NCBI GenBank assembly: GCA_029932915.1
Contig: JAOZPE010000013.1
Coordinates: forward strand, 17 to 64,016
Direction of reading: 5' to 3'
Length of the DNA: 64,000 nt
Source of the DNA: Candidatus Krumholzibacteriia bacterium
Lineage (GTDB): Bacteria; Krumholzibacteriota; Krumholzibacteriia; JAJRXK01
The notes under the pieces were generated by a model. It saw only the letters and a program-made list of their open reading frames with translations, searched no databases and was not told the origin of the DNA. Positions 1 through 64,000 of the stretch are shown here, piece after piece. A program made the translations under genes and the position numbers. Each line of letters opens with the position of its first letter. Within the stretch, counting starts at the first letter, position 1.

Positions 1-162
1 GGATCGTGCGTGGTCCAGCCCTGCCAGTCGGGCTGGCCGTGGAACACGACACCACATACATAGCGTACCGATGCTCGAAACAGAGGGTCAAGGAAGGTGC
101 TGACAAAGTGGACTCCGGGCGCCTAGAATCGCTCTATTGATGCGATTCCCCGTCCTGGGAGG

Positions 163-996
163 ATGCAAATGGGCCCGTCGAGACCCTCTCGAAATGTTCC
201 GCCGATCAGCGGAGTCGACGCTCCCATCGCCGAGGGTCTGACCCATCTGGGACTGAGCAACTACGAGGTTCGGGTCTACCTGGCCATCCTGCGCCATCCC
301 CGCTCACGTGTCCCCGAGATCGCGCGCCTGAGCAAGGTTCCTCAGCCGAAGGTCTATACCACCTTGAAGAGCCTGATCGCCCGTGGCCTGTGTGAGAATC
401 TCCTCGGTTCGGTCAACACCTATGTGGCCCAGCCACCCCAGGACGCATTCCGTCCCCTGCTGGAGGATCTTCGCGCGCGCGAAGCGACGACCCGGGAGGC
501 AGTGGCCCGCCTGAAGGAGGAGTACAGTACGGCAGGTGGTCCCCTTCACCGCCGGGAGGGACGGGTGCGTCTCTTCCAGGGCCGTCACGCCGCGGCCCGT
601 ACCTACAAGATCCTGTTGAATGCGGTGGAGAAGGACGCGGTGGTCATCGCACGCTTGCCCCTGGTGGTCAGCGACGACGCCGAACTCATGCGGGAGAAGG
701 TGGAGGTGGGCGTGCGCCTGCGACAGCTCTACGAACTTCCCGAAGGGCCCACCGAAGCGGTTCGCCAGCTTCTTCGCCCGCACCAGCGCAGCGGTGCCGA
801 GCTGCGCTGGCTGAGGAAGGTTCCCATGCGGATGGTGATCTTCGACCGGCAGATCACCGGACTGCCGATGGTCGATCCCCTGCCTTCCGAGGGCGACGGT
901 TTCACCATGCTCGAGATCCGCAACCAGGCGCTGAGCGAGGGCTTCTGCGAGATCTTCGAGAGTCTATGGGCAGAGTCTTCACCCTTGCCCCAGTGA
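163..996 (+). CDS. TrmB-family transcriptional regulator
   Basis: N-terminal TrmB wHTH pattern (LGLSNYEVRVYLAIL...EIARLSKVPQPKVYTTLKSL), coiled linker and C-terminal PLD-like sensor region (MVIFDRQ). Start codon uncertain. Confidence 0.8.
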   Translation: MQMGPSRPSRNVPPISGVDAPIAEGLTHLGLSNYEVRVYLAILRHPRSRVPEIARLSKVPQPKVYTTLKSLIARGLCENLLGSVNTYVAQPPQDAFRPLLEDLRAREATTREAVARLKEEYSTAGGPLHRREGRVRLFQGRHAAARTYKILLNAVEKDAVVIARLPLVVSDDAELMREKVEVGVRLRQLYELPEGPTEAVRQLLRPHQRSGAELRWLRKVPMRMVIFDRQITGLPMVDPLPSEGDGFTMLEIRNQALSEGFCEIFESLWAESSPLPQ

Positions 997-1044
997 CGGT
1001 TCGGCCGTGGGGTGCAGCGCAGCCCACGGCAGCCGCTCGCCGGG

Positions 1045-2733
1045 TCAGCCCTGCTGCGCGTCCTCCAGTCGTTGGCGTACCTCCTGCTGGATGGCCCGCC
1101 CGCGTTCCATGACTTCTTCGAGCGCCTTTTCGGCTCGCTTGCGGATCTGCCCCGCCCACTCGGCGTCGTCGTCCAGCCCGGCCAGATTGATGAGCACGTT
1201 GTAATAGGCGCCCTCGGCGCAGGTCATGCTGCACAGCGCGGCCACGCCGGCGTCACTCAGGCTGTTGGGATTGCCTCGCCGGGCGACCTGCTCGGTCAGC
1301 TCCAGGACAGGAAGGTTGCGCTCGAGAACCTCCAGCGGCACCAGCGTGGCCTGCCGGTTGGCCTCCTTCATGGCTTCCTCGCGCGCCGCTTTCTCCTGGT
1401 CGGTCTTCTTGGGAAGACGCCGGGCCGCGATCACCGCGTTGAAGGCCTCCGTATCGGCGTCGACCGCCCGCATGAGCCAGTCCTTGTGGGGTTGGGCCTG
1501 GACGGCGACCTCGTTCATCGCATCCCAGTCGTCCTCCTGTCCCTTCCTTCCCACGGTGAGATTGGCCACCATGGCGGTGAGCCCGGCGGCGAGGCTGCCG
1601 CACAGGGCCGCCACGCTTCCTCCTCCGGGCGCGGGCGACTCGCTGGAGAGTTCGTGGCCGAATCCGGTGAGGGTGAGGTCGCCCAGGCCCTTCTTTCCCT
1701 TGGCCAGGCGGTACTCGATGATCTTCTCCTGGGGATCGAAGCGGGCGACGTCGTGCAGGCCCAGGCTGCGGATGGCGACCTCGATGACCTCGGGCTCGGG
1801 CAGCCCGGCGCTCTTGCCCTGCTTGCGCAGGTAGTGGCGACCGGCCATGAGCATGGGCTCCAGGGGGACCAGGCCGACGATCTCGCTGCCGGTGACCCTC
1901 AGCCCGCGTTTCTGGGCCTCCTCGCAACAGGCGTCGAAGACCTCGTGCAGACTGCTCACCTTGTAGTTGGTCAGGTTCATGGAGATCTGGGCCAGCTTGT
2001 ACTCGTCGATGTACCAGCCGACGCCCTTGACGTTCTTGAAGCGGCCGGGAACCTTGATGGCCTTTCCGTTCTCGTCGCGGACGATGCGGCCGTTCGCATC
2101 GCGCTTGGCCCGGCCCTGTTCGCGGATGTCCAGGGCGATGTCACTGGCTTTCTTCTTGTCCTGTGTATTGAGATTGACGTTGTAGGCCAGCAGGAATTCA
2201 CGGGCGGAGATGGCGGTGGCGCCGGTGCGGGGATTGAAGACGGCCGGGCCGAAATCGGGTTTCCATTCGGGCTTCTTCAGTTTCTCCGGCAGTCCCTCGT
2301 ATTCACCGCTGCGCACGTCGGCCAGGTTGACCCGTTCGGGACGGGTGGCGGCATGCTCGTACAGGTAGACGGGGATGGACAGCTCTTCGCCCACCCGTTT
2401 GCCCAGACGGCGTGCCAGCTCCACGCACTCGTCCATGGTGATGTCGGCGACGGGCACGAAGGGGCAGACATCGGTGGCGCCCATGCGAGGGTGCTCACCG
2501 TGATGCTTGCTCATGTCGATGAGCTCGGCGGCCTTGGCGATGCCGCGGAAGGCTCCCTCCAGTACCGCTTCGGGCTCACCGACCACGGTCACCACCGTGC
2601 GGTTGGTGGCCGCACCGGGGTCGACGTCCAGGACCTGACATCCGTCGACGCCGTCGATGGCGGCCGTGATCTGATCGATCACCGCCAGATCGCGGCCTTC
2701 GCTGAAATTGGGTACACATTCGACGATGGCCAT
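1045..2733 (-). CDS. ftcD: Bifunctional glutamate formimidoyltransferase / formiminotetrahydrofolate cyclodeaminase
   Basis: Starts MAIVECVPNFSEGRD; HPRMGATDVCPFVP; C-terminal cyclodeaminase motif SPAPGGGSVAAL. Start moved to ATG 2733. Confidence 0.93.
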   Translation of the reverse strand: MAIVECVPNFSEGRDLAVIDQITAAIDGVDGCQVLDVDPGAATNRTVVTVVGEPEAVLEGAFRGIAKAAELIDMSKHHGEHPRMGATDVCPFVPVADITMDECVELARRLGKRVGEELSIPVYLYEHAATRPERVNLADVRSGEYEGLPEKLKKPEWKPDFGPAVFNPRTGATAISAREFLLAYNVNLNTQDKKKASDIALDIREQGRAKRDANGRIVRDENGKAIKVPGRFKNVKGVGWYIDEYKLAQISMNLTNYKVSSLHEVFDACCEEAQKRGLRVTGSEIVGLVPLEPMLMAGRHYLRKQGKSAGLPEPEVIEVAIRSLGLHDVARFDPQEKIIEYRLAKGKKGLGDLTLTGFGHELSSESPAPGGGSVAALCGSLAAGLTAMVANLTVGRKGQEDDWDAMNEVAVQAQPHKDWLMRAVDADTEAFNAVIAARRLPKKTDQEKAAREEAMKEANRQATLVPLEVLERNLPVLELTEQVARRGNPNSLSDAGVAALCSMTCAEGAYYNVLINLAGLDDDAEWAGQIRKRAEKALEEVMERGRAIQQEVRQRLEDAQQG

Positions 2734-2843
2734 GGGACTCTCCGTGGGCTCGTGGAGTACGGGAAACGACCGGGCAGAGAAGATAGGCCGCTGTGGACGA
2801 GGATTCAAGGCGGCCGGAGCCGTGTCCTCGACGTGGAGGCGAG

Positions 2844-3665
2844 ATGGGTACCTTGGAGGGAAAGACCCTGTTCATCACCGGCGCCAGCCGGGGGATCGGC
2901 AAGGCCATCGCCTTGCGGGCGGCCCGCGACGGCGCCCGGGTGGTGCTGGCGGCCAAGACCACCCGCGAGCATCCTCGTCTGCCGGGGACCATCCACAGCG
3001 CAGCGGCGGAGATCGAGGCGGCCGGCGGGCGGGCCTTGCCGGTGAAGTGCGACGTGCGCCGGGAGGAGGAGGTGGAGGCCGCGGTCACGGCGGCCGTCGA
3101 GCACTTCGGGGGCATCGACATCCTGGTGAACAACGCCGGCGCTCTCGCCCTCACGCCCACCCTGGAGACCTCGATGCGGGTCTGGGACCGTCTCTTCTCG
3201 GTGAACGCCCGTGCCGCCTTCCTGTGTTCGAAGGTGTGTCTTCCCCACCTGATGAACGCGGAGAATCCGCACATCCTGAACATCTCCCCGCCTCTGAACT
3301 GGGACCCGAGATGGTTCAAGGATCACGCCGCCTACAGCATGTCCAAGTACGCGATGAGCGTCTGGGTGATGGCGATGAGCGCGGAGTTCGCCGAGCAGGG
3401 GGTCGCGGTGAACGCCCTGTGGCCGCGCACGATCATCGCCACCGCGGCGGTCCGGAATCTGCTGGGCGGCGAGCCCATGGTGCGGCGCAGCCGCAAGCCC
3501 TCGATCATGGGCGATGCGGCCCGGGCCATCCTGGTGCGCGAGAGCCGCTCGTGTACCGGACGCTTCTTCCTCGACGAGGATGTGCTGCGGGAGGAGGGCG
3601 TCGTGGACTTCGACGCCTATGCGGTGGAGCCGGGTCAGGATCTCGTGCCGGACCTCTTCGTGTGA
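2844..3665 (+). CDS. SDR oxidoreductase (HSDL2-like)
   Basis: ITGASRGIG, ILVNNAG, YSMSK catalytic motif, VNALWPRT; GGAGG RBS before ATG 2844. Confidence 0.9.
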   Translation: MGTLEGKTLFITGASRGIGKAIALRAARDGARVVLAAKTTREHPRLPGTIHSAAAEIEAAGGRALPVKCDVRREEEVEAAVTAAVEHFGGIDILVNNAGALALTPTLETSMRVWDRLFSVNARAAFLCSKVCLPHLMNAENPHILNISPPLNWDPRWFKDHAAYSMSKYAMSVWVMAMSAEFAEQGVAVNALWPRTIIATAAVRNLLGGEPMVRRSRKPSIMGDAARAILVRESRSCTGRFFLDEDVLREEGVVDFDAYAVEPGQDLVPDLFV

Positions 3666-3689
3666 GAGGGACGACGCGGCACGGGGCGC

Positions 3690-5351
3690 TCAGCTCAACA
3701 GCTCGGAGAGTTGTTGGCGCAGTTCGGTGATCCCGAAGGGCTTGGACAGGAATGAGGTCTTCTCCCCGCCGAGATAGTGTGGCTGGGTCTCCAGCTCATC
3801 GAAGCCGCTGGTGATGAGGACCGGAAGGTCATCGTTGCGCTGGCGGATGCGCTCGAGGAGTTCCTCTCCGCTCATGCCGGGCATCGTCATGTCGGCCATG
3901 ACCAGTCGATAGCGCCCGGCGTTCTCCTGGAAGCTCTTCCATCCCTCGTTGCCGTTCACCGCGACCTCGACCTCGAAACCGAGGACCTCGAGGAGACGGC
4001 GGGTGACGTTGCGGACGGTCTCCTCGTCCTCGACCAGGAGGATCACTCCTTCGCCCTGCCATTCCTCCGAAGCGGCCGTTTCCTTCTCACCCTTCGGCGG
4101 GGCCTTGTCCTTGGTCGCGAGGAAGCAGACGCGGAAGATGCTGCCGCGGCCCACCGAGCTCTCGACATGGATCGTGGCATCCATTCCCCGGATGATGCCG
4201 AGGGTCGACGCCAGGCCCAGACCGCGTCCGGCGAACTTGGTGCTGAAGAAGGGATCGAAGATCCTCGACAGGGTCTCCTTGTCCATTCCCTTCCCGTCGT
4301 CCTCCACCTCGAGGAAGACGTATTCACCCTCGGGGAGATCGCGGTCGATCCAGGTCGATCGCAAGACTTCGCGGGTGCAATTCAACACACCGGTGCGCAC
4401 CCGGATGTGTCCCCCGTCCTTCTCGATCGCCTCGGCGGCGTTGACCAGCAGATTCAGGATGACCTGGCGGATCTGTCCGGCGTCTCCGTAGATGGCCGGC
4501 GGCGAGGGAAGGAGCTCGATGTCCAGGCGGGCGTTGCGCGGAACCGAGACCCGGAAGAGGTGGCGCATGTCCTCGACCAGGTCGGACAGGTCCAGCAGCT
4601 CGGGCTCGGTGTGTCCACGGCCGGCGTAGATGAGCATGCGGCGGGCGAGGTCGGTGGCCTTCTCGGCGGCGCGGCGGATCTCGTCGACGTGGGCCCGGGC
4701 CGGGTGACCGGCGGGGAGGTGTTCCAGGGCGAGTTCGGCGCTGCCCCGGACACTGCTCAACAGGTTGTTGAAGTCGTGGGCGATACCCCCGGCCAGGACG
4801 CCCAGGCTCTCGAGCTTCTGGGCGTGCAACACCTGTGCCTGCAGGTTCTCGCGCTCCTCTTCGGCCTTCTTCCTCGCCGTGATGTCGGTCATGGTGACCA
4901 GGTCGGCGGGCCGTCCCTGGAAGCGCACGGTCTTCGAGTAGATCTCCACCCAGCGGACCTCGCCGTCGGAGGAGACGATGCGCAGGGGATAGTTGGTCAC
5001 CACGTCCCGGTCGCCGCGCATCTTCCGGTTGATCTGGTCGATGACGAAATCGCGGTCCTGGGAGTGGATGATGCGGGCGATCTGTTCGGAGGGAGGCATC
5101 ACGTTGAGCTCGGCGAGGCTGTAGCCGACCATCCTGGCGAATGCCTCGTTGACGAACTTCGCCTTGGAGTCCTGCAGAACGAGGATTCCCATCATCGACT
5201 GTTCGGAGATGACCCGGAACTTCTCTTCGCTGATCCGTAGCGCTTCCTCTGCCGCGTCCCGGCGCCGCTCGGCCTCTTCGAGCATGGCCAGGCGCTGCTG
5301 CAGGGCGAGCAGCTTCGCGTGGAGTTCCTCGTAGTCTTCCGCATGGGGCAT
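3690..5351 (-). CDS. PAS-domain hybrid sensor histidine kinase / response regulator
   Basis: Coiled coil, PAS domain, H-box AGGIAHDFNNLL, N/G/F boxes (NLLVNA, DDGKGM, FDPFFSTK, GRGLGL), C-terminal REC domain (LVEDE, DMTMPGMSG, KPF). Start placed at MPHAED. Confidence 0.9.
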   Translation of the reverse strand: MPHAEDYEELHAKLLALQQRLAMLEEAERRRDAAEEALRISEEKFRVISEQSMMGILVLQDSKAKFVNEAFARMVGYSLAELNVMPPSEQIARIIHSQDRDFVIDQINRKMRGDRDVVTNYPLRIVSSDGEVRWVEIYSKTVRFQGRPADLVTMTDITARKKAEEERENLQAQVLHAQKLESLGVLAGGIAHDFNNLLSSVRGSAELALEHLPAGHPARAHVDEIRRAAEKATDLARRMLIYAGRGHTEPELLDLSDLVEDMRHLFRVSVPRNARLDIELLPSPPAIYGDAGQIRQVILNLLVNAAEAIEKDGGHIRVRTGVLNCTREVLRSTWIDRDLPEGEYVFLEVEDDGKGMDKETLSRIFDPFFSTKFAGRGLGLASTLGIIRGMDATIHVESSVGRGSIFRVCFLATKDKAPPKGEKETAASEEWQGEGVILLVEDEETVRNVTRRLLEVLGFEVEVAVNGNEGWKSFQENAGRYRLVMADMTMPGMSGEELLERIRQRNDDLPVLITSGFDELETQPHYLGGEKTSFLSKPFGITELRQQLSELLS

Positions 5352-5576
5352 GATGGACCCGATGCCTCTGCTCTGGGGTTGGCGCGGACGGCGGCCGCCA
5401 TGGTGGACCGACGGGTGGCCGCCGGGAGGAGGATAGCAGGATTCCGTCGCGGCGGCGAGGAGCGAGAGCCCTTCATCCGGTGGCCTGGGTTGTGGAGTCG
5501 CCGGTGGAGACCGGCTATGATCATCTCCCCGTCCGGAGAGCCGCGGCGCCGGGGCGTCGCCAACGAAGGAGCCCAG

Positions 5577-6359
5577 ATGGATTCGAATCGTCCGCATCAT
5601 GCTCTCGTGTGTGGAGCCAGCATGGGGATCGGCGAGGCCGCCGCCTTTGCCCTGGCGCGCCGCGGTGTCGCCTTGACCATCCTCGCGCGCAACGCAGAGG
5701 CGCTCGAAGAGCGGGTCGAGCGTCTGAAGGCGGAAGGCGCGCCGTGGGCGCTTGCCCTGCCCGCCGACCTGGACGATCTGTCCACGGCCGAGCCGGCGGT
5801 GCGGGCACACGTGGAGGAGCACGGTCCCGTCCACATCCTCGTCAACAACTCGGGAGGACCGCCCTTCGGCCCCCTTCTGGACGCCGGAGCGGACGACCTG
5901 CTGCGGGCCTTCTCCCGTCACGTCCTGGCCTCGCACCTGCTGGTGCAGATCTGTCTGCCGGGGATGCAGGCCGACGGTTACGGGAGGATCGTGAACATCG
6001 TTTCCACCTCGGTGTACGAGCCCATCCCGGGCCTGGGGGTGAGCAATACCATCCGGGCCGCAATGGCCGGCTGGTCGAAGTCGATCTCGCTGGAGTTGCC
6101 TCCGGGCGTGACCATCAACAACGTGCTGCCCGGGTTCACCGACACCGAACGGCTGGCCGAACTCAAGACCGCCCTGGCCCGCCGGCGCGGGGTCCAGGAG
6201 AGCGTCATCGAGGCGGAGTGGTTGGCGCAGATCCCCGAGGGCCGATTGGCGCAGCCCCGCGAGCTGGGCGAGTTCATCGCCTTCCTGGCCTCACCGGCCG
6301 CGGCCTACATCCGCGGACAGAGCATCGCCGTCGACGGAGGCAAGATGCGCAGCATCTGA
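5577..6359 (+). CDS. SDR oxidoreductase (FabG-like)
   Basis: CGASMGIG, ILVNNSGGP, NNVLPGFTDT, IAVDGG; AAGGAG RBS before ATG 5577. Confidence 0.88.
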   Translation: MDSNRPHHALVCGASMGIGEAAAFALARRGVALTILARNAEALEERVERLKAEGAPWALALPADLDDLSTAEPAVRAHVEEHGPVHILVNNSGGPPFGPLLDAGADDLLRAFSRHVLASHLLVQICLPGMQADGYGRIVNIVSTSVYEPIPGLGVSNTIRAAMAGWSKSISLELPPGVTINNVLPGFTDTERLAELKTALARRRGVQESVIEAEWLAQIPEGRLAQPRELGEFIAFLASPAAAYIRGQSIAVDGGKMRSI

Positions 6360-6401
6360 GGTGGAGGATGCGGGGCATCCGATGCCGGTGGGAGGGATCG
6401 C

Positions 6402-7970
6402 CTACAGCAGGATGCGCCGCCGCCGTCCTCGCCGGCCCTCCTCGAGGGCCTCCTGCCAGCGCGCGGTCGCCGGCTCGTCCAGCGGTCCGAGGAAGGCGCG
6501 CCAGGTGCGTCTCCACAGCAGATCGTCGAGGGTCTCGGCGAATTCCTCGCGGACAGCGTGGATGATCTCCGCCCGGATGAACGGCAGGCCGTCTTCCATC
6601 GCCTCGCCCCATTCGGGGTGCTCGCGCACCATCTGGAGGATGTGGACATGGCGGCTGCCGTAGGTGCCCAGGAGATACCGCAGGGTCTCCATCGGCAGGC
6701 GCAGTTCGCGCACCAGCACATTCTCGGCCACCTGGAAGTAGTCGTTCATGTCGGCGATGTCCCCGCCCGGCAGCGGGCGTTCCGAAGTGGTGGAGGCGGG
6801 CAGGTCGCGGCGGTCGAGCAGGAGGGCCACTCGGTCGACCGCGTCGGCCGCCACCCGGCGGTAGGTGGTGAATTTTCCCCCGAGCACGCACAGCAGCCCG
6901 GGCGCCTCTTCGCGGATCTGCGCCTCCCGGCTGACCTCGCCCAGTTCCTCATCGGAGCCGGGGGGAAGGGTTCGCAGCCCGGCGAAGGAGGACAGGACCG
7001 GGAATCCCCGGCTCCGGGTCTCGGGGAAGAAGTTGGCCAGCTCGCGCAGCAGGTACGCGATCTCCTCGGGCGTGGGCTGGGCTTTCTCCGGCGGCGCGGT
7101 GTGCTCGACCTCGGTGGTTCCCACCAGGCTGCGTCCCTTCCAGGGCAGGACGAAGAAGATGCGTCGATCCTGACGCGCCTGCAGCAGGATCCCGTGCCCG
7201 CGGGTGAGCCGGGGCACCACGATGTGGGTTCCCCGGCTCAGTCGGGGCTCGGGCGATCGGCTGAGCTGCTGCATCCCGGTGATCCGTGCGGTCCACGGAC
7301 CGGCCGCGTTCACCACCACCGGGGCATGGACCGTGGTCTCCTCGCCGTGGAGCGTGTCGTGCAGCACCACGCCCTCGATACGCTCGTCGCGGACCACGAG
7401 GTCGCGGCATTCCACCCGCGTGAGGATCACCGCTCCATGGGCCTGGGCGTCGAGGGCGTTCTCCAGCACCAGGCGCGCGTCGTTCATCTGGGCGTCATGG
7501 AAGCGGAAGGCACCGAGCAGACCCTGCTCCTGCAGATGGGGCTCCTCCTGCCGGACCGCCCCGGCCGGCAGCATGCGGTGGCGTCCCAGGCTGCGCCGGC
7601 CGGAGAGGAGATCGTAGAGCGCCAGGCCGGCGCGCAGCTTCCAGCGGGGCCGGCTGATGCCGCGGTACACCGGCAGCAGGAAGGGGAGGGGCCGCACCAG
7701 GTGCGGAGCGATGCGCAGGAGGATCTCCCTCTCGTGCAGGCTTTCGGATACCAGATGGAAGCGGAGGTATTCGAGGTAGCGCAGTCCCCCGTGGGCCAGC
7801 TTCGAGCTGGCACCGCTGGTGGCCGAGGCGAGATCGTCCTTCTCCACCAGCAACACCGAGAGGCCGCGCAGGGCGGCGTCCCTGGCGATGCCGCAGCCGG
7901 TGATGCCCCCGCCGACGATGATCACATCGAAACGGCGGCCGGAGAGTTCGGTGATCTCGCGGGTTCTCAT
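6402..7970 (-). CDS. glpD: FAD-dependent glycerol-3-phosphate dehydrogenase
   Basis: GGGITGCGIARDAALRG, SSKLAHGGLRYLE, VVNAAGPW, GGKFTTYR; ATG 7970 overlaps the upstream stop (ATGA). Confidence 0.9.
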   Translation of the reverse strand: MRTREITELSGRRFDVIIVGGGITGCGIARDAALRGLSVLLVEKDDLASATSGASSKLAHGGLRYLEYLRFHLVSESLHEREILLRIAPHLVRPLPFLLPVYRGISRPRWKLRAGLALYDLLSGRRSLGRHRMLPAGAVRQEEPHLQEQGLLGAFRFHDAQMNDARLVLENALDAQAHGAVILTRVECRDLVVRDERIEGVVLHDTLHGEETTVHAPVVVNAAGPWTARITGMQQLSRSPEPRLSRGTHIVVPRLTRGHGILLQARQDRRIFFVLPWKGRSLVGTTEVEHTAPPEKAQPTPEEIAYLLRELANFFPETRSRGFPVLSSFAGLRTLPPGSDEELGEVSREAQIREEAPGLLCVLGGKFTTYRRVAADAVDRVALLLDRRDLPASTTSERPLPGGDIADMNDYFQVAENVLVRELRLPMETLRYLLGTYGSRHVHILQMVREHPEWGEAMEDGLPFIRAEIIHAVREEFAETLDDLLWRRTWRAFLGPLDEPATARWQEALEEGRRGRRRRILL

Positions 7971-8806
7971 GTGGAGCCTCCGCGCCGCCACCGCTTCACG
8001 GCGCCGCCCGCCGGGGTCTTTCCTCGTGCCGGTGGCCGCTCGGAGCGACGACTGGTGTCAGCCTGCTCCGGGTCCTTCCTCCGGTAGGTGTCGAGGACTG
8101 TCCGTGCGGCGGCCACGTCGTTGCAGCACACCCCGTGCGCGCCGCGGTCGAGTGCGGAGGTGATGGCCTCGCTTCCATCGACGGTCCAGCACCACAGGCG
8201 GGTTCCCGTACGGCGCACGCGCTCGACGAAGGAGGGAGTGAGGAGATCCCATCGTGCGCTGACCGCATGGAGGCGCCGGCGCTCGCGGGGGTCGAGGCGC
8301 AGGAACCGGGCCGGATCGCTGAGGATGAGCACGCCCGCCCGCCCCGCCTCCATGGCGCCCCGTACCAGCCCCGGATCGAAGGAGGCCAGCACATGGGGTG
8401 AGTGGCGGGGGACCAGCCGGAGGCATGCCTCGAGCAGACGGCGATTGGCCGCGTGCCGCCGCCCGCCGCCGTCCGACTTCAGTTCGAGGTACAGGGGAAC
8501 GCTGCGGCCCACCGTCCCGAGCACTTCGTCCAGTCGTGGCACCGGGGCGAAGGGCACGTCGGCGAAGCCCCGGGAGACGTCGACGCGGGCGAGGGCTTCG
8601 GCGCTCATGCGGTCGATGCGCCGGCGGATGCCCGCCCGTCTCGTGAGCGTCCGGTCGTGATGGACCATGACCTGCCCGTCGGCGGACAGACCCAGGTCCA
8701 TCTCGATCATGTCGGCGCCGCGCGCGACCGCCTGTTCGAAGGCGGCCAGGGTGTTCTCCGGCGCGTGGGCGCTGTCGCCGCGGTGTGCGATGAGAAGGGG
8801 ACTCAT
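7967..8806 (-). CDS. Glycerophosphodiester phosphodiesterase
   Basis: IAHRGDSAHAPENTLAAF, EMDLGLSADG, HHD, LELKS, WTVD motifs; coupled to glpD. Confidence 0.88.
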   Translation of the reverse strand: MSPLLIAHRGDSAHAPENTLAAFEQAVARGADMIEMDLGLSADGQVMVHHDRTLTRRAGIRRRIDRMSAEALARVDVSRGFADVPFAPVPRLDEVLGTVGRSVPLYLELKSDGGGRRHAANRRLLEACLRLVPRHSPHVLASFDPGLVRGAMEAGRAGVLILSDPARFLRLDPRERRRLHAVSARWDLLTPSFVERVRRTGTRLWCWTVDGSEAITSALDRGAHGVCCNDVAAARTVLDTYRRKDPEQADTSRRSERPPARGKTPAGGAVKRWRRGGST

Positions 8807-8922
8807 GACCCCCGGACGGGCAAGTGCCGTGCCGCCGGCAAGAGGGTGTCGTCGAGGAGGACGCAGGGGGGCGCGTTGTGGTAGCTTTCGGACGAGAGTT
8901 CCCGGTGGAAGGATGGTTTCCG

Positions 8923-9639
8923 ATGCGTCTGGGCGTTCTGGCGGATATCCACGGCAACCTCCCCGCGCTGGAGGCGGTGTTGGCCGACGCTGGGCAACGC
9001 GGAGTGGATGGCTACGCCTGCCTGGGCGACATCGTCGGCTACGGCCCGTATCCAGCCGAGTGCCTGGAGCGTCTGCGGAGTCTGGACTGCCACATCGTCC
9101 AGGGCAATCACGAAGCGGCCCTGCTGGGTCTGGCCTCGGCGGGGCGCTTCAACGACTATGCTCGAATTGCGCTCAAGATGACGCGCAAGTGGTTGGGAGA
9201 AGAGGAGTTGGAGTACCTGCGGAGTCTCGAGCCCAGGTTGGAGATCGGAGGCGAGATCCTGCTCTGCCACGGCTCTCCGGACGATCGGGACGAATACCTC
9301 ATCTTCGAGCATCAGATGGAGAGGGTGCTGGAGAAGGCCAGCTACTGGCTGACCTTCTGCGGCCACAGCCACCTGCAGTTCCTCCACGACGGGGAGACCC
9401 TGCACCGGGGTCCCCAGGAGGGCTTCGAACTCTCCGACGAGCGCCGCTACCTCATCAATCCCGGAAGCGTGGGGCAGCCGCGGGACGGCGACCCCCGGAC
9501 GGCCTATTGCGTCGTGGACACCACCGCCCGCCGGCTGGACCAGATCCGGCTGGACTACGACCTGGAGAAGACGGTCCGGGCCTACCAGGACGCGGAGCTG
9601 CCCGAGTACTCATGGCGGAGATTGCGGGAGGGACGGTAG
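8923..9639 (+). CDS. Calcineurin-like metallophosphoesterase
   Basis: DIHGN, GDIVGYG, GNHE, HGSP, GHSH and NPGSVGQPRDGD motifs. Confidence 0.9.
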   Translation: MRLGVLADIHGNLPALEAVLADAGQRGVDGYACLGDIVGYGPYPAECLERLRSLDCHIVQGNHEAALLGLASAGRFNDYARIALKMTRKWLGEEELEYLRSLEPRLEIGGEILLCHGSPDDRDEYLIFEHQMERVLEKASYWLTFCGHSHLQFLHDGETLHRGPQEGFELSDERRYLINPGSVGQPRDGDPRTAYCVVDTTARRLDQIRLDYDLEKTVRAYQDAELPEYSWRRLREGR

Positions 9640-9760
9640 CCGGGCGGGAGGATCCCGGATCCGCATGGGCGGCCCGCCGAGCCGGGGAGCCCCGGGAGCG
9701 GGTGGCGAAGCGATCCCTATCTGTATGGTGGACAACGAGATATGAGCCCACCGGCCCAAC

Positions 9761-9791
9761 GGGAAAGAGGAGGCTGCAGGCAGCCTCCTCT
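9761..9791 (-). terminator. Intrinsic terminator-like hairpin ending the candidate ncRNA (possibly bidirectional)
   Basis: GAGGAGGCTGC / GCAGCCTCCTC inverted repeat (9767-9790), followed on the minus strand by TTTCCC. The U-tract is short. Confidence 0.6.
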
Positions 9792-10038
9792 CTGATCACC
9801 GTTCGGCTAACCACGTTCACCGTTTCCGGTTGATCAACGATCCGGGCGGTAGGCTGCCTTCAGCCTCTGCTCTTCGTTCAAGCCACGGGGGTTGCCGGCT
9901 GAGCCGGTTTCCTTCGGGCATATGCCCAGAGACCGTGGTGACGGACAACACGATCCGGGTGCCCCACGCCCCCCGATCCGCACCGTCCGTTCCAGCGACA
10001 GCAGATGGGAAACCCATCGGTGCTACCGCCCAGGATCA
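9761..10038 (-). ncRNA. Candidate structured non-coding RNA of unrecognised family (~280 nt)
   Basis: Long-range closing helix (10023-10037 with 9839-9852), several nested helices, G-U pairs and a GAAA tetraloop that form only on the minus strand, upstream promoter and downstream terminator. Confidence 0.6.
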
Positions 10039-10044
10039 CGCCCA

Positions 10045-10073
10045 TGTATACTTTACCCATCGGGAGAGTGCAA
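10045..10073 (-). promoter_or_regulatory. Sigma70-like promoter TTGCAC-N17-TATACA
   Basis: -35 at 10068-10073 and -10 at 10045-10050 on the minus strand. The predicted start (~10038) coincides with the first base of the closing helix. Confidence 0.5.
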
Positions 10074-10190
10074 GTGTCTTTTCAGGGAATGCGCCGTGGA
10101 GTAAAGTGCCGCTGCGGGGCAAGACATGGTCCAAGTGGGGACTGCGCTCGCGGGGACCACCCCGGCCGCTCAATCATGGAATCCTGAGGC

Positions 10191-11327
10191 ATGGCCGCAA
10201 ACCCTTTTCGTTTCGGAACTCCCATCGATGAAGCCCTGCTCATCGACCGCGAGCAGGAGCGCGAGCAGCTCCTCCGCCAACTGCGTCTGGCCAAGGGCCT
10301 GGCCGTGGTCGGGCCGCGCGGCACGGGCAAGAGCAGTCTCCTGCGGGCGGTGGCCGCGTCGTGCCGCGCCGAGAACATGGACGTGGCGTGGGTCGACCTG
10401 TTGCCGGCCATCAATTCCCGCCGCTTCGCCGAGCTCTATGCCTCGGCCCTCACGCTGGAACCTTCGCACACCGTCGAGGACATGCGCGAGGCGATGCGCC
10501 GTCTCATCCCCCACTTCTCTCCGCGGGTCACGATCAGCGGTGAGGGCCGTCCCGCTCTCCAATTGGATCTGTGGGATCGCGAGAGGGACATCCAGGCGCT
10601 GATGGATCGCATCTTCGAGGTTCCCGGGGAGATGCAGGCGCGCAGCGGCCGGCCGCTGGTGGTGGTCTTCGACGACTTCGAGGATCTGCTGTCCACCGAC
10701 CAGGACGATCTCCTGCGCAATCTGGCTGCGGCCGTGCGCAAGCAGATCGAGGTGGCCTACGTCTTCGTGCTGCGGCGCGACGCGACGCTGCGCCGCACCT
10801 TCCTCGAGCCCCGCAGCCCCTTCTACCGCCTGGCCGAGCCGATGAAGATCGAGCCGGTGCCGGCCGGTGAGATGAGCCAGGGTCTGCAGGTGCTCTTCGA
10901 GGAACAGGGGGTCGCGATCGAGCACGAATTGGTCTACGAGATCCTCACCGTCGCCGCCCACGTTCCCCACTACGTGCAGATGCTGGCCCACACGGTCTTC
11001 GAGGAAGCGCGTGAGGAGGGCCGGGCGAGGATGGAACACCTCAAGGCGGCCATCTCCCACGTGTTGGAGAGCCAGGCCTACGCCTTCAAGTTCCAGTGGG
11101 ACCAGCTCTCACCGCACCAGAAGAACCTCGCGCTGGCCATTGCACAGGGACACACCGAGAAACTGCATTCACAATTGATGGTCGTGCGCCTGGGACTGGG
11201 ATCGCCCAGCACGGTGGCGAAGAACCTGAAGGCGCTCGACGCACGGGAGATCCTGCGGCGCACCGAAGAGGAGATCCGTTTCGTCGACCCCTTCTTCGGT
11301 CTCTGGCTGCAGCGGAGAATGGCCTGA
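10191..11327 (+). CDS. AAA/STAND-like 'archaeal ATPase' family protein with C-terminal wHTH
   Basis: NPFRFG start, IDREQE, Walker A GPRGTGKS, Walker B VVVFDD, PHYVQML, C-terminal FVDPFFGLW. Confidence 0.8.
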   Translation: MAANPFRFGTPIDEALLIDREQEREQLLRQLRLAKGLAVVGPRGTGKSSLLRAVAASCRAENMDVAWVDLLPAINSRRFAELYASALTLEPSHTVEDMREAMRRLIPHFSPRVTISGEGRPALQLDLWDRERDIQALMDRIFEVPGEMQARSGRPLVVVFDDFEDLLSTDQDDLLRNLAAAVRKQIEVAYVFVLRRDATLRRTFLEPRSPFYRLAEPMKIEPVPAGEMSQGLQVLFEEQGVAIEHELVYEILTVAAHVPHYVQMLAHTVFEEAREEGRARMEHLKAAISHVLESQAYAFKFQWDQLSPHQKNLALAIAQGHTEKLHSQLMVVRLGLGSPSTVAKNLKALDAREILRRTEEEIRFVDPFFGLWLQRRMA

Positions 11328-11333
11328 CTCGCC

Positions 11334-13325
11334 GTGTCCCTGATCACCCTGCAGAACGCCGGATTCGATTACGGCCGCCAGGTCATCCTCGACGGTGTCA
11401 ATCTCACCATCCATGCCGGCGAGCGCTACGGCCTGGTGGGGGTGAACGGAGCGGGCAAGAGCACCCTCATCCGTCTGTTGGCCCACGAGCTCGAACCCCT
11501 GCGCGGGCAGATCCAGAGGGCGTCGAGGGTGAGGGTGGGATACCTCACCCAGGACACCCGGCTGGAGAGCGACGAGGGACTACTGGAGGCGGTGTGCAAC
11601 ACGGCCTTCGCCGAGATCCTCGAGCTCGAACGGGATCTGGAGGAGCTCACCCGGCGCATGGGTGAAGGCGAGGATACGCCGGAGCTGCTGGAGGAATATG
11701 GTCGCCTGCACGAGCGCTTCGAGGCGGCCGACGGCTACACCCTGCGCGCACGCTGTGAAACCGCGCTCATGGGATTGGGATTCTCCACCGGCCGTTTCGA
11801 CCAGGCGGTCTCCACCCTCAGCGGCGGACAGAAGCGCCGGGCCGCCCTCGCCGCGGTCCTCTTGGGCGGCTTCGACGTGTTGCTGCTCGACGAGCCCACG
11901 AACCATCTCGATCTGGACGCGCGCGAGTGGCTGGAGGAGAACCTGGTGGCCCGGCCGGGGGCGATGATCGCCATCTCCCACGACCGCGCCTTCCTGGACA
12001 ACACCACCGACTTCACCCTGCACCTGTACAACGGCCGGCTCGACCGCTTCCAGGGAAACTACACGAAGTTCATGCGGCAGTGGGTGGAGCAGAAGGCCCA
12101 ATGGGAGGAGCGCTTCCGCCGCCAGCAGGAGAAGATCACCCGGACCGAGGCGTTCATCCGCAAGAACATCGCCGGACAGCGAACCTCCCAGGCCAAGAGC
12201 CGGCGCAAGCAGTTGGCCAGGATGGACCGGATCGAGGCGCCGCCCAGCGAGGGCCGCAGCTACCACTTCGATTTCAAGCCGGCGAGATCGAGTGGACAGG
12301 TGGTCTTCGAGGCCAAGGGCTTGACTCAGCGCTTCGGCGATCTCCTGTTGTATCGGAAGCTCGACTTCCAGATCCTGCGGGGAGAGAAGGTGGGGGTCAT
12401 CGGTCCCAACGGAACCGGGAAGACCACCCTGCTGCGTGCGCTGACCCGGGAGATCGTTCCCACCGAGGGGACGATCGTCACCGGCCACAACGTCGACATC
12501 GGCTACTACGACCAGAACCTCAGCCTGGTGAACGACGCCAACACGGTCCTGGGCGAGCTGCGCGCGCTCGATCCCATGGCCAGCGACGGCGATCTGCGAT
12601 CGCTGTTGGCTGCCTTCGGTTTCGACGAGGACATGATCGACCAGCCGATCCGTTCACTGAGCGGCGGTGAGCGGGCGAGGTTGTCTCTGCTGCATCTGAT
12701 CTTCGAGCGGCACAACACCCTCCTGCTGGACGAGCCCACGAACCACCTGGACACCGACAGCCGGGAGGCCCTGGAAGCCGCGCTGGTGGACTATCCGGGC
12801 ACGATCATCTGTGTGTCCCACGACCGCTACTTCCTCAACCGCATCGTCGATCGCATCTTCGCCTTCGAGACCCGCACCGGTGGAGGCATCGATGGCGACG
12901 GGGCGGTCGTGGGGGTTCGGCAATACCTGGGCAACTACGACGACTACCGCAGGAAGAAGAAGCAGGAGGAAGAAGAGCGGCGGACGGCCCCGGAGGGAGC
13001 CCGGGACGAGACGCCGCCGGCCAATCGCCCGGCCGATCCCCAGGCCACGCGTCCGCCCACGCCGATCCCCACCGACGGCTCGGTGCGCAAGCGGCAGTTG
13101 AGCAAGAACCAGTTGCAGAGGATCCGCCGGGAGATCCAGGATCTCGAAGAGGAGATCGCCCTGCTCGAGGAGGACATCGAGCTGTTGGGAAGGAAGATGA
13201 GTACGGGAAAGCTCGAAGGTGCCGCGCTGGCCAAGGCGGCACAGGACGTGGCCAGGCTTCAGGCGATCCTCGAGGAGAAGATGCAGCGGTGGGAGGAACG
13301 GAATCGCCTGATGGAGCGCTCGTAG
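11334..13325 (+). CDS. ABC-F family ATPase
   Basis: Two ABC cassettes (GVNGAGKS, LSGGQ, LLLDEPTNHLD; GPNGTGKT, LSGGE), no TM segments, C-terminal coiled coil. Confidence 0.92.
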   Translation: MSLITLQNAGFDYGRQVILDGVNLTIHAGERYGLVGVNGAGKSTLIRLLAHELEPLRGQIQRASRVRVGYLTQDTRLESDEGLLEAVCNTAFAEILELERDLEELTRRMGEGEDTPELLEEYGRLHERFEAADGYTLRARCETALMGLGFSTGRFDQAVSTLSGGQKRRAALAAVLLGGFDVLLLDEPTNHLDLDAREWLEENLVARPGAMIAISHDRAFLDNTTDFTLHLYNGRLDRFQGNYTKFMRQWVEQKAQWEERFRRQQEKITRTEAFIRKNIAGQRTSQAKSRRKQLARMDRIEAPPSEGRSYHFDFKPARSSGQVVFEAKGLTQRFGDLLLYRKLDFQILRGEKVGVIGPNGTGKTTLLRALTREIVPTEGTIVTGHNVDIGYYDQNLSLVNDANTVLGELRALDPMASDGDLRSLLAAFGFDEDMIDQPIRSLSGGERARLSLLHLIFERHNTLLLDEPTNHLDTDSREALEAALVDYPGTIICVSHDRYFLNRIVDRIFAFETRTGGGIDGDGAVVGVRQYLGNYDDYRRKKKQEEEERRTAPEGARDETPPANRPADPQATRPPTPIPTDGSVRKRQLSKNQLQRIRREIQDLEEEIALLEEDIELLGRKMSTGKLEGAALAKAAQDVARLQAILEEKMQRWEERNRLMERS

Positions 13326-13406
13326 GGCAGGGGTGAATTGGCCGGGGCCGCATACGAACGATCGATCTATTTTGGTCGGTCCGATTTCAATTGGACCCTT
13401 CCCTTT

Positions 13407-13450
13407 GTGATCCCCATATTCAGGTGAGTCGTGGTCCCCATATTCAGGTG
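13407..13450. repeat. Tandem 20-bp direct repeat upstream of pckG
   Basis: GTGATCCCCATATTCAGGTG (13407-13426) and GTGGTCCCCATATTCAGGTG (13431-13450): 19/20 identical, 24-bp period. Confidence 0.85.
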
Positions 13451-13520
13451 GGATTTGCCCGAAGATCATTGATTCATGTCAGATTCGCCCAGATGAGGCG
13501 GGTTCAACGAGGAGGCAGCA

Positions 13521-15482
13521 ATGCTGGAGCTGAAGAAGGGCGTGGACATCCTCTCGGCAGTGGGGGGAATCGATTCCATCGCCGATGCCTGGAAGGTGAT
13601 CCGGGAGAAACTGGACGACGAGCACCAGGCGAGGCTGTCGAAGATCAAGACCGAGGATGCCATCCTGAAGATCGCCAACGCCATTGCATGCTGCCAGCCG
13701 GACTCGGTCTACATCTCGACCGGCAGCCCCGAGGACATGGAGAACGTGCGGCGGATGAGTCTGGAGAAGGGCGAGGAGAAGCCCTTGGCGATGAAGGACC
13801 ACACCATCCACTTCGACCTGCCCGAGGAGCAGGGTCGTATCGTGGACCGCACCTACTACATCTACAACGAGGGTGATCCGGTCAGCAGCCTGGGCCAGAA
13901 GCTGCCCCGCGACGAGGCCCTCGACTATGTGAAGAAGTACATGACCGGCATCATGAAGGGCAAGACCATGATGGTCGGCTTCTTCAGCCGTGGTCCCGCC
14001 GGCGCCAAGATGGCCATCCCCGCCATCGAGATCACCTCGTCGACCTACGTCATGCACTCCGCGGACATCCTGTACCGTCATTGCTTCCATGACTTCGACA
14101 AGCAGGTGGAGATCTCCGGCACCTTCATGACCAACGTGCACAGTGAAGGTCCCAATCGCCCCGAGGATCTGCCCAACGCCCGCGTGTTCATGGATCGCAG
14201 TTGGCTCACGACCTACTCGATGTTCTGCACCTATGCCGGCAACACCCTGCTCCTGAAGAAGGGCAACCACCGTTTCGCCGTCGATCTGGCCGTGTACTAC
14301 GGCAAGGGCGAGGAACTCTCCGAGCACATGTTCATCACCGGCATGAAGGAGAAGAGCGGGCGGATCACCTGGTTCTCCGGCGCCGCCCCCAGTGGATGCG
14401 GCAAGACCACCACGGCCATGGCCGGCACCGAATTCGTCGGCGATGACCTGGCCCAGATGTGGATCGCCGAGGACGGGACCCTGCGCGCGATCAACCCCGA
14501 GCAGGGCATCTTCGGCATCGTGGCCGATGTGAACTGGGAGGGCGACCCCTACCTGATGAAGTGCCTGCGCGAGGAGGGCACCGAGGTCATCTGGTCGAAC
14601 GTGCTCGTCGACGACAAGGGCGTGCCCCATTGGACGGGCAACGGAGAGGAGCACCCCGATCACGGCATCAACTTCCAGGGTGAATGGTACAAGGGGAAGA
14701 AGGATGCCAACGGCAAGGAGATCCCCATCTCCCATCCGAACGCCCGTTGCACCCTGCGTTGCAGCGCCATCGGCAACTTCAGTACCGAGGTCGGCGACGA
14801 TCCCAAGGGTGCCCAGGTGAAGGTCGTGACCTACTCCGGCCGCGACGCGGACACCATGCCCCCCGTCTGGGTGGGCAAGAATTCGGAGCACGGTGTGGTC
14901 ATCGGCGCCTCGGTCGTGTCGGCGGCTACGGCGACTGAGGTCGGGGCCAGCGGTGTGAAGCGCCAGCCCTGGGCCAACGCTCCGTTCATTCCCGGTTCGC
15001 TGGCCGACTACATGCGGGCCCAGTTCGAGTTCTTCGGCAACACGAAGTTCTCCGACGCGGGCAAGCCGGTCCTGGCGGGCCTGAACTACTTCCTCACCAG
15101 CGAGGCCCGAGGGGGCAACGAGGGCAAGAAGCTCCTGGGTGAGAAGCGCGATGTGAAGGCCTGGTTGACCTGGCTCGCTCGTTTCGCCCATGGCGACTAC
15201 AAGGGCATCGAGACGCCCATCGGCTACATTCCTCTCTACGAAGACCTGAAGGAGACCTTCGCCGAGACCATCCAGAAGGAGTACCCGCGCGAACTGTACG
15301 AGATGCAGTTCTCCATCTACACCGACCTCATCCAGGCCCGCATCGACCTGCAGCGGGAGGCCTTCGGCAAGGAGGAGAACCTTCCCGAGCAGTTGTTCCA
15401 GGTCTATGACGAGTGGGAGGCCGGCTTGAAGGAACTCCGGGACAAGTTCGGTCCGGTGGTCAAGCCCTCTCAGCTCGGCTGA
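13521..15482 (+). CDS. pckG: Phosphoenolpyruvate carboxykinase (GTP)
   Basis: YAGNTLLLKK, EHM, APSGCGKT, VGDDLA, INPEQGIFG, SHPNAR motifs; GAGGAGG RBS. Confidence 0.92.
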   Translation: MLELKKGVDILSAVGGIDSIADAWKVIREKLDDEHQARLSKIKTEDAILKIANAIACCQPDSVYISTGSPEDMENVRRMSLEKGEEKPLAMKDHTIHFDLPEEQGRIVDRTYYIYNEGDPVSSLGQKLPRDEALDYVKKYMTGIMKGKTMMVGFFSRGPAGAKMAIPAIEITSSTYVMHSADILYRHCFHDFDKQVEISGTFMTNVHSEGPNRPEDLPNARVFMDRSWLTTYSMFCTYAGNTLLLKKGNHRFAVDLAVYYGKGEELSEHMFITGMKEKSGRITWFSGAAPSGCGKTTTAMAGTEFVGDDLAQMWIAEDGTLRAINPEQGIFGIVADVNWEGDPYLMKCLREEGTEVIWSNVLVDDKGVPHWTGNGEEHPDHGINFQGEWYKGKKDANGKEIPISHPNARCTLRCSAIGNFSTEVGDDPKGAQVKVVTYSGRDADTMPPVWVGKNSEHGVVIGASVVSAATATEVGASGVKRQPWANAPFIPGSLADYMRAQFEFFGNTKFSDAGKPVLAGLNYFLTSEARGGNEGKKLLGEKRDVKAWLTWLARFAHGDYKGIETPIGYIPLYEDLKETFAETIQKEYPRELYEMQFSIYTDLIQARIDLQREAFGKEENLPEQLFQVYDEWEAGLKELRDKFGPVVKPSQLG

Positions 15483-15509
15483 TTTCGATCGGGATACCGA
15501 CCCGAGTGG

Positions 15510-15543
15510 AAGCGCCCGGTTCTTTCGAACCGGGCGCTTTCTT
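15510..15543 (+). terminator. Intrinsic terminator after pckG
   Basis: AAGCGCCCGGTTC-loop-GAACCGGGCGCTT followed by TCTT. Confidence 0.8.
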
Positions 15544-15653
15544 GTCCGCCCTCCAGCGGTGGGGTGCCGAGCCCCCGCGCCGCCACCGGGCGGCTCGATG
15601 GTGATTTGTGGCCCATGGCGTGCCGGCTCCATTTTCTCTTTGACTTTCCCGAA

Positions 15654-15671
15654 TATCACAACATCGTGATA
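15654..15671. promoter_or_regulatory. Inverted repeat TATCAC-N6-GTGATA, putative ArsR operator
   Basis: Palindrome in an AT-rich patch 5 nt before the ArsR ATG, with TTGACT at 15640-15645. Confidence 0.55.
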
Positions 15672-15676
15672 AAACG

Positions 15677-16015
15677 ATGAATCAGGTCATTGCATCACAC
15701 TTGTTTCTCGACGACCACCGGGCCTGCTCGTGGATTCGTGACTACGTCAACCACTTCGCCAACCCGGTGCGGCTCAAGGTGTTGTGTCGTTTGATGCAGG
15801 GCCCCGCCTGTGTCTCCGAGCTGGTGGAATCCACCGAAGAGAGGCAGTCCACGGTCTCCCAGCAGCTCAAGAATCTGCTGCTGGCCGGACTCATCGAGCG
15901 CGAGGGAAGGGGAACCCGGAACTACTACCGCATCGCCGATGCGACGATTCCCGAGACCATGCGCTTCCTGGCTGAGATCGCCCGCCAAGCCAGCGGGTCA
16001 TCGAGGCATCGCTGA
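15677..16015 (+). CDS. ArsR/SmtB-family regulator (BigR/SqrR-like)
   Basis: ANPVRLKVLCRL, CVSEL, QSTVSQQLKNL, NYYRI wHTH pattern. Confidence 0.88.
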   Translation: MNQVIASHLFLDDHRACSWIRDYVNHFANPVRLKVLCRLMQGPACVSELVESTEERQSTVSQQLKNLLLAGLIEREGRGTRNYYRIADATIPETMRFLAEIARQASGSSRHR

Positions 16016-16071
16016 TCCTGATCAACCACCCCGCCCCACGCCCGTGGGAAGAGGGGGATGGCGAGGAGATC

Positions 16072-16572
16072 ATGAGGACCATAGTGGGATTCTTCGCGGC
16101 GTTCATCACTCTGTTGGCACTGTGGCTTGCCCTGGTCGGCAACCTCGATCCGCAGGAGATCGCCGCCGGGTCGATCGTGGCGGTGGCGGTGGCCGTCATC
16201 GCCCGGGGAGCGCCCTTCACCGGCCGCAGTCTGCGTTTCCTGCACCCCCGCCGACTCGTGACGGCCCTGGTGTACATTCCCTATCTGTTGTGGTCGATCG
16301 TGGAGTCGAACGTCGATGTGGCGTTGCGCGTCATCGATCCGTCCCTTCCCATCCGGCCCGGAATCGTTCGGGTGCGTACCCGGCTGAAGAATCCGGTGGC
16401 TCGTCTGGTGCTCGCCAATTCCATCACCTTGACCCCGGGCACCCTCACCGTGGACCTGTGTGAAGACGAGCTGTGCATTCACTGGGTGGACGTACAGGCG
16501 AGGAACATCGACGAAGCCACCAAGAAGATCGTGACCGGCTTCGAGCGTTTCCTGGAGGTGATCTTTGAATAA
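16072..16572 (+). CDS. Mrp/Mnh antiporter subunit E (MbxA-like)
   Basis: PGIVRV...LANSITLTPGTLTVD...IHW motif. Confidence 0.92.
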   Translation: MRTIVGFFAAFITLLALWLALVGNLDPQEIAAGSIVAVAVAVIARGAPFTGRSLRFLHPRRLVTALVYIPYLLWSIVESNVDVALRVIDPSLPIRPGIVRVRTRLKNPVARLVLANSITLTPGTLTVDLCEDELCIHWVDVQARNIDEATKKIVTGFERFLEVIFE

Positions 16573-16831
16573 TCCAGTCTTGATCCTCGAACTGGCCCTG
16601 GTGCTCGCCGGTGCGGCTGCGTTGCTCGCGGTGTGGCGCCTTCTGAAGGGTCCGGGTCCGTTCAACCGGGCGGTGGCCATGGACGTGCTCGGGCTGGTGA
16701 CGATGCCGATGATGGCTGCTCTCGCGCTGTACTCCGGACGCGGTATCTACCTGGACGTCGCTCTGGTCTACGCCGTGCTCTCCTTCCTCGGCGTCACCGC
16801 GCTGGCGCGCTACGCCGATCGGGGGTTGTGA
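16565..16831 (+). CDS. Mrp/Mnh subunit F (MbxB-like)
   Basis: RLLKGP...RAVAMD...YLDVALVYAVLSFLG; three TM helices; TTG start. Confidence 0.88.
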   Translation: MNNPVLILELALVLAGAAALLAVWRLLKGPGPFNRAVAMDVLGLVTMPMMAALALYSGRGIYLDVALVYAVLSFLGVTALARYADRGL

Positions 16832-16832
16832 G

Positions 16833-17177
16833 ATGGGCAACCATGAAATGATCGGCGCGGTGGTGACCCTCGTCGGTTCCGTCTTCCTCTTTCTCGGCGC
16901 GCTGGGCATCGTGCGCATGCCCGACCTCTACAACCGGATGCAGGCGGGAACGAAGGCCACGACCCTGGGCAACCTCATGGCCTTGCTCGGAATCGGTATC
17001 ATCCATCCGGCATGGCTCATCAAGCTCGTTCTGATTGCACTCTTCGTTCTCATCACGAACCCTCTCTCGTCGCACGCCCTGGCACGATCGGCCCGCCGGT
17101 CGGGGGTGCCGTTGGCGGACGTCACGGTTCGCGACGAGTACGAGGAGGTTCTGGTGGAGAAGGGAATCGAGCCATGA
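16833..17177 (+). CDS. Mrp/Mnh subunit G (MbxC-like)
   Basis: GIVRMPDLYNRMQAGTKATTLG...TNPLSSHALAR. Confidence 0.92.
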   Translation: MGNHEMIGAVVTLVGSVFLFLGALGIVRMPDLYNRMQAGTKATTLGNLMALLGIGIIHPAWLIKLVLIALFVLITNPLSSHALARSARRSGVPLADVTVRDEYEEVLVEKGIEP

Positions 17178-17440
17178 ACGTCCTGTCCTTCCTCAATCTC
17201 GTCGACCTGCTGGTGTGTGCGGTCGTGTTGATCGCGGCGGGCGGCGCGGCCCTGCACCGCAACCTTCTCTCGGCGGTGGTCTTCGCCGGCGTGGCCAGCC
17301 TGGCCGTGTCCTTCCTGTTCCTGCGTCTGGCCGCACCCGATGTGGCGATGACCGAGGCCGCCATCGGAGCCGGACTGTCCACGGTGATCTTCCTGATCGC
17401 GGTGCGGCGCACCCAGGAGACCGAGGAGGAGGACCGATGA
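17174..17440 (+). CDS. DUF4040 / MbhD-like membrane subunit
   Basis: LAAPDVAMTEAAIGAGL motif; start at ATG 17174 overlapping the upstream stop. Confidence 0.88.
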   Translation: MNVLSFLNLVDLLVCAVVLIAAGGAALHRNLLSAVVFAGVASLAVSFLFLRLAAPDVAMTEAAIGAGLSTVIFLIAVRRTQETEEEDR

Positions 17441-18141
17441 AACAGATCGTCTCCTTCCTGGCCCTGGCCACCTTGGCGGTCCTGTTGTGGAACCTGGCGC
17501 CCATCGCCATGCCCTCCGATCTGGGACCGGTCGCTTCGCACTACGTCTCCCACGGTCTGCAGGAGAATCGTGGTTCGAACCTGGTGACCTCCGTCGTGGT
17601 CAACTACCGCGGTTTCGACACCCTCGGTGAGGTCACGGTCCTCTTCCTGTCGGTGAGCGGCGTGGGTTTCGTGCTGCGCCGCCGTTCGGGCCTGAAGGTC
17701 CACCGGCAGCGTCCGGCCAGCGAGATCATCACCACCGGCGCCCGCATGCTCTTCGCTCCGACCGTGCTGTTCGGGGCCTACATCTTCGTCCATGGCCATC
17801 TGACCCCCGGCGGCGGCTTCCAGGGTGGGGCGGTGGTGGCCTCGGCGGTTCTGTTGTTGATCCTGGCTGACCGCGATCTGGTTCTGCCGCACGCCGCCCT
17901 GGGTTGGCTCGAATCGCTCTCGGGATTCGGCTTCGTCCTGGCCGGCGTGGTGGGGCTGGTGGTCAGCGGTTCCTTCCTCGCCAACCACGGCATCATCCCC
18001 CTGGGAACCTGGAACCGGCTGCTCTCGGCCGGCATCATCCCGGTCATCTACGTCCTCATCGGACTCAAGGTGGGGTCGGAGCTGGCCGCGTTGCTCGACG
18101 TGATGGTGCATGCCGCCGATGAAGGGGAGGCACACTCATGA
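17437..18141 (+). CDS. MnhB-type subunit (fused MbhE/F-like)
   Basis: NLVTSVVVNYRGFDTLGEV and HGHLTPGGGFQGG motifs; start at ATG 17437. Confidence 0.9.
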   Translation: MKQIVSFLALATLAVLLWNLAPIAMPSDLGPVASHYVSHGLQENRGSNLVTSVVVNYRGFDTLGEVTVLFLSVSGVGFVLRRRSGLKVHRQRPASEIITTGARMLFAPTVLFGAYIFVHGHLTPGGGFQGGAVVASAVLLLILADRDLVLPHAALGWLESLSGFGFVLAGVVGLVVSGSFLANHGIIPLGTWNRLLSAGIIPVIYVLIGLKVGSELAALLDVMVHAADEGEAHS

Positions 18142-18521
18142 TGGCCGGCAATGAACTGTACGTGGCCACTGCTCTGGGTCTGATCTTCATCGGACTGGCC
18201 ACGGTCACCATCAAGCGGAATCTCATCAAGATGGTCATCGGTTTCTCGGTGGCCGATACCGGGGTCAATCTGTTGATCGTGGCTCTGGGCTGGTTTCCCA
18301 ACCGCACCGCGCCCATCATCGACGACCCTTCGCTTCTCAGTGACCGGGCCACGCTCGCCGTGCGCAGTGCGGCGATCGTCGACCCGGTTCCCCAGGCGCT
18401 CGTTCTCACCGCCATCGTCATCGGCGTGGGCGTCACCGCGCTCATGCTCGCCTACGTGATCCGTCTCTACGCCACCGAGGGCAGCCTCGACGTGAGCCGC
18501 TTCGGGAGGATGAAATGGTAA
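18138..18521 (+). CDS. Mrp/Mnh subunit C (MbxG-like)
   Basis: RNLIKMVIG...DPVPQALVLTAIVIG. Confidence 0.92.
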   Translation: MMAGNELYVATALGLIFIGLATVTIKRNLIKMVIGFSVADTGVNLLIVALGWFPNRTAPIIDDPSLLSDRATLAVRSAAIVDPVPQALVLTAIVIGVGVTALMLAYVIRLYATEGSLDVSRFGRMKW

Positions 18522-21500
18522 GCCCCATGCTGCTCATCGCGGTGCCCCTGGCCGTGGCCTTCCTGCTGCCGGTGATCGATCACCTCGGCCGGACGGCGAC
18601 ACGGGTCGTTCACCTGGCGACACTGGCCTTCGGCATCGTGGTCGCCGGCGACTGGTTGTACCGTCTGGCGGGTGGAGCCGCCACGGCGGAGATCCTCACC
18701 GGAGGATGGCCGCCGCCGTTCGGGATCAACCTGCGTCTGGGTACGGCCGAGGCGGTCCTGGTGCTTCTGGCCTATCTGACCGCTTTCGTGGCCGCCCTGT
18801 ATCTCGCCGATCGCGAAGAGGAAAGCAATGTCCGTGGAACGGTCATCCAGACCGTCCTGGTGGTGGGCGCGATCGGCCTCATCATGACCCGAGACCTCTT
18901 CAACACCTTCGTGTTCCTGGAGATCAGTGGGATCGGCACCTATGCGCTGGTCGTCTTCGGAAGGGAGAAGAGCGGACTCGAGGCCGGATTCAAGTACATG
19001 GTGCTGGGATCGGTGGCTTCCATCTTCGTCCTGCTGGGCGTGGCCTTCCTCTACAAGCTCACCGGCACCCTGAACCTGGATGACATGGCGGGAAAGCTCT
19101 CGCAGGCGATGGTCGCTGGCAGCGGTCTGATCCTGCTCCTGCTGCTGGTGGGCATGATCGCCGAACTCAAGCTCTTCCCCCTGAACGGGCCGGCCATCGA
19201 TCTGTACGACGGGGCCGAGCCCGGGGTGATGGCCCTTCTCGTCGGGACCACCGTCAACGCGGTGTTCTACACCTTCGCCAAGATGACGGCCCTGTACGAA
19301 GGCTCGCAGTGGGTGGAGGCGATCACCGTGGTGGGCATGCTCACCTTCGTCATCGCCAATCTCTTCGCGATCCGTCAGAAGAAGGTGCGAAGGATGCTGG
19401 GCTATTCCTCCTCGGCCCAGCTCGGTCTGCTCGTCTTCCTGCTGCCCTTCGTCCGCTCCGGAGAGATCCTGGCCTCGACGGTGGGACTTCTGGTGGTCAA
19501 CCACACCCTGGCCAAGGCCGCGCTCCTGTGGCTGGCCGGCATCGAGGGCAACGAAGAGCTCGATGGCTGGCGCGGGGCCTTCGCCACCCGTCCCCTCCTG
19601 CGCGTGGGCCTGGTGGTGGCGGTATTGGCGATGGTGGGCCTGCCTCCCTTCCCCGGCTTCTGGGGAAAGTGGCACGCTCTGGTGGGCCTGGCACGGGGAG
19701 GCCATCCGTGGTGGATCACCATCCTCCTGTTGGGTTCGCTGCTCGAGTTCGTCTACTACTTCGGATGGCTGCGGCGGGTGTTCGACGGAATCCAGGAGCG
19801 GGCGGAGGCCCTCCGTCCGCTGAAGTGGACGGAAGTGGCTGGCGTCGTCGGCTTCACCGTGCTGCTCTTCTTCGGTGTGCGCATGTTGGGCGAGGCGTGG
19901 GGTTCGGTGGCTGCTCTGGCACTGGCCGCGGTCGGCGTGGTCCTCGTCCTGGCGTCGGTCATTCCCGGACGGATGCAGGCGGCGGTGGTGCTGCTGGCTG
20001 TAGCTGCGACGGCGTGGCGCCTGTGGGGCACGCAGCTCGTGCTCAGCGACTTCCGCGGCCTCATCCTCACCGTGGTTCTCTTCGGGGCGATGGTGGTGTC
20101 GCTGGCCGGGCTCGGCCTGCCCGCTCCACGCAAGAGCTATTGGGGCGTGTTCCTCATCCTGGTGGGTTCGATCGTCGCCATGATCGAGACCACCAGTCTG
20201 CTCGGATTCTTCGCCGGCTGGGAGATCATGACCTGGTCGAGCTATCTGCTGGTCAGCTCCAGTCAGAAGGGTTCGCGACCGGCTTTCCTGTATATGGTTT
20301 TCTCCGGTGGGGCGGGTTTCCTGGTCCTGGGAGGCTTGATGGTGGCCCTGGGTGGAGGAGTGCAGACCCTGGCGGGTCTCACCACGCTCACCGGGGCGGC
20401 CGCGCTGAGCGCATGGGCGCTTCTGGCGGCGGGCTTCGCGGTCAAGGCAGCGGCGTGGGGCGCGCACATCTGGGCCCCCGATGCCTATGCCGAATCACCC
20501 GACCTGTTCACCCCCTTCCTGTCCGGCGTGATCTCCAAACTTCCGATCTTCGGTCTCGGCGTGGTGGCGGCAGCGATCGCCGCGCCGGCGATCTCCTACC
20601 TGGGCCGCGCCTTCGATCCCACCCATATCCTGGCCTGGGTGGGAGGTCTGACGGCCTTCGGGATGACTCTGCTGGCGGTCTTCCAGGAGGACGCCAAGCG
20701 TCTGCTGGCCTACTCCTCGGTGGGGCAGGTCGGCTACATCATCCTGGGCCTGGCGGTGATGTCGCCGCTGGGTTGGACGGCGGCCCTGTACCACGTGGTC
20801 AACCACCTGCTCTTCAAGGGGCTGTTGTTCCTGGCCGTGGCTGGGGTGATCTACCGGGTGGGAAGCCGGCAGTTCAGCTCGATGGGAGGACTCATCAAGC
20901 GGATGCCCTTCTCCTTCGTGTCGGTGCTCATCGGCATCATCGCCCTGGCCGGCGTTCCGCCCCTGTCCGGCTTCGCCGGCAAGTGGCTGCTCTATGAGGC
21001 CCTGATGGAACGAGGCTGGCTGCTGTTGACCGCGTTCATGATGTTCTCTTCGGTGATCGCCTTCCTCTACTGTTTCCGGCTGATCCACTCGATCTTCCTG
21101 GGCCAGCTCAAGACCGTCCATCGCGACGTGCGCGAGGCGCCGTGGCCGCTCATCACCGCTCAATACCTGCTGGTGATCCCCATCCTCGTTCTGTCGGTGC
21201 GTCCCCGGTGGCTGCTCGACCCCCTGCAACGACTGGTGGCGGACAGGTTCGGCTCGAGCACCCTGCAGGCGGTCGGCGACAACACCCTGGTGTCGAGCTT
21301 CGGGTATTTCAACGCGATCGCGATCCTGGTCCTGGTGATCGTCCTCTTCGTCGGCCTGCTGATCTTCCTGCTCACGGCGGGACCACGGGCCAAGAAGGTC
21401 GGCCCGCTCGACATCGTCTATGCCGGTGAAGTGCCGCCCCCACCCGAGGAGCTGCACTACGCCTGGGCCTTCTTCCGGCCGTATCAGCGCGCATTCCAGC

Positions 21501-21664
21501 CGGTGTTGCGGGGAGCGGTCAGCGCCTTCTGGCGCGACGTCGCCGACGTCAGCGAAGCCATCGCCGACGCGGGCCGCCGTTTCTATACCGGCAATGCGCA
21601 GACCTACGTTCTCTACGCGTTCCTTCTCGTTCTCGCTCTGGCCGGTATCGGCCTGGCCAGATAG
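18515..21664 (+). CDS. Fused double proton-translocating antiporter-like subunit (MrpD/NuoL-M-N family, MbxH+H'-like)
   Basis: Two tandem modules: DLFNTFVFLEI...KYMVLG...RRMLGYSS...GLPPFPGFWGK, then FFAGWEIM...HIWAPDAYAESP...KRLLAYSSVGQVGY...GVPPLSGFAGK. Confidence 0.88.
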   Translation: MVSPMLLIAVPLAVAFLLPVIDHLGRTATRVVHLATLAFGIVVAGDWLYRLAGGAATAEILTGGWPPPFGINLRLGTAEAVLVLLAYLTAFVAALYLADREEESNVRGTVIQTVLVVGAIGLIMTRDLFNTFVFLEISGIGTYALVVFGREKSGLEAGFKYMVLGSVASIFVLLGVAFLYKLTGTLNLDDMAGKLSQAMVAGSGLILLLLLVGMIAELKLFPLNGPAIDLYDGAEPGVMALLVGTTVNAVFYTFAKMTALYEGSQWVEAITVVGMLTFVIANLFAIRQKKVRRMLGYSSSAQLGLLVFLLPFVRSGEILASTVGLLVVNHTLAKAALLWLAGIEGNEELDGWRGAFATRPLLRVGLVVAVLAMVGLPPFPGFWGKWHALVGLARGGHPWWITILLLGSLLEFVYYFGWLRRVFDGIQERAEALRPLKWTEVAGVVGFTVLLFFGVRMLGEAWGSVAALALAAVGVVLVLASVIPGRMQAAVVLLAVAATAWRLWGTQLVLSDFRGLILTVVLFGAMVVSLAGLGLPAPRKSYWGVFLILVGSIVAMIETTSLLGFFAGWEIMTWSSYLLVSSSQKGSRPAFLYMVFSGGAGFLVLGGLMVALGGGVQTLAGLTTLTGAAALSAWALLAAGFAVKAAAWGAHIWAPDAYAESPDLFTPFLSGVISKLPIFGLGVVAAAIAAPAISYLGRAFDPTHILAWVGGLTAFGMTLLAVFQEDAKRLLAYSSVGQVGYIILGLAVMSPLGWTAALYHVVNHLLFKGLLFLAVAGVIYRVGSRQFSSMGGLIKRMPFSFVSVLIGIIALAGVPPLSGFAGKWLLYEALMERGWLLLTAFMMFSSVIAFLYCFRLIHSIFLGQLKTVHRDVREAPWPLITAQYLLVIPILVLSVRPRWLLDPLQRLVADRFGSSTLQAVGDNTLVSSFGYFNAIAILVLVIVLFVGLLIFLLTAGPRAKKVGPLDIVYAGEVPPPPEELHYAWAFFRPYQRAFQPVLRGAVSAFWRDVADVSEAIADAGRRFYTGNAQTYVLYAFLLVLALAGIGLAR

Positions 21665-21673
21665 GGAGTCGCC

Positions 21674-22588
21674 ATGTCGTTTCCGCTCAAGCTCATGTGG
21701 TCGGTGATCGGGATTCTGGTGGCCATCGCCTATGGATTGCTGATCAGCGGCATCATCCGAAAGGTCATGGCCCGTATCCAGGGCCGTATCGGCCCGCCGG
21801 TGTATCAGGGATTCATCGACCTGGGCAAGCTGTTGGTGCTGCGGACCGCCACCCATCACGGGGTGATGTTCTACCTGGCGCCGATCTTCCGTGCGGCCGG
21901 AGGCATCGGGCTCTACCTGCTCATTCCGGTGGTGGTGGGAGTGCCCGCGCTGGAGAACTTCTCCTTCACCGGCGATCTGCTCCTGGTGATGTACTTCATG
22001 TTCTTCGGATCGCTGGGCATGGCGTTGGGTGCGGCCGAGAGCGGACATCCTCATTCGTCCATCGGCATTTCCCGTGGCCTGTCGCAGATGACCGCCTTCG
22101 AGCTACCCTTCGCGCTCGCGGTGGTGGCACTGGCCGCTTCGGCCGGTTCGTTCTCCATCAGTGACATCGTCATGGCCCAGCAGGGGGGAATCCTCCACTG
22201 GAACCTCTTCACCCATCCCCTGGCGGCCATCGCGGCGTTCCTGGCTTTCCTGGGCATGAACATGTATGCGCCCTTCAACATCGTCGGCGCACCACAGGAG
22301 ATCCCGGCCGGTCCGCCCACCGAATTCAACTCGTCCTTCCTGTCGTTGATGATGGCCGGCCGCTCCATCTTCGCCGTGGCCAAGATGGTGCTGTTCATGG
22401 ACCTCTTCCTGGGTGGCGCCACCAACCTCCTGGAGGTTCTGGTCAAGACCTTCCTCATCTACTTCTGGTCGGTCTTCGTCGGCGCCGTCTTTCCCCGCTT
22501 CCGCACCGAGCAGTCGATCCGCTTCTTCCTGGGGTGGCCGACCGTGGCCGGAGTCGCCGCCGTCCTGCTGGTGATGCTCAACCGTTAG
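21674..22588 (+). CDS. NuoH-like membrane anchor (MbxM)
   Basis: RKVMARIQGRIGPP...DLGKL, PFNIVGAPQEIPAGPPTEF, FPRFRTEQ. Confidence 0.9.
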   Translation: MSFPLKLMWSVIGILVAIAYGLLISGIIRKVMARIQGRIGPPVYQGFIDLGKLLVLRTATHHGVMFYLAPIFRAAGGIGLYLLIPVVVGVPALENFSFTGDLLLVMYFMFFGSLGMALGAAESGHPHSSIGISRGLSQMTAFELPFALAVVALAASAGSFSISDIVMAQQGGILHWNLFTHPLAAIAAFLAFLGMNMYAPFNIVGAPQEIPAGPPTEFNSSFLSLMMAGRSIFAVAKMVLFMDLFLGGATNLLEVLVKTFLIYFWSVFVGAVFPRFRTEQSIRFFLGWPTVAGVAAVLLVMLNR

Positions 22589-22591
22589 GAG

Positions 22592-23233
22592 ATGACGATG
22601 GCATCCTCGAAGTTTCCTCTTGCTCCGCCCGAGCACAGCAGACCGCACGCGCCGATGGGCGAGGGCTGTTTCCTGGGAGAGACGGAACGCCAGCAGCCGC
22701 TCGCTCTGAAGGAGGCGCTGGCCAAGATCAAGAATTGGTTCCGCGCCAATTCGCTGTGGGTGATGGCCTACGGTACCGGGTGTGGCTCGATCGAACTGCG
22801 TCCGTTGACCACCGCGCGCTTCGACATGGAGCGTTTCGGGATGGCCATGCGGCCGACGCCTCGGCAATCCAACGTGCTCATCATCTCGGGCTATCTCTCG
22901 GTGAAGTCGCTGAAGCGGGTGATCCGCGCCTATGAGCAGATGCCCAGTCCCAAGTGGGTGGTGGGCCTGGGTTCGTGCACCATCAACGGCGGCATGTACT
23001 GGGACTCGTACAACACCATCAACCGCCTCGATCTGTACGTTCCGGTCGATCTGTACATCGCCGGCTGCATGCCGCGCCCGGAGGCCCTGCTGGAGGGATT
23101 CGGAGTGCTCATGGAGAAGATCAAGGCCGGGGAAGCCAACGGGTGGAACCACTATCTCGAGCAGATGGACTGGTACAAGGAAAACCAGAAGAAGCTCATC
23201 ACCGATTGGGATCTTCCCGACTACAACTGGTAG
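22592..23233 (+). CDS. NuoB-like Fe-S small subunit (MbxJ)
   Basis: GTGCGSIE, RFDMERFG, PRQSNV, YEQMPSPKWVVGLGSC, IAGCMPRPEA. Confidence 0.9.
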   Translation: MTMASSKFPLAPPEHSRPHAPMGEGCFLGETERQQPLALKEALAKIKNWFRANSLWVMAYGTGCGSIELRPLTTARFDMERFGMAMRPTPRQSNVLIISGYLSVKSLKRVIRAYEQMPSPKWVVGLGSCTINGGMYWDSYNTINRLDLYVPVDLYIAGCMPRPEALLEGFGVLMEKIKAGEANGWNHYLEQMDWYKENQKKLITDWDLPDYNW

Positions 23234-23236
23234 GTC

Positions 23237-23782
23237 ATGACGATGGACGAAATCATCCAGAGGATCCGCGACAACTTCGGGGTACTCAGAGAACACCGGC
23301 AGCGGGATGACCTGGCGGAGGTCTGGATCGAACCACGCCATGTCCTGCCCCTGTTGACCTGGCTCAAGGAGCACACCCCCTTCGTGCAGCTCACGCACCT
23401 GTCCGCGGTCGACTGGCTCGAGGACGGTGAGTTCCAGCTCACCTATCTGTTGACTGATCCGGTCGGCCGGCGGTCGCTGATGGTGGCGGTGCGCATCTCC
23501 CGCGAGGAGGCGACGGCCGAGAGTGTCCACACCCTGTGGGCGCACGCGGTGACCTATGAGCAGGAGATCAACGAGATGTTCGGCATCCACTTTCCCGGGA
23601 GCCCCCGGCAGGGAGTGCCGTTCATCCTCGAGGGCTGGGACGACATCCCGCCCATGCGCCGTGATTTCGACACCGTCGAGTACATGAACCGCCATCACCC
23701 CTCGCGGCCGGGCCGCGAGCACACCGATCCGCGCCGCTACATCGGCCAGGTCGTCGGCGAAAAGGGGTATCTCCATGACTGA
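23237..23782 (+). CDS. NuoC-like subunit (MbxK)
   Basis: LSAVDW, YEQEINEMFGIHFPG, PPMRRDF. Confidence 0.88.
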   Translation: MTMDEIIQRIRDNFGVLREHRQRDDLAEVWIEPRHVLPLLTWLKEHTPFVQLTHLSAVDWLEDGEFQLTYLLTDPVGRRSLMVAVRISREEATAESVHTLWAHAVTYEQEINEMFGIHFPGSPRQGVPFILEGWDDIPPMRRDFDTVEYMNRHHPSRPGREHTDPRRYIGQVVGEKGYLHD

Positions 23783-24902
23783 ACAGACGGCCCTGGAGCG
23801 AAGGGTCCAACTGTGGTTCGGCCCTCAGCACCCCGGCATCACCGGGAACATGGCGGTGCAGGCGTGGCTGGAAGGCGACACCCTCACCTCCGGAGTGACC
23901 CACGTCGGTTATCTCCACCGCGGCTTCGAGAAACTCATGGAACGGCGGAAGTTCATCCAGAGCTTCCCCATCGTGTGCCGGATCTGCGTGCCCGAGCCGG
24001 ACACCAACGAGTGGCTGCTGGCCGCCTCCATCGAAGAGCTCTCCGGTCTGGACAAGGAGGTCCCCGAGAAGGCGCGCTGGATCCGCACCCTGTTCCTGGA
24101 GATGTCGCGCCTGTCCTCGATGCTGATGGTCCTCGGCGGCCATGTCGGGGCCATGGGCCTGGGAACGGCTCCGAACTGGTTGATCACCTTGCGTGACTAC
24201 ATCCTCGACCGCTTCGAGGAACTCACCGGGGCGCGGGTCTACCATATGTATGTCACCTACGGTGGCGTCCGCCGCGATCTGCCCGAGGGATTCGCAGAAC
24301 GTCTCGAAGCGAATCTCCAGGAGATCGAGAGCAAGCTGCCACTGGTGGACAACGTCATCTTCGATTCGGCGGTGTTCCGCAAACGCGCCATCGGGGTGGG
24401 CGTGGTGCCCGAGGAGTGGGTCGACGAACTCGGCCTCACCGGCCCCATCGTGCGGGCCATGGGCATCGCCCGCGACACCCGCACCGACTACCCCTATGAG
24501 AAGTACGGCGAGCTCGACATCGAGCCGATGACCACCACCGGATCGGATATCTTCGCGCGGGCGTGGATGCGCCGTCTGGAGATCGCCCAGTCGATCGACC
24601 TCATCCGTCAGATCCTGGCCAAGATGCCCACGGAGGGTCCCTACTCGGCCAAACTTCCCAACATGCTGACCTGGACGATTCCCGCCGGGGAGACCTACGT
24701 GCGCGCCGAGGCCAGCCGGGGGGAGATGGGTTACTACGTCGTCACCGACGGGTCGGACAAGATCCGCCGGGTCCACGTGCGAGGACCTTCCTACGTCCAC
24801 GGCGTCACTCTTCTGGAGCGCCTCATGCCGGGAACCAACATCGCCGATCTGTCGGCGCTGATGGTTTCGCTTCAGGTCTGTCCACCCGAGATCGAGAGGT
24901 AG
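23775..24902 (+). CDS. NuoD-like catalytic subunit lacking a full NiFe ligand set (MbxL type)
   Basis: FGPQHPG, GYLHRGFEK, RICVPEPD in place of RxCxxC, C-terminal VCPPEIER in place of DPCxxC. Confidence 0.88.
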   Translation: MTEQTALERRVQLWFGPQHPGITGNMAVQAWLEGDTLTSGVTHVGYLHRGFEKLMERRKFIQSFPIVCRICVPEPDTNEWLLAASIEELSGLDKEVPEKARWIRTLFLEMSRLSSMLMVLGGHVGAMGLGTAPNWLITLRDYILDRFEELTGARVYHMYVTYGGVRRDLPEGFAERLEANLQEIESKLPLVDNVIFDSAVFRKRAIGVGVVPEEWVDELGLTGPIVRAMGIARDTRTDYPYEKYGELDIEPMTTTGSDIFARAWMRRLEIAQSIDLIRQILAKMPTEGPYSAKLPNMLTWTIPAGETYVRAEASRGEMGYYVVTDGSDKIRRVHVRGPSYVHGVTLLERLMPGTNIADLSALMVSLQVCPPEIER

Positions 24903-24905
24903 CTC

Positions 24906-26678
24906 GTGAGCCTCAAGTACACCATCGCCCCGTTCTCCGCCTGGTTGCAGGCGGTCTCCAAGCCGTTCACGGTGCCGGTGACCGGCGGGCCGCGACCGGG
25001 TGCCCCTCGTTACCGGGGTTGGCACATCAACGACGTGGAGAAGTGCATCGGCTGTGGAACCTGTTCGGCGATCTGTCAGAACGAAGCCATCGACATGGTT
25101 CCAGTGGACGACCCGGTCGTTGGCGATTCCGGTCTGCGTCCGAAGATCGACTACGGCCGCTGCTGCTGGTGCGCACTGTGCGTGGACGTCTGTCCCTCGG
25201 GCTCTCTGGGCATGTCCAACGAGTATGTCTGGGCCGACACCGACGCCGATGTCTTCCGCTACATTCCCGGAGTCGACGAGAAGCCCTGGGACGACAGCGA
25301 GCTGGGTTGGCGGCGGGAAGAGGGCTTCGAGCTGGTCGACCATGACCGGGTGCCCATGGGCATGCTCGATCCCGACGAGCGCACGCAGACCTGGGCCGAG
25401 GTGGTCATCGGCTACACCGAGGAACAGGCCCGGGTCGAGGCCTCCCGCTGCGTCGACTGCGGTCTGTGCGTGGCGGCCTGTCCGGCCCACATGCACATTC
25501 CCGACTACATCGGAGCCATCCGCGACGGCGACGATGCCCGGGCGGTGCAGATCATCTATGACAACAACGCGATGCCCGAGATGTGCGGCAAGGTCTGTAC
25601 GCGCCGCTGCGAGAGCGTGTGTTCCATCGGCGTCCAGGGCGACCCGTTGGCGATCCGCTGGCTCAAGCGCTACGCGACCGAGCGCTTCGACAATCTGGCC
25701 GAGGTGCTGCAACCCCAGGTCGAACGTGTCGGCGAGGGCAGGACGGTGGCCGTCATCGGTGGCGGGCCCTCGGGCCTGACCGTGGCCTACTACCTGGCCA
25801 TCCGCGGCTTCGAGGTGACGGTCCACGAGGCGCTTCCGCAGGTGGGAGGGGCCACCTTCTTCGGCATTCCCCGCTACCGCTTCCCGATGTCGTCACTGGA
25901 GAAGCAGGTCGATCTGCTCAAGTCGGCCGGCGTGAAGTTCGTCCTGAACCACCGGGTCGACGGCGATGAGCTCACGCGGATGCTCGCCGAGAACGATGCG
26001 GTGTTCATGGGTGTGGGTCTGATGAAGCCCATGGCGCTGAGGGCGCCGGGCGAGGACCTGCCCGGAGTGATCCCCGCCCTGGACATGCTGCGCGAGCAGA
26101 ATCTCGGTCACGAGGTCGACGTGGGGGAGAAGGTCGTGGTGGTCGGCGGCGGCAACGTCGCCATCGATGCCTCGCGCATCTCGCGCCGCCTCGGCGCGGA
26201 GGTGACCATCGCCTACCGCAGGCGGGTGGTGGACATGCCGGCCGACGACGAGGAGATCGAGGACGCCGAGGCCGAGGGAGTCGAGATCGTGACCCAGGCC
26301 ATTCCCCTGCGGGTCGAGGCCACCGAGGACGGAAAGCTGGACTTCGTGTGGGGTCCGGCGGAGATGGTCCAGGAGGAAGAGGGCAAGCGGCCGCGGCCCA
26401 AGCTCATCGAGGGCGTGGAGAACCACCTGGTGGTCGACCGGGTCATCGTGGCCATCGGACAGGGTCCGGATCTCGACTGGCTTCCCACGGAGATCAGCGA
26501 GAAGATCTGCAACAAGTGGGGTTACATCGAGGTCGACGAGACGGGGATGACTGCGGTCGAAGGGCTCTACGCCGGCGGCGATCTCGTCAACGACACCGCC
26601 GACGCGATCTCGGCCATCGCCGACGGTCTGCGGGCGGTCAACGGAATCGTCGACAAGACGCGGGCCCAGCACGTCTGA
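24906..26678 (+). CDS. NuoI/MbxN-like 2[4Fe-4S] ferredoxin fused to a GltD-family FAD/NAD(P)H oxidoreductase
   Basis: YRGWH...CIGCGTCSAIC and CCWCALCVDVCP, then EASRCVDC...CP, GKVCTRRCESVC, GGGPSG, GGGNVAID, YRR, AGGD. Confidence 0.88.
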   Translation: MSLKYTIAPFSAWLQAVSKPFTVPVTGGPRPGAPRYRGWHINDVEKCIGCGTCSAICQNEAIDMVPVDDPVVGDSGLRPKIDYGRCCWCALCVDVCPSGSLGMSNEYVWADTDADVFRYIPGVDEKPWDDSELGWRREEGFELVDHDRVPMGMLDPDERTQTWAEVVIGYTEEQARVEASRCVDCGLCVAACPAHMHIPDYIGAIRDGDDARAVQIIYDNNAMPEMCGKVCTRRCESVCSIGVQGDPLAIRWLKRYATERFDNLAEVLQPQVERVGEGRTVAVIGGGPSGLTVAYYLAIRGFEVTVHEALPQVGGATFFGIPRYRFPMSSLEKQVDLLKSAGVKFVLNHRVDGDELTRMLAENDAVFMGVGLMKPMALRAPGEDLPGVIPALDMLREQNLGHEVDVGEKVVVVGGGNVAIDASRISRRLGAEVTIAYRRRVVDMPADDEEIEDAEAEGVEIVTQAIPLRVEATEDGKLDFVWGPAEMVQEEEGKRPRPKLIEGVENHLVVDRVIVAIGQGPDLDWLPTEISEKICNKWGYIEVDETGMTAVEGLYAGGDLVNDTADAISAIADGLRAVNGIVDKTRAQHV

Positions 26679-26714
26679 TCCATCGCCAACCGCTCCCATC
26701 GGGGCACAGGAGAG

Positions 26715-27167
26715 ATGAGAATGAAGAGCTTCGAGGAGATTCTCGACTTCGCCATCGACAACGAGCAGAAGGCGCATGACCTGTACATGGACATCGCCGA
26801 GATGGCGACCCGTCCGGGCATGCGGCAGACCTTCCTGGAGTTCGCGGCCCAGGAGATGCAACACCGCGAGAGGCTCGAGGCCATCAAGGCCGGCAAACTG
26901 CCCGAACTCGATCAGGCGCGGGTGGAGACCCTGGGTCTCAGCGAACATCTGGTCGACGTCCCCGTCGAGAAGGACATGGACTACCAGAGCGCTCTGCTGT
27001 TCGCCATGAAGGCCGAGCAACGCGCCTACGATCTCTACGCCGGTCTGGCCAAGGCCACGGATGATCCCAATCTGGTCACTCTCTTCGAGGGTCTCGCCCA
27101 GGAGGAGCTGAAGCACAAGCTCCACTTCGAGCGCGAGTACGACGACGTCGTTCTCGGGGACAACTGA
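26715..27167 (+). CDS. Rubrerythrin-like ferritin-fold di-iron protein without rubredoxin domain
   Basis: AIDNE...Y...QEMQH and AMKAE...Y...EELKH repeats. Confidence 0.85.
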   Translation: MRMKSFEEILDFAIDNEQKAHDLYMDIAEMATRPGMRQTFLEFAAQEMQHRERLEAIKAGKLPELDQARVETLGLSEHLVDVPVEKDMDYQSALLFAMKAEQRAYDLYAGLAKATDDPNLVTLFEGLAQEELKHKLHFEREYDDVVLGDN

Positions 27168-27191
27168 TCCCGCCCTGCTGGGGCGGGATCA
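27165..27191. terminator. Hairpin between convergent genes
   Basis: TGATCCCGCCC-TGCTG-GGGCGGGATCA; no U-tract. Confidence 0.5.
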
Positions 27192-27200
27192 CGCCGTCGT

Positions 27201-30200
27201 CTAACGCATCAGGACCATCCGCTCGGTCCAGACCCTGCCCTCCGTTCTCAAGCGGCAGAAGTACACGCCCGAGGCGACGGGATGACCCTGGTCGTCGCGT
27301 CCGTCCCAGCTCACCGTTCTCTCCCCTCCGGGGACGGTTCCGGTGACCAGTGTGCGCAGCCGCCGGCCGCGCAGGTCATGGATCTGCAGCTCGATGCGAG
27401 CGCCGCCCGGAGGGATCCGGAAGGCGATCGTTGCCGGCAGGGACACCGGATTGGGCCGTATGGGATGGAGTGCGGGACCGGTGGAGGACACCGGAACGGG
27501 CACATCGGTCACCGTCGACGGATAGGCCGGCCAGCTCTCCTGGTTGGCGTCATCCACCGCCGTCACCTGGTAGTGGGGTTGGGGGGTCGGATCCGCGAGC
27601 GGGGCGTCCGTCCACTCCGTCGATGTCGTCACCGCGACGAGTCTGCCGACGTTCGGCGGCAGCGGCTGCAAGGTGGACCGGTAGATGCGGTAGCTCACCA
27701 CGTCCGGATCATCCGGTGCATCCCAGGCGAGATGGTTGCCCTCGCTGGAACCGTAGTGGTAGTCCACAACCAGATTCTGTGGCGGATGTGGCACGAGGTT
27801 GTCCACCGAGTACCCGCTGTCGGGCGGGGAGAAGTTGAAGTGGGGCAAGAAGCCACCGGTCTCGCCCGTCACCATGTACACGGTCATCGGCGGATTCCTT
27901 CCCAGCGAGTCGCCGTGCGTGGGAACGGTCACCAGGTATTCGTCCTGCCGCGCGGCCAGGACGGTGTCGATGGCGGTCCAGGTGCCCGGCGGGAAGCCCG
28001 CGATCGTGAGGTCGCCCTTGCCGAGCGAGCCTCCCAATTCCTCCCGCCGGTAGATCACGTAACGCACGACCGGATCGCTCTCGTCGTCGAATTCGCGGGC
28101 CGAGCGACTGAAGCGCAGGTCCATCCATCCCCCCTGGTCCTTCGGGTGGTCCGCCAGGGAAAGGATCAGGGGAAAGTCGTAGAGCCAGGCCACCTCGACC
28201 TGCGGACACGAAGGGAAGTGATCCCGATCGAGGTAGACAAGCGTGGCTTGCCACCGCACCGCTTCTCCAGGTGAGGCCATGGTCTGCCATGAGCCGTCCG
28301 GCGGCACCAGTTGCCAGTTGCTCCCATCGTCGGCGCTGACCCGCCAACGGATCGAATCGCTCCAGGATGCCGTCAGAGCGACGCGGCGAATCGTTCCGGG
28401 GATCTCGTTGAGCGGAAGCGACTGGGCCTGGTTGTCCTCGGTGTCCACATCGCGGTAGAGCACCCGGTAGGACTTGAGAGCGGGGCTGCCACCCCTGGCG
28501 CTGAAGAGATAGTCGCCCCACGGCTGAAGGACCGACGGATTGTGATGGGGGAGCACGCCGACGGGGGTGGGATCGGATGGATCACTGAGGTCGACCGTGT
28601 GCAGGCCGGAGTTCTCCGGGTCGTGGGTGTCCACGGCGCCGATGAAGGTCCGGTTCCGCTGAACCAGCAAGCGACGGCTGCTCCACGACCCGTTCAAGGT
28701 GAAACTTCCCTCGAGGACCGCCGCGAGCGGATCGGTGACGTCGTAGAGGCGGCCGGGGGTCGTGGAATACCACGACCAGGGGTTTGGATTGAAAACCACT
28801 CCCAGGAGTTCGTTTCCGAAGACGACGATCGGATTGGCCCACGAAGCGATGGATCCCACTTCCGAAGGCAGGGAGGGGAAGCTGATGTCGATGATGCGGA
28901 TGCTGCCGCCGGAGACATCCCCGGGAATGGCAGAGATGTAGTTGTCGCAGACATAGAGATGGTCTCCCTCGACCTCCAGGTCCCTGATGACGTAGTTCGC
29001 CGGAATCGATGCGATCACCTGGGGGTTGGAGAGATCCTCGATGTCCACGACGAGGAGGGTATCGCCGAGGCTGACGTAGGCGTCATCTCCGGCGATCTCG
29101 ATCTCCAGGGCCGTTCCTCCGAGTTGCCAATGCTGTTCCCGCTGGGGTTGATGGGGATCACTGATATCGAAGACATCGATTCCGTAGTCAGCCCCCATCA
29201 GCAACTTGTCTCCCCAGAGGCAGAGGCCACTCCTGCTTTGCATGTCAGAATAGGTGGCGATCAACACCGGCGAAGCCGGATCGGCGATATCGTAGACGCA
29301 CAGATCCCTGGGATCGTCGCTCGGCCCCAAGATCGCCGTGTAGGCGTAGTGTCCATCGAGGACCATGTCGTAGGACGTGAGGGTGTCGCTGCTCTCCCCG
29401 CTGAATTCGGGAAGCTGGAGCTCGGCGACCTCGAAGAAGTCGAGTCCCCGCAGACTGCTCGCCGCATAGAGCCGGTCGGCGTCCAGGGCCAGACCGGAAG
29501 CGCCGCCTCCCAGGAGGAAACGGGCGCTCACTTCGAGTGCGGTGGGATCTGCGGCGTCGATCGTCACGATTCCGAAACCGTCGACGGCGGTGTAGACCCA
29601 GGGGCCGGCGACAGTCACGTCCATCGCCTCCCCGACGGCCACCGACCCCAGCAGCGCGGGGGACGCGGGATCGCTGGTGTCGAGAACGCTCACCCCGGCC
29701 TCTCCGTCGGCGAGGAACAGTTGGCTGCCGGAGAACGCCACCCGCCGCGCGGTCCCGGGTGAATCATGGTACGCCAGGGCCGAGACCCCACTGGGGTGGG
29801 TGACGTCCGCCAGCATGATCCCGCCGCTGCCACAGGCCACCGCGCACAAGTCGCCCCGAAGGGCGACGTCCAGGGCTTCCCCGGGTACCGACCACGGTCC
29901 CCCGTAGTTGAAGGGACTGGTGGGATCGGCGACACAGATCGTGTGGAAGTGGGAGGTCGCGGCCAGGCACAGCAGGTCACCAGTGACCTCCACCCCGCGC
30001 GCCTCTCCCGGCGTGGCCAGGGATCCTGCCACGAAGGGAGCGCCGAGATCGGACACGTCGACCACCGTCAGTCCCGCGGACCCGTCGGCGACATAGGCGT
30101 AATCGCCATCGACATCGACGTCCCACGCCTCGCCCGGGGTATCGCAGGTGGAGAGGACCGTCGGTGCACCGGAGTGACCCACGTCGATCAATAACAGGCC

Positions 30201-30536
30201 GGCGCCGCCCGCGGCCACGAAGGCGGTGCGGCCTTCGATCACCACTTCATGGGGTGTTCCCCCTGGATGGAATTGGGTGATCCAGTGGGGACGGTAGGGT
30301 GGCATGCGCAACTCTCCGGCCAGGGTATCCCAGGCCGCGGTCGTGGCCTGCGAATCCCTCCACACGGTGGTGGTGAAGTCTTCGAGGTGGTGATTCGTCG
30401 AGCCGCTGCGGGCATTCTCGAGAGGGAGGACGGCAGCCGTGAGTGCGGCTGCCAGCACGAGTACGATTCTCAGTGTGTGGCGTTGGGAAGATGTGGAACA
30501 GGCAGAAGGGTATCCGGATCCTGGGTAGGCGACCAT
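27201..30536 (-). CDS. Secreted LVIVD-repeat beta-propeller protein with Ig/FN3-like domains and C-terminal FlgD-Ig sorting-type domain
   Basis: Signal peptide; repeats such as GDYAYVADGSAGLTVVDVSD; C-terminal PNP...HDLRGRRLRTL...WDGRDDQGHPVASGVYFCRL; AAGGAGG RBS supports start 30536. Confidence 0.85.
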   Translation of the reverse strand: MVAYPGSGYPSACSTSSQRHTLRIVLVLAAALTAAVLPLENARSGSTNHHLEDFTTTVWRDSQATTAAWDTLAGELRMPPYRPHWITQFHPGGTPHEVVIEGRTAFVAAGGAGLLLIDVGHSGAPTVLSTCDTPGEAWDVDVDGDYAYVADGSAGLTVVDVSDLGAPFVAGSLATPGEARGVEVTGDLLCLAATSHFHTICVADPTSPFNYGGPWSVPGEALDVALRGDLCAVACGSGGIMLADVTHPSGVSALAYHDSPGTARRVAFSGSQLFLADGEAGVSVLDTSDPASPALLGSVAVGEAMDVTVAGPWVYTAVDGFGIVTIDAADPTALEVSARFLLGGGASGLALDADRLYAASSLRGLDFFEVAELQLPEFSGESSDTLTSYDMVLDGHYAYTAILGPSDDPRDLCVYDIADPASPVLIATYSDMQSRSGLCLWGDKLLMGADYGIDVFDISDPHQPQREQHWQLGGTALEIEIAGDDAYVSLGDTLLVVDIEDLSNPQVIASIPANYVIRDLEVEGDHLYVCDNYISAIPGDVSGGSIRIIDISFPSLPSEVGSIASWANPIVVFGNELLGVVFNPNPWSWYSTTPGRLYDVTDPLAAVLEGSFTLNGSWSSRRLLVQRNRTFIGAVDTHDPENSGLHTVDLSDPSDPTPVGVLPHHNPSVLQPWGDYLFSARGGSPALKSYRVLYRDVDTEDNQAQSLPLNEIPGTIRRVALTASWSDSIRWRVSADDGSNWQLVPPDGSWQTMASPGEAVRWQATLVYLDRDHFPSCPQVEVAWLYDFPLILSLADHPKDQGGWMDLRFSRSAREFDDESDPVVRYVIYRREELGGSLGKGDLTIAGFPPGTWTAIDTVLAARQDEYLVTVPTHGDSLGRNPPMTVYMVTGETGGFLPHFNFSPPDSGYSVDNLVPHPPQNLVVDYHYGSSEGNHLAWDAPDDPDVVSYRIYRSTLQPLPPNVGRLVAVTTSTEWTDAPLADPTPQPHYQVTAVDDANQESWPAYPSTVTDVPVPVSSTGPALHPIRPNPVSLPATIAFRIPPGGARIELQIHDLRGRRLRTLVTGTVPGGERTVSWDGRDDQGHPVASGVYFCRLRTEGRVWTERMVLMR

Positions 30537-30585
30537 GGCGACTCCTCCTTGCTTGGGGACCAGGGCGGAGTACCACACAGTCGAA

Positions 30586-30615
30586 ATTATCCCGTTTTCT
30601 CCTCTTCCATGTCAA
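30586..30615 (-). promoter_or_regulatory. Sigma70-like promoter TTGACA-N18-GATAAT for the LVIVD gene
   Basis: Perfect -35 (30610-30615) and near-consensus -10 (30586-30591) on the minus strand. Confidence 0.5.
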
Positions 30616-30636
30616 GCCGCCGCCGACGTTGCCCGC

Positions 30637-31086
30637 TCAGCTTCCGTTGGAGACGGTGAGGACGATGGCCCTCTTCCCGTATCCTTCGATCGTGTATCCG
30701 TCGGGAACGCCGTTGGCGAGGTGGGAGGTGAAGCCGATCTCACCCGGATTGGCGGGATGGCCGTCCCGGGGTTCGGTGGTCTGGTTGGTCCAGGCGTTCT
30801 TGAGAAGGCTCCCTCCAGGCAGGAGGTCAAGCAAGGTATCGCCGTTGGGTAGGGTGTCGGTGAGGTCGTTCGGGTACACACCGTCGTTGTCGACCGAGAA
30901 GCTCTCGGTGGTCAACTGGACGGTGTGACAGTCGCTCTTGACCTTGGCCTCGCGGGAATGGTCGCGGAAGGCCATGAAGTTGGGGATGGCGATGGCGGCC
31001 AGGATGCCGAGGATCAGGACCACGATGATCAGTTCGATCAGGGTGAATCCGGATGCGTCCGACATCGAGGTCTTCTTCCCTGCCAT
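30637..31086 (-). CDS. Type IV pilin / pseudopilin-like protein
   Basis: Class III signal SGFTLIELIIVVLILGILAAIAIPNF; start at ATG 31086. Confidence 0.9.
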   Translation of the reverse strand: MAGKKTSMSDASGFTLIELIIVVLILGILAAIAIPNFMAFRDHSREAKVKSDCHTVQLTTESFSVDNDGVYPNDLTDTLPNGDTLLDLLPGGSLLKNAWTNQTTEPRDGHPANPGEIGFTSHLANGVPDGYTIEGYGKRAIVLTVSNGS

Positions 31087-31382
31087 GGCTGGTACCTCTG
31101 GGCGTGTGGAAGACAGGATGATCTCGATTGTACTGGAGATGACGACCAAGAATCGTTCCAGGCGCGCGCAGCCGGCGGGAGTGGGAGAAGGATGGCCCCA
31201 TCTTTCTGAGCGATGGAGTTCGGGGCCGAAGAGGACATGGATCTGGAGGATCGTATCCGGAGAGGACCTGCCCGCCCGCCGGTCCTGATCCCCGTTTCCC
31301 ATGTTTCCCGGTGATTCCTCGCGCCGGAAGTGTTTTTGCAAGGTTTTGGATCGGGTCTTTTGCCCGTTTCCCCGTTGGCGCT

Positions 31383-32108
31383 TCAGTTCTGCGTCAGCAG
31401 TCGCGATGCACTCGTGAATCTGCGCTCCTCGGAGTCCAGGCCGGAGAGGCGCAGGAACAGTTCCCTCGAATCCGATCGTTCCTGCAGCCAGGGGCGGGTG
31501 ATGCGGAGTGTCGAAGCAGCCACCGCGTCCTCGTCGAGGATCTTCTGCCCGACCACCCTTCCCTGGAGGTCCTCGATCGTCAGGCGCAGATCGTGGAGCT
31601 TGTGCCGGAGTCGCCAGCTCACCACCCATCCGTCCGGAGCGGAAGTGACGGTGAGTTCGATGGCGGGAGCACGCTCTGCGGCTCGCATCTCCCCGCTCGG
31701 CAGGGGAGGAGCGGTGGAGGGAGTGCTGAGCTGGTGCAGGCCGATGGCGAACAGGGCCACGGCGGCTGCGGCCAGCCACGCCGGGAGATGACGCCGCTCG
31801 AACCAGCGGCGGGGTGGAGTCCGCCGGGCCATGCCTCGCCGGGCCGGGGAAGCTGCGACGCCTTGCCGCACGGCTGCCGCCGTCTTCTCCTGGAGGTGCT
31901 GGGCGAAGGTGTGCCGGAGACGAAGGCTCAACTCACCCAGATCCTCGCCGGCGGCCACGGAGAAATGATCCCGCGCCAGATCGGCCTCGGCCTGGCAGCG
32001 CCCGCACTGCGCCACGTGCTGGGCGACCGCCCGCGCTTCGTCCGCGTCCAGGCTTCCTTCCACCCAGCGGGCCAGGGTCAGCGGATCGATGTGGCCGGTG
32101 TCGTTCAT
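31383..32108 (-). CDS. zf-HC2 anti-sigma factor with TM helix and extracytoplasmic domain
   Basis: H...HVAQCGRC zinc motif, TM WLAAAAVALFAIGL; overlaps the sigma stop codon (ATGA). Confidence 0.85.
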   Translation of the reverse strand: MNDTGHIDPLTLARWVEGSLDADEARAVAQHVAQCGRCQAEADLARDHFSVAAGEDLGELSLRLRHTFAQHLQEKTAAAVRQGVAASPARRGMARRTPPRRWFERRHLPAWLAAAAVALFAIGLHQLSTPSTAPPLPSGEMRAAERAPAIELTVTSAPDGWVVSWRLRHKLHDLRLTIEDLQGRVVGQKILDEDAVAASTLRITRPWLQERSDSRELFLRLSGLDSEERRFTSASRLLTQN

Positions 32109-32743
32109 CGTTGATCCTCTCCTCCTCCGGAAGAAGGCGCGAGGTCCGCCAGAGCGATCCGGAGCTTGCGTTTGGCGGTACTGAGGTGGGTGCGCGCGCC
32201 GGAGGTGTTGGTCAAGCCGAGGAGGGAATCGATCGCTTTCACCGAGAGCCCCCATCTCAGCTGCAGATCGATCACGCGCCGTTCGGTCGCATTGAGGTGT
32301 TCCTCACATGCGCGCTCGATGCGCTCGGTGATCTCCTCGCGTTCGGTGAGTTCCTGCGGGCTGGCCGTGGTGTCGGGGTGGTTCACGAGTTCCTCGTAGG
32401 GATCCACGTCGATCTCCCGGCGGTATCTTCTCAAGGCGTTGAGACAGTGATTGCGGGTGAGGACGAACAACCATGCCCCGAAGCTCGCGCGTTCGCGGTA
32501 GCTTCGCGATCCGTCGAGCAATCCCAGGAAGATCTCGTGCATGGCATCCTCCGCCCGGCCTGTCTCGCCCAGGATCCTCTCGCAGGATCGAAGGACACGC
32601 GCGTGATAGCGCTCGAACAGGACACCAAGGGCCTGGCTGGCGTCGATGGGGCCGCGGTCTGCGGGCGGCGTTCCCCGAACGGTGGCGAAGAGTTCCTCGT
32701 CACTTGCGGAGAGGACGTCATCCGGCCTGCCGGTGTCGTTCAT
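32105..32743 (-). CDS. ECF sigma-70 factor
   Basis: SDEEL, ALGVLFERY, AEDAMHEIFL, FGAWLFVLTRNHCLNALRR and a region-4 HTH; GGAGG RBS before ATG 32743. Confidence 0.9.
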   Translation of the reverse strand: MNDTGRPDDVLSASDEELFATVRGTPPADRGPIDASQALGVLFERYHARVLRSCERILGETGRAEDAMHEIFLGLLDGSRSYRERASFGAWLFVLTRNHCLNALRRYRREIDVDPYEELVNHPDTTASPQELTEREEITERIERACEEHLNATERRVIDLQLRWGLSVKAIDSLLGLTNTSGARTHLSTAKRKLRIALADLAPSSGGGEDQR

Positions 32744-32847
32744 GGAACACCTCGGAGGATGGAAATGGCAAGAAACGGGCGAAGTTGACGGTAGAGGTGG
32801 GTTGGCGCACACTCGAACTCGTCCGCTGCCGTATAAGAGTGTACCCC

Positions 32848-35800
32848 ATGGGAAATGTGGAATCCAAAACGATGTTCTCCGGCCGCGGATCGTCGAGGCT
32901 CGAAGCGTCATCCACGCCGCCGTTGCGGGCCCGGTGGTTCCTGTTGCTTTCCCTGGGTTTCGCGCTGTTCCCTTCGCTCACTTCCCATGCCGCCGGCGAG
33001 GCCGGACTCCGGTTGGAGACCGTCATGGGGGAGCTCGTCCAGCGGGCCCAGATGGAGGGCCCGTCAGCTGCTCGGCCGATGGCCGAAACGGCGCGGCGGT
33101 CATGGCCCAACTCGCCGGCGGTCCTGCTGCAGCTCACCGAGATCCTCATCGAGACCGAGGGCATCCTCCGCACCTTCGATGTGCTCGACGGCATGGACGA
33201 CTCCATCCCTTCCGTTCTGGTGGATTACGCACGGGCCCGCACGGCTCGCGCGATGGGAGATGATCGGCGAGCCCGCCGGCTCGCCGGACGGCAGATGATA
33301 CCGTGTGCGAGGCCGCTCGACCGATGGGCCCGCGACCACGAGCGGGCGCGGATCGCCGGGCTGTTGCCGCCGGACAGCCTGGCCGCGGTCATGGGACGAC
33401 TCGAGGTGACCATTCGCGCGATGCCCCCCGGCACCCTGCGTGCGCACCTCGATCTGCGGGTCCGGTTGCTCCGGGTGCTCCAGGCCGTGCAGGGGTCCGT
33501 GGGCGACGAACAGGTGGAGGATCTGGAGCGGATCGTCCGGCAAGCACGGAGCTCGGGCTTGCGGTGGGACGAAGCTCGGCTTCTCCTGCTCTCCGCGCGC
33601 CTGTATTCTGCTTCCGGGCGCCACCGGCGTGCCGAACGAGCCTACCGGCGCGGCTACGCGCTGGCCGATTCGCTGGGAGCATTGCGCACCGCCGGTCTCG
33701 CCCGCAGCTATCTGGGCATCCTCCTGGACGGTCGATCCCGTTACCGGGAGGCGGCCGAGCTGCGGGAACGAGCGGCCACGATCTTCGAGAGCCTCGGAGA
33801 CAGCCTTGCACTCGCCTACGCCTTGACCGGTTGGGGCTGGGATCTCGATCGCACCGGCGATCCGCAGCGATCGGTCGAGATCTCCTCACGCGCCCTGGCC
33901 CTGTGGGACGCCATGGGCAACGCGTGGGGGAGGGCACAGGTCCTGAACAATCTGGGGGTCGTGCACTTCAACACGGGATCGCTGGAGAAGGCATCGCTCG
34001 TTCTGGACGAGGCATTGGGGATCGCCCGCGCATCGGGGAACCGTCGGCAGGAAGCGATGATCCTCAACAACATCGCGGTCGCGGAGGATCGGCGAGGGCG
34101 GCCCGACCGGGCGGTGGAGATCTACCGGGAACTGCTGGCCATCCACCGGGAGGACGGGGACATCACCGGGCAGCTCGATGTCCTCAACAACCTCGGACTG
34201 GCCTGCTTCGCCCTCGGTGAGAGCGACCAGGCCCTGGAGTTCTTTCGAAGTGCGCAGGAGACGGCTCGACGGCACGGACGATTCGAAGCGAGGGCGGCGA
34301 TCAACCGGGCGATGGTGTTGGCCGAGAGTGGAGAGTTGGATGCTGCGGAGGAGGATCTGAGACAGGCACGCGCGCAGGCGCTGCAAGACGGCGACATCGA
34401 TGCCCTGGCCACCGCGCAGGCCTGGCTGGCGAGGGTGGCCGAACGGCGCGGGAGACTCGAGGAAGCGCTGCGCCTGATGACGGCGGCCGATTCCCTTCAG
34501 AGGAACACCCACAACGATCTGAGCCGCATTCCCACCCTGATCCGCCTGGGCCGCATCCAACTCGACTCAGCCCTCCCATCGGAGGCGATGCGGTCGGCCC
34601 GGCAAGCCGATTCACTGGTGACCCGTTTGGAACTCGATGAATTGGCGCCGGCGGCCGCAGTGCTGCGGGCGAAGATCTTCCTGGCCGAGAAGAAGAGGGC
34701 GATGGCCGCGCAGTGGGCGCGCAGGGCATTGGATCGTTGGCGAACGGTGTGCTCCCGGCCGCTTCGCTTCACCGACCGTTCCAATCTGGAGACCAGCTTC
34801 TGTGACGCCCTCGAGGTCCTGGTGGAGGCGGACGATCCTGCCCTTCGACGCGATGGGGATCACCGGGGGGCGCTGTCCGAGGAACGCTCGATCGAGCTTC
34901 TTCGTCTGAGCATGGAGTTCCACAACTGGAGACAGGAGCTTCCCCACCGACGTCCCGACGCACTTCCCGTCGCAGCCCGGCTCGATTCCCTGCTCGAGCG
35001 CGAGTCCATCCTGCGTACCCGCGTGGAGGATCTACGGGCGGAGATCTTCACGTCGGCCGGGGAGGATGGGCGTGCACAACGGCTCGAACTCGCCGAGGTG
35101 GAGACGGCGCTGCACGCTTGCCGCCGCTCGATCGCCGAGGTGGACGCGCCCTCATCCCGCGCCCTTGCCCCCCTGCTTCCCTCGATGGAGGAACTGGCCC
35201 GTCTGAGCCGTGGCCGGGTTCTTCTCAGCTACGTGCTCGGTCCCTTCGATCCGGTCAGCAGACGAAGTTTCGTCGTCCGGGTGGGGATGTGGGATGGAAC
35301 CGTCCTTCCCGCCCGACTCATCCGCATCGAGGGAGATCTGCGGCGCAGCTTGCGGCTGTGGCGCGGACTCCTCAGCCGCCCCGCGCTCGAAGCGGACGAA
35401 GAGCGGGCGGAGCGCGGATTGGCTGCGCATCTGGGAGAGCTGCTCCTGCCCCCATGGCTCGGGGAGCTCTCGCCGGGGACCTCCGTGGTGATCGCGGCCG
35501 ACGGCGCCCTGTCCGATCTGCCGTTCTGTGCCCTGATCGCCGATGGGCGGCGCCTGGTGGAAGGTGCGGCGGTGGCTCGCAGCGCGTCGCTGCCCCTCTG
35601 GGTGCAGTCACGCACCCGCAGGCCCCTGAAGTCGTCCGCGGATCTGGTGGTCTGCCGCAGCCAGTTGGATCACAGGGGGGAAGGGGGCCCGCACGGGGAC
35701 CTTGCGGGCGCGCCGGAGAAGGCGCGCCGGGGCGCGCCGCTCTCCGCTTCGCTGGAAGCGCGATTCCGTCGCAGCCGCAGCATCGATCTGGAGGACATCG

Positions 35801-36429
35801 TCCGCGATCTTCGCCGTCCGCCGATGGGAGATGCGGTCCGAGAAGAGCAGGCGTGGAAGGAGGCCCGGGTTCTCCATATCGCCAGCCATGGTTTCTTCGA
35901 CCCGCGCCGTCCCTGGCGTTCGGGACTGTATGCCGCTGCGCCGGCGAGCGGTGATTCGTCGGCCTCGCCCCTGCTGCAACAGGCCGATCTCATCTTCCTC
36001 GATCTTCACGACGAGCTGGTGACCCTGGCCGCGTGCGAGACGGCCCAGGCCGAGGATTCCCCTTTGCATGCGTCGATGGAGAGCTTCGCCCAAGGGCTTC
36101 AACAGGCCGGCGCGCGGGCGGTCCTGGGCACCTACTGGAAGGTCGACGACGCGGTGGCCGACTGGTGCACGGCCGAGGTCTATCGGCGGCTCGCGGAGGG
36201 ACGGAGCCTCGACGAGGCGCTGCGTCTCACCCAGCTCGAGATGATAGCCCATGCTTCGACCCGCGCGCCCTTCCACTGGGCGGCATGGGTCGTCATCGGA
36301 GATGGTTCCCAGCGCATTCCCCTGAAGCTGCGTCGCAGTCTCCATGCCCGGTGGTACCTGGGTCTCGGACTGGTTCTTCTCCTTTCGGCTGCGGTCATCT
36401 GGCGCCGCCGGACTATTTCAGCAAGGTGA
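32848..36429 (+). CDS. TPR-CHAT (caspase-like) protease with N-terminal signal-like segment and C-terminal TM anchor
   Basis: TPR repeats (LNNLGVVH, LNNIAVA, LNNLGLA); CHAT motifs DGALSDLPF, LHIASHG, LVTLAACET, AGARAVLGTYWKVDD, PFHWAAW; hydrophobic tail ending WRRR. Start is 32848 or 32872. Confidence 0.88.
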   Translation: MGNVESKTMFSGRGSSRLEASSTPPLRARWFLLLSLGFALFPSLTSHAAGEAGLRLETVMGELVQRAQMEGPSAARPMAETARRSWPNSPAVLLQLTEILIETEGILRTFDVLDGMDDSIPSVLVDYARARTARAMGDDRRARRLAGRQMIPCARPLDRWARDHERARIAGLLPPDSLAAVMGRLEVTIRAMPPGTLRAHLDLRVRLLRVLQAVQGSVGDEQVEDLERIVRQARSSGLRWDEARLLLLSARLYSASGRHRRAERAYRRGYALADSLGALRTAGLARSYLGILLDGRSRYREAAELRERAATIFESLGDSLALAYALTGWGWDLDRTGDPQRSVEISSRALALWDAMGNAWGRAQVLNNLGVVHFNTGSLEKASLVLDEALGIARASGNRRQEAMILNNIAVAEDRRGRPDRAVEIYRELLAIHREDGDITGQLDVLNNLGLACFALGESDQALEFFRSAQETARRHGRFEARAAINRAMVLAESGELDAAEEDLRQARAQALQDGDIDALATAQAWLARVAERRGRLEEALRLMTAADSLQRNTHNDLSRIPTLIRLGRIQLDSALPSEAMRSARQADSLVTRLELDELAPAAAVLRAKIFLAEKKRAMAAQWARRALDRWRTVCSRPLRFTDRSNLETSFCDALEVLVEADDPALRRDGDHRGALSEERSIELLRLSMEFHNWRQELPHRRPDALPVAARLDSLLERESILRTRVEDLRAEIFTSAGEDGRAQRLELAEVETALHACRRSIAEVDAPSSRALAPLLPSMEELARLSRGRVLLSYVLGPFDPVSRRSFVVRVGMWDGTVLPARLIRIEGDLRRSLRLWRGLLSRPALEADEERAERGLAAHLGELLLPPWLGELSPGTSVVIAADGALSDLPFCALIADGRRLVEGAAVARSASLPLWVQSRTRRPLKSSADLVVCRSQLDHRGEGGPHGDLAGAPEKARRGAPLSASLEARFRRSRSIDLEDIVRDLRRPPMGDAVREEQAWKEARVLHIASHGFFDPRRPWRSGLYAAAPASGDSSASPLLQQADLIFLDLHDELVTLAACETAQAEDSPLHASMESFAQGLQQAGARAVLGTYWKVDDAVADWCTAEVYRRLAEGRSLDEALRLTQLEMIAHASTRAPFHWAAWVVIGDGSQRIPLKLRRSLHARWYLGLGLVLLLSAAVIWRRRTISAR

Positions 36430-39400
36430 GCTTCGCCGCCGCTGGAGCGTCATGGGCCGGGCGCAGGCGGGCGAAGTAGGTGCCCGAGGCCAGCGGTACT
36501 CCCCGATCGTCGCGTCCGTCGAAGCGCACTTCCTGGTCCCCTCTGCTGAGCGGGCCGTTCAAGAGGGTGCGCACCCGCCGGCCGTGCAGGTCGATGATAT
36601 CGAGTTGGACCCACTGGTCCTGGGAGAGCGAGAAGGCCAGGGTCGTGCGGGGGTTGAAGGGATTGGGACAGGCCTTCACGCTCGACAGTTGGAGGCCAGG
36701 CGCAACCGAAGGCGCCGCGGTGGTCACCCCCTCGTCACAGAACCAGCCGTCGACCCAGCCGTAGTTGGTGCCCTGGGCGGTGTGCAACCAGAAGGTCCCC
36801 AGCCGGGGACCGCCGTGCTGGGCAGCCAGGACCGGAGCGAGGTTGAGTTCGACGCCGTCGGGATTGAGCCGGCGCCGGGGATAGAAGACCCTGCCATTGC
36901 CTCCTCGCAGGTAGAATTGGTCGGGGTCTCCGGAGATCGTGCTCATCAGGTAGAAGTTGCCGGGGCCCTGGGCATCGACGATCACCTGCTCGATGCTTCC
37001 ATTGGTGGGGCGGGTTCGGATGGGGCCGGGCACTCCGGCCGAGACCAGACAGGTCTGCAGGACGGGCGCCGTGCGGTTCGTCGAGTTGTCGAGGACCCAG
37101 GCCACAAGCAGGTCTCCATTGCCGTCGTAGGCGACCGTGGGTGAATCGAGGAAGAGGCCGAAGGTGATCACCTGGGGCACATCCCAGCTTCCATTGCGGA
37201 AGTACTGCAGGCAGAGATCACTGACCCCGGGAATCCACGAGTTGCGCACGAAGACCATGGCCGCTCCGTCGTCGATGGCCGCAAGGTCGGGGTGATGGGC
37301 GTTGTCTCCGGAGGGAGGATCGAGACAGATGGCCGAGGACTCGGTCAGGTAGACGCTGCGCAGATGCGTCGCCCCGGGATTGCCGTCCTCGACCACGGCC
37401 AGGAATCCACCGTCATCGAGGGCGGTGATGACCGGCCACGAGAGTACGGGACTCGAGAAGCTGAACGAATAGGAAGCCCACGGGAGGAGACTTCCGTCGG
37501 CATCGAAGCCGCGGCAACGCAGATAGTCGCCGCTGGCGGCGTTCACGATGCAGGCCATCAGATCGTTGCCGCCAGTGTCCACGGTGTAGGTGAGTTGTGA
37601 GGCGGCCGTGTTCGTCAGCACTTCGAGTTGCCGTGACGAGATCCCACCGGGGCCACGGACATGGCGCTCGAAGGAGGAGACGTTGACGTTCTGGTTGTAG
37701 AAGAGCAGGGCGAAGCGGCAGTTCCCCTCTGGGTCGAAGGCCATCCTCCGTGGACTTCCCACGATGTCGATGCCATTGCCGTCGGTGATCGACTCCACCG
37801 TGTCGCAACTCGGCGGCATTCCCACCCCGAATGCGTTGGCGAGCTCGGCTCGATCGCTTCCATCGAGAGATGCGTGGAGATCCCAGGCCCCGATGGAGGC
37901 TCCCGAGAGATCGAACCATCCACCGACCAGGCCCGAGTTGAAGACGCCGAGTCCGCCCAGGGGAATCGAGTCCTCGTTGCGGCGCAGGCTGAACTGGTAG
38001 CTCGAGTCGAGGTAGTCACCGAACACCAGGACATAGGGCACTTCCGCGGGCTGGGCCGCATCGGGCGAGCATCCGAAGAGCAGCGGTCGAGGCGGCTGAC
38101 CCTGAGGGTTCACGCCGAGGGCGTAGATGTCGTCCCTGGTGGGAGTGTCCGTCAGGTGGCGCCTCCATACGAAGTGGGCGCCTCCCTTGCGGTCGCCCAC
38201 GACATGGATGTCATCGATCTCGTCGTTTCCAGTGGCGTCGAAGAGATGGGTATCGAGCCACAGCACGTTGGAGAAACCGTCGAAGCGAAGGCCGGCCAGG
38301 GATTCATCTCCCATGTTCCAATCGTGGAAGGCGACGATGCCCCCGCCGAATCCATCGACGTCGATCCGGGCTCCGTCGAACGATTCATTGCTTCCTCCAG
38401 GGGTGGCGGCGGTGATGCCCGCGCTACCCCAGGGGAAGGTTCCATCGACATTGACGCGCTGGACATAGATGTCGACATCGGATTGGACGACGTACATTCC
38501 GCCGGCCCCGTCCCGGCAGATCCGGGGATCGGTGTCCACATCCCAGCCGCTGGGGCCCGCCATCTGGAGGACGATCCCATTGGCAGCCCAGGTCTCATTC
38601 CCTGCGGCATCGAGATGCTGACCGTAGGCGCGCTCACCACCGGAGGTCACGACATAGGCACCGCCGTTGGTGTCATCGACGATCTGCGCATGATAGGCAT
38701 TGACGTGCCAGAAGCCGGGCTGTTGCCACACCATGTGACCGTCCGCTCCCCACAGGGCCGATCCGTTGCCGTCGACGCGCTGGGCACCGATCTCCTCGGA
38801 GAAGGTGCCGTAGTTCAGGTATTCATCCCTGTCGTAACGGTACCAGGCGAGGAGGACGCCGCCCTGGCCATCGCTTCGCATGTCGAACTCGCATCTCCAG
38901 ACCTTGTCCTCGTAGAAGGAGTTGACGTCGGTGCTCCAGACCAGGCCACCGTCGGTGTCGTAGCGGGTGGCGATGAGGTGGGAATGGCTCGATGGGGCAT
39001 AGCCGACGGTGATGCCTACGCCGGCTTCGGGCACGAGCCGTACACCGGCGGTTCCCACATTGGGGCCCAGATCGGCGACATTCACGCTCCAGGTGACCGT
39101 TCCGGAGGGATCGTAGTGGACGAGACGAAGCACGTTGACGCTGGAGTAGATGTCAGCGAGGGCGCAGTAGGCGCCGCCGTTTCCGTCGGATGAGACCGCG
39201 AGCGGTCTGGATTGGTACTCGGCGTTCCAGGTGAGGGGAACGGGGGTTCCCGTATCGCCCCACATCCTCGTTCCCGTCCGCGACAGGCGCGAGACTCGGG
39301 CCCACAGTGGATCTGTGCCTCGGTCGAGATAGAAGACGAGGGTTCCTTCGACCCCATCGGAGGAGACGGCGAAGTCATGGATGTCGGTGGTCGAGGAGAA

Positions 39401-39556
39401 GACCTCGGTCCAGTTGCCATGGGACCAGGCGGCCATCGCCGGTCGGGCGACGAAAGAGAGAAGAATGCAGGAGAGAAAGCTCAGAAACAGTTCGGCGGCG
39501 GCCATGCCGAGGGGACGAACGCGGTGCCGCCGGAGGGGACGTGGATGCTGGGACAT
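36413..39556 (-). CDS. Large secreted beta-propeller/Ig protein with FlgD-Ig C-terminal domain (paralog 1)
   Basis: Signal peptide ending AMA-AWSHG; repeated DGxGG blades; C-terminal PNPFNPRTT...KLTLLK. Confidence 0.85.
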   Translation of the reverse strand: MSQHPRPLRRHRVRPLGMAAAELFLSFLSCILLSFVARPAMAAWSHGNWTEVFSSTTDIHDFAVSSDGVEGTLVFYLDRGTDPLWARVSRLSRTGTRMWGDTGTPVPLTWNAEYQSRPLAVSSDGNGGAYCALADIYSSVNVLRLVHYDPSGTVTWSVNVADLGPNVGTAGVRLVPEAGVGITVGYAPSSHSHLIATRYDTDGGLVWSTDVNSFYEDKVWRCEFDMRSDGQGGVLLAWYRYDRDEYLNYGTFSEEIGAQRVDGNGSALWGADGHMVWQQPGFWHVNAYHAQIVDDTNGGAYVVTSGGERAYGQHLDAAGNETWAANGIVLQMAGPSGWDVDTDPRICRDGAGGMYVVQSDVDIYVQRVNVDGTFPWGSAGITAATPGGSNESFDGARIDVDGFGGGIVAFHDWNMGDESLAGLRFDGFSNVLWLDTHLFDATGNDEIDDIHVVGDRKGGAHFVWRRHLTDTPTRDDIYALGVNPQGQPPRPLLFGCSPDAAQPAEVPYVLVFGDYLDSSYQFSLRRNEDSIPLGGLGVFNSGLVGGWFDLSGASIGAWDLHASLDGSDRAELANAFGVGMPPSCDTVESITDGNGIDIVGSPRRMAFDPEGNCRFALLFYNQNVNVSSFERHVRGPGGISSRQLEVLTNTAASQLTYTVDTGGNDLMACIVNAASGDYLRCRGFDADGSLLPWASYSFSFSSPVLSWPVITALDDGGFLAVVEDGNPGATHLRSVYLTESSAICLDPPSGDNAHHPDLAAIDDGAAMVFVRNSWIPGVSDLCLQYFRNGSWDVPQVITFGLFLDSPTVAYDGNGDLLVAWVLDNSTNRTAPVLQTCLVSAGVPGPIRTRPTNGSIEQVIVDAQGPGNFYLMSTISGDPDQFYLRGGNGRVFYPRRRLNPDGVELNLAPVLAAQHGGPRLGTFWLHTAQGTNYGWVDGWFCDEGVTTAAPSVAPGLQLSSVKACPNPFNPRTTLAFSLSQDQWVQLDIIDLHGRRVRTLLNGPLSRGDQEVRFDGRDDRGVPLASGTYFARLRPAHDAPAAAKLTLLK

Positions 39557-39751
39557 CGGACACCTCCACGGAAGATCAGGGCTCTATTCGGAGAACACGC
39601 GAGCGGGGCCGGACGGCAAGGCGGGAGTCCGGCTTCTGCGTCGATCCGGACCCAGGATTCAGGCGTGGAATCGGTGGAATGTCCCATGAAGCATCGGATT
39701 CGGCGGTTTGTCCCGGTTCAGGCCTGGTGGGGAGAGGAGGGGGAATGGGCG

Positions 39752-39870
39752 CAGCGCATCTCCAGGGAAATGCGCCGCGCCCCGGCCGCGGGAGAATGCT
39801 CGAGTCTCAGCATCGTACTCCCCATCCTCCCGCGGTCATGCGGCGCCGCCGGACTATTTCAACAGGGTGA
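39752..39870 (+). pseudogene. Degraded remnant of a CHAT gene 3' end
   Basis: Colinear with 36310-36429 (QRISREMRRAPAAGECSSLSIVL...AVMRRRRTISTG* versus QRIPLKLRRSLHARWYLGLGLVL...AVIWRRRTISAR*) with a 1-nt deletion. Confidence 0.6.
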
Positions 39871-42800
39871 GCTTGGCCGTGGCCGGAGCGTCACGGGCCG
39901 GCCGCAGGCGCGCGAAGTAGGTGCCCGAGGCCAGTGGCACTCCCTGATCGTCGCGGCCATCGAACTGCACTTCCTGGTCACCTTCGGTGAGCGGACCGTT
40001 CAGGAGGCTGCGGACCCGCCGGCCGTGCAGGTCGATGACATCGAGTTGGACCCACTGGTCCTGCGAGAGCGAGAAGGCCACCGTCGTCCGCGGATTGAAG
40101 GGATTGGGATAGGCCTTCACAGAGACGGACAGGAGGCTGGGCGTGAGCTCTGGCGCACCGGTGGTCACCCCTTCGCTGCAGAACCATCCCATCAGGGCAT
40201 TGCCCGCGTCGGGAACGTTGTAGCTCTGCCACATGGCCGCTATCCGCGCTCCTCCGTGCTGGGCCGCGAACAGCGGCCAGTCGCTGTCGTCGTCGGCGTT
40301 CAGCCGCAGCTTGGGATAGAAGACCTCGCCGTTTCCTCCCCGCAGGAAGAACTGCATCGGCTGGCTGGTCTCCTGGGTGAGCAGGTAGAAGTTGCCCGGT
40401 CCCTGCGCGTCGGCCTGCACGCGCAGGATGCTGCCCTCAGTGGCCCGGCTGCGGATGGGACCGAGTGTGCCGTTGGTGACCAGGCAGGTCTGCAGGATGG
40501 GCGCCGATCCGTTGCCCGAGTTGTCCAGGATCCAGGCCAACAGCAGGCCACCGTCCGAATCACAGCTCACCGTCGGTGACTTCAGCTCGAAGGCGAAGGT
40601 CACCACCTGTGTGCTTTCCCAGGCGCCGTTGCGGTAGTACTGGAGGTTGAGATCAGTGACCCCGGGGATCCAGGAGTTGGTGAGGTAGACCATGGCCAGA
40701 CCGTCCGGCAGGACCGCCAGATCGGGAGCATGGGCGTTGGTGGCGGTGAGGGGAAAGGAGAGGTCGGAACCGTACTCATCGATCACGAGGTGATCGAGGC
40801 CCATGGATCCGGGGGTTCCCTGTTCGCAGACGAGGTGGACCTTGCCGTCGGTGGCGACGACCATGACCGGATTCTGCACGTCCGGGGTGAGGGAATGTTC
40901 AACACGAGCTGACGAGATCTCCGTGCCGTCCTCGTAGTACGCGTCGTAGACCAGGTAGTCGATGTCGTTGACGTGGTCCACGTAGGCGATGAGGTTGTGG
41001 TCGTTGGGATCGACGGTGAAGGCCAGATCATTCACCGTGTTTCCAGGGATCCCGCAGAGATAGGTGAAAGTGGTCGGTGAGTTCAGGTCGTTGCTGCCGA
41101 CGTAGATGACCGATTCGTCCGCCTGGAGATCATAGTTGAGAACCCCGAAGCGGCAGTCTCCATTGGAGTCGAAGTCCATCTTCCGCCGGGTTCCGGAATT
41201 CTCGGCGGTCACATAGGAAGCGATCAGCTCTTCGCTGTCGCAACTCGGCGGCATTCCCACCCCGAAGGCGTTGGGCAGGGTCGAGTGGTCGTTTCCGTCG
41301 AGGGTGGCGTAGAGGTCGTAGGCACCGATCGGAGAATGGGCGAAGTCGTACCAGCCGCCGATCAGGTCGGAGCTGACCACTCCGATGCCGGTCATGTGCA
41401 CGGTCTTGTTACCCTTGCGCAGGTTGTAGTCATAGGTTTCATCGAGGTACTCGCCGAAGAGCCATACGGGAAGGACCTGGCCGGGCTCGGCCGCGTCCGG
41501 GGAGAAGCCGTAGAGTACCGGCTCGGGCAGCTGGCCCTGGGGATTCACCCCGAGCGCGTAGATGTCGTCCTTCTCCGGTTCGTCGCTCACATGGCGCTTC
41601 CACACATAGTGGGCGCCGCCCCGCATGTCCGAGACCACGTGGAGTTCCTGGATCTCGTCGTTGCCGGCGGCATCGAAGAGCTGCTTGTCGTTCCACAGGA
41701 CCGTGCCGAAACCATCGAAGCGCAGTCCTCCGAGCGATCTGGCGCCGTCATCCCACCGGAGCCATCCGACGACGGCGCCGCCGAAGCCGTCTTCGGCGAT
41801 ACACCCCGAGCTGAAACTCTCGGTCGGTGAGGATGTGGCCGCGGCGATGATGCCGTTGCTTCCCCACTGGGAGCTTCCGTTGATGTCGATCCGCTGGGCG
41901 TAGATATCGCCGTAGTTCTGGATGAGGTACAGGCCGCCCGCCCCGTCCCGGCAGATCCGGGGGTAAGTGTCGATGTCCCAGCCGGCACCGGAGGTCTCCT
42001 GCAGCACGACGCCACCGGCGGCCCAGGTCTCGTTTCCCGCGGCGTCCAGGTGCTGGCCATAGGTCTTGGCATCGGCGGAGGTGACCACGTAGGCCCCGCC
42101 CGCCGCGTCGGCGATGACATGCGCGTGGTAGAAGTGCAGGGCCGGGAAACCGGGCTCCTCCCACACCAGATGGCCGTCGCTTCCCCACAGGACGTTTCCC
42201 GCGCTGTCGATCTTCTGGACTCCGATCTGCTCGAAGTACACGCCATCCTGCTCATAGGCATCGGGATCGTAGCGATACCAGGCGAAGAGGACGCCGCCCT
42301 GGCCGTCGCGCTGCATGTCGAAATCGGTGGTACTCCCGGCGGCGGTGCTCACCTGGATGTTGTGCACGTAGTGCTCGGTGACGCTGGCAGACCACAGGAG
42401 GTTTCCGTCGGGGTCGTAGCGGGTGGCGGTCAGGGTGTAGATCGACGCGGCATAGCCGACGGTGACCCCGATGCCCGGTTCGTATACGAGCTGGACACCG
42501 GCCGTGCCCGGGTTCTGGCCTACGTATCCGAAGTCCTTCGCCCACAGCATGGTTCCACTCGCGTCGAAGCGTCCCAGGCGGAAATAGGCCTCCAGGTCGT
42601 GCCACTCCGACCAGACGCAATAGGCTCCCCCGTTGCCGTCCGGTGCGATGGCGATGGGGTAGACCTGGTTCGTGCTGTTGATGTTGAAGGGAATGAGGCT
42701 TCCCTCGTCTCCCCACAGCTCCGATCCGGTGCGCGAAAGGCGGGAGATCAGCGAGCGGGTGGGCATGAGCTCCCGGTTCTGGTACATGACCAGGGTTCCC

Positions 42801-42991
42801 TCCCCACCATCGGAGGAGACCGCGAAGTCGTGGATCGTGGTCGTCGAGGTGAAGACCTCGGTCCAGTTGCCGTGGGACCAGGCCGCCTGGGCCGTGCCGG
42901 CCCCCGTGGTGACGAGGGTGAGGAAGAGGAATGTGGCGAGGACGGCGACAGAGCGGCCACCGGAAGGGAATGGATGTCGACGCTGAGACAT
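39854..42991 (-). CDS. Large secreted beta-propeller/Ig protein with FlgD-Ig C-terminal domain (paralog 2)
   Basis: Colinear with 36413-39556 from AWSHGNWTEVF to AKLTLLK; GAGGTG RBS supports start 42991. Confidence 0.85.
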   Translation of the reverse strand: MSQRRHPFPSGGRSVAVLATFLFLTLVTTGAGTAQAAWSHGNWTEVFTSTTTIHDFAVSSDGGEGTLVMYQNRELMPTRSLISRLSRTGSELWGDEGSLIPFNINSTNQVYPIAIAPDGNGGAYCVWSEWHDLEAYFRLGRFDASGTMLWAKDFGYVGQNPGTAGVQLVYEPGIGVTVGYAASIYTLTATRYDPDGNLLWSASVTEHYVHNIQVSTAAGSTTDFDMQRDGQGGVLFAWYRYDPDAYEQDGVYFEQIGVQKIDSAGNVLWGSDGHLVWEEPGFPALHFYHAHVIADAAGGAYVVTSADAKTYGQHLDAAGNETWAAGGVVLQETSGAGWDIDTYPRICRDGAGGLYLIQNYGDIYAQRIDINGSSQWGSNGIIAAATSSPTESFSSGCIAEDGFGGAVVGWLRWDDGARSLGGLRFDGFGTVLWNDKQLFDAAGNDEIQELHVVSDMRGGAHYVWKRHVSDEPEKDDIYALGVNPQGQLPEPVLYGFSPDAAEPGQVLPVWLFGEYLDETYDYNLRKGNKTVHMTGIGVVSSDLIGGWYDFAHSPIGAYDLYATLDGNDHSTLPNAFGVGMPPSCDSEELIASYVTAENSGTRRKMDFDSNGDCRFGVLNYDLQADESVIYVGSNDLNSPTTFTYLCGIPGNTVNDLAFTVDPNDHNLIAYVDHVNDIDYLVYDAYYEDGTEISSARVEHSLTPDVQNPVMVVATDGKVHLVCEQGTPGSMGLDHLVIDEYGSDLSFPLTATNAHAPDLAVLPDGLAMVYLTNSWIPGVTDLNLQYYRNGAWESTQVVTFAFELKSPTVSCDSDGGLLLAWILDNSGNGSAPILQTCLVTNGTLGPIRSRATEGSILRVQADAQGPGNFYLLTQETSQPMQFFLRGGNGEVFYPKLRLNADDDSDWPLFAAQHGGARIAAMWQSYNVPDAGNALMGWFCSEGVTTGAPELTPSLLSVSVKAYPNPFNPRTTVAFSLSQDQWVQLDVIDLHGRRVRSLLNGPLTEGDQEVQFDGRDDQGVPLASGTYFARLRPARDAPATAKLTLLK

Positions 42992-43317
42992 GGGCACCTC
43001 CGTGCGGAAGTAGGAGTACGGAGGTGGAACACCCGGCCCGGGCCGATTGGCAAGAAGTTGATCGACAGAGATGTCCCCAGGGCCAACGATCACCCGTCCA
43101 ATCCCGCCAAGTCCACCGATGGAAAGAACTTGGCCGGACCTTTCCTGCTGCCCTTCCGGCCTGCCTCGCTTATACTTCACCTTCCCGGTGCCGCGGCGGG
43201 CAGGAGCTGTCGGCACCTGCCCCGCCGGGCCGGGAGCGGGACCCGCGGTGGCCCGGAGCGATCGGGAGACGCCTTTCCCGCCGGCCGGGACCGGCAGTGA
43301 AGAAGAGGAAGAACCAT

Positions 43318-44577
43318 ATGGGTTGGCAGCGGCGGTCACGGATCGTGGCTCTGGTCCTGGCCGGCGGCCAGGGACAGCGCCTGCGCCCTCTCACCGAACT
43401 GCGATCGAAGCCCGCCGTGCCCTTCGGGGGCAAGTGGCGCATCATCGACTTCGTCATGAGCAATCTGGTGAACTCGGGGATCCACGGGATCTACGTGCTC
43501 ACCCAGTACAAGGCCCAGTCGCTGCTCGAACATCTGCAGGAGACCTGGGTGCGCTCCTTCGGACCCAACAGTTTCATCACCGCGGTGCCGGCCCAGATGC
43601 AGTCGGGCCAATCGTGGTATCAGGGGACCGCCGACGCCATCCATCAGAACCTGCGTCTGCTGGACCGCTCGCGGCCCCACCTGGTGGCGGTCTTCGGCGG
43701 CGACCACGTCTACAAGATGAATGTCCGCCAGATGGTCGACTATCATCGCGAGTGCGGGGCGGTGGCCACGGTGGCCTGCATGCCGGTGCCGAGCGAAGAA
43801 GCCAGCGACTTCGGGGTGGTCAAGATCGACGGCCACCGGCGCATCGTCGAGTTCCAGGAGAAACCCGAGCATCCGGCGGAGATTCCCGGCCGTCCCGGCT
43901 GGAGTCTCATCTCCATGGGCAACTACATCTTCAACACCTCGACCCTCGTGGATTTCCTCGAGGAAGACGCGGCCGATCCCCACTCGGTCCACGACTTCGG
44001 CAAGTCCATCCTGCCCAAACTCATCGAGGTGATGCCGGTCTACGCCTACGACTTCCACCGCAATCGCATTCCCCTGGAGAGTGCGGAGGAGTCGGCCTAC
44101 TGGCGGGACATCGGAACCCTGGACGCCTACTACGAAGCCAACCTCGATCTGAAGAACGTCCAGCCCAAGCTGAACCTGTACAACTGGGACTGGCCCATCC
44201 GCAGCGTCAGCTACAGCGATCCACCGGTGAAGTTCGTCTTCGATGACGGGCACCGCCGGGGCGAGGCCATCCAGTCGACGGTCGCCGGCGGTTGCATCAT
44301 CGCCGGTGGCTACGTGAAGGATTCGGTCCTCGGACGCAACATCCTCATCGATCAGGGTGCGGTCGTGGAGAACTCCGTCGTTCTGGACAACTGTTGGATC
44401 GGACGGGGTGCCCAGGTGCGCAACGCCATCATCGACAAGAACAACCACATCGCTCCGGGCGATCGCATCGGCTACGACGCAGCACGTGATGCCGAACGTT
44501 TCCATATCTCCCCCGGAGGAATCGTCGTCGTCTCACGGGGGAAGGATTCACCGGAAAGCCGAGCCCGTGATGTCTGA
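43318..44577 (+). CDS. glgC: Glucose-1-phosphate adenylyltransferase
   Basis: LAGGQGQRLRPLT..RSKPAVPFGG, WYQGTADAI, GDHVYKM, FQEKP, SMGNY, YWRDIGT. Confidence 0.95.
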   Translation: MGWQRRSRIVALVLAGGQGQRLRPLTELRSKPAVPFGGKWRIIDFVMSNLVNSGIHGIYVLTQYKAQSLLEHLQETWVRSFGPNSFITAVPAQMQSGQSWYQGTADAIHQNLRLLDRSRPHLVAVFGGDHVYKMNVRQMVDYHRECGAVATVACMPVPSEEASDFGVVKIDGHRRIVEFQEKPEHPAEIPGRPGWSLISMGNYIFNTSTLVDFLEEDAADPHSVHDFGKSILPKLIEVMPVYAYDFHRNRIPLESAEESAYWRDIGTLDAYYEANLDLKNVQPKLNLYNWDWPIRSVSYSDPPVKFVFDDGHRRGEAIQSTVAGGCIIAGGYVKDSVLGRNILIDQGAVVENSVVLDNCWIGRGAQVRNAIIDKNNHIAPGDRIGYDAARDAERFHISPGGIVVVSRGKDSPESRARDV

Positions 44578-46759
44578 GTTCCCAAGCGGTATCCCCTCTG
44601 CATCGAACGACAACGCCGGGGAGGGTTCGCATCCGACGGCGGCCAGTGAACTGGCGATCGTCCTGCACTTCCATCAGCCGGTGGGCAACTTCGGGCATGT
44701 CTTCGAGAAGGTCGCCGACGAGTGCTATGCACCTCTGCTGGAGATGCTCTTCGCGTTCCCCGAGCTGAAGACCCATCTGCACTTCAACGCCATCCTCCTC
44801 GAATGGTTCGACCACCACCGGCCCGAATTGTTGCGTCACATCGAGAGGATGGTGCGGAGGGGCAGCACGGAACTGCTCACCGGAGGGCTGTACGAACCCA
44901 TCCTGGCCGTGCTTCCCGAGGAGGACGCGATCGGTCAGGTCCGGGCGTTGAGCATCGAACTCGAACACCGTTTCGGCCAGTACCCCAGCGGCGCGTGGTT
45001 GACCGAACGAGTGTGGGAACCGCGCATGCCCAACCCCCTGTCCCGGGCCGGGGTGAGCTACGTGGTCCTGGACGACGCCATCTTCAAGTGGGCCGGTCTC
45101 GATGAGCACCAGCTCCACGGCTACTACGTGAGCGACGACAACGGCCGGCCGCTGGCGCTCTTTCCCGGTGCGAAATCGCTGCGCTACAACATCCCCTTCC
45201 GTCCGGCCGAGAAGACCCTGGAGCTTCTCCACGGTCTGCCGTCCAACCCCGAACGCCCGCCCCTGATGGTCTATGCCGACGACGCCGAGAAGTTCGGGGA
45301 ATGGCCTGGTACCTACGAGTGGGTCTACACCAAGGGATGGCTACGCGACTTCCTGGAGAAGCTGCGGGACGACGAAGCGGTGGCGACGGTCCATCTGAGT
45401 GATCGCCTGAAGCGCTTCCCACCCCTGGGCCGGGTCTACCCGCCCACTGCGAGTTATCCGGAGATGACCGTGTGGGCTCTGCCCACGCCGGCACGGGCTC
45501 GTATGGAGCGTCTGATGAAGGGCCTGGCCGAGGACGATCCCGAGGATCTGCTGCCCCTGATGCGCGGCGGCCATTGGAGGGGTTTCCTGGCCAAGTATCC
45601 CGAGGCGAACCGTCTGCACAAGAGGATGCTCCGGGTGAGCCGCAGGCATCAGGCGCTGGAGGCGGCCGGTACCGACGACGAACGCCTGGGCCGCGCCCTG
45701 CGCGATCTCTACCGGGGCCAATGCAATGACGCCTACTGGCACGGGGTCTTCGGCGGGGTCTACCTGCCGCATCTACGGCGATCGGTCGAGAGCTTCCTCA
45801 TTCGCGCCGAGCGCGCGCTCGATCACCTCGAGAAGGGATATTTCGACTGGGTGGAGGCCCGCCCCGCCGACTTCGACGCCGATGGGGTCGATGAGGTGGA
45901 GATGGCCAATCCGCACACCCGGGTGGTGATCGACCGCAAGGGCGGCCGCCTGCTCGCGTGGGACCTGAACGCCGCCTGCGACAACTGGGTGACGGTGATG
46001 CAGCGCCACGAGGAACCCTTCCACACCGACCTGCTGGCGGGAAGGGTTCAATATGTCGACGAGAACGGCCTGCCCCTGGAACGCGATGGAGACGGCGAGG
46101 AGATCGCCACCATCCACGGGGCCATCCGGGTGAAACCGGGTGTGACGCCCGCCGATCTGGCGGTCGATCGGCACGAGCGGGTGGCCGCGATCGGCTGGTC
46201 TGCTCCCGAACTGCTGGAGCTGGACGATCCCCGGGGCATCGAGGAACTCGCGCGTCCCCTGTCGGGTATGTGGGATGTCGATGTGATCGACGAGAAGGGG
46301 ATGACCAGGATGTCCACCGAGCAGGAGGGCTTACGACTGCGGCAGGCGTATCGGCTGTCCACGGATGGGGCCTCGCTCACCGTCGAAGTGGAGATCGAAC
46401 CTGCCGAGGGCCCCCGACGTTTCCTGAGCGAGTGGAATCTCCTGATGGGGTGGACCGGGGACGACCTGGAGATCGAGGAGGGCGGGGAATTCATCCTGCG
46501 GCCGCAGGGAAGCCTCGAGAACTGTCACGCTCTCCGTTTCCGCGGTGGGGGAGACCGGACCCTTTCGGTGACGATCGATCCTCCTGCGCATGTCCACTGG
46601 GCTCCGGTCCACACCGTGTCGTCCTCGGAGGCGGGACTGGAGAAGATCGGCCAGGGAAGTTGCATCCTCTTCGATTGGCTCATCGACACGCCCCGCGATC
46701 TGCGACTGGTCCTGGAACCATCCGCTCCCGATCTGAAGGATGAGGCGATCGATGGCTGA
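44570..46759 (+). CDS. GH57 4-alpha-glucanotransferase / alpha-amylase
   Basis: HFHQP, GAWLTERVW (nucleophile), DDAEKFGEWP (acid/base), QCNDAYWHGVFGG. Confidence 0.88.
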   Translation: MSEFPSGIPSASNDNAGEGSHPTAASELAIVLHFHQPVGNFGHVFEKVADECYAPLLEMLFAFPELKTHLHFNAILLEWFDHHRPELLRHIERMVRRGSTELLTGGLYEPILAVLPEEDAIGQVRALSIELEHRFGQYPSGAWLTERVWEPRMPNPLSRAGVSYVVLDDAIFKWAGLDEHQLHGYYVSDDNGRPLALFPGAKSLRYNIPFRPAEKTLELLHGLPSNPERPPLMVYADDAEKFGEWPGTYEWVYTKGWLRDFLEKLRDDEAVATVHLSDRLKRFPPLGRVYPPTASYPEMTVWALPTPARARMERLMKGLAEDDPEDLLPLMRGGHWRGFLAKYPEANRLHKRMLRVSRRHQALEAAGTDDERLGRALRDLYRGQCNDAYWHGVFGGVYLPHLRRSVESFLIRAERALDHLEKGYFDWVEARPADFDADGVDEVEMANPHTRVVIDRKGGRLLAWDLNAACDNWVTVMQRHEEPFHTDLLAGRVQYVDENGLPLERDGDGEEIATIHGAIRVKPGVTPADLAVDRHERVAAIGWSAPELLELDDPRGIEELARPLSGMWDVDVIDEKGMTRMSTEQEGLRLRQAYRLSTDGASLTVEVEIEPAEGPRRFLSEWNLLMGWTGDDLEIEEGGEFILRPQGSLENCHALRFRGGGDRTLSVTIDPPAHVHWAPVHTVSSSEAGLEKIGQGSCILFDWLIDTPRDLRLVLEPSAPDLKDEAIDG

Positions 46760-49154
46760 GTTCTTCGTCTTCCACGGCCATTTCTATCAGCCACCCCGGG
46801 AGAATCCGTGGACGGGATTGATCTCCCGCGAGTTGAGCGCGGCTCCCTACCACGACTGGAACGAGCGTATCGACGCGGAATGCTACCGCCCCAACGCCTA
46901 CGGGCGCATCGTCGACGAAGACCGGCGCATCGAGGCGATGGTGAACAACTATGCCCACATCTCGTTCAACGTGGGCCCCACCTTGTTGCGTTGGCTGCGC
47001 GAGTTCGATCCCCTGACCCTGCGGCGAATGATCGATGCGGACCGTGAGAGCGCCCGCCGCAACGGCGGCCACGGCAACGCGATCGCCCAGGCCTACAATC
47101 ACATCATCCTTCCCCTGGCCGATGCGCGTGATCGTTCGACCCAGATCAAGTGGGGTCTGCGGGTGTTCGAACATCATTTCCAACGCCCGGCCGAGGCCGT
47201 CTGGTTGCCCGAGACCGCAGCCAACCACCGCGTCCTCGATGAACTCATCGAGCAGCGGCTGCGCTTCGTGATCCTCGCTCCCCAGCAAGCGGCTCGGGTG
47301 CGTCCTCTGCAAGGCGGCCCGTGGGCGGATGTGCGGGGAGGAATGGTGGACACCACCGTGCCCTACCTCTACCGGCATCGGGACGGCTCCGGGCGCGGTA
47401 TCGCGGTCTTCTTCTACGACGGAGAGTTGGCCCAACGAATCGCCTTCGGTGATGCGTTGCACGACAGCGGCCGTTTCCTTGAACACGTACTCGAGGCCGG
47501 GAAACGATTCGCGGGGCCGTTGGTGCACGCGGCGGCCGATGGCGAGACCGCCGGACACCATCACGCGTGGGGTGACCGCGTTCTGGCGCACACCCTGACC
47601 CGCGCTCTCCCTGCCGAGGGCATTCGTGTCACCAACTACGGTTGGGTCCTCGACCAGATGGAACCCCGTCACGAAGTGGAACTCGATCTGGGACCCGACG
47701 GCGAGGGCAGTTCGTGGTCGTGTCCGCATGGAGTCGGCCGCTGGATCCGCGACTGCGGGTGCAGCATCTCCCACACTCCCGGTTGGAATCAACGCTGGCG
47801 CACCGGCCTGCGCCGGGCGTTCGATGTATTGCGCGATGGGTCGCGTCCGTACTTCGAAGAGGAGGCGGGCAAGCTCCTGGACGATCCGTGGGCAGCGCGC
47901 GACGCCTACGTCGATGTCCTCCTGGACCCGGGCGAGGAGACGCGGCGTGCCTTCCTGCAAGATCAGGGCAAGGGAGATCTGTCACCTTCTGCGCAGGTTC
48001 GGGCGCTCTCATTGCTGGAGATGCAGCATCAACTCATGTTGCAGTACACCAGTTGCGGATGGTTCTTCGACGACATCAGCGGCCTCGAATCGAGACAGGT
48101 CCTGCGCTACGCCGCCCGGGCCCTGGACCTGTGGACCGAGCTCGGAGGCGACCCTCCGGCCCGCGCGTTCCTCGATTTCCTCTCACAGGCCCGCAGCAAC
48201 CGCCCTGAACAGGGTCATGGGGCGGCGATCTTCCGCGACATCACCACCGAGGACACCGTCGATCCGCGGCAGATCCTCGTCCACGCGGCACTTCGGGCCG
48301 ACGAGGACGATCACGACGAGGGATCGGCGGGTGACTGGTGCTGGCGGGTGAAGAACCGCGAGCGGCACGGGAAGAACGGCCGTATCCTGCACACCGGAAG
48401 GGTGGAGGTGCGGCAGTCGCAGACCGGGCGTCTCTACCGTGGTGTGGTCGCCGTCCTCGAGAAGGGTGACCTCGATCTGGACGGTCGGGTTCGGCTGGAG
48501 ATGAGCGAGGAGGACTTCGTCCGCGTGGGCCGGCTTCTCGGTGCGGCGTTGGTGGATGGGGAAGAGGAGGCCGTGCTCGATCAGGAGTTCACCGATCTGC
48601 GCTACAACGCGGAGAGTCTGCTCGGCACGGGAGGGCGGGAACTGCTGGCTCCCATCGTCCAGCGCAGTTACCGCAATTTCCAGGAGAGTCTCTCCGCTCT
48701 CCATCGTGGGCATCGGCACCTCTTGGCCGGAGTGCGCGAGCTGGGACTGGATGAGCCCGATTTCCTGGAGGAACTGGCCCGGGTCTCCCTGGAGGCGGCC
48801 TTGCGTTCCAAGCTGGAACGTGCGCTGGCCGACCCCGATGAGGCCGAACGCGAGGCCATGAGAAGGGCAGTGGACGATGCCCGCCGGGACGGGATCGAAC
48901 TCGATCTGTCCGCCTTGCGGCCCCGCCTGGAAGCGGCACTGGAGGAGAGTCTGCAACGGCTCGATCTGTCACGGGCGTCGCGGCTGTTGGCCCTGGCCCA
49001 GGAGGCGCAGATCCCGGTGTTCCTGTTCCGGGCCCAGGAACGTTTCGTCGAGACGATCCGGCACTATCCCGACCACGACAAGATCCTGAGGGTGGGAGAG
49101 CGATTGGGATTGTCGGAGAGCTTCCTTCTTTCCGTGATGGGAGGTGGAGAATGA
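46752..49154 (+). CDS. GH57 family protein with DUF3536 C-terminal region
   Basis: HGHFYQPPRENPW, WLPETA, ADGETAGHH, SSWSCPHGVGRW, YTSCGWFFDDISG. Confidence 0.85.
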   Translation: MAEFFVFHGHFYQPPRENPWTGLISRELSAAPYHDWNERIDAECYRPNAYGRIVDEDRRIEAMVNNYAHISFNVGPTLLRWLREFDPLTLRRMIDADRESARRNGGHGNAIAQAYNHIILPLADARDRSTQIKWGLRVFEHHFQRPAEAVWLPETAANHRVLDELIEQRLRFVILAPQQAARVRPLQGGPWADVRGGMVDTTVPYLYRHRDGSGRGIAVFFYDGELAQRIAFGDALHDSGRFLEHVLEAGKRFAGPLVHAAADGETAGHHHAWGDRVLAHTLTRALPAEGIRVTNYGWVLDQMEPRHEVELDLGPDGEGSSWSCPHGVGRWIRDCGCSISHTPGWNQRWRTGLRRAFDVLRDGSRPYFEEEAGKLLDDPWAARDAYVDVLLDPGEETRRAFLQDQGKGDLSPSAQVRALSLLEMQHQLMLQYTSCGWFFDDISGLESRQVLRYAARALDLWTELGGDPPARAFLDFLSQARSNRPEQGHGAAIFRDITTEDTVDPRQILVHAALRADEDDHDEGSAGDWCWRVKNRERHGKNGRILHTGRVEVRQSQTGRLYRGVVAVLEKGDLDLDGRVRLEMSEEDFVRVGRLLGAALVDGEEEAVLDQEFTDLRYNAESLLGTGGRELLAPIVQRSYRNFQESLSALHRGHRHLLAGVRELGLDEPDFLEELARVSLEAALRSKLERALADPDEAEREAMRRAVDDARRDGIELDLSALRPRLEAALEESLQRLDLSRASRLLALAQEAQIPVFLFRAQERFVETIRHYPDHDKILRVGERLGLSESFLLSVMGGGE

Positions 49155-51168
49155 ACTCCGACCCACCTCGTCCGAGCGTGCTGTGGGTGAGCCCGGAGGC
49201 GGCTCCCTATGCCAGCACGGGGGGCTTGGCCGAGGTCTCGGGTACGATGCCTCGCCGCATGCACGCGGCGGGTTGGAATGTCCAGCAGCTTCTGCCCTAC
49301 TACCGCACCGTCCGGACCGGCCCCTATCCTCTGCCGATTCTCGAGTCGATTCCGTTCACCATCGAACTGGCCGGCCGGATCTTCGATACCCGCCTGTTGC
49401 GCAGTACCACTCCTGACGGTCTGACCATCCATCTTCTCGAGTGCGACGAGCTCTACGACCGCAGTGGGATCTACGCCGAGAACGGGCACGACTATCCCGA
49501 CAACCACATCCGCTTTGGGGTCTTCGCCAAGGCGGCCTGCGAACTGGCCAAGGCCGAGGGCATCGAGGTGATGCATCTGCACGACTGGACCGCTGCACTG
49601 GCCGTCGTCTTCCTGGGCACCCACTATCGGCAGGATCCCGCCCTGGCCGAGCTGCGGGTGGTCCAGAGCATCCACAACCTCGCCCACCCCGGTTGTTTCC
49701 AGACCCATACCCTCGATGAACTGGGTCTCTCGCGCGAACTCGGCCGGTGGAACATCATGGGTTACCAGGACGAGGTGAGCTGGCTCAAGGGCGGGATCCT
49801 CCTGGCCGACGCCATCCATACCGTCAGTCCACGCTATGCCCGTGAGATCCTCCGGCCGGAGGAAGGGCGGGGCATGGACGCCTTGTTGCGTCTGAGGTCG
49901 GATCGGCTGTGGGGCATCCTCAACGGTATCGACTATTCCGAGGGCGACCCCTGCTGTGACGAGACCCTGCCCGCGACCTTCGATCGCGATCATCTCGAGG
50001 GGAAGAGGGAGTGCAAGCGAGCCCTGTTGAAGGAGATGGATCTCGACGGTGACCTCCGTGATCCCCTGATGGCCTTCGTGGGTCGGGTGGTGTTGCAGAA
50101 GGGTCTCGATCTGCTCCTGGACGCGGCGCCGGCGATCCTGGCCAAGGGGGCGAGGATCATCATCCTGGGCACGGGCGATCCCCGGCTCGAACAGCGCTGC
50201 GTCGAGCTGGCCCGGGCCTACCCCCGGAAGGTGGCCGTCCATCTCGGCTTCGAGCGGGTCCTGGCGCGCCGGCTCCTGGCCGGGGTGGACATGGTGTTGA
50301 TGCCGTCGCGTTTCGAGCCCTGCGGGCTCACCCAGATGCAGGCCATGCGCTACGGGACCATTCCCATCGTGCATGGGGTGGGGGGGCTGGCCGACACCGT
50401 TCGCAACGTCACCGCCTCGTCGCTGTCGTCGGGGAAGGCCACCGGATTCGTCTTCCACACCGAGACCGCGCGGGCTCTGAGCCTGTGCGTCAATCGGGCC
50501 CTGAAACTGTATCGGGACCGGCGCAAGTGGACCCGCCTGATGCGGACGGCGATGGCCCAGGACTGGTCGTGGATGGCGGCCCTGCCGCGCTACGAGGAAC
50601 TCTACCGCAGCCTCTTCGAGCACGAGCCCTGGCGTTTCACCATCGACCTGCCCCTGCCCGGCGAGCCCAGCGCGCGTGAGCCCGATCCCTTCATCGACTG
50701 GGGACCGGTTCTGCCCAGTCGATACGGCGAGGATTCCATCCGTCTGATGGTGCAGTCGCCGACGAAACTCTATGTGTACTGGGAAGTGGCACCGGGGCGT
50801 GCCGAGGGTCCGTTTCAACTGCGGATCGAGCGCGAGGACGGCTCGTGGACCGAGGCGGCGGAGCTGGGCGAGGTCGGCGAGTACTGGATCGATGCCCAGC
50901 CGCATCGGAGTTACCGGGTTCGGATCCTCGATCGCTCGGGACGGGTGGTGTTGCAGAGCAACCCGGTGACGACGCCGCGCGATACCCCCTCACCGCATCA
51001 CGACGCGCATTGGCTCGAGGCCGAGGAGCGCCGCCGCCGCCATCTGGCCGCGCGGCGGAGGATGGCCCGCGCCGCCGGCGAGCCCATTCCTCCCTACGCC
51101 TACGAGGAGATCGCCATCCACGACGGCTCGTCCTCCAACCTGCACCTGCGGTGGAAGCGAGGCCGATC

Positions 51169-51172
<4 letters not shown>
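49151..51172 (+). CDS. glgA: Glycogen synthase (GT5) with C-terminal DUF4912-like extension
   Basis: EAAPYASTGGLA, HLHDW, IHNLAHPG, TVSPRYAREI, QKGLD, MPSRFEPCGLTQ, GGLADTV; tail LMVQSPTKLYVYWEV...SNPVTTP. Confidence 0.85.
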
Positions 51173-52758
<1,586 letters not shown>

Positions 52759-52849
52759 GGAGCGAAGGGCATCTCACTTGCTTGTTCTTGCGGCGAGCGG
52801 ATGAGATGCAGAACCATTCTGGAATCCTGGTTTCAGGCAGGAGACACCG

Positions 52850-55027
52850 ATGCTGATTCCAACCTTGAACGTGGCCGACATCGAGCTGCCCAAGGAACTC
52901 GTGAAACTCTACGACCTGGCCTACAACCTGTGGTGGACGTGGTCCCCGCGGGCACGGCGTCTGTTCAGTGCGGTCGAGGGCGTGGCATGGACGCGCTATC
53001 GCAACCCGGTGGAGATGCTCATCAACGTCGAGCCGGACCACTGGGAGAGCCTCATCGCCAGTGAGACCTTCATGACCACCTATGCCTCGGTCATGCGCGA
53101 GTTCGAGGAGTACATGGCCGAAGAGGAGAGCTCCTGGTATCACACGCGCTATGGGGTGCCGAAGCCGGCACGGGTGGCCTACTTCTCCACCGAGTACGGA
53201 GTGCACGAGAGCCTGCCGGGCTATTCGGGCGGTCTGGGTGTCCTCAGCGGCGACCACTTGAAGGCGGCCAGTGACCTGGGCCTTCCCCTGGTGGCGGTCG
53301 GTTTGCTCTACCGCATGGGCTACTTCAACCAGACGATCGACGCGGATGGCTTCCAGCAGCACATGTATCCCCACTACGACTCCACCCGTCTGCCCCTGAG
53401 GCCGGTGAGCGGTCCGACCGGAAGACAGGTGATCGTTCGCATTCCGTTCCCCGGACGGGAGGTGGCGGCGAAGGTCTGGCTGGCCCAGGTGGGTCGTGTC
53501 CCTCTCCTTCTGCTCGACACCGACATCCCCCAGAACGACCCGTCGGATCGTCCCATCACCAGCATCCTCTACGTGCGGGGCCGCGAGATGCGCCTGGCCC
53601 AGGAACTGGTGCTCGGAGTAGGGGGAGTGAAGGCTCTCGACGCTTTGAGCATCGAGCCGCAGGTCTGGCACCTCAACGAGGGCCACAGCGCGCTGCTGCA
53701 GTTGGAGCGCATCCGGATGACGGCCAAGAAGGAAGAGCTCTCCTTCGACGATGCGTTGCAGACGGTCAAGGCGTGCACGGTGTTCACCACCCATACTCCG
53801 GTTCCGGCGGGGAACGAGATCTTCGACCGCGGTCTGGTGGCGAAGTATCTGGGTCCGTGGACCGAGGATCTGGAGGTGGAACCCCCGGTGCTGCTCGATC
53901 TGGGCAATGCGGACAACCACGCCGGCGAGAACCAGCCCTTCAACATGACCGCGTTCGCGATCCGCACCAGCCGCAACACCAACGGGGTGAGCCGGCTCCA
54001 CGGCCGGGTGAGCAGCAACATGTGGCGGCACCTCTTCCCCGATGCCGGTCCGGACGATCTTCCCGTGGGCTACATCACCAACGGGGTGCACATCTCCACC
54101 TGGCTGGGAATGGAACTGCTGGAGTTGTTCAACCGCTACTTCGGCATCGGCTGGAAGGACCGCCGACTCACCGTCGAAGACTGGAAGGCGATCGACGAGA
54201 TTCCCGACGAGGAGATCTGGCGGGCGCACCTGGTGCAGAAGCGCCGGCTCGCCCGCTTCGTGCGCGTGCGGCTGCGTCAGCAGTTCGCCCGGCACGGGCA
54301 CGGTCCCGACGAACTCCGTGAGCTGGAGAACTGGCTGGACGAGGATATCCTCACCATCGGTTTCGCCAGGCGCTTCGCCACCTACAAGCGGGCCGACCTG
54401 CTCTTCCGCGACATGCACCGTCTGCGCCGGTTGGTGCGCGACGCCGATCGTCCCATCCAGATCATCCTCGCCGGCAAGGCCCACCCCGCCGACCGGCCGG
54501 GACAGGAGCTCATCCAGCACATCTTCCAGATCTCCCGCTCGCCCGACTTCCAGGGCCGGGTGATCTTCCTGGAGAACTACGACATGCGGGTGGCCCGAGC
54601 GCTGGTCCAGGGCGTCGATCTGTGGCTGAACACCCCGGTGCGGCCGATGGAGGCCAGCGGCACCAGCGGCCAGAAGGCGGCGATGAACGGCGCCCTCAAC
54701 TTCAGCGTGCTCGACGGATGGTGGCCCGAGGCCTACGACGAGATCAACGGCTGGACCATCGGGACGGACCGGGACTATCCCGATCGCGACGAACAGGACC
54801 GCGAGGACAGCCTGTCGCTGTACGACACCCTGGAGGAGGCCATCATTCCTCTCTACTATGAACGAGGGGAGGATGGAGTACCCAAGGGATGGGTTCTGCG
54901 CATGAAGGACAGCATGGCCACCATCACGCCGCGCTTCAGCGCCGAGCGGATGGTGCGCGACTACACGGAGAAGATCTACGGGCTGTGCGACGAAATCGAC
55001 GAGACGGCGGTGAAGACCGAGACATGA
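52850..55027 (+). CDS. glgP: Alpha-glucan (glycogen) phosphorylase
   Basis: LAYNLWWTW, YSGGLGVLSGDHLK, HLNEGH, FARRFATYKR, GKAHP, EASGTSGQK (PLP lysine). Confidence 0.95.
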   Translation: MLIPTLNVADIELPKELVKLYDLAYNLWWTWSPRARRLFSAVEGVAWTRYRNPVEMLINVEPDHWESLIASETFMTTYASVMREFEEYMAEEESSWYHTRYGVPKPARVAYFSTEYGVHESLPGYSGGLGVLSGDHLKAASDLGLPLVAVGLLYRMGYFNQTIDADGFQQHMYPHYDSTRLPLRPVSGPTGRQVIVRIPFPGREVAAKVWLAQVGRVPLLLLDTDIPQNDPSDRPITSILYVRGREMRLAQELVLGVGGVKALDALSIEPQVWHLNEGHSALLQLERIRMTAKKEELSFDDALQTVKACTVFTTHTPVPAGNEIFDRGLVAKYLGPWTEDLEVEPPVLLDLGNADNHAGENQPFNMTAFAIRTSRNTNGVSRLHGRVSSNMWRHLFPDAGPDDLPVGYITNGVHISTWLGMELLELFNRYFGIGWKDRRLTVEDWKAIDEIPDEEIWRAHLVQKRRLARFVRVRLRQQFARHGHGPDELRELENWLDEDILTIGFARRFATYKRADLLFRDMHRLRRLVRDADRPIQIILAGKAHPADRPGQELIQHIFQISRSPDFQGRVIFLENYDMRVARALVQGVDLWLNTPVRPMEASGTSGQKAAMNGALNFSVLDGWWPEAYDEINGWTIGTDRDYPDRDEQDREDSLSLYDTLEEAIIPLYYERGEDGVPKGWVLRMKDSMATITPRFSAERMVRDYTEKIYGLCDEIDETAVKTET

Positions 55028-55058
55028 TGACTGCGGTCATGCAGACGAGGGCCCGGCG

Positions 55059-56414
55059 ATGAGTGCGGGCAGGGACGGCGGCCGCCGGCGCAGCGCATCG
55101 TATTGGGAACCCCCGCGTCAGGCCCTGGTGGAGCGGGCGGTGCTTGCCGGCGTGCACATCATGCACGGAAGCGATGGCGCTTCGGAGTGGGTCGATCTGG
55201 ACGAGCTGGAGCGCCTGGCCGACACCGCCGGCGCGGTGGTCGTCGGCCGGCTGGAGCAACGCCGCCTGCGGCCGGACGTCCGCAGTCTGCTGGGGAAGGG
55301 GAAGGCCCAGCAGCTCGAGAAGCTGGTGAAGAGCGTCCACGCCGACCTGGTGATCTTCGACAACGATCTCACCCCGGCCCAGGGGCGCAACCTCGAGCGC
55401 ATGCTGGGCATCCGCGTCCTCGACCGCACCGAACTCATCCTGGACATCTTCGTGCGTCACGCCCGCACACGCCAATCGCGCCTGCAGGTGAGTCTGGCCC
55501 AGAATCAATACCTGTTGCCGCGCCTGGCGCGGATGTGGAAGCATCTGGAACGTCAGGCGGGTGGTATCGGCACGCGCGGTCCGGGCGAGACCCAGATCGA
55601 GACCGACCGGCGGCTCATCCGCCGCCGGATCAGCCAACTACGCCGCGAGCTGGCGGAGATCGACCGCCGCATGGAGACCCAGCACAAGCAGCGCACGCAC
55701 GAATACCGCGTGGCCCTGGTGGGCTACACCAACGCGGGCAAGAGTTCGCTGATGAATCGCATCACCCAGGCGGGTGTCTACGTCGAGGATCAACTCTTCG
55801 CCACTCTCGATGCCACCACCCGACGGGTCGAACTCGAGGGAGGACGCAGTTTCCTGCTCACCGACACCGTTGGTTTCCTGCGCCGGCTTCCCCATCACCT
55901 CGTGGAGAGCTTCCGGGCCACCCTGAGCGAAGTGGACGAGGCCGACCTGCTCTTCCACGTGGTCGATGCCACCGTCGACGACGTCGACGCGCAGATCGAT
56001 GCGGTCGAAGAGGTCCTGAAGGGGGTGTGTACGGGCGAGCCCGAGCAGGTGCTGGTGTTCAACAAGATCGACGCCTTGAACGATCCCAAGTGGTTGGAGC
56101 AGGCGCGGCGGAGTTGGCCGCATGCCTTCTTCGTCAGCGCTCGCCGGGGTGAGGGCGTCGATGAACTGCTGGAGGAGGTGACCCGCCGGCGCAAGCAGAG
56201 CGAGCGGAGCGTCGTCGTGCAGGTCGCCCACGGACACCCTCGCAGTCTCGCCCGTCTGCACGAACTCGGCGAGGTCCTCCATGTCGACTACGAACACGAC
56301 CCTGCCGAGGTGCGCTTGCGGGTGGACCGCGCCAACTACGGTCGCATGGTCCGCCTCCCCGGAGTGGAGGTTCTCGAAGTGAGCCGCGGGAGGATCGGCA
56401 ATCGGGGATCGTAG
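55059..56414 (+). CDS. hflX: Ribosome-associated GTPase HflX
   Basis: DRTELILDIF, RGPGETQIETDRR, GYTNAGKS, LFATLD, DTVGF, NKID. Confidence 0.95.
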   Translation: MSAGRDGGRRRSASYWEPPRQALVERAVLAGVHIMHGSDGASEWVDLDELERLADTAGAVVVGRLEQRRLRPDVRSLLGKGKAQQLEKLVKSVHADLVIFDNDLTPAQGRNLERMLGIRVLDRTELILDIFVRHARTRQSRLQVSLAQNQYLLPRLARMWKHLERQAGGIGTRGPGETQIETDRRLIRRRISQLRRELAEIDRRMETQHKQRTHEYRVALVGYTNAGKSSLMNRITQAGVYVEDQLFATLDATTRRVELEGGRSFLLTDTVGFLRRLPHHLVESFRATLSEVDEADLLFHVVDATVDDVDAQIDAVEEVLKGVCTGEPEQVLVFNKIDALNDPKWLEQARRSWPHAFFVSARRGEGVDELLEEVTRRRKQSERSVVVQVAHGHPRSLARLHELGEVLHVDYEHDPAEVRLRVDRANYGRMVRLPGVEVLEVSRGRIGNRGS

Positions 56415-56519
56415 TCTCCCGGCGCTTCGGCCTGCTTCCCTGCCGTGCCGATGGAGACGCCGGGTGGTGTCCTCGGCTAGGGCTGGCGCTCGAAGGGCGG
56501 GAAGGTTAAGCTCGCGCAC

Positions 56520-57800
56520 GTGGATCCGCTGGACCAGAGCCTGCCCTCACCGAGGCCGTCGCTGAAGCGCAACCGCCGCTTCGCCAGCCTCTTCGCCGCT
56601 GAGACCATCAGCGGCTTCGGTGACCGCATCCATATCTTCGCCCTCTTGTTGTTGGTGCACGTCAAGACCGGCCGGGCCTTCGACCTTGGCCTGTTGGCCA
56701 TCGTCCAGGTGTTGCCGGCGACGGTGCTGGCTCCCTTCGCCGGCTGGGTGATCGATCGGGTCGATCGCCGTCGTCTGATGATCGTGCTCGATCTGTTGCA
56801 GGCCGGCCTGGTCCTGCTCCTTCCCTGGGCGGATGGACTGGGGCAGATCCTGATCATCGCCACCGTGTTGGCGGTGGCCCGCCAGTTCGCCGACCCGGCG
56901 AGGATGGCTGTCCTGCCCGAGATCGTCCGTCCCGACCAGGTGGTCCCGGCCAATGGAATGCTCTCGTCCACCCTGCACCTGTTGTTGATCGTGGGCCCGG
57001 CCGCGGCCGGGCTCATCGCCGGTCGCTGGGGTCTGACCACGTGTTTCCAGGTGGATGCGGTTACCTATGTGCTGAGCGCGGTCACCTTGACCGGTCTGGG
57101 CGCGTGTCCTCCTCCGCTGTCGAGCTCGGCCGGTCGCATCGGTGAGAGCTTTCGTCGCTTCACCGGGGAGATCCGCGAGGGCCTGGGCGTGTTGCTGGGC
57201 GACGGGGCGTTGCGCTTCACCATCGTCTTCTTCGCGGTGGGAACCTTCGTGTCGAGCATGCAGCAGCCGCTGGTGGTGGTCTTCGTCAAGGACCACCTGG
57301 CGGGCAGCGACGCGCAACTGGGTACATTGATCTCGATGATGGGAGTCGGTGGGATCGTGGGCTCGCTGCTCGCCTCGCCGACCCGGCGTTGGATCTCGGC
57401 CGTGCGGGTACTGCCGGTGGCCACCATCGTCGACGGCGCGGCCCTGGTGGCCTTCGCGCTCTCCACGCGCATGGCGCCGGCGATGGCGCTCTTCGGCTTC
57501 TTCGGTCTGGTCGCGGGCCTCTTGCAGGTGCGGGTGACCAGTCTCTTCCAGACCCGGGTGCCCGAGCGCTACCGTGGCCGCGCCTTCTCCTGGCTGGGCC
57601 CTCTGTTCGGTCCCTTGAGTGTGGCTTCCCTGGCCCTGGGCACCTGGCTGGCCGACGTGGTGGGGGTGGTGGGGGTGATCGCGGCCTCCGGGGTGCTGGA
57701 GATCGTCATCGCCCTGGCTGCGTTGGGGTGGCTCGTGAAACGGCCTGCCCTGGCCGCGATCTCCGAAGGGACGGCACTTGGCGAGGAGGCCTCGCCGTGA
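56520..57800 (+). CDS. MFS transporter (DHA3-like)
   Basis: About 12 hydrophobic segments; GWVIDRVDRRRLM motif A; VPERYRGRA. Confidence 0.88.
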   Translation: MDPLDQSLPSPRPSLKRNRRFASLFAAETISGFGDRIHIFALLLLVHVKTGRAFDLGLLAIVQVLPATVLAPFAGWVIDRVDRRRLMIVLDLLQAGLVLLLPWADGLGQILIIATVLAVARQFADPARMAVLPEIVRPDQVVPANGMLSSTLHLLLIVGPAAAGLIAGRWGLTTCFQVDAVTYVLSAVTLTGLGACPPPLSSSAGRIGESFRRFTGEIREGLGVLLGDGALRFTIVFFAVGTFVSSMQQPLVVVFVKDHLAGSDAQLGTLISMMGVGGIVGSLLASPTRRWISAVRVLPVATIVDGAALVAFALSTRMAPAMALFGFFGLVAGLLQVRVTSLFQTRVPERYRGRAFSWLGPLFGPLSVASLALGTWLADVVGVVGVIAASGVLEIVIALAALGWLVKRPALAAISEGTALGEEASP

Positions 57801-57856
57801 ACTGATCGCCGTGACGCCCGCGGGGGCCATGTGCTACCCTCCGCCCTTTCCTGTCG

Positions 57857-59227
57857 GTGGCCTTCGTTCCTTCGTTCCTGGAGTCGTTCATGGCTTCCTT
57901 CGGCCGTTTCTGGGCCGGCGCCGTCGATCTCGCCTGGGGTCCGCCCCTGGTGGTGCTGCTCATCGGGGCGGGACTGTATTTCACCGTCGTCAGCCGCTTC
58001 CTGCCCTTCCGGGCGCTGCGCCACAGTTGGGACATCTTGCGCGGGAAGTACGACCATGAGCGCGATCCCGGCGAGATCACCCACTTCCAGGCCCTCAGCT
58101 CGGCCCTGTCGGCCACCATCGGCATGGGCAACATCTCCGGAGTGGCCATCGCCATCTCCCTGGGCGGACCCGGCGCGGTGTTCTGGATGTGGGTGGCCGG
58201 AGCCGTCGGCATGGCCACCAAGTTCTTCACCTGCACGCTGGCGGTGATGTTTCGCAAGAAGGACGAGAACGGTATCGACCAGGGCGGGCCCATGTACTTC
58301 CTGGAGGTGGGTCTGGGGAAGGCGTTCAAGCCGCTGGCGGTGATGTTCTCCATCTTCGGCATGATCGGCTGTCTGGCGATGTTCCAGTCGAACCAGTTGG
58401 CCTCGCTGCTCGACGCCCATTGGGGGATCAATCCGTGGATCACCGGCATCCTGTCGATGATCTTCGTCGGGGTGGTCATCGTCGGCGGCGTCGTGCGGGT
58501 GGGGCAGGTCACCTCACGGATCGTTCCGGCCATGGTGGTCATCTACTTCGTGGCCGCCCTGCTGGTGATCGTGTCGAGCCACCAGGACATTCCCGCGCTC
58601 TTCGCCTCCATCTTCACCCATGCCTTCGGAAGCCAGGCGGTCGCCGGCGGGGCGGCCGGGGTGGCGTTCAAGCAGGTCGTGGTCACCGGGGTCAAGAGGG
58701 CCGCCTTCTCCAACGAGGCGGGCATCGGGACCGCCCCGATGGCCCACGGGGCGGCCAAGACCACCGAGCCGGTGCGCGAGGGCCTGGTGGCCATGATCGG
58801 TCCGTTCTTCGATACGCACATCGTCTGTACCCTCACTGCACTGGTGATCCTCTCGGCCGGCGGGACCGCCGTCGGCGGCGACGGTGTGGTCATGACCGTC
58901 AACGCCTTCCAGCAGGCTCTGGGCGGGGTGGGCAAGACCGTGCTCATCCTGGTCATCACCCTGTTCTCGGTCTCGACGATGATCTCCTACTCGTACTACA
59001 GCCTGAAGTGTTCGCGCTATCTCTTCGGCTCGCGCTTCGGACACTATTACATCTATGTCTATCTGGCCTCGATCCTGGTGGCCGCGCTGTGGTCGCAGGA
59101 CACGGTGGTGAACATGCTCGACACCGCGTTCGCGATGATGGCCTTCCCCACCCTGGTAGGGGCCCTGCTGCTGTCGCCGAAGGTGATGGCCGCCCTGCGC
59201 GACTACTACCGGAGGATGGGGATCTGA
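57857..59227 (+). CDS. Alanine/glycine:cation symporter (AGCS)
   Basis: ATIGMGNISGVA, GGPGAVFWMW, GGPMYFL, FSNEAGIGTAP, FDTHIVCTLT. Confidence 0.93.
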   Translation: MAFVPSFLESFMASFGRFWAGAVDLAWGPPLVVLLIGAGLYFTVVSRFLPFRALRHSWDILRGKYDHERDPGEITHFQALSSALSATIGMGNISGVAIAISLGGPGAVFWMWVAGAVGMATKFFTCTLAVMFRKKDENGIDQGGPMYFLEVGLGKAFKPLAVMFSIFGMIGCLAMFQSNQLASLLDAHWGINPWITGILSMIFVGVVIVGGVVRVGQVTSRIVPAMVVIYFVAALLVIVSSHQDIPALFASIFTHAFGSQAVAGGAAGVAFKQVVVTGVKRAAFSNEAGIGTAPMAHGAAKTTEPVREGLVAMIGPFFDTHIVCTLTALVILSAGGTAVGGDGVVMTVNAFQQALGGVGKTVLILVITLFSVSTMISYSYYSLKCSRYLFGSRFGHYYIYVYLASILVAALWSQDTVVNMLDTAFAMMAFPTLVGALLLSPKVMAALRDYYRRMGI

Positions 59228-59330
59228 GCGCGTCGTCGTTTCATGAAGCAGCTGCCCGGTCAGCCAAGGTGGCGGCGGGATTGGCGCTTCCGTACCCGTC
59301 CGTTCTTCGTGCCTTCCAAGGAGTTCGATC

Positions 59331-60641
59331 ATGAAGAACCCTCATCGTTCCATGGACTTCGCCGTCAGGGCCTTCCTCCTGCTCGCCCTTGCCTTCACTC
59401 TGCAGGCCGTGTCGCCGGGCTTGGCGCAGGCCGCCCCGTGGAAGGGGCAGGAGAAGAAGGACGCCGACGGTGTCATCCACGTGATGAATCCGGCCGTGCC
59501 GGTCGAGGGGGAAGTCGATCTTTCCCTGGAGAAACTGTTCTCGTTGGGCGGCGAGAGCGAGGACGACGAGCAGATCTTCGGCCTGGTGCAGCACATCCTG
59601 CTCGACGAGGACGGCAACAGCTACCTGCTCGACCAGCAGCTCAACGAGATCCGTGTCTTCGACGCGGAGGGAGATTTCCTGCGCACCATCGGGCGCGAGG
59701 GTGAGGGCCCCGGGGAATTCCGGAATCCCCAGACCTTCTTCTTCCTGCCGGACGGAAGGATCGGCGTGACCCAGATGATGCCGGCCCGAATCGCCGTCCT
59801 CGATCGGGAGGGTGAAGGAGGCGACGACCTTCCGGTTCCCACCGGTGACGGCGGTTTCGCCATGGTGCGCAAGGTGATGAGCGCCGGCGATCACCTGGTG
59901 ATGCAATTGACGGTGGGCAGCTTCTCCGAGGGGAAGATGCGCAACACGAACCGCCTGATCGCCATCGACACGAAGGGAAACCAGGTGGCCCTCTATGGAG
60001 AGAGCCACCGCGATTTCGATGTCGCCCAGGGCCAGATGGTCATCTCCATGGGCGACGAGGAATTCGCCCGGGTGTGGACGGCCGATGGGAACGGGCGGGT
60101 GTACGTGGTCAACGACTACACCGGCTATCGCATCGAGGTCTACGGCCCGGAGGGCAAGCTCGAGCGGGTGATCGAACGTGAATACGAGCCGCTGGCCTTC
60201 ACCAAGGAGGAAGATGCCCGCCGCCGCAAGCGCTGGGAGGAGCAGGGCGACCAGAGGGGACTGGAGATCAAGCCCGACTTCCCCGAGTTCAAGGCGGACA
60301 TCAGCAACCTCATCGCCCGCCCGAACGGAGAGCTCTGGGTGCGGACGAGCCGCTCCTCGGCGGACCGGCACGAGCTGGGGAGCTTCGATGTCTTCGATGG
60401 GCAGGGGCATTTCGTCCGGGTCGTGCGGCCGGCGGTCGATTACGATGCCCTCCATGACGGCTATGTGATCACCGGCGACCGTTTCTACCGGCTCAAGGAG
60501 CTCAACGGTGCGCTGAAGGCCTGGGCGGCCGGCTTCGGGGGTGGAATCCGCATCGGGGTGGACAATGGGGAGGACGAGGAGGAAGGCGAGCCCGAGCCCC
60601 TGGAGATCATCGTCTATCGCATCGTCTCGGGGGGCCGTTGA
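59331..60641 (+). CDS. Secreted 6-bladed (NHL-like) beta-propeller protein, paralog A
   Basis: Signal peptide; YLLD...VFDAEGDFLRTIGREGEGPGEF; FDVFDGQGHFVR. Confidence 0.8.
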   Translation: MKNPHRSMDFAVRAFLLLALAFTLQAVSPGLAQAAPWKGQEKKDADGVIHVMNPAVPVEGEVDLSLEKLFSLGGESEDDEQIFGLVQHILLDEDGNSYLLDQQLNEIRVFDAEGDFLRTIGREGEGPGEFRNPQTFFFLPDGRIGVTQMMPARIAVLDREGEGGDDLPVPTGDGGFAMVRKVMSAGDHLVMQLTVGSFSEGKMRNTNRLIAIDTKGNQVALYGESHRDFDVAQGQMVISMGDEEFARVWTADGNGRVYVVNDYTGYRIEVYGPEGKLERVIEREYEPLAFTKEEDARRRKRWEEQGDQRGLEIKPDFPEFKADISNLIARPNGELWVRTSRSSADRHELGSFDVFDGQGHFVRVVRPAVDYDALHDGYVITGDRFYRLKELNGALKAWAAGFGGGIRIGVDNGEDEEEGEPEPLEIIVYRIVSGGR

Positions 60642-60770
60642 AGATGCCCCTGGAGGGTGCGGTTTCCCCGCTTCTGCGCAACCTTGTGAGGCGGCCATCC
60701 GTAGTTTCCAGCGCGGCCCGGTCCCGCTTCGTGGAGGCCGCACACGTCCCTTGAACCTTCTTTCCTGGAG

Positions 60771-62060
60771 TTGTCCACGATGTTCTCCCTCTTCATGAAC
60801 GCGGCCGATCGCCGCCCGGCCACTCCCTTTCTTCTTCTGATGACCCTTGTCCTCGTCTGGGCCGTACCCGGCCATGCCGGCTCGTGGAAGGGCGAGATCA
60901 CCAAGGACGCCGACGGCGTCGAGCACGTGATGAACCCGGCGAGCCCGGCCGATGGAACGACGAGTCTTCAGCCCCGGGAGCTGTGGCGCATCGGCGGGGA
61001 GACCGACGACGAGGACGAGATCTTCGGCATCATCAGCCGGGCCCGCGTCGATGCCGACGGGAATCTCTATCTGCTCGACTCCCAGTTGTCGGAGATCAAG
61101 GTCTTCGACCCCGACGGCAACTTCCTGCGGAGCATCGGCCGCGAAGGCGAAGGGCCCGGTGAATTCCGCGGGGCCCAGGACATGTTCTTCCTGCCCGACG
61201 GCAACCTGGCCGTGCTGCAGGTCTTCCCCGGCCGGCTGGTCGGCTTGACGCCCGAGGGGGAACCGGTGGACGACCATCCGCTGCCCTCGGCGGGCGAGGG
61301 CGGCTTCGTCCTGCTCTTCGCCGGAGGTGGTGTCGTCGGCGACAAGCTGGCCCTGTCCATCGGGGTCAACCACTTCGAGTCGGGGGTCTTCGACCAGGAG
61401 CGCTCCGTCGTCGTCATCGACGACGCGGGGGAGATCGTCACCAAGCTGTACAGCGAGAAGCGCGGCCTGAACATGAGCGCGCCGGTGTTCAAGGAGAGCA
61501 CCTGGAACTCCTTCGATCGGGTGTGGACGGTGGGAAGTGATCACCGGGCCTACATTCCCACCTCGTGGAGCGAGTATCGGATCATGGTGTGCGACGAGAA
61601 CGGCACCACGCGCTTCATCGAGCGCGCGTACGAAGCCCGCAAGCGCAGCGCGGCGGAGAAGGAACGCTGGTCGAAGCTCTACAACGAGTTCACGAAGAAC
61701 CAGGTGCCCGGATCGCACTGGGAGATCGAGGACAACGAGCGCGACGTCATGCAGATCTTCGCCCGCGAGGACGGAAGCCTCTGGGTGCTGAGCAGTCAGG
61801 GCGTGTTCGACCGGCCCGATGGTTCGATGGGCGTCTTCGACGTCTTCGATCCGCAGGGGCATTTCGTCCGCCAGGTGACCCTCATGGGTGATGCCGACCC
61901 CATCAAGGACGGCTTCTTCTTCGAGAAGGACCGGCTCTACGTGGTCACCGACTTCCTCGCCGCGGCCATGAGCGCGCAGGGCGGAAGCACCGAGGCTCTC
62001 GGAGAGGAAGAGCCCGAACCCATGTCGGTGGTCTGCTATCAGATGCCCGGGTTGAAGTAG
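60771..62060 (+). CDS. Secreted 6-bladed (NHL-like) beta-propeller protein, paralog B
   Basis: Colinear with paralog A (WKGE..KDADGVEHVMNP, GREGEGPGEF, FDVFDPQGHFVR, EEEPEP). Start may be 60780 or 60795. Confidence 0.8.
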   Translation: MSTMFSLFMNAADRRPATPFLLLMTLVLVWAVPGHAGSWKGEITKDADGVEHVMNPASPADGTTSLQPRELWRIGGETDDEDEIFGIISRARVDADGNLYLLDSQLSEIKVFDPDGNFLRSIGREGEGPGEFRGAQDMFFLPDGNLAVLQVFPGRLVGLTPEGEPVDDHPLPSAGEGGFVLLFAGGGVVGDKLALSIGVNHFESGVFDQERSVVVIDDAGEIVTKLYSEKRGLNMSAPVFKESTWNSFDRVWTVGSDHRAYIPTSWSEYRIMVCDENGTTRFIERAYEARKRSAAEKERWSKLYNEFTKNQVPGSHWEIEDNERDVMQIFAREDGSLWVLSSQGVFDRPDGSMGVFDVFDPQGHFVRQVTLMGDADPIKDGFFFEKDRLYVVTDFLAAAMSAQGGSTEALGEEEPEPMSVVCYQMPGLK

Positions 62061-62110
62061 TCAGCGGGGCAAAGGACAGCCAGGCCCGGATACGACCATA
62101 CGGAACAGGA

Positions 62111-62138
62111 GAGAGCCCACCCTTCGGGGTGGGCTCTC
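62111..62138. terminator. Hairpin between convergent genes
   Basis: GAGAGCCCACCC-TTCG-GGGTGGGCTCTC, a perfect 12-bp stem with a UUCG loop. Confidence 0.65.
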
Positions 62139-62157
62139 GATCGCTGAAAGCCCCACG

Positions 62158-63120
62158 TCAATGTGCGGAGCGTGGTCGTGGCAGGCGGCACGCGTACAGG
62201 GCCGAACCCCATTCATCCAGTATCCAGATTCGCCCGTCGTGGGCGATGACCTGTCCGCCGCCTTCGCACACCTCAGGAAGCCGCAGGAGTTCGTAGTCTC
62301 CGAAGTCCGCACCGTAGTGCCGCAAGACCCCCGGGGGTCCGGTTTGATCGGCTACGACGGCCATGAAGCATCCGCCCTGGCCGTCACTCCAGGCTCCGGC
62401 GATGACCGGGCTCTCGTAGCTCACCTGGGATTGCTCGTCCGAGTGGCGAGTGACGGTTCCCTCACCGATCCCGAGATCGATCGACCTCAGGACACGCCCC
62501 TTCTCGTCCAGGAGAAGAACTCTTCCCTTGCGACCTTCGGCCACGGCAGCGTAACAGGAGGGAAAGGGAAAGACGTAGAGGATGCCCTTGCCTTTGAAGA
62601 GAACACGCTGCTTGAGGGAGGGCAGGGAGGTGACCAGGACCTGGTCGTATCGCGCATGGTCGCGGGCGATGAGTTCAGCTCGCGAACCGAGGAACCCTGC
62701 CTCGATTCCGCTGAGTTCCATTGCACGGCGCTCGATGAAGACTCCCTTTCGATCGAAGACATTGACGCTGTTTCCAGCGAAGACGTAGACCTTCCCATCG
62801 GCAAGGGCCAGCCATCGGCTTCCGCTCAGTTCACCAGGGCCCTCACCGCAACGCCCGAAGGGTTCCAGCCATTCGCCCTTCGCGGTGAGCCTGCGGATGC
62901 TGCAATCGCCGGTATTGAGGATCCAGGCGGTTGCATGCTCGTCGAATTGAAGCGCGGCCGGCTGATCCAGGATGGGTTCGTCACCCACACTGTACGATGC
63001 GACGAGCTGGAGCTGGGAGGTGGGCACGTCAGCGGCGAAAGTGTCCGCATTCAAGGTCAATACAGAAGAAGCTGAAGTGACGATGAGAGCAGCGAGTATT
63101 CCAGAGCGGAAGTATCTCAT
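62158..63120 (-). CDS. Secreted NHL-like beta-propeller protein (divergent)
   Basis: Signal peptide, FGRCGEGPGEL and VFDRKG motifs; AGGAGG RBS. Confidence 0.7.
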   Translation of the reverse strand: MRYFRSGILAALIVTSASSVLTLNADTFAADVPTSQLQLVASYSVGDEPILDQPAALQFDEHATAWILNTGDCSIRRLTAKGEWLEPFGRCGEGPGELSGSRWLALADGKVYVFAGNSVNVFDRKGVFIERRAMELSGIEAGFLGSRAELIARDHARYDQVLVTSLPSLKQRVLFKGKGILYVFPFPSCYAAVAEGRKGRVLLLDEKGRVLRSIDLGIGEGTVTRHSDEQSQVSYESPVIAGAWSDGQGGCFMAVVADQTGPPGVLRHYGADFGDYELLRLPEVCEGGGQVIAHDGRIWILDEWGSALYACRLPRPRSAH

Positions 63121-63816
63121 TCAGGAACCTCCTGTGTAGTCGGTAGACTTTGACGAAGACTCCGGAGTCTGCTCCTTTGCCCAGTCGTGGATGCCGCCAC
63201 CCGAATCGATCACAGCACGCCCGGATGACGTTATCCACCTTTTCCCGAAGTTCATTGTGATACTGATCCCAGACTCGTCTTCCTTCATCAGACAGCTTCC
63301 TCCTGAACTCCTGACCGGCCATGTCAATGGACCAGTCCTTCATGATGTAGATGCTATGGGCCTGGAACTCTCTGGATACGTGCCAGCGCCCAATACGCTT
63401 CTTTACAGCCCGCTTTACAACCCTACTGAACTCCCGGAAGGACTCTTCGTTGTACTTGCCCTTCAGCGGAGTGTTCCCCAACAGGACGAACTGGATACCA
63501 GTGGGAGTGTGCTGAATAGACCCAGCCACGCCAGCCTTGTCGATCTCGGCAAAGATGTAGTCGATGTCCTGGACCGTAGTCCGTCTCAGCGTGGCGAGCT
63601 CGACAGCTGTAGGATACTTACCATTGGCCTTCTTGACAACAAGGCTAGCAGCGTCCTGCTGAAGCACAGCACTGGTGATCAAGACATAGTCGAGCAGCTT
63701 CCTGGCAAAACGTTTGTCTTTGCCCTCGAATTACTTGGCCATCACTGACTTGACGTACGCAGGGTTTACACGGTTTTCCCATCGGCTCAAGCTGTCGAAC
63801 TCTCGAGAGAGCGGCA
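63029..63816 (-). pseudogene. Truncated/decayed gene of unknown function abutting the CRISPR array
   Basis: The 63029-63682 frame continues upstream through a single TAA (63731-63733) to the first repeat, and its 3' end runs 92 nt into the next gene. Confidence 0.5.
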
Positions 63817-64000
63817 GTCGTGGATGGCACCCGGGCTCTGATCGGTTACACTATTCTCTTTCCATCCTTGGTGATCCAGATGTCGTGGATGGCACCCGGG
63901 CTCTGATCGGTTACACTAAGCCGAGGAGTCAAGTACTTTTTTCGGGCGTCGTGGATGGCACCCGGGCTCTGATCGGTTACACTACGTCCTGGACCTTCAC
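63817..64000 (+). CRISPR. CRISPR array, cut by the window end; type II-C-like
   Basis: Three identical 36-bp repeats GTCGTGGATGGCACCCGGGCTCTGATCGGTTACACT at 63817-63852, 63882-63917 and 63948-63983; unique spacers of 29 and 30 bp plus a partial third. Confidence 0.92.

Follow-up and report, generated by a model that had tools for sequence, protein, structure and literature searches.

What is encoded in the 551 bp that separate the end of a metallophosphoesterase reading frame (position 9639) from the start of an ATPase reading frame (10191) in a contig of Candidatus Krumholzibacteriia? The window, that is, the whole stretch of 64,000 nucleotides analysed here, had been read once before from its letters, and this sequence-only reading proposed that the gap, put at about 550 bp and without a convincing ORF, holds a stand-alone RNA, trans-acting or ribozyme-like and possibly of an undescribed family. 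The present analysis supports the trans-acting form of that proposal. It confirms that the minus strand from 10037 to about 9758 is a real stand-alone structured ncRNA gene of an undescribed family, here called RNA1, with its own promoter and terminator, substitutions that preserve its structure and no match in Rfam. The gene is single copy in the source genome, where the predicted transcript is about 280 nt long; in relatives the predicted length is 280-345 nt. RNA1 has no conserved reading frame: across 15 homologues the longest ORFs vary in frame, start and length, and 1-nt indels occur among genus members. What might such an RNA do? A partial answer is suggested by a second small RNA, RNA2, encoded elsewhere in the genome, whose apical loop is complementary to an invariant loop of RNA1.

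The -35 box, the 17-nt spacer and the -10 region with its invariant GTAAAGTAT are found in all 15 distinct RNA1 sequences, and GTAAAGTAT is unchanged in 16/16 copies read. The TTGCAC-N17-TATACA promoter had been picked out at the same place from the single sequence, and it proved invariant in 6/6 of the first homologues. The start predicted from this sigma-70-type promoter, at about 10037, is the first base of the closing helix P1. The terminator-like hairpin that was said to follow is present at 9767-9790 and covaries among homologues: its sequence changes, its pairing is kept in every genus, and a T-rich run comes next, for example UCCUUUUUUUG in G009. RNA1 has in this way the promoter, the intrinsic terminator and the cross-species conservation of an independent ncRNA gene. 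In the source genome both elements were missed by a simple consensus scanner. The last base of the TATACA hexamer is an A, and the source genome has a weak U tract (UUUCCCGUU).

On which strand does the gene lie, and is it expressed? The minus strand has a minimum free energy of -147.4 kcal/mol (z = -3.45); the plus strand folds too (z = -4.68), so that energy alone does not assign the strand. The minus strand is assigned by the invariant promoter, by the covarying terminator with the U tract behind it, and by the many G-U pairs. A covariance model was built for a 197-position core of RNA1. Covariance model R1 gives 202.7 bits for the minus strand versus 18 bits for the opposite one. Short contigs of 154-203 nt, about 90% identical and lying within 9801-10002, occur in RNA libraries of four studies and weakly suggest expression; the contigs show neither strand nor ends, and DNA carry-over is possible. 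At 80% likeness the flanking genes were covered by no RNA contig, which is uninformative, as the libraries contain relatives with flanks too diverged for such a comparison.

Features of the RNA1 locus and of RNA2; positions are those of the window, except for RNA2
Feature	Position	Strand	Remarks
RNA1 transcript, predicted	9758..10037	minus	about 280 nt; bounded by conserved promoter and terminator
-35 box TTGCAC	10068..10073	minus	variants TTGCAT, TTGCGT and TTGCCA at equal spacing, all homologues read
-10 region	10045..10056	minus	GTAAAGTAT (10048-10056) overlaps the TATACA hexamer (10045-10050)
P1, 5' strand	10023..10037	minus	pairs with 9839-9852; both sides changed in 8/11 pairs, 95.6% paired
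P2 hairpin	10004..10018	minus	variable length, much longer in other genera
P3, 5' strand GCUGUC	9997..10002	minus	pairs with GGCAGC at 9853-9858
P4 long helix and apical loop L4 (9960-9971)	9942..9989	minus	invariant GCGUGGGGCACC at 9958-9969
Central domain	9861..9935	minus	P5 (9928-9935 with 9861-9868) around P6 (9916-9927), P7 (9890-9912) and P8 (9869-9883)
3' strands of P3 (9853-9858) and P1 (9839-9852)	9839..9858	minus	
3' domain	9791..9838	minus	stem around invariant loop motif GUGGUUAGCC (9805-9814); in the source genus AACGUGGUUAGCCGAAC (9801-9817)
Intrinsic terminator	9758..9790	minus	hairpin 9767-9790 and U-rich tail 9758-9766
ATPase, 378 aa	10191..11327	plus	AAA+/winged-helix, PF01637-like, Orc1/Cdc6-like fold; divergent, start 154 nt from RNA1 start
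Metallophosphoesterase	8824..9639	plus	Pfam Metallophos_2; convergent, downstream of RNA1; not a constant neighbour
RNA2	G000 contig C21, about 91529-91648	minus (predicted)	sRNA of about 120 nt

How far is the fold of RNA1 borne out by its relatives? Base pairs are kept by compensatory substitutions in an alignment of 13 distinct sequences from about six lineages, an alignment that was fitted to the model and so favours it: 91.9% of cells are paired, and double-sided changes are seen in 41/68 core pairs, compared with 21.4±2.6 in shuffles (0/500 reached 41) and 8-15 in slid controls. Alignments made with MAFFT only have compensatory changes in 17/91 and 18/45 pairs. Several helices drawn from the single sequence are present, among them the closing helix P1, with double changes in 8/11 pairs. 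The side hairpin P2 is kept by compensatory changes, GAUGGG/CCCAUC becoming GACGAG/CUCGUU and GGCAAG/CUUGUU in homologues, and the central pair of P3 is found as U-A, A-U and C-G. The long G-U-rich helix is also there, as P4, at about 9972-9989 with 9942-9959; it has 18 pairs, six with double changes, and its several G-U pairs count towards the minus strand. The 12-nt GCGUGGGGCACC at its tip is identical in 15/15 sequences. The two hairpins drawn inside the central domain were likewise found, as P6 and P7, and the enclosing P5 has double changes in 7/8 pairs. The architecture of this domain varies between genera, and the alignment of the distant genera is uncertain there.

Other parts of the drawn structure need revision. 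UCUGCU/AGCAGA, CCACGG/CCGUGG and a hairpin at 9851-9866 are mutually exclusive with P3 and P5. When only the genus and G005 are compared, one set does about as well as the other (94.1% versus 96.0% paired, and two double changes each), and P3 and P5 are favoured only by the more distant genera. We prefer P3 and P5, and regard the earlier helices as alternatives only. The GAAA tetraloop described for the 3' domain is not conserved, being replaced by UCCAU in G004 and UGUAU in L097. The motif GUGGUUAGCC of this domain is invariant in 15/15 RNA1 sequences; variants of the RNA1 loop on metagenome contigs are AAGUGGUUAGCC in L101 and GCGUGGUUAGCC in L099.

Is RNA1 a divergent member of some known family? 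Rfam 15 (4227 covariance models) has no match at gathering scores anywhere in the window, and a search of 9600-10250 at E up to 10 returned eight chance-level matches, the best with 18.6 bits against a threshold of 67; the novelty proposed for the RNA stands. It was also right that this is not RNase P RNA, tmRNA, SRP RNA or 6S RNA, as RNA1 matches none of them and genuine copies, each scoring above its Rfam cut-off, lie on other contigs, C75 (286.6 bits), C31 (163.1), C29 (80) and C1 (80.6), respectively. Literature searches gave nothing relevant on ncRNAs of this phylum or on the motif strings, and within their reach no lineage-specific RNAs of Krumholzibacteriota are described.

The distribution of RNA1 is narrow. 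RNA1 was found in 10/10 genomes of one Krumholzibacteriota family and on six metagenome contigs. BLAST gave homologues in 4/4 congeners and G005, the covariance model found nine of the ten family genomes, and the tenth, G006, was recognized by motif together with a model score of 28.8 bits. Of seven metagenome pattern matches six are real copies, and the other, L095, is a chance match. In a phylum-wide loop search (16-mer, at most one mismatch, 208 phylum genomes) 46/208 genomes were matched, and a reversed control pattern matched at a similar rate. Thirty of the loci were compared, about 25 further places being left out; among the 21 that lie outside the family, the promoter or the 3' motif was seen in 0/21, and the best model score was 14.3 bits (E 0.12). 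Viral contigs contained neither the two-motif pattern of RNA1 nor an 18-mer of RNA2. As far as examined, then, RNA1 is confined to a single family, a restriction that may partly reflect the limited sensitivity of the searches.

Does RNA1 have a partner? RNA2 is conserved in 10/10 family genomes, and no credible copy was found outside the family among the 208 phylum genomes searched, so that the two RNAs have identical distributions, 10/10 in the family. RNA2 folds with z = -6.3, its motif sits in a 22-nt apical loop, and its closing stem contains two invariant G-U pairs. Upstream is a promoter-like T[AG]G[CT]CA-N17/18-TATGCT and downstream a terminator; as read from these letters, RNA2 is probably transcribed from the minus strand. 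We had taken the RNA2 loop to resemble helix 18 of 16S rRNA; only the 8-mer CGGCUAAC is shared with 16S of the family, and the resemblance was discarded. The source genome is without an assembled 16S, and family members were used for that comparison.

The complementarity between the GUGGUUAGCC loop of RNA1 and the apical loop of RNA2 is conserved, and it is exceptional genome-wide. The Watson-Crick run is 13-18 nt long in 10/10 genomes, versus a maximum of 9-12 nt in 100 shuffles per genome. These figures are counts of contiguous runs, as whole-length RNAduplex gave unrealistically long interactions and uninformative z-scores. The best complement of the RNA2 loop in the genome is RNA1, with 17 nt versus 11 for the next best, and the 17-mer is present only at the RNA1 and RNA2 loci. 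An 11-mer is found at both loci in every family genome, with three extra matches overall, which is the level of the control pattern. The core duplex of 12 bp is invariant on both sides, and therefore contains no true compensatory change; variation is seen only in the flanking pair. Most of genus g1 has G-U there, G004 has A-U, and 3/4 of the genomes shown from other genera have G-C (in G008 and G009 the counted run ends at a G-U at this place). The motif is predicted to be only moderately accessible in RNA1, with a mean unpaired probability of 0.13-0.50 versus 0.53-0.76 in RNA2.

What mechanism would account for these observations? The reading that we favour, and hold to be somewhat probable, is that RNA1 is a trans-acting ncRNA that captures RNA2 by loop-loop pairing. 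Transcription would start from the sigma-70-type promoter at the first base of P1, a helix that would enclose P2, P3, P4 capped by GCGUGGGGCACC, and the multi-hairpin central domain. The 3' domain that follows P1 would display the second invariant loop, GUGGUUAGCC, ahead of the intrinsic terminator, and this loop would "kiss" the apical loop of RNA2 over 13-18 bp. From these patterns we infer the pairing in cells, the direction of control and its output: RNA1 would be a dedicated partner of RNA2, in the role of sponge, decoy or scaffold. The L4 loop would bind a further partner, most likely a protein. An RNA partner for L4 was sought in the genome. The L4 11-mer is about as frequent as the control, and a second, conserved complementary locus was not found; with none of the genome's tRNA, tmRNA, RNase P, SRP, 6S RNA and RNA2 does L4 have a pairing longer than 7 Watson-Crick bases. 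A 14-nt complement of L4, at C96:36961, falls within a coding frame of 908 aa, and we attribute it to chance.

Might the neighbouring ATPase be the true partner? RNA1 and the divergent ATPase could form a ribonucleoprotein in which RNA1 is RNA subunit or ligand and L4 the binding site, or the ATPase could regulate transcription of RNA1 through the shared 154-bp region. We regard such an arrangement as credible though unlikely; it is compatible with RNA2 pairing and does not exclude it. The ATPase adjoins RNA1 divergently in 10/10 family genomes and on 3/3 metagenome contigs long enough to be informative, and it stays while other neighbours change: in G005 and G007 nothing in the 4 kb beyond RNA1 matches the phosphoesterase, and some RNA1 loci have the ABC-F gene displaced. 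The protein matches nSTAND1, AAA_16 and ATPase_2 of Pfam. No PDB sequence matched its profile, but a fold search with its AlphaFold2 model (pLDDT 77.8) did give matches, the closest being 2QEN, 2FNA and archaeal Orc1/Cdc6, and the modelled C-terminal winged helix and Orc1/Cdc6-like fold would form a nucleic-acid-binding architecture. The adjacency may, however, be inherited gene order, since the block FAD oxidoreductase-phosphoesterase-RNA1-ATPase-ABC-F is broadly syntenic within the one family. Moreover, other families of the phylum have 13 more distant ATPase homologues (L075-L087); upstream of none of them is there an RNA1 motif, and the similarity that they share upstream ends about 90 nt from the start codon. 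Of the solved structures, the closest bind DNA or are without assigned function, and we know of no member of this ATPase family that binds RNA. A more elaborate proposal, which we think rather improbable, joins RNA1, RNA2 and the ATPase in a three-part ribonucleoprotein, in which one invariant loop would capture RNA2 in a long kissing duplex and the other would recruit the ATPase. If true, an uncultured phylum would possess a new class of machine, RNA-guided or RNA-gated.

Were RNA2 transcribed from its opposite strand, a shared protein-binding module would also account for the facts of the RNA1-RNA2 relationship. In that case AACGUGGUUAGCC would be a protein- or ligand-binding module carried in the same sense by two RNAs, and RNA1 and RNA2 would not pair. 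At both loci the module, read in the same sense, is within a CGG...CCG-type stem, and the terminator hairpin beside RNA2 is bidirectional. Read in this sense, however, the second locus would have two A-C mismatches in its closing stem in 10/10 genomes, at the positions that form G-U pairs on the other strand, and the antisense reading is framed by a conserved promoter-like element and terminator, while nothing promoter-like was seen for the sense reading; we consider the shared module decidedly unlikely. Is RNA1 a catalytic RNA of a new class? Its fold is large and multi-branched, and its invariant nucleotides occur only in a few unpaired segments, as they might in a ribozyme, but no conserved cleavage-site context and no link to mobile elements, introns or processing sites was found, and the architecture of its central domain is not conserved between genera; a ribozyme seems very unlikely. 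Least likely of all is a cis-acting sensor, whether as a riboswitch-like leader or as an antisense transcript that extends, under control of the terminator, into the gene converging from downstream. It is true that a closing helix around a multi-branched core with a terminator behind it is riboswitch-like, and that the phosphoesterase gene converges on RNA1 in most genomes. But in G007 the place downstream is taken by a convergent ribulose-phosphate epimerase gene, and in G005 by a multi-haem cytochrome gene that is co-directional, so that no co-directional downstream gene is conserved, and this variation in gene and orientation between genera argues against a leader or riboswitch, a role that the sequence-only reading already doubted. 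No riboswitch model matches, and the invariant 3'-domain loop between P1 and the terminator has, by complementarity, a partner in trans.

How does RNA1 compare with known RNAs? Cobalamin, lysine and FMN riboswitches have a closing P1, a multi-way junction and a terminator downstream, and RNA1 shares these traits; unlike them, it lacks a conserved co-directional downstream gene and a model match, and its 3' domain has a complement in trans. An own promoter and terminator are usual for housekeeping RNA genes, and like 6S, SRP, RNase P and tmRNA, RNA1 is a single-copy RNA gene conserved across relatives. Those RNAs, in contrast, range over all bacteria, whereas RNA1, as examined, ranges over one family and matches none of their models.

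Pairs in which one RNA acts as sponge or decoy of an sRNA, or in which loops kiss, include SroC-GcvB, the 3'ETS-leuZ sponge, CopA-CopT and RNAI-RNAII. RNA1 and RNA2 resemble them in being separately encoded, in the extended and conserved complementarity of their loops, and in one being the other's best match genome-wide. Known sponges are mostly fragments of mRNAs or tRNA precursors, and most kissing pairs are cis-antisense RNAs of plasmids. The site on RNA1 differs in that it is carried by a 280-nt, independently transcribed and elaborately folded RNA, and in that its pairing is a prediction from sequence. We know of no cultured member of Krumholzibacteriota. The two RNAs co-occur, and the complementarity of their invariant loops spans 13-18 bases; the prediction is an unusually clean one, and it can be tested in vitro without culture. 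If the pairing is true, an sRNA would have a dedicated RNA partner that is elaborately folded and perhaps linked to an Orc1/Cdc6-like ATPase.

A further likeness is to OLE, raiA, ROOL, GOLLD and HEARO, large structured ncRNAs of bacteria whose functions are unassigned or recently probed. Like these stand-alone or orphan RNAs, RNA1 is an intergenic RNA of a few hundred nucleotides, multi-branched and covarying, with invariant loops and a narrow range. Unlike them, it is without a match in Rfam 15, belongs to another phylum and has what appears from complementarity to be a dedicated partner sRNA. RNA1 adds a well-supported new structured RNA family, and even if the pairing with RNA2 should prove false, it would be one more of the few large ncRNAs of bacteria whose function is open.

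RNA1, an RNA of ~280 nt on the minus strand, is very probably a genuine structured non-coding RNA gene of an undescribed family. Its locus, single copy in the genome, lies in a 551-bp gap between a metallophosphoesterase gene and an AAA+ ATPase gene, and the promoter, closing helix, hairpins, 3′ domain and terminator hairpin that the sequence-only reading had listed are present there. No Rfam 15 model reached its gathering score anywhere in the window when this was searched with cmscan, and relaxing the cut-off for 9600-10250 brought up nothing above chance level (best 18.6 bits, threshold 67). RNase P RNA, tmRNA, SRP RNA and 6S RNA were rejected as identities for RNA1, since the genome carries each of them, SRP RNA in its small form, in good copies on other contigs. 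We found no description of the family in the literature searched.

Features of the RNA1 locus (window coordinates) and of the partner candidate RNA2
Feature	Position	Strand	Remark
Metallophosphoesterase gene	8824-9639	+	flanks gap
AAA+ ATPase gene	10191-11327	+	flanks gap
-35 box TTGCAC	10068-10073	-	then 17-nt spacer
-10 box TATACA	10045-10050	-	
Closing helix (P1)	10023-10037 with 9839-9852	-	
Hairpin	10004-10018	-	
P3	9997-10002 with 9853-9858	-	
Long G-U-rich helix (P4)	9972-9989 with 9942-9959	-	
Invariant GCGUGGGGCACC	9958-9969	-	tip of P4
P5	9928-9935 with 9861-9868	-	
Hairpins	9916-9927 and 9890-9912	-	
3′ domain	9791-9838	-	
Invariant GUGGUUAGCC	9805-9814	-	in 3′ domain
Terminator hairpin	9767-9790	-	weak U tail
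RNA2, candidate sRNA, ~120 nt	contig C21 ~91529-91648 (locus L102 ~2930-3049)	-	promoter-like element and terminator

On which strand does the gene lie? The minus strand folds at -147.4 kcal/mol and beats shuffles (z = -3.45), and the plus strand of the gap does likewise (z = -4.68), so that folding energy cannot assign the strand. Because energy is strand-blind and a simple consensus scanner recognised neither the promoter nor the terminator of RNA1, comparative data were needed. All copies share the same GTAAAGTAT, overlapping the -10 box, the -35 box keeps a constant spacing, and at the end of every copy stands a G+C-rich hairpin, variable in sequence, with a T-rich run behind it. In most sequences many helix positions are G-U, which would be mismatched on the opposite strand. 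Across the 15 sequences the longest ORFs agree neither in frame nor in start nor in length, and within the genus there are 1-nt indels; RNA1 is therefore non-coding, and the earlier statement that the gap has no convincing ORF holds. The sequencing runs that contain most of the window stretch are DNA metagenomes, with a small share in eight RNA libraries. Of these libraries, the four examined, from four studies, each yielded one contig of 154-203 nt, ~90% identical and wholly within 9801-10002; these come from a relative resembling contig L097, give neither strand nor ends, and are a weak hint that relatives transcribe RNA1.

The secondary structure was examined in a model-guided alignment of 15 sequences, 13 of them distinct, in which pairing holds in 91.9% of cells. 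Both sides have changed in 41 of 68 pairs; shuffles give 21.4±2.6 (none of 500 reaching 41), and sliding the partners by 1-3 columns gives 8-15. These figures are generous, as the sequences are related and were aligned to fit the model. Alignments made with MAFFT only give 17/91 and 18/45 compensated pairs. Helices P1 to P5, the P6-P8 hairpins and the terminator are supported. UCUGCU/AGCAGA, CCACGG/CCGUGG and a hairpin at 9851-9866, proposed earlier, are incompatible with P3 and P5. When the comparison is restricted to the genus and G005 (a genome of genus g2), the two helix sets are inseparable, at 94.1% versus 96.0% paired and two double changes each; the preference for P3 and P5 comes from the distant genera alone. 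P2 and the central domain vary in size and architecture between genera, and just two unpaired segments stay constant, GCGUGGGGCACC and GUGGUUAGCC.

How widely is RNA1 distributed? BLAST found the region in all four congeners (85-90% identity) and one further genus, and in none of 31 genomes of the class's other families. R1, a covariance model of the core, recovers RNA1 in nine of the ten genomes of the family; the tenth, G006, has a diverged copy (28.8 bits with R1) adjoining the orthologous ATPase gene, recognised through the invariant motifs. A promoter-plus-loop pattern returned seven stretches from metagenome contigs: six true copies, including three that add new sequences, and one spurious match, L095. 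Beyond the family the loop motif, allowed one mismatch, turns up about as often as a control pattern does, and none of 21 such loci checked is a homologue. No copy was found in viral contigs.

The 17-mer AACGTGGTTAGCCGAAC around the 3′-domain loop occurs at one other place in the genome, on contig C21, in the 540-bp spacer that separates an M16 peptidase gene from a small membrane-protein ORF. The strand opposite to the motif shows a promoter-like T[AG]G[CT]CA-N17/18-TATGCT (TTGCNN-N17-TTACGG in another genus), a closing stem of 13 bp that includes two invariant G-U pairs, an apical loop of 22 nt, a strong terminator and a fold with z = -6.3, and from these features the loop of this candidate, RNA2, would present GGCUAACCAC, the complement of the RNA1 loop. 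RNA2 has no Rfam family match and is kept in 10/10 family genomes; in the other 198 genomes of the phylum only two chance-level matches of 19-21 nt were found. The two RNAs share a Watson-Crick run of 13-18 nt in all ten genomes (maximum 9-12 in 100 shuffles each), and no other place in the genome comes near RNA1 as a complement to the RNA2 loop, with 17 nt versus 11 for the runner-up. An 11-mer lies in every family genome at exactly the RNA1 and RNA2 loci, with three stray matches in total. The core is invariant on both sides, so compensatory changes are absent from it; the pair next to it differs by lineage, occurring as G-U, A-U or G-C. RNA2 is predicted to be well accessible (0.53-0.76), RNA1 moderately so (0.13-0.50).

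What might RNA1 do? We think it quite likely that it acts in trans, as first proposed, given a downstream gene that is inconstant across genera. We lean towards a model in which the 3′-domain loop would capture RNA2 by loop-loop pairing, so that RNA1 would serve as its sponge, decoy or scaffold, while the P4 loop may bind a different partner. Searches for that partner found no conserved complementary locus and no complementarity beyond 7 nt with the genome's tRNAs or housekeeping RNAs; an exact 14-nt complement at C96:36961-36974 lies inside a 908-aa coding frame and was taken as chance. The shared motif might instead be a protein-binding module carried by two RNAs of the same sense, but on that strand the two invariant G-U pairs of the RNA2 stem become A-C mismatches, and we regard this as improbable. 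A ribozyme is more improbable still.

The neighbouring genes bear on two further readings. Past the terminator lies a convergent phosphoesterase gene in most genomes, a convergent ribulose-phosphate epimerase gene in G007, and in G005 a co-directional multi-haem cytochrome gene (locus L031 ~2087-3568, minus strand); this difference between genera argues against a cis-regulatory role, and a cis sensor seems the least likely reading. The only constant neighbour is the divergent gene for a 378-aa ATPase, starting 154 nt from the RNA1 start, which adjoins RNA1 in 10/10 genomes and 3/3 informative metagenome contigs. Its Pfam matches are nSTAND1, AAA_16 and ATPase_2, and its AlphaFold2 model (pLDDT 77.8) is nearest to the archaeal ATPases 2QEN and 2FNA and to Orc1/Cdc6. 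A ribonucleoprotein or regulatory link with this ATPase, compatible with RNA2 pairing, is unlikely though possible; it is unproven because synteny within the family extends over the wider block and 13 distant homologues elsewhere in the phylum have no RNA1-like RNA upstream. Upstream of five such homologues in other Krumholzibacteriota families (L076, L079, L081, L082, L085), ~35-95 nt from the start codon, is a short similar stretch that matches in reverse orientation too; this resembles an inverted repeat and may be an operator through which the winged-helix ATPase regulates its own gene.

Elsewhere in the window, a hybrid sensor kinase ORF (PAS, HisKA, HATPase, receiver; 3693-6290, minus) overlaps a short-chain dehydrogenase ORF (5241-6356, plus). 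No kinase domain begins before residue ~356, and the long N-terminal extension of the kinase ORF is thus probably spurious. In the 98%-complete genome as a whole the 16S rRNA gene was not assembled; relatives do have it.

RNA1 is of moderate interest, as its range is narrow and its function unproven; the two-RNA prediction of capture by loop-loop pairing is sharply drawn and lends itself to in vitro tests. Stand-alone structured non-coding RNAs and sRNAs with a dedicated RNA partner are known kinds; what is new is the RNA1 family and its combination with the RNA2 partner.
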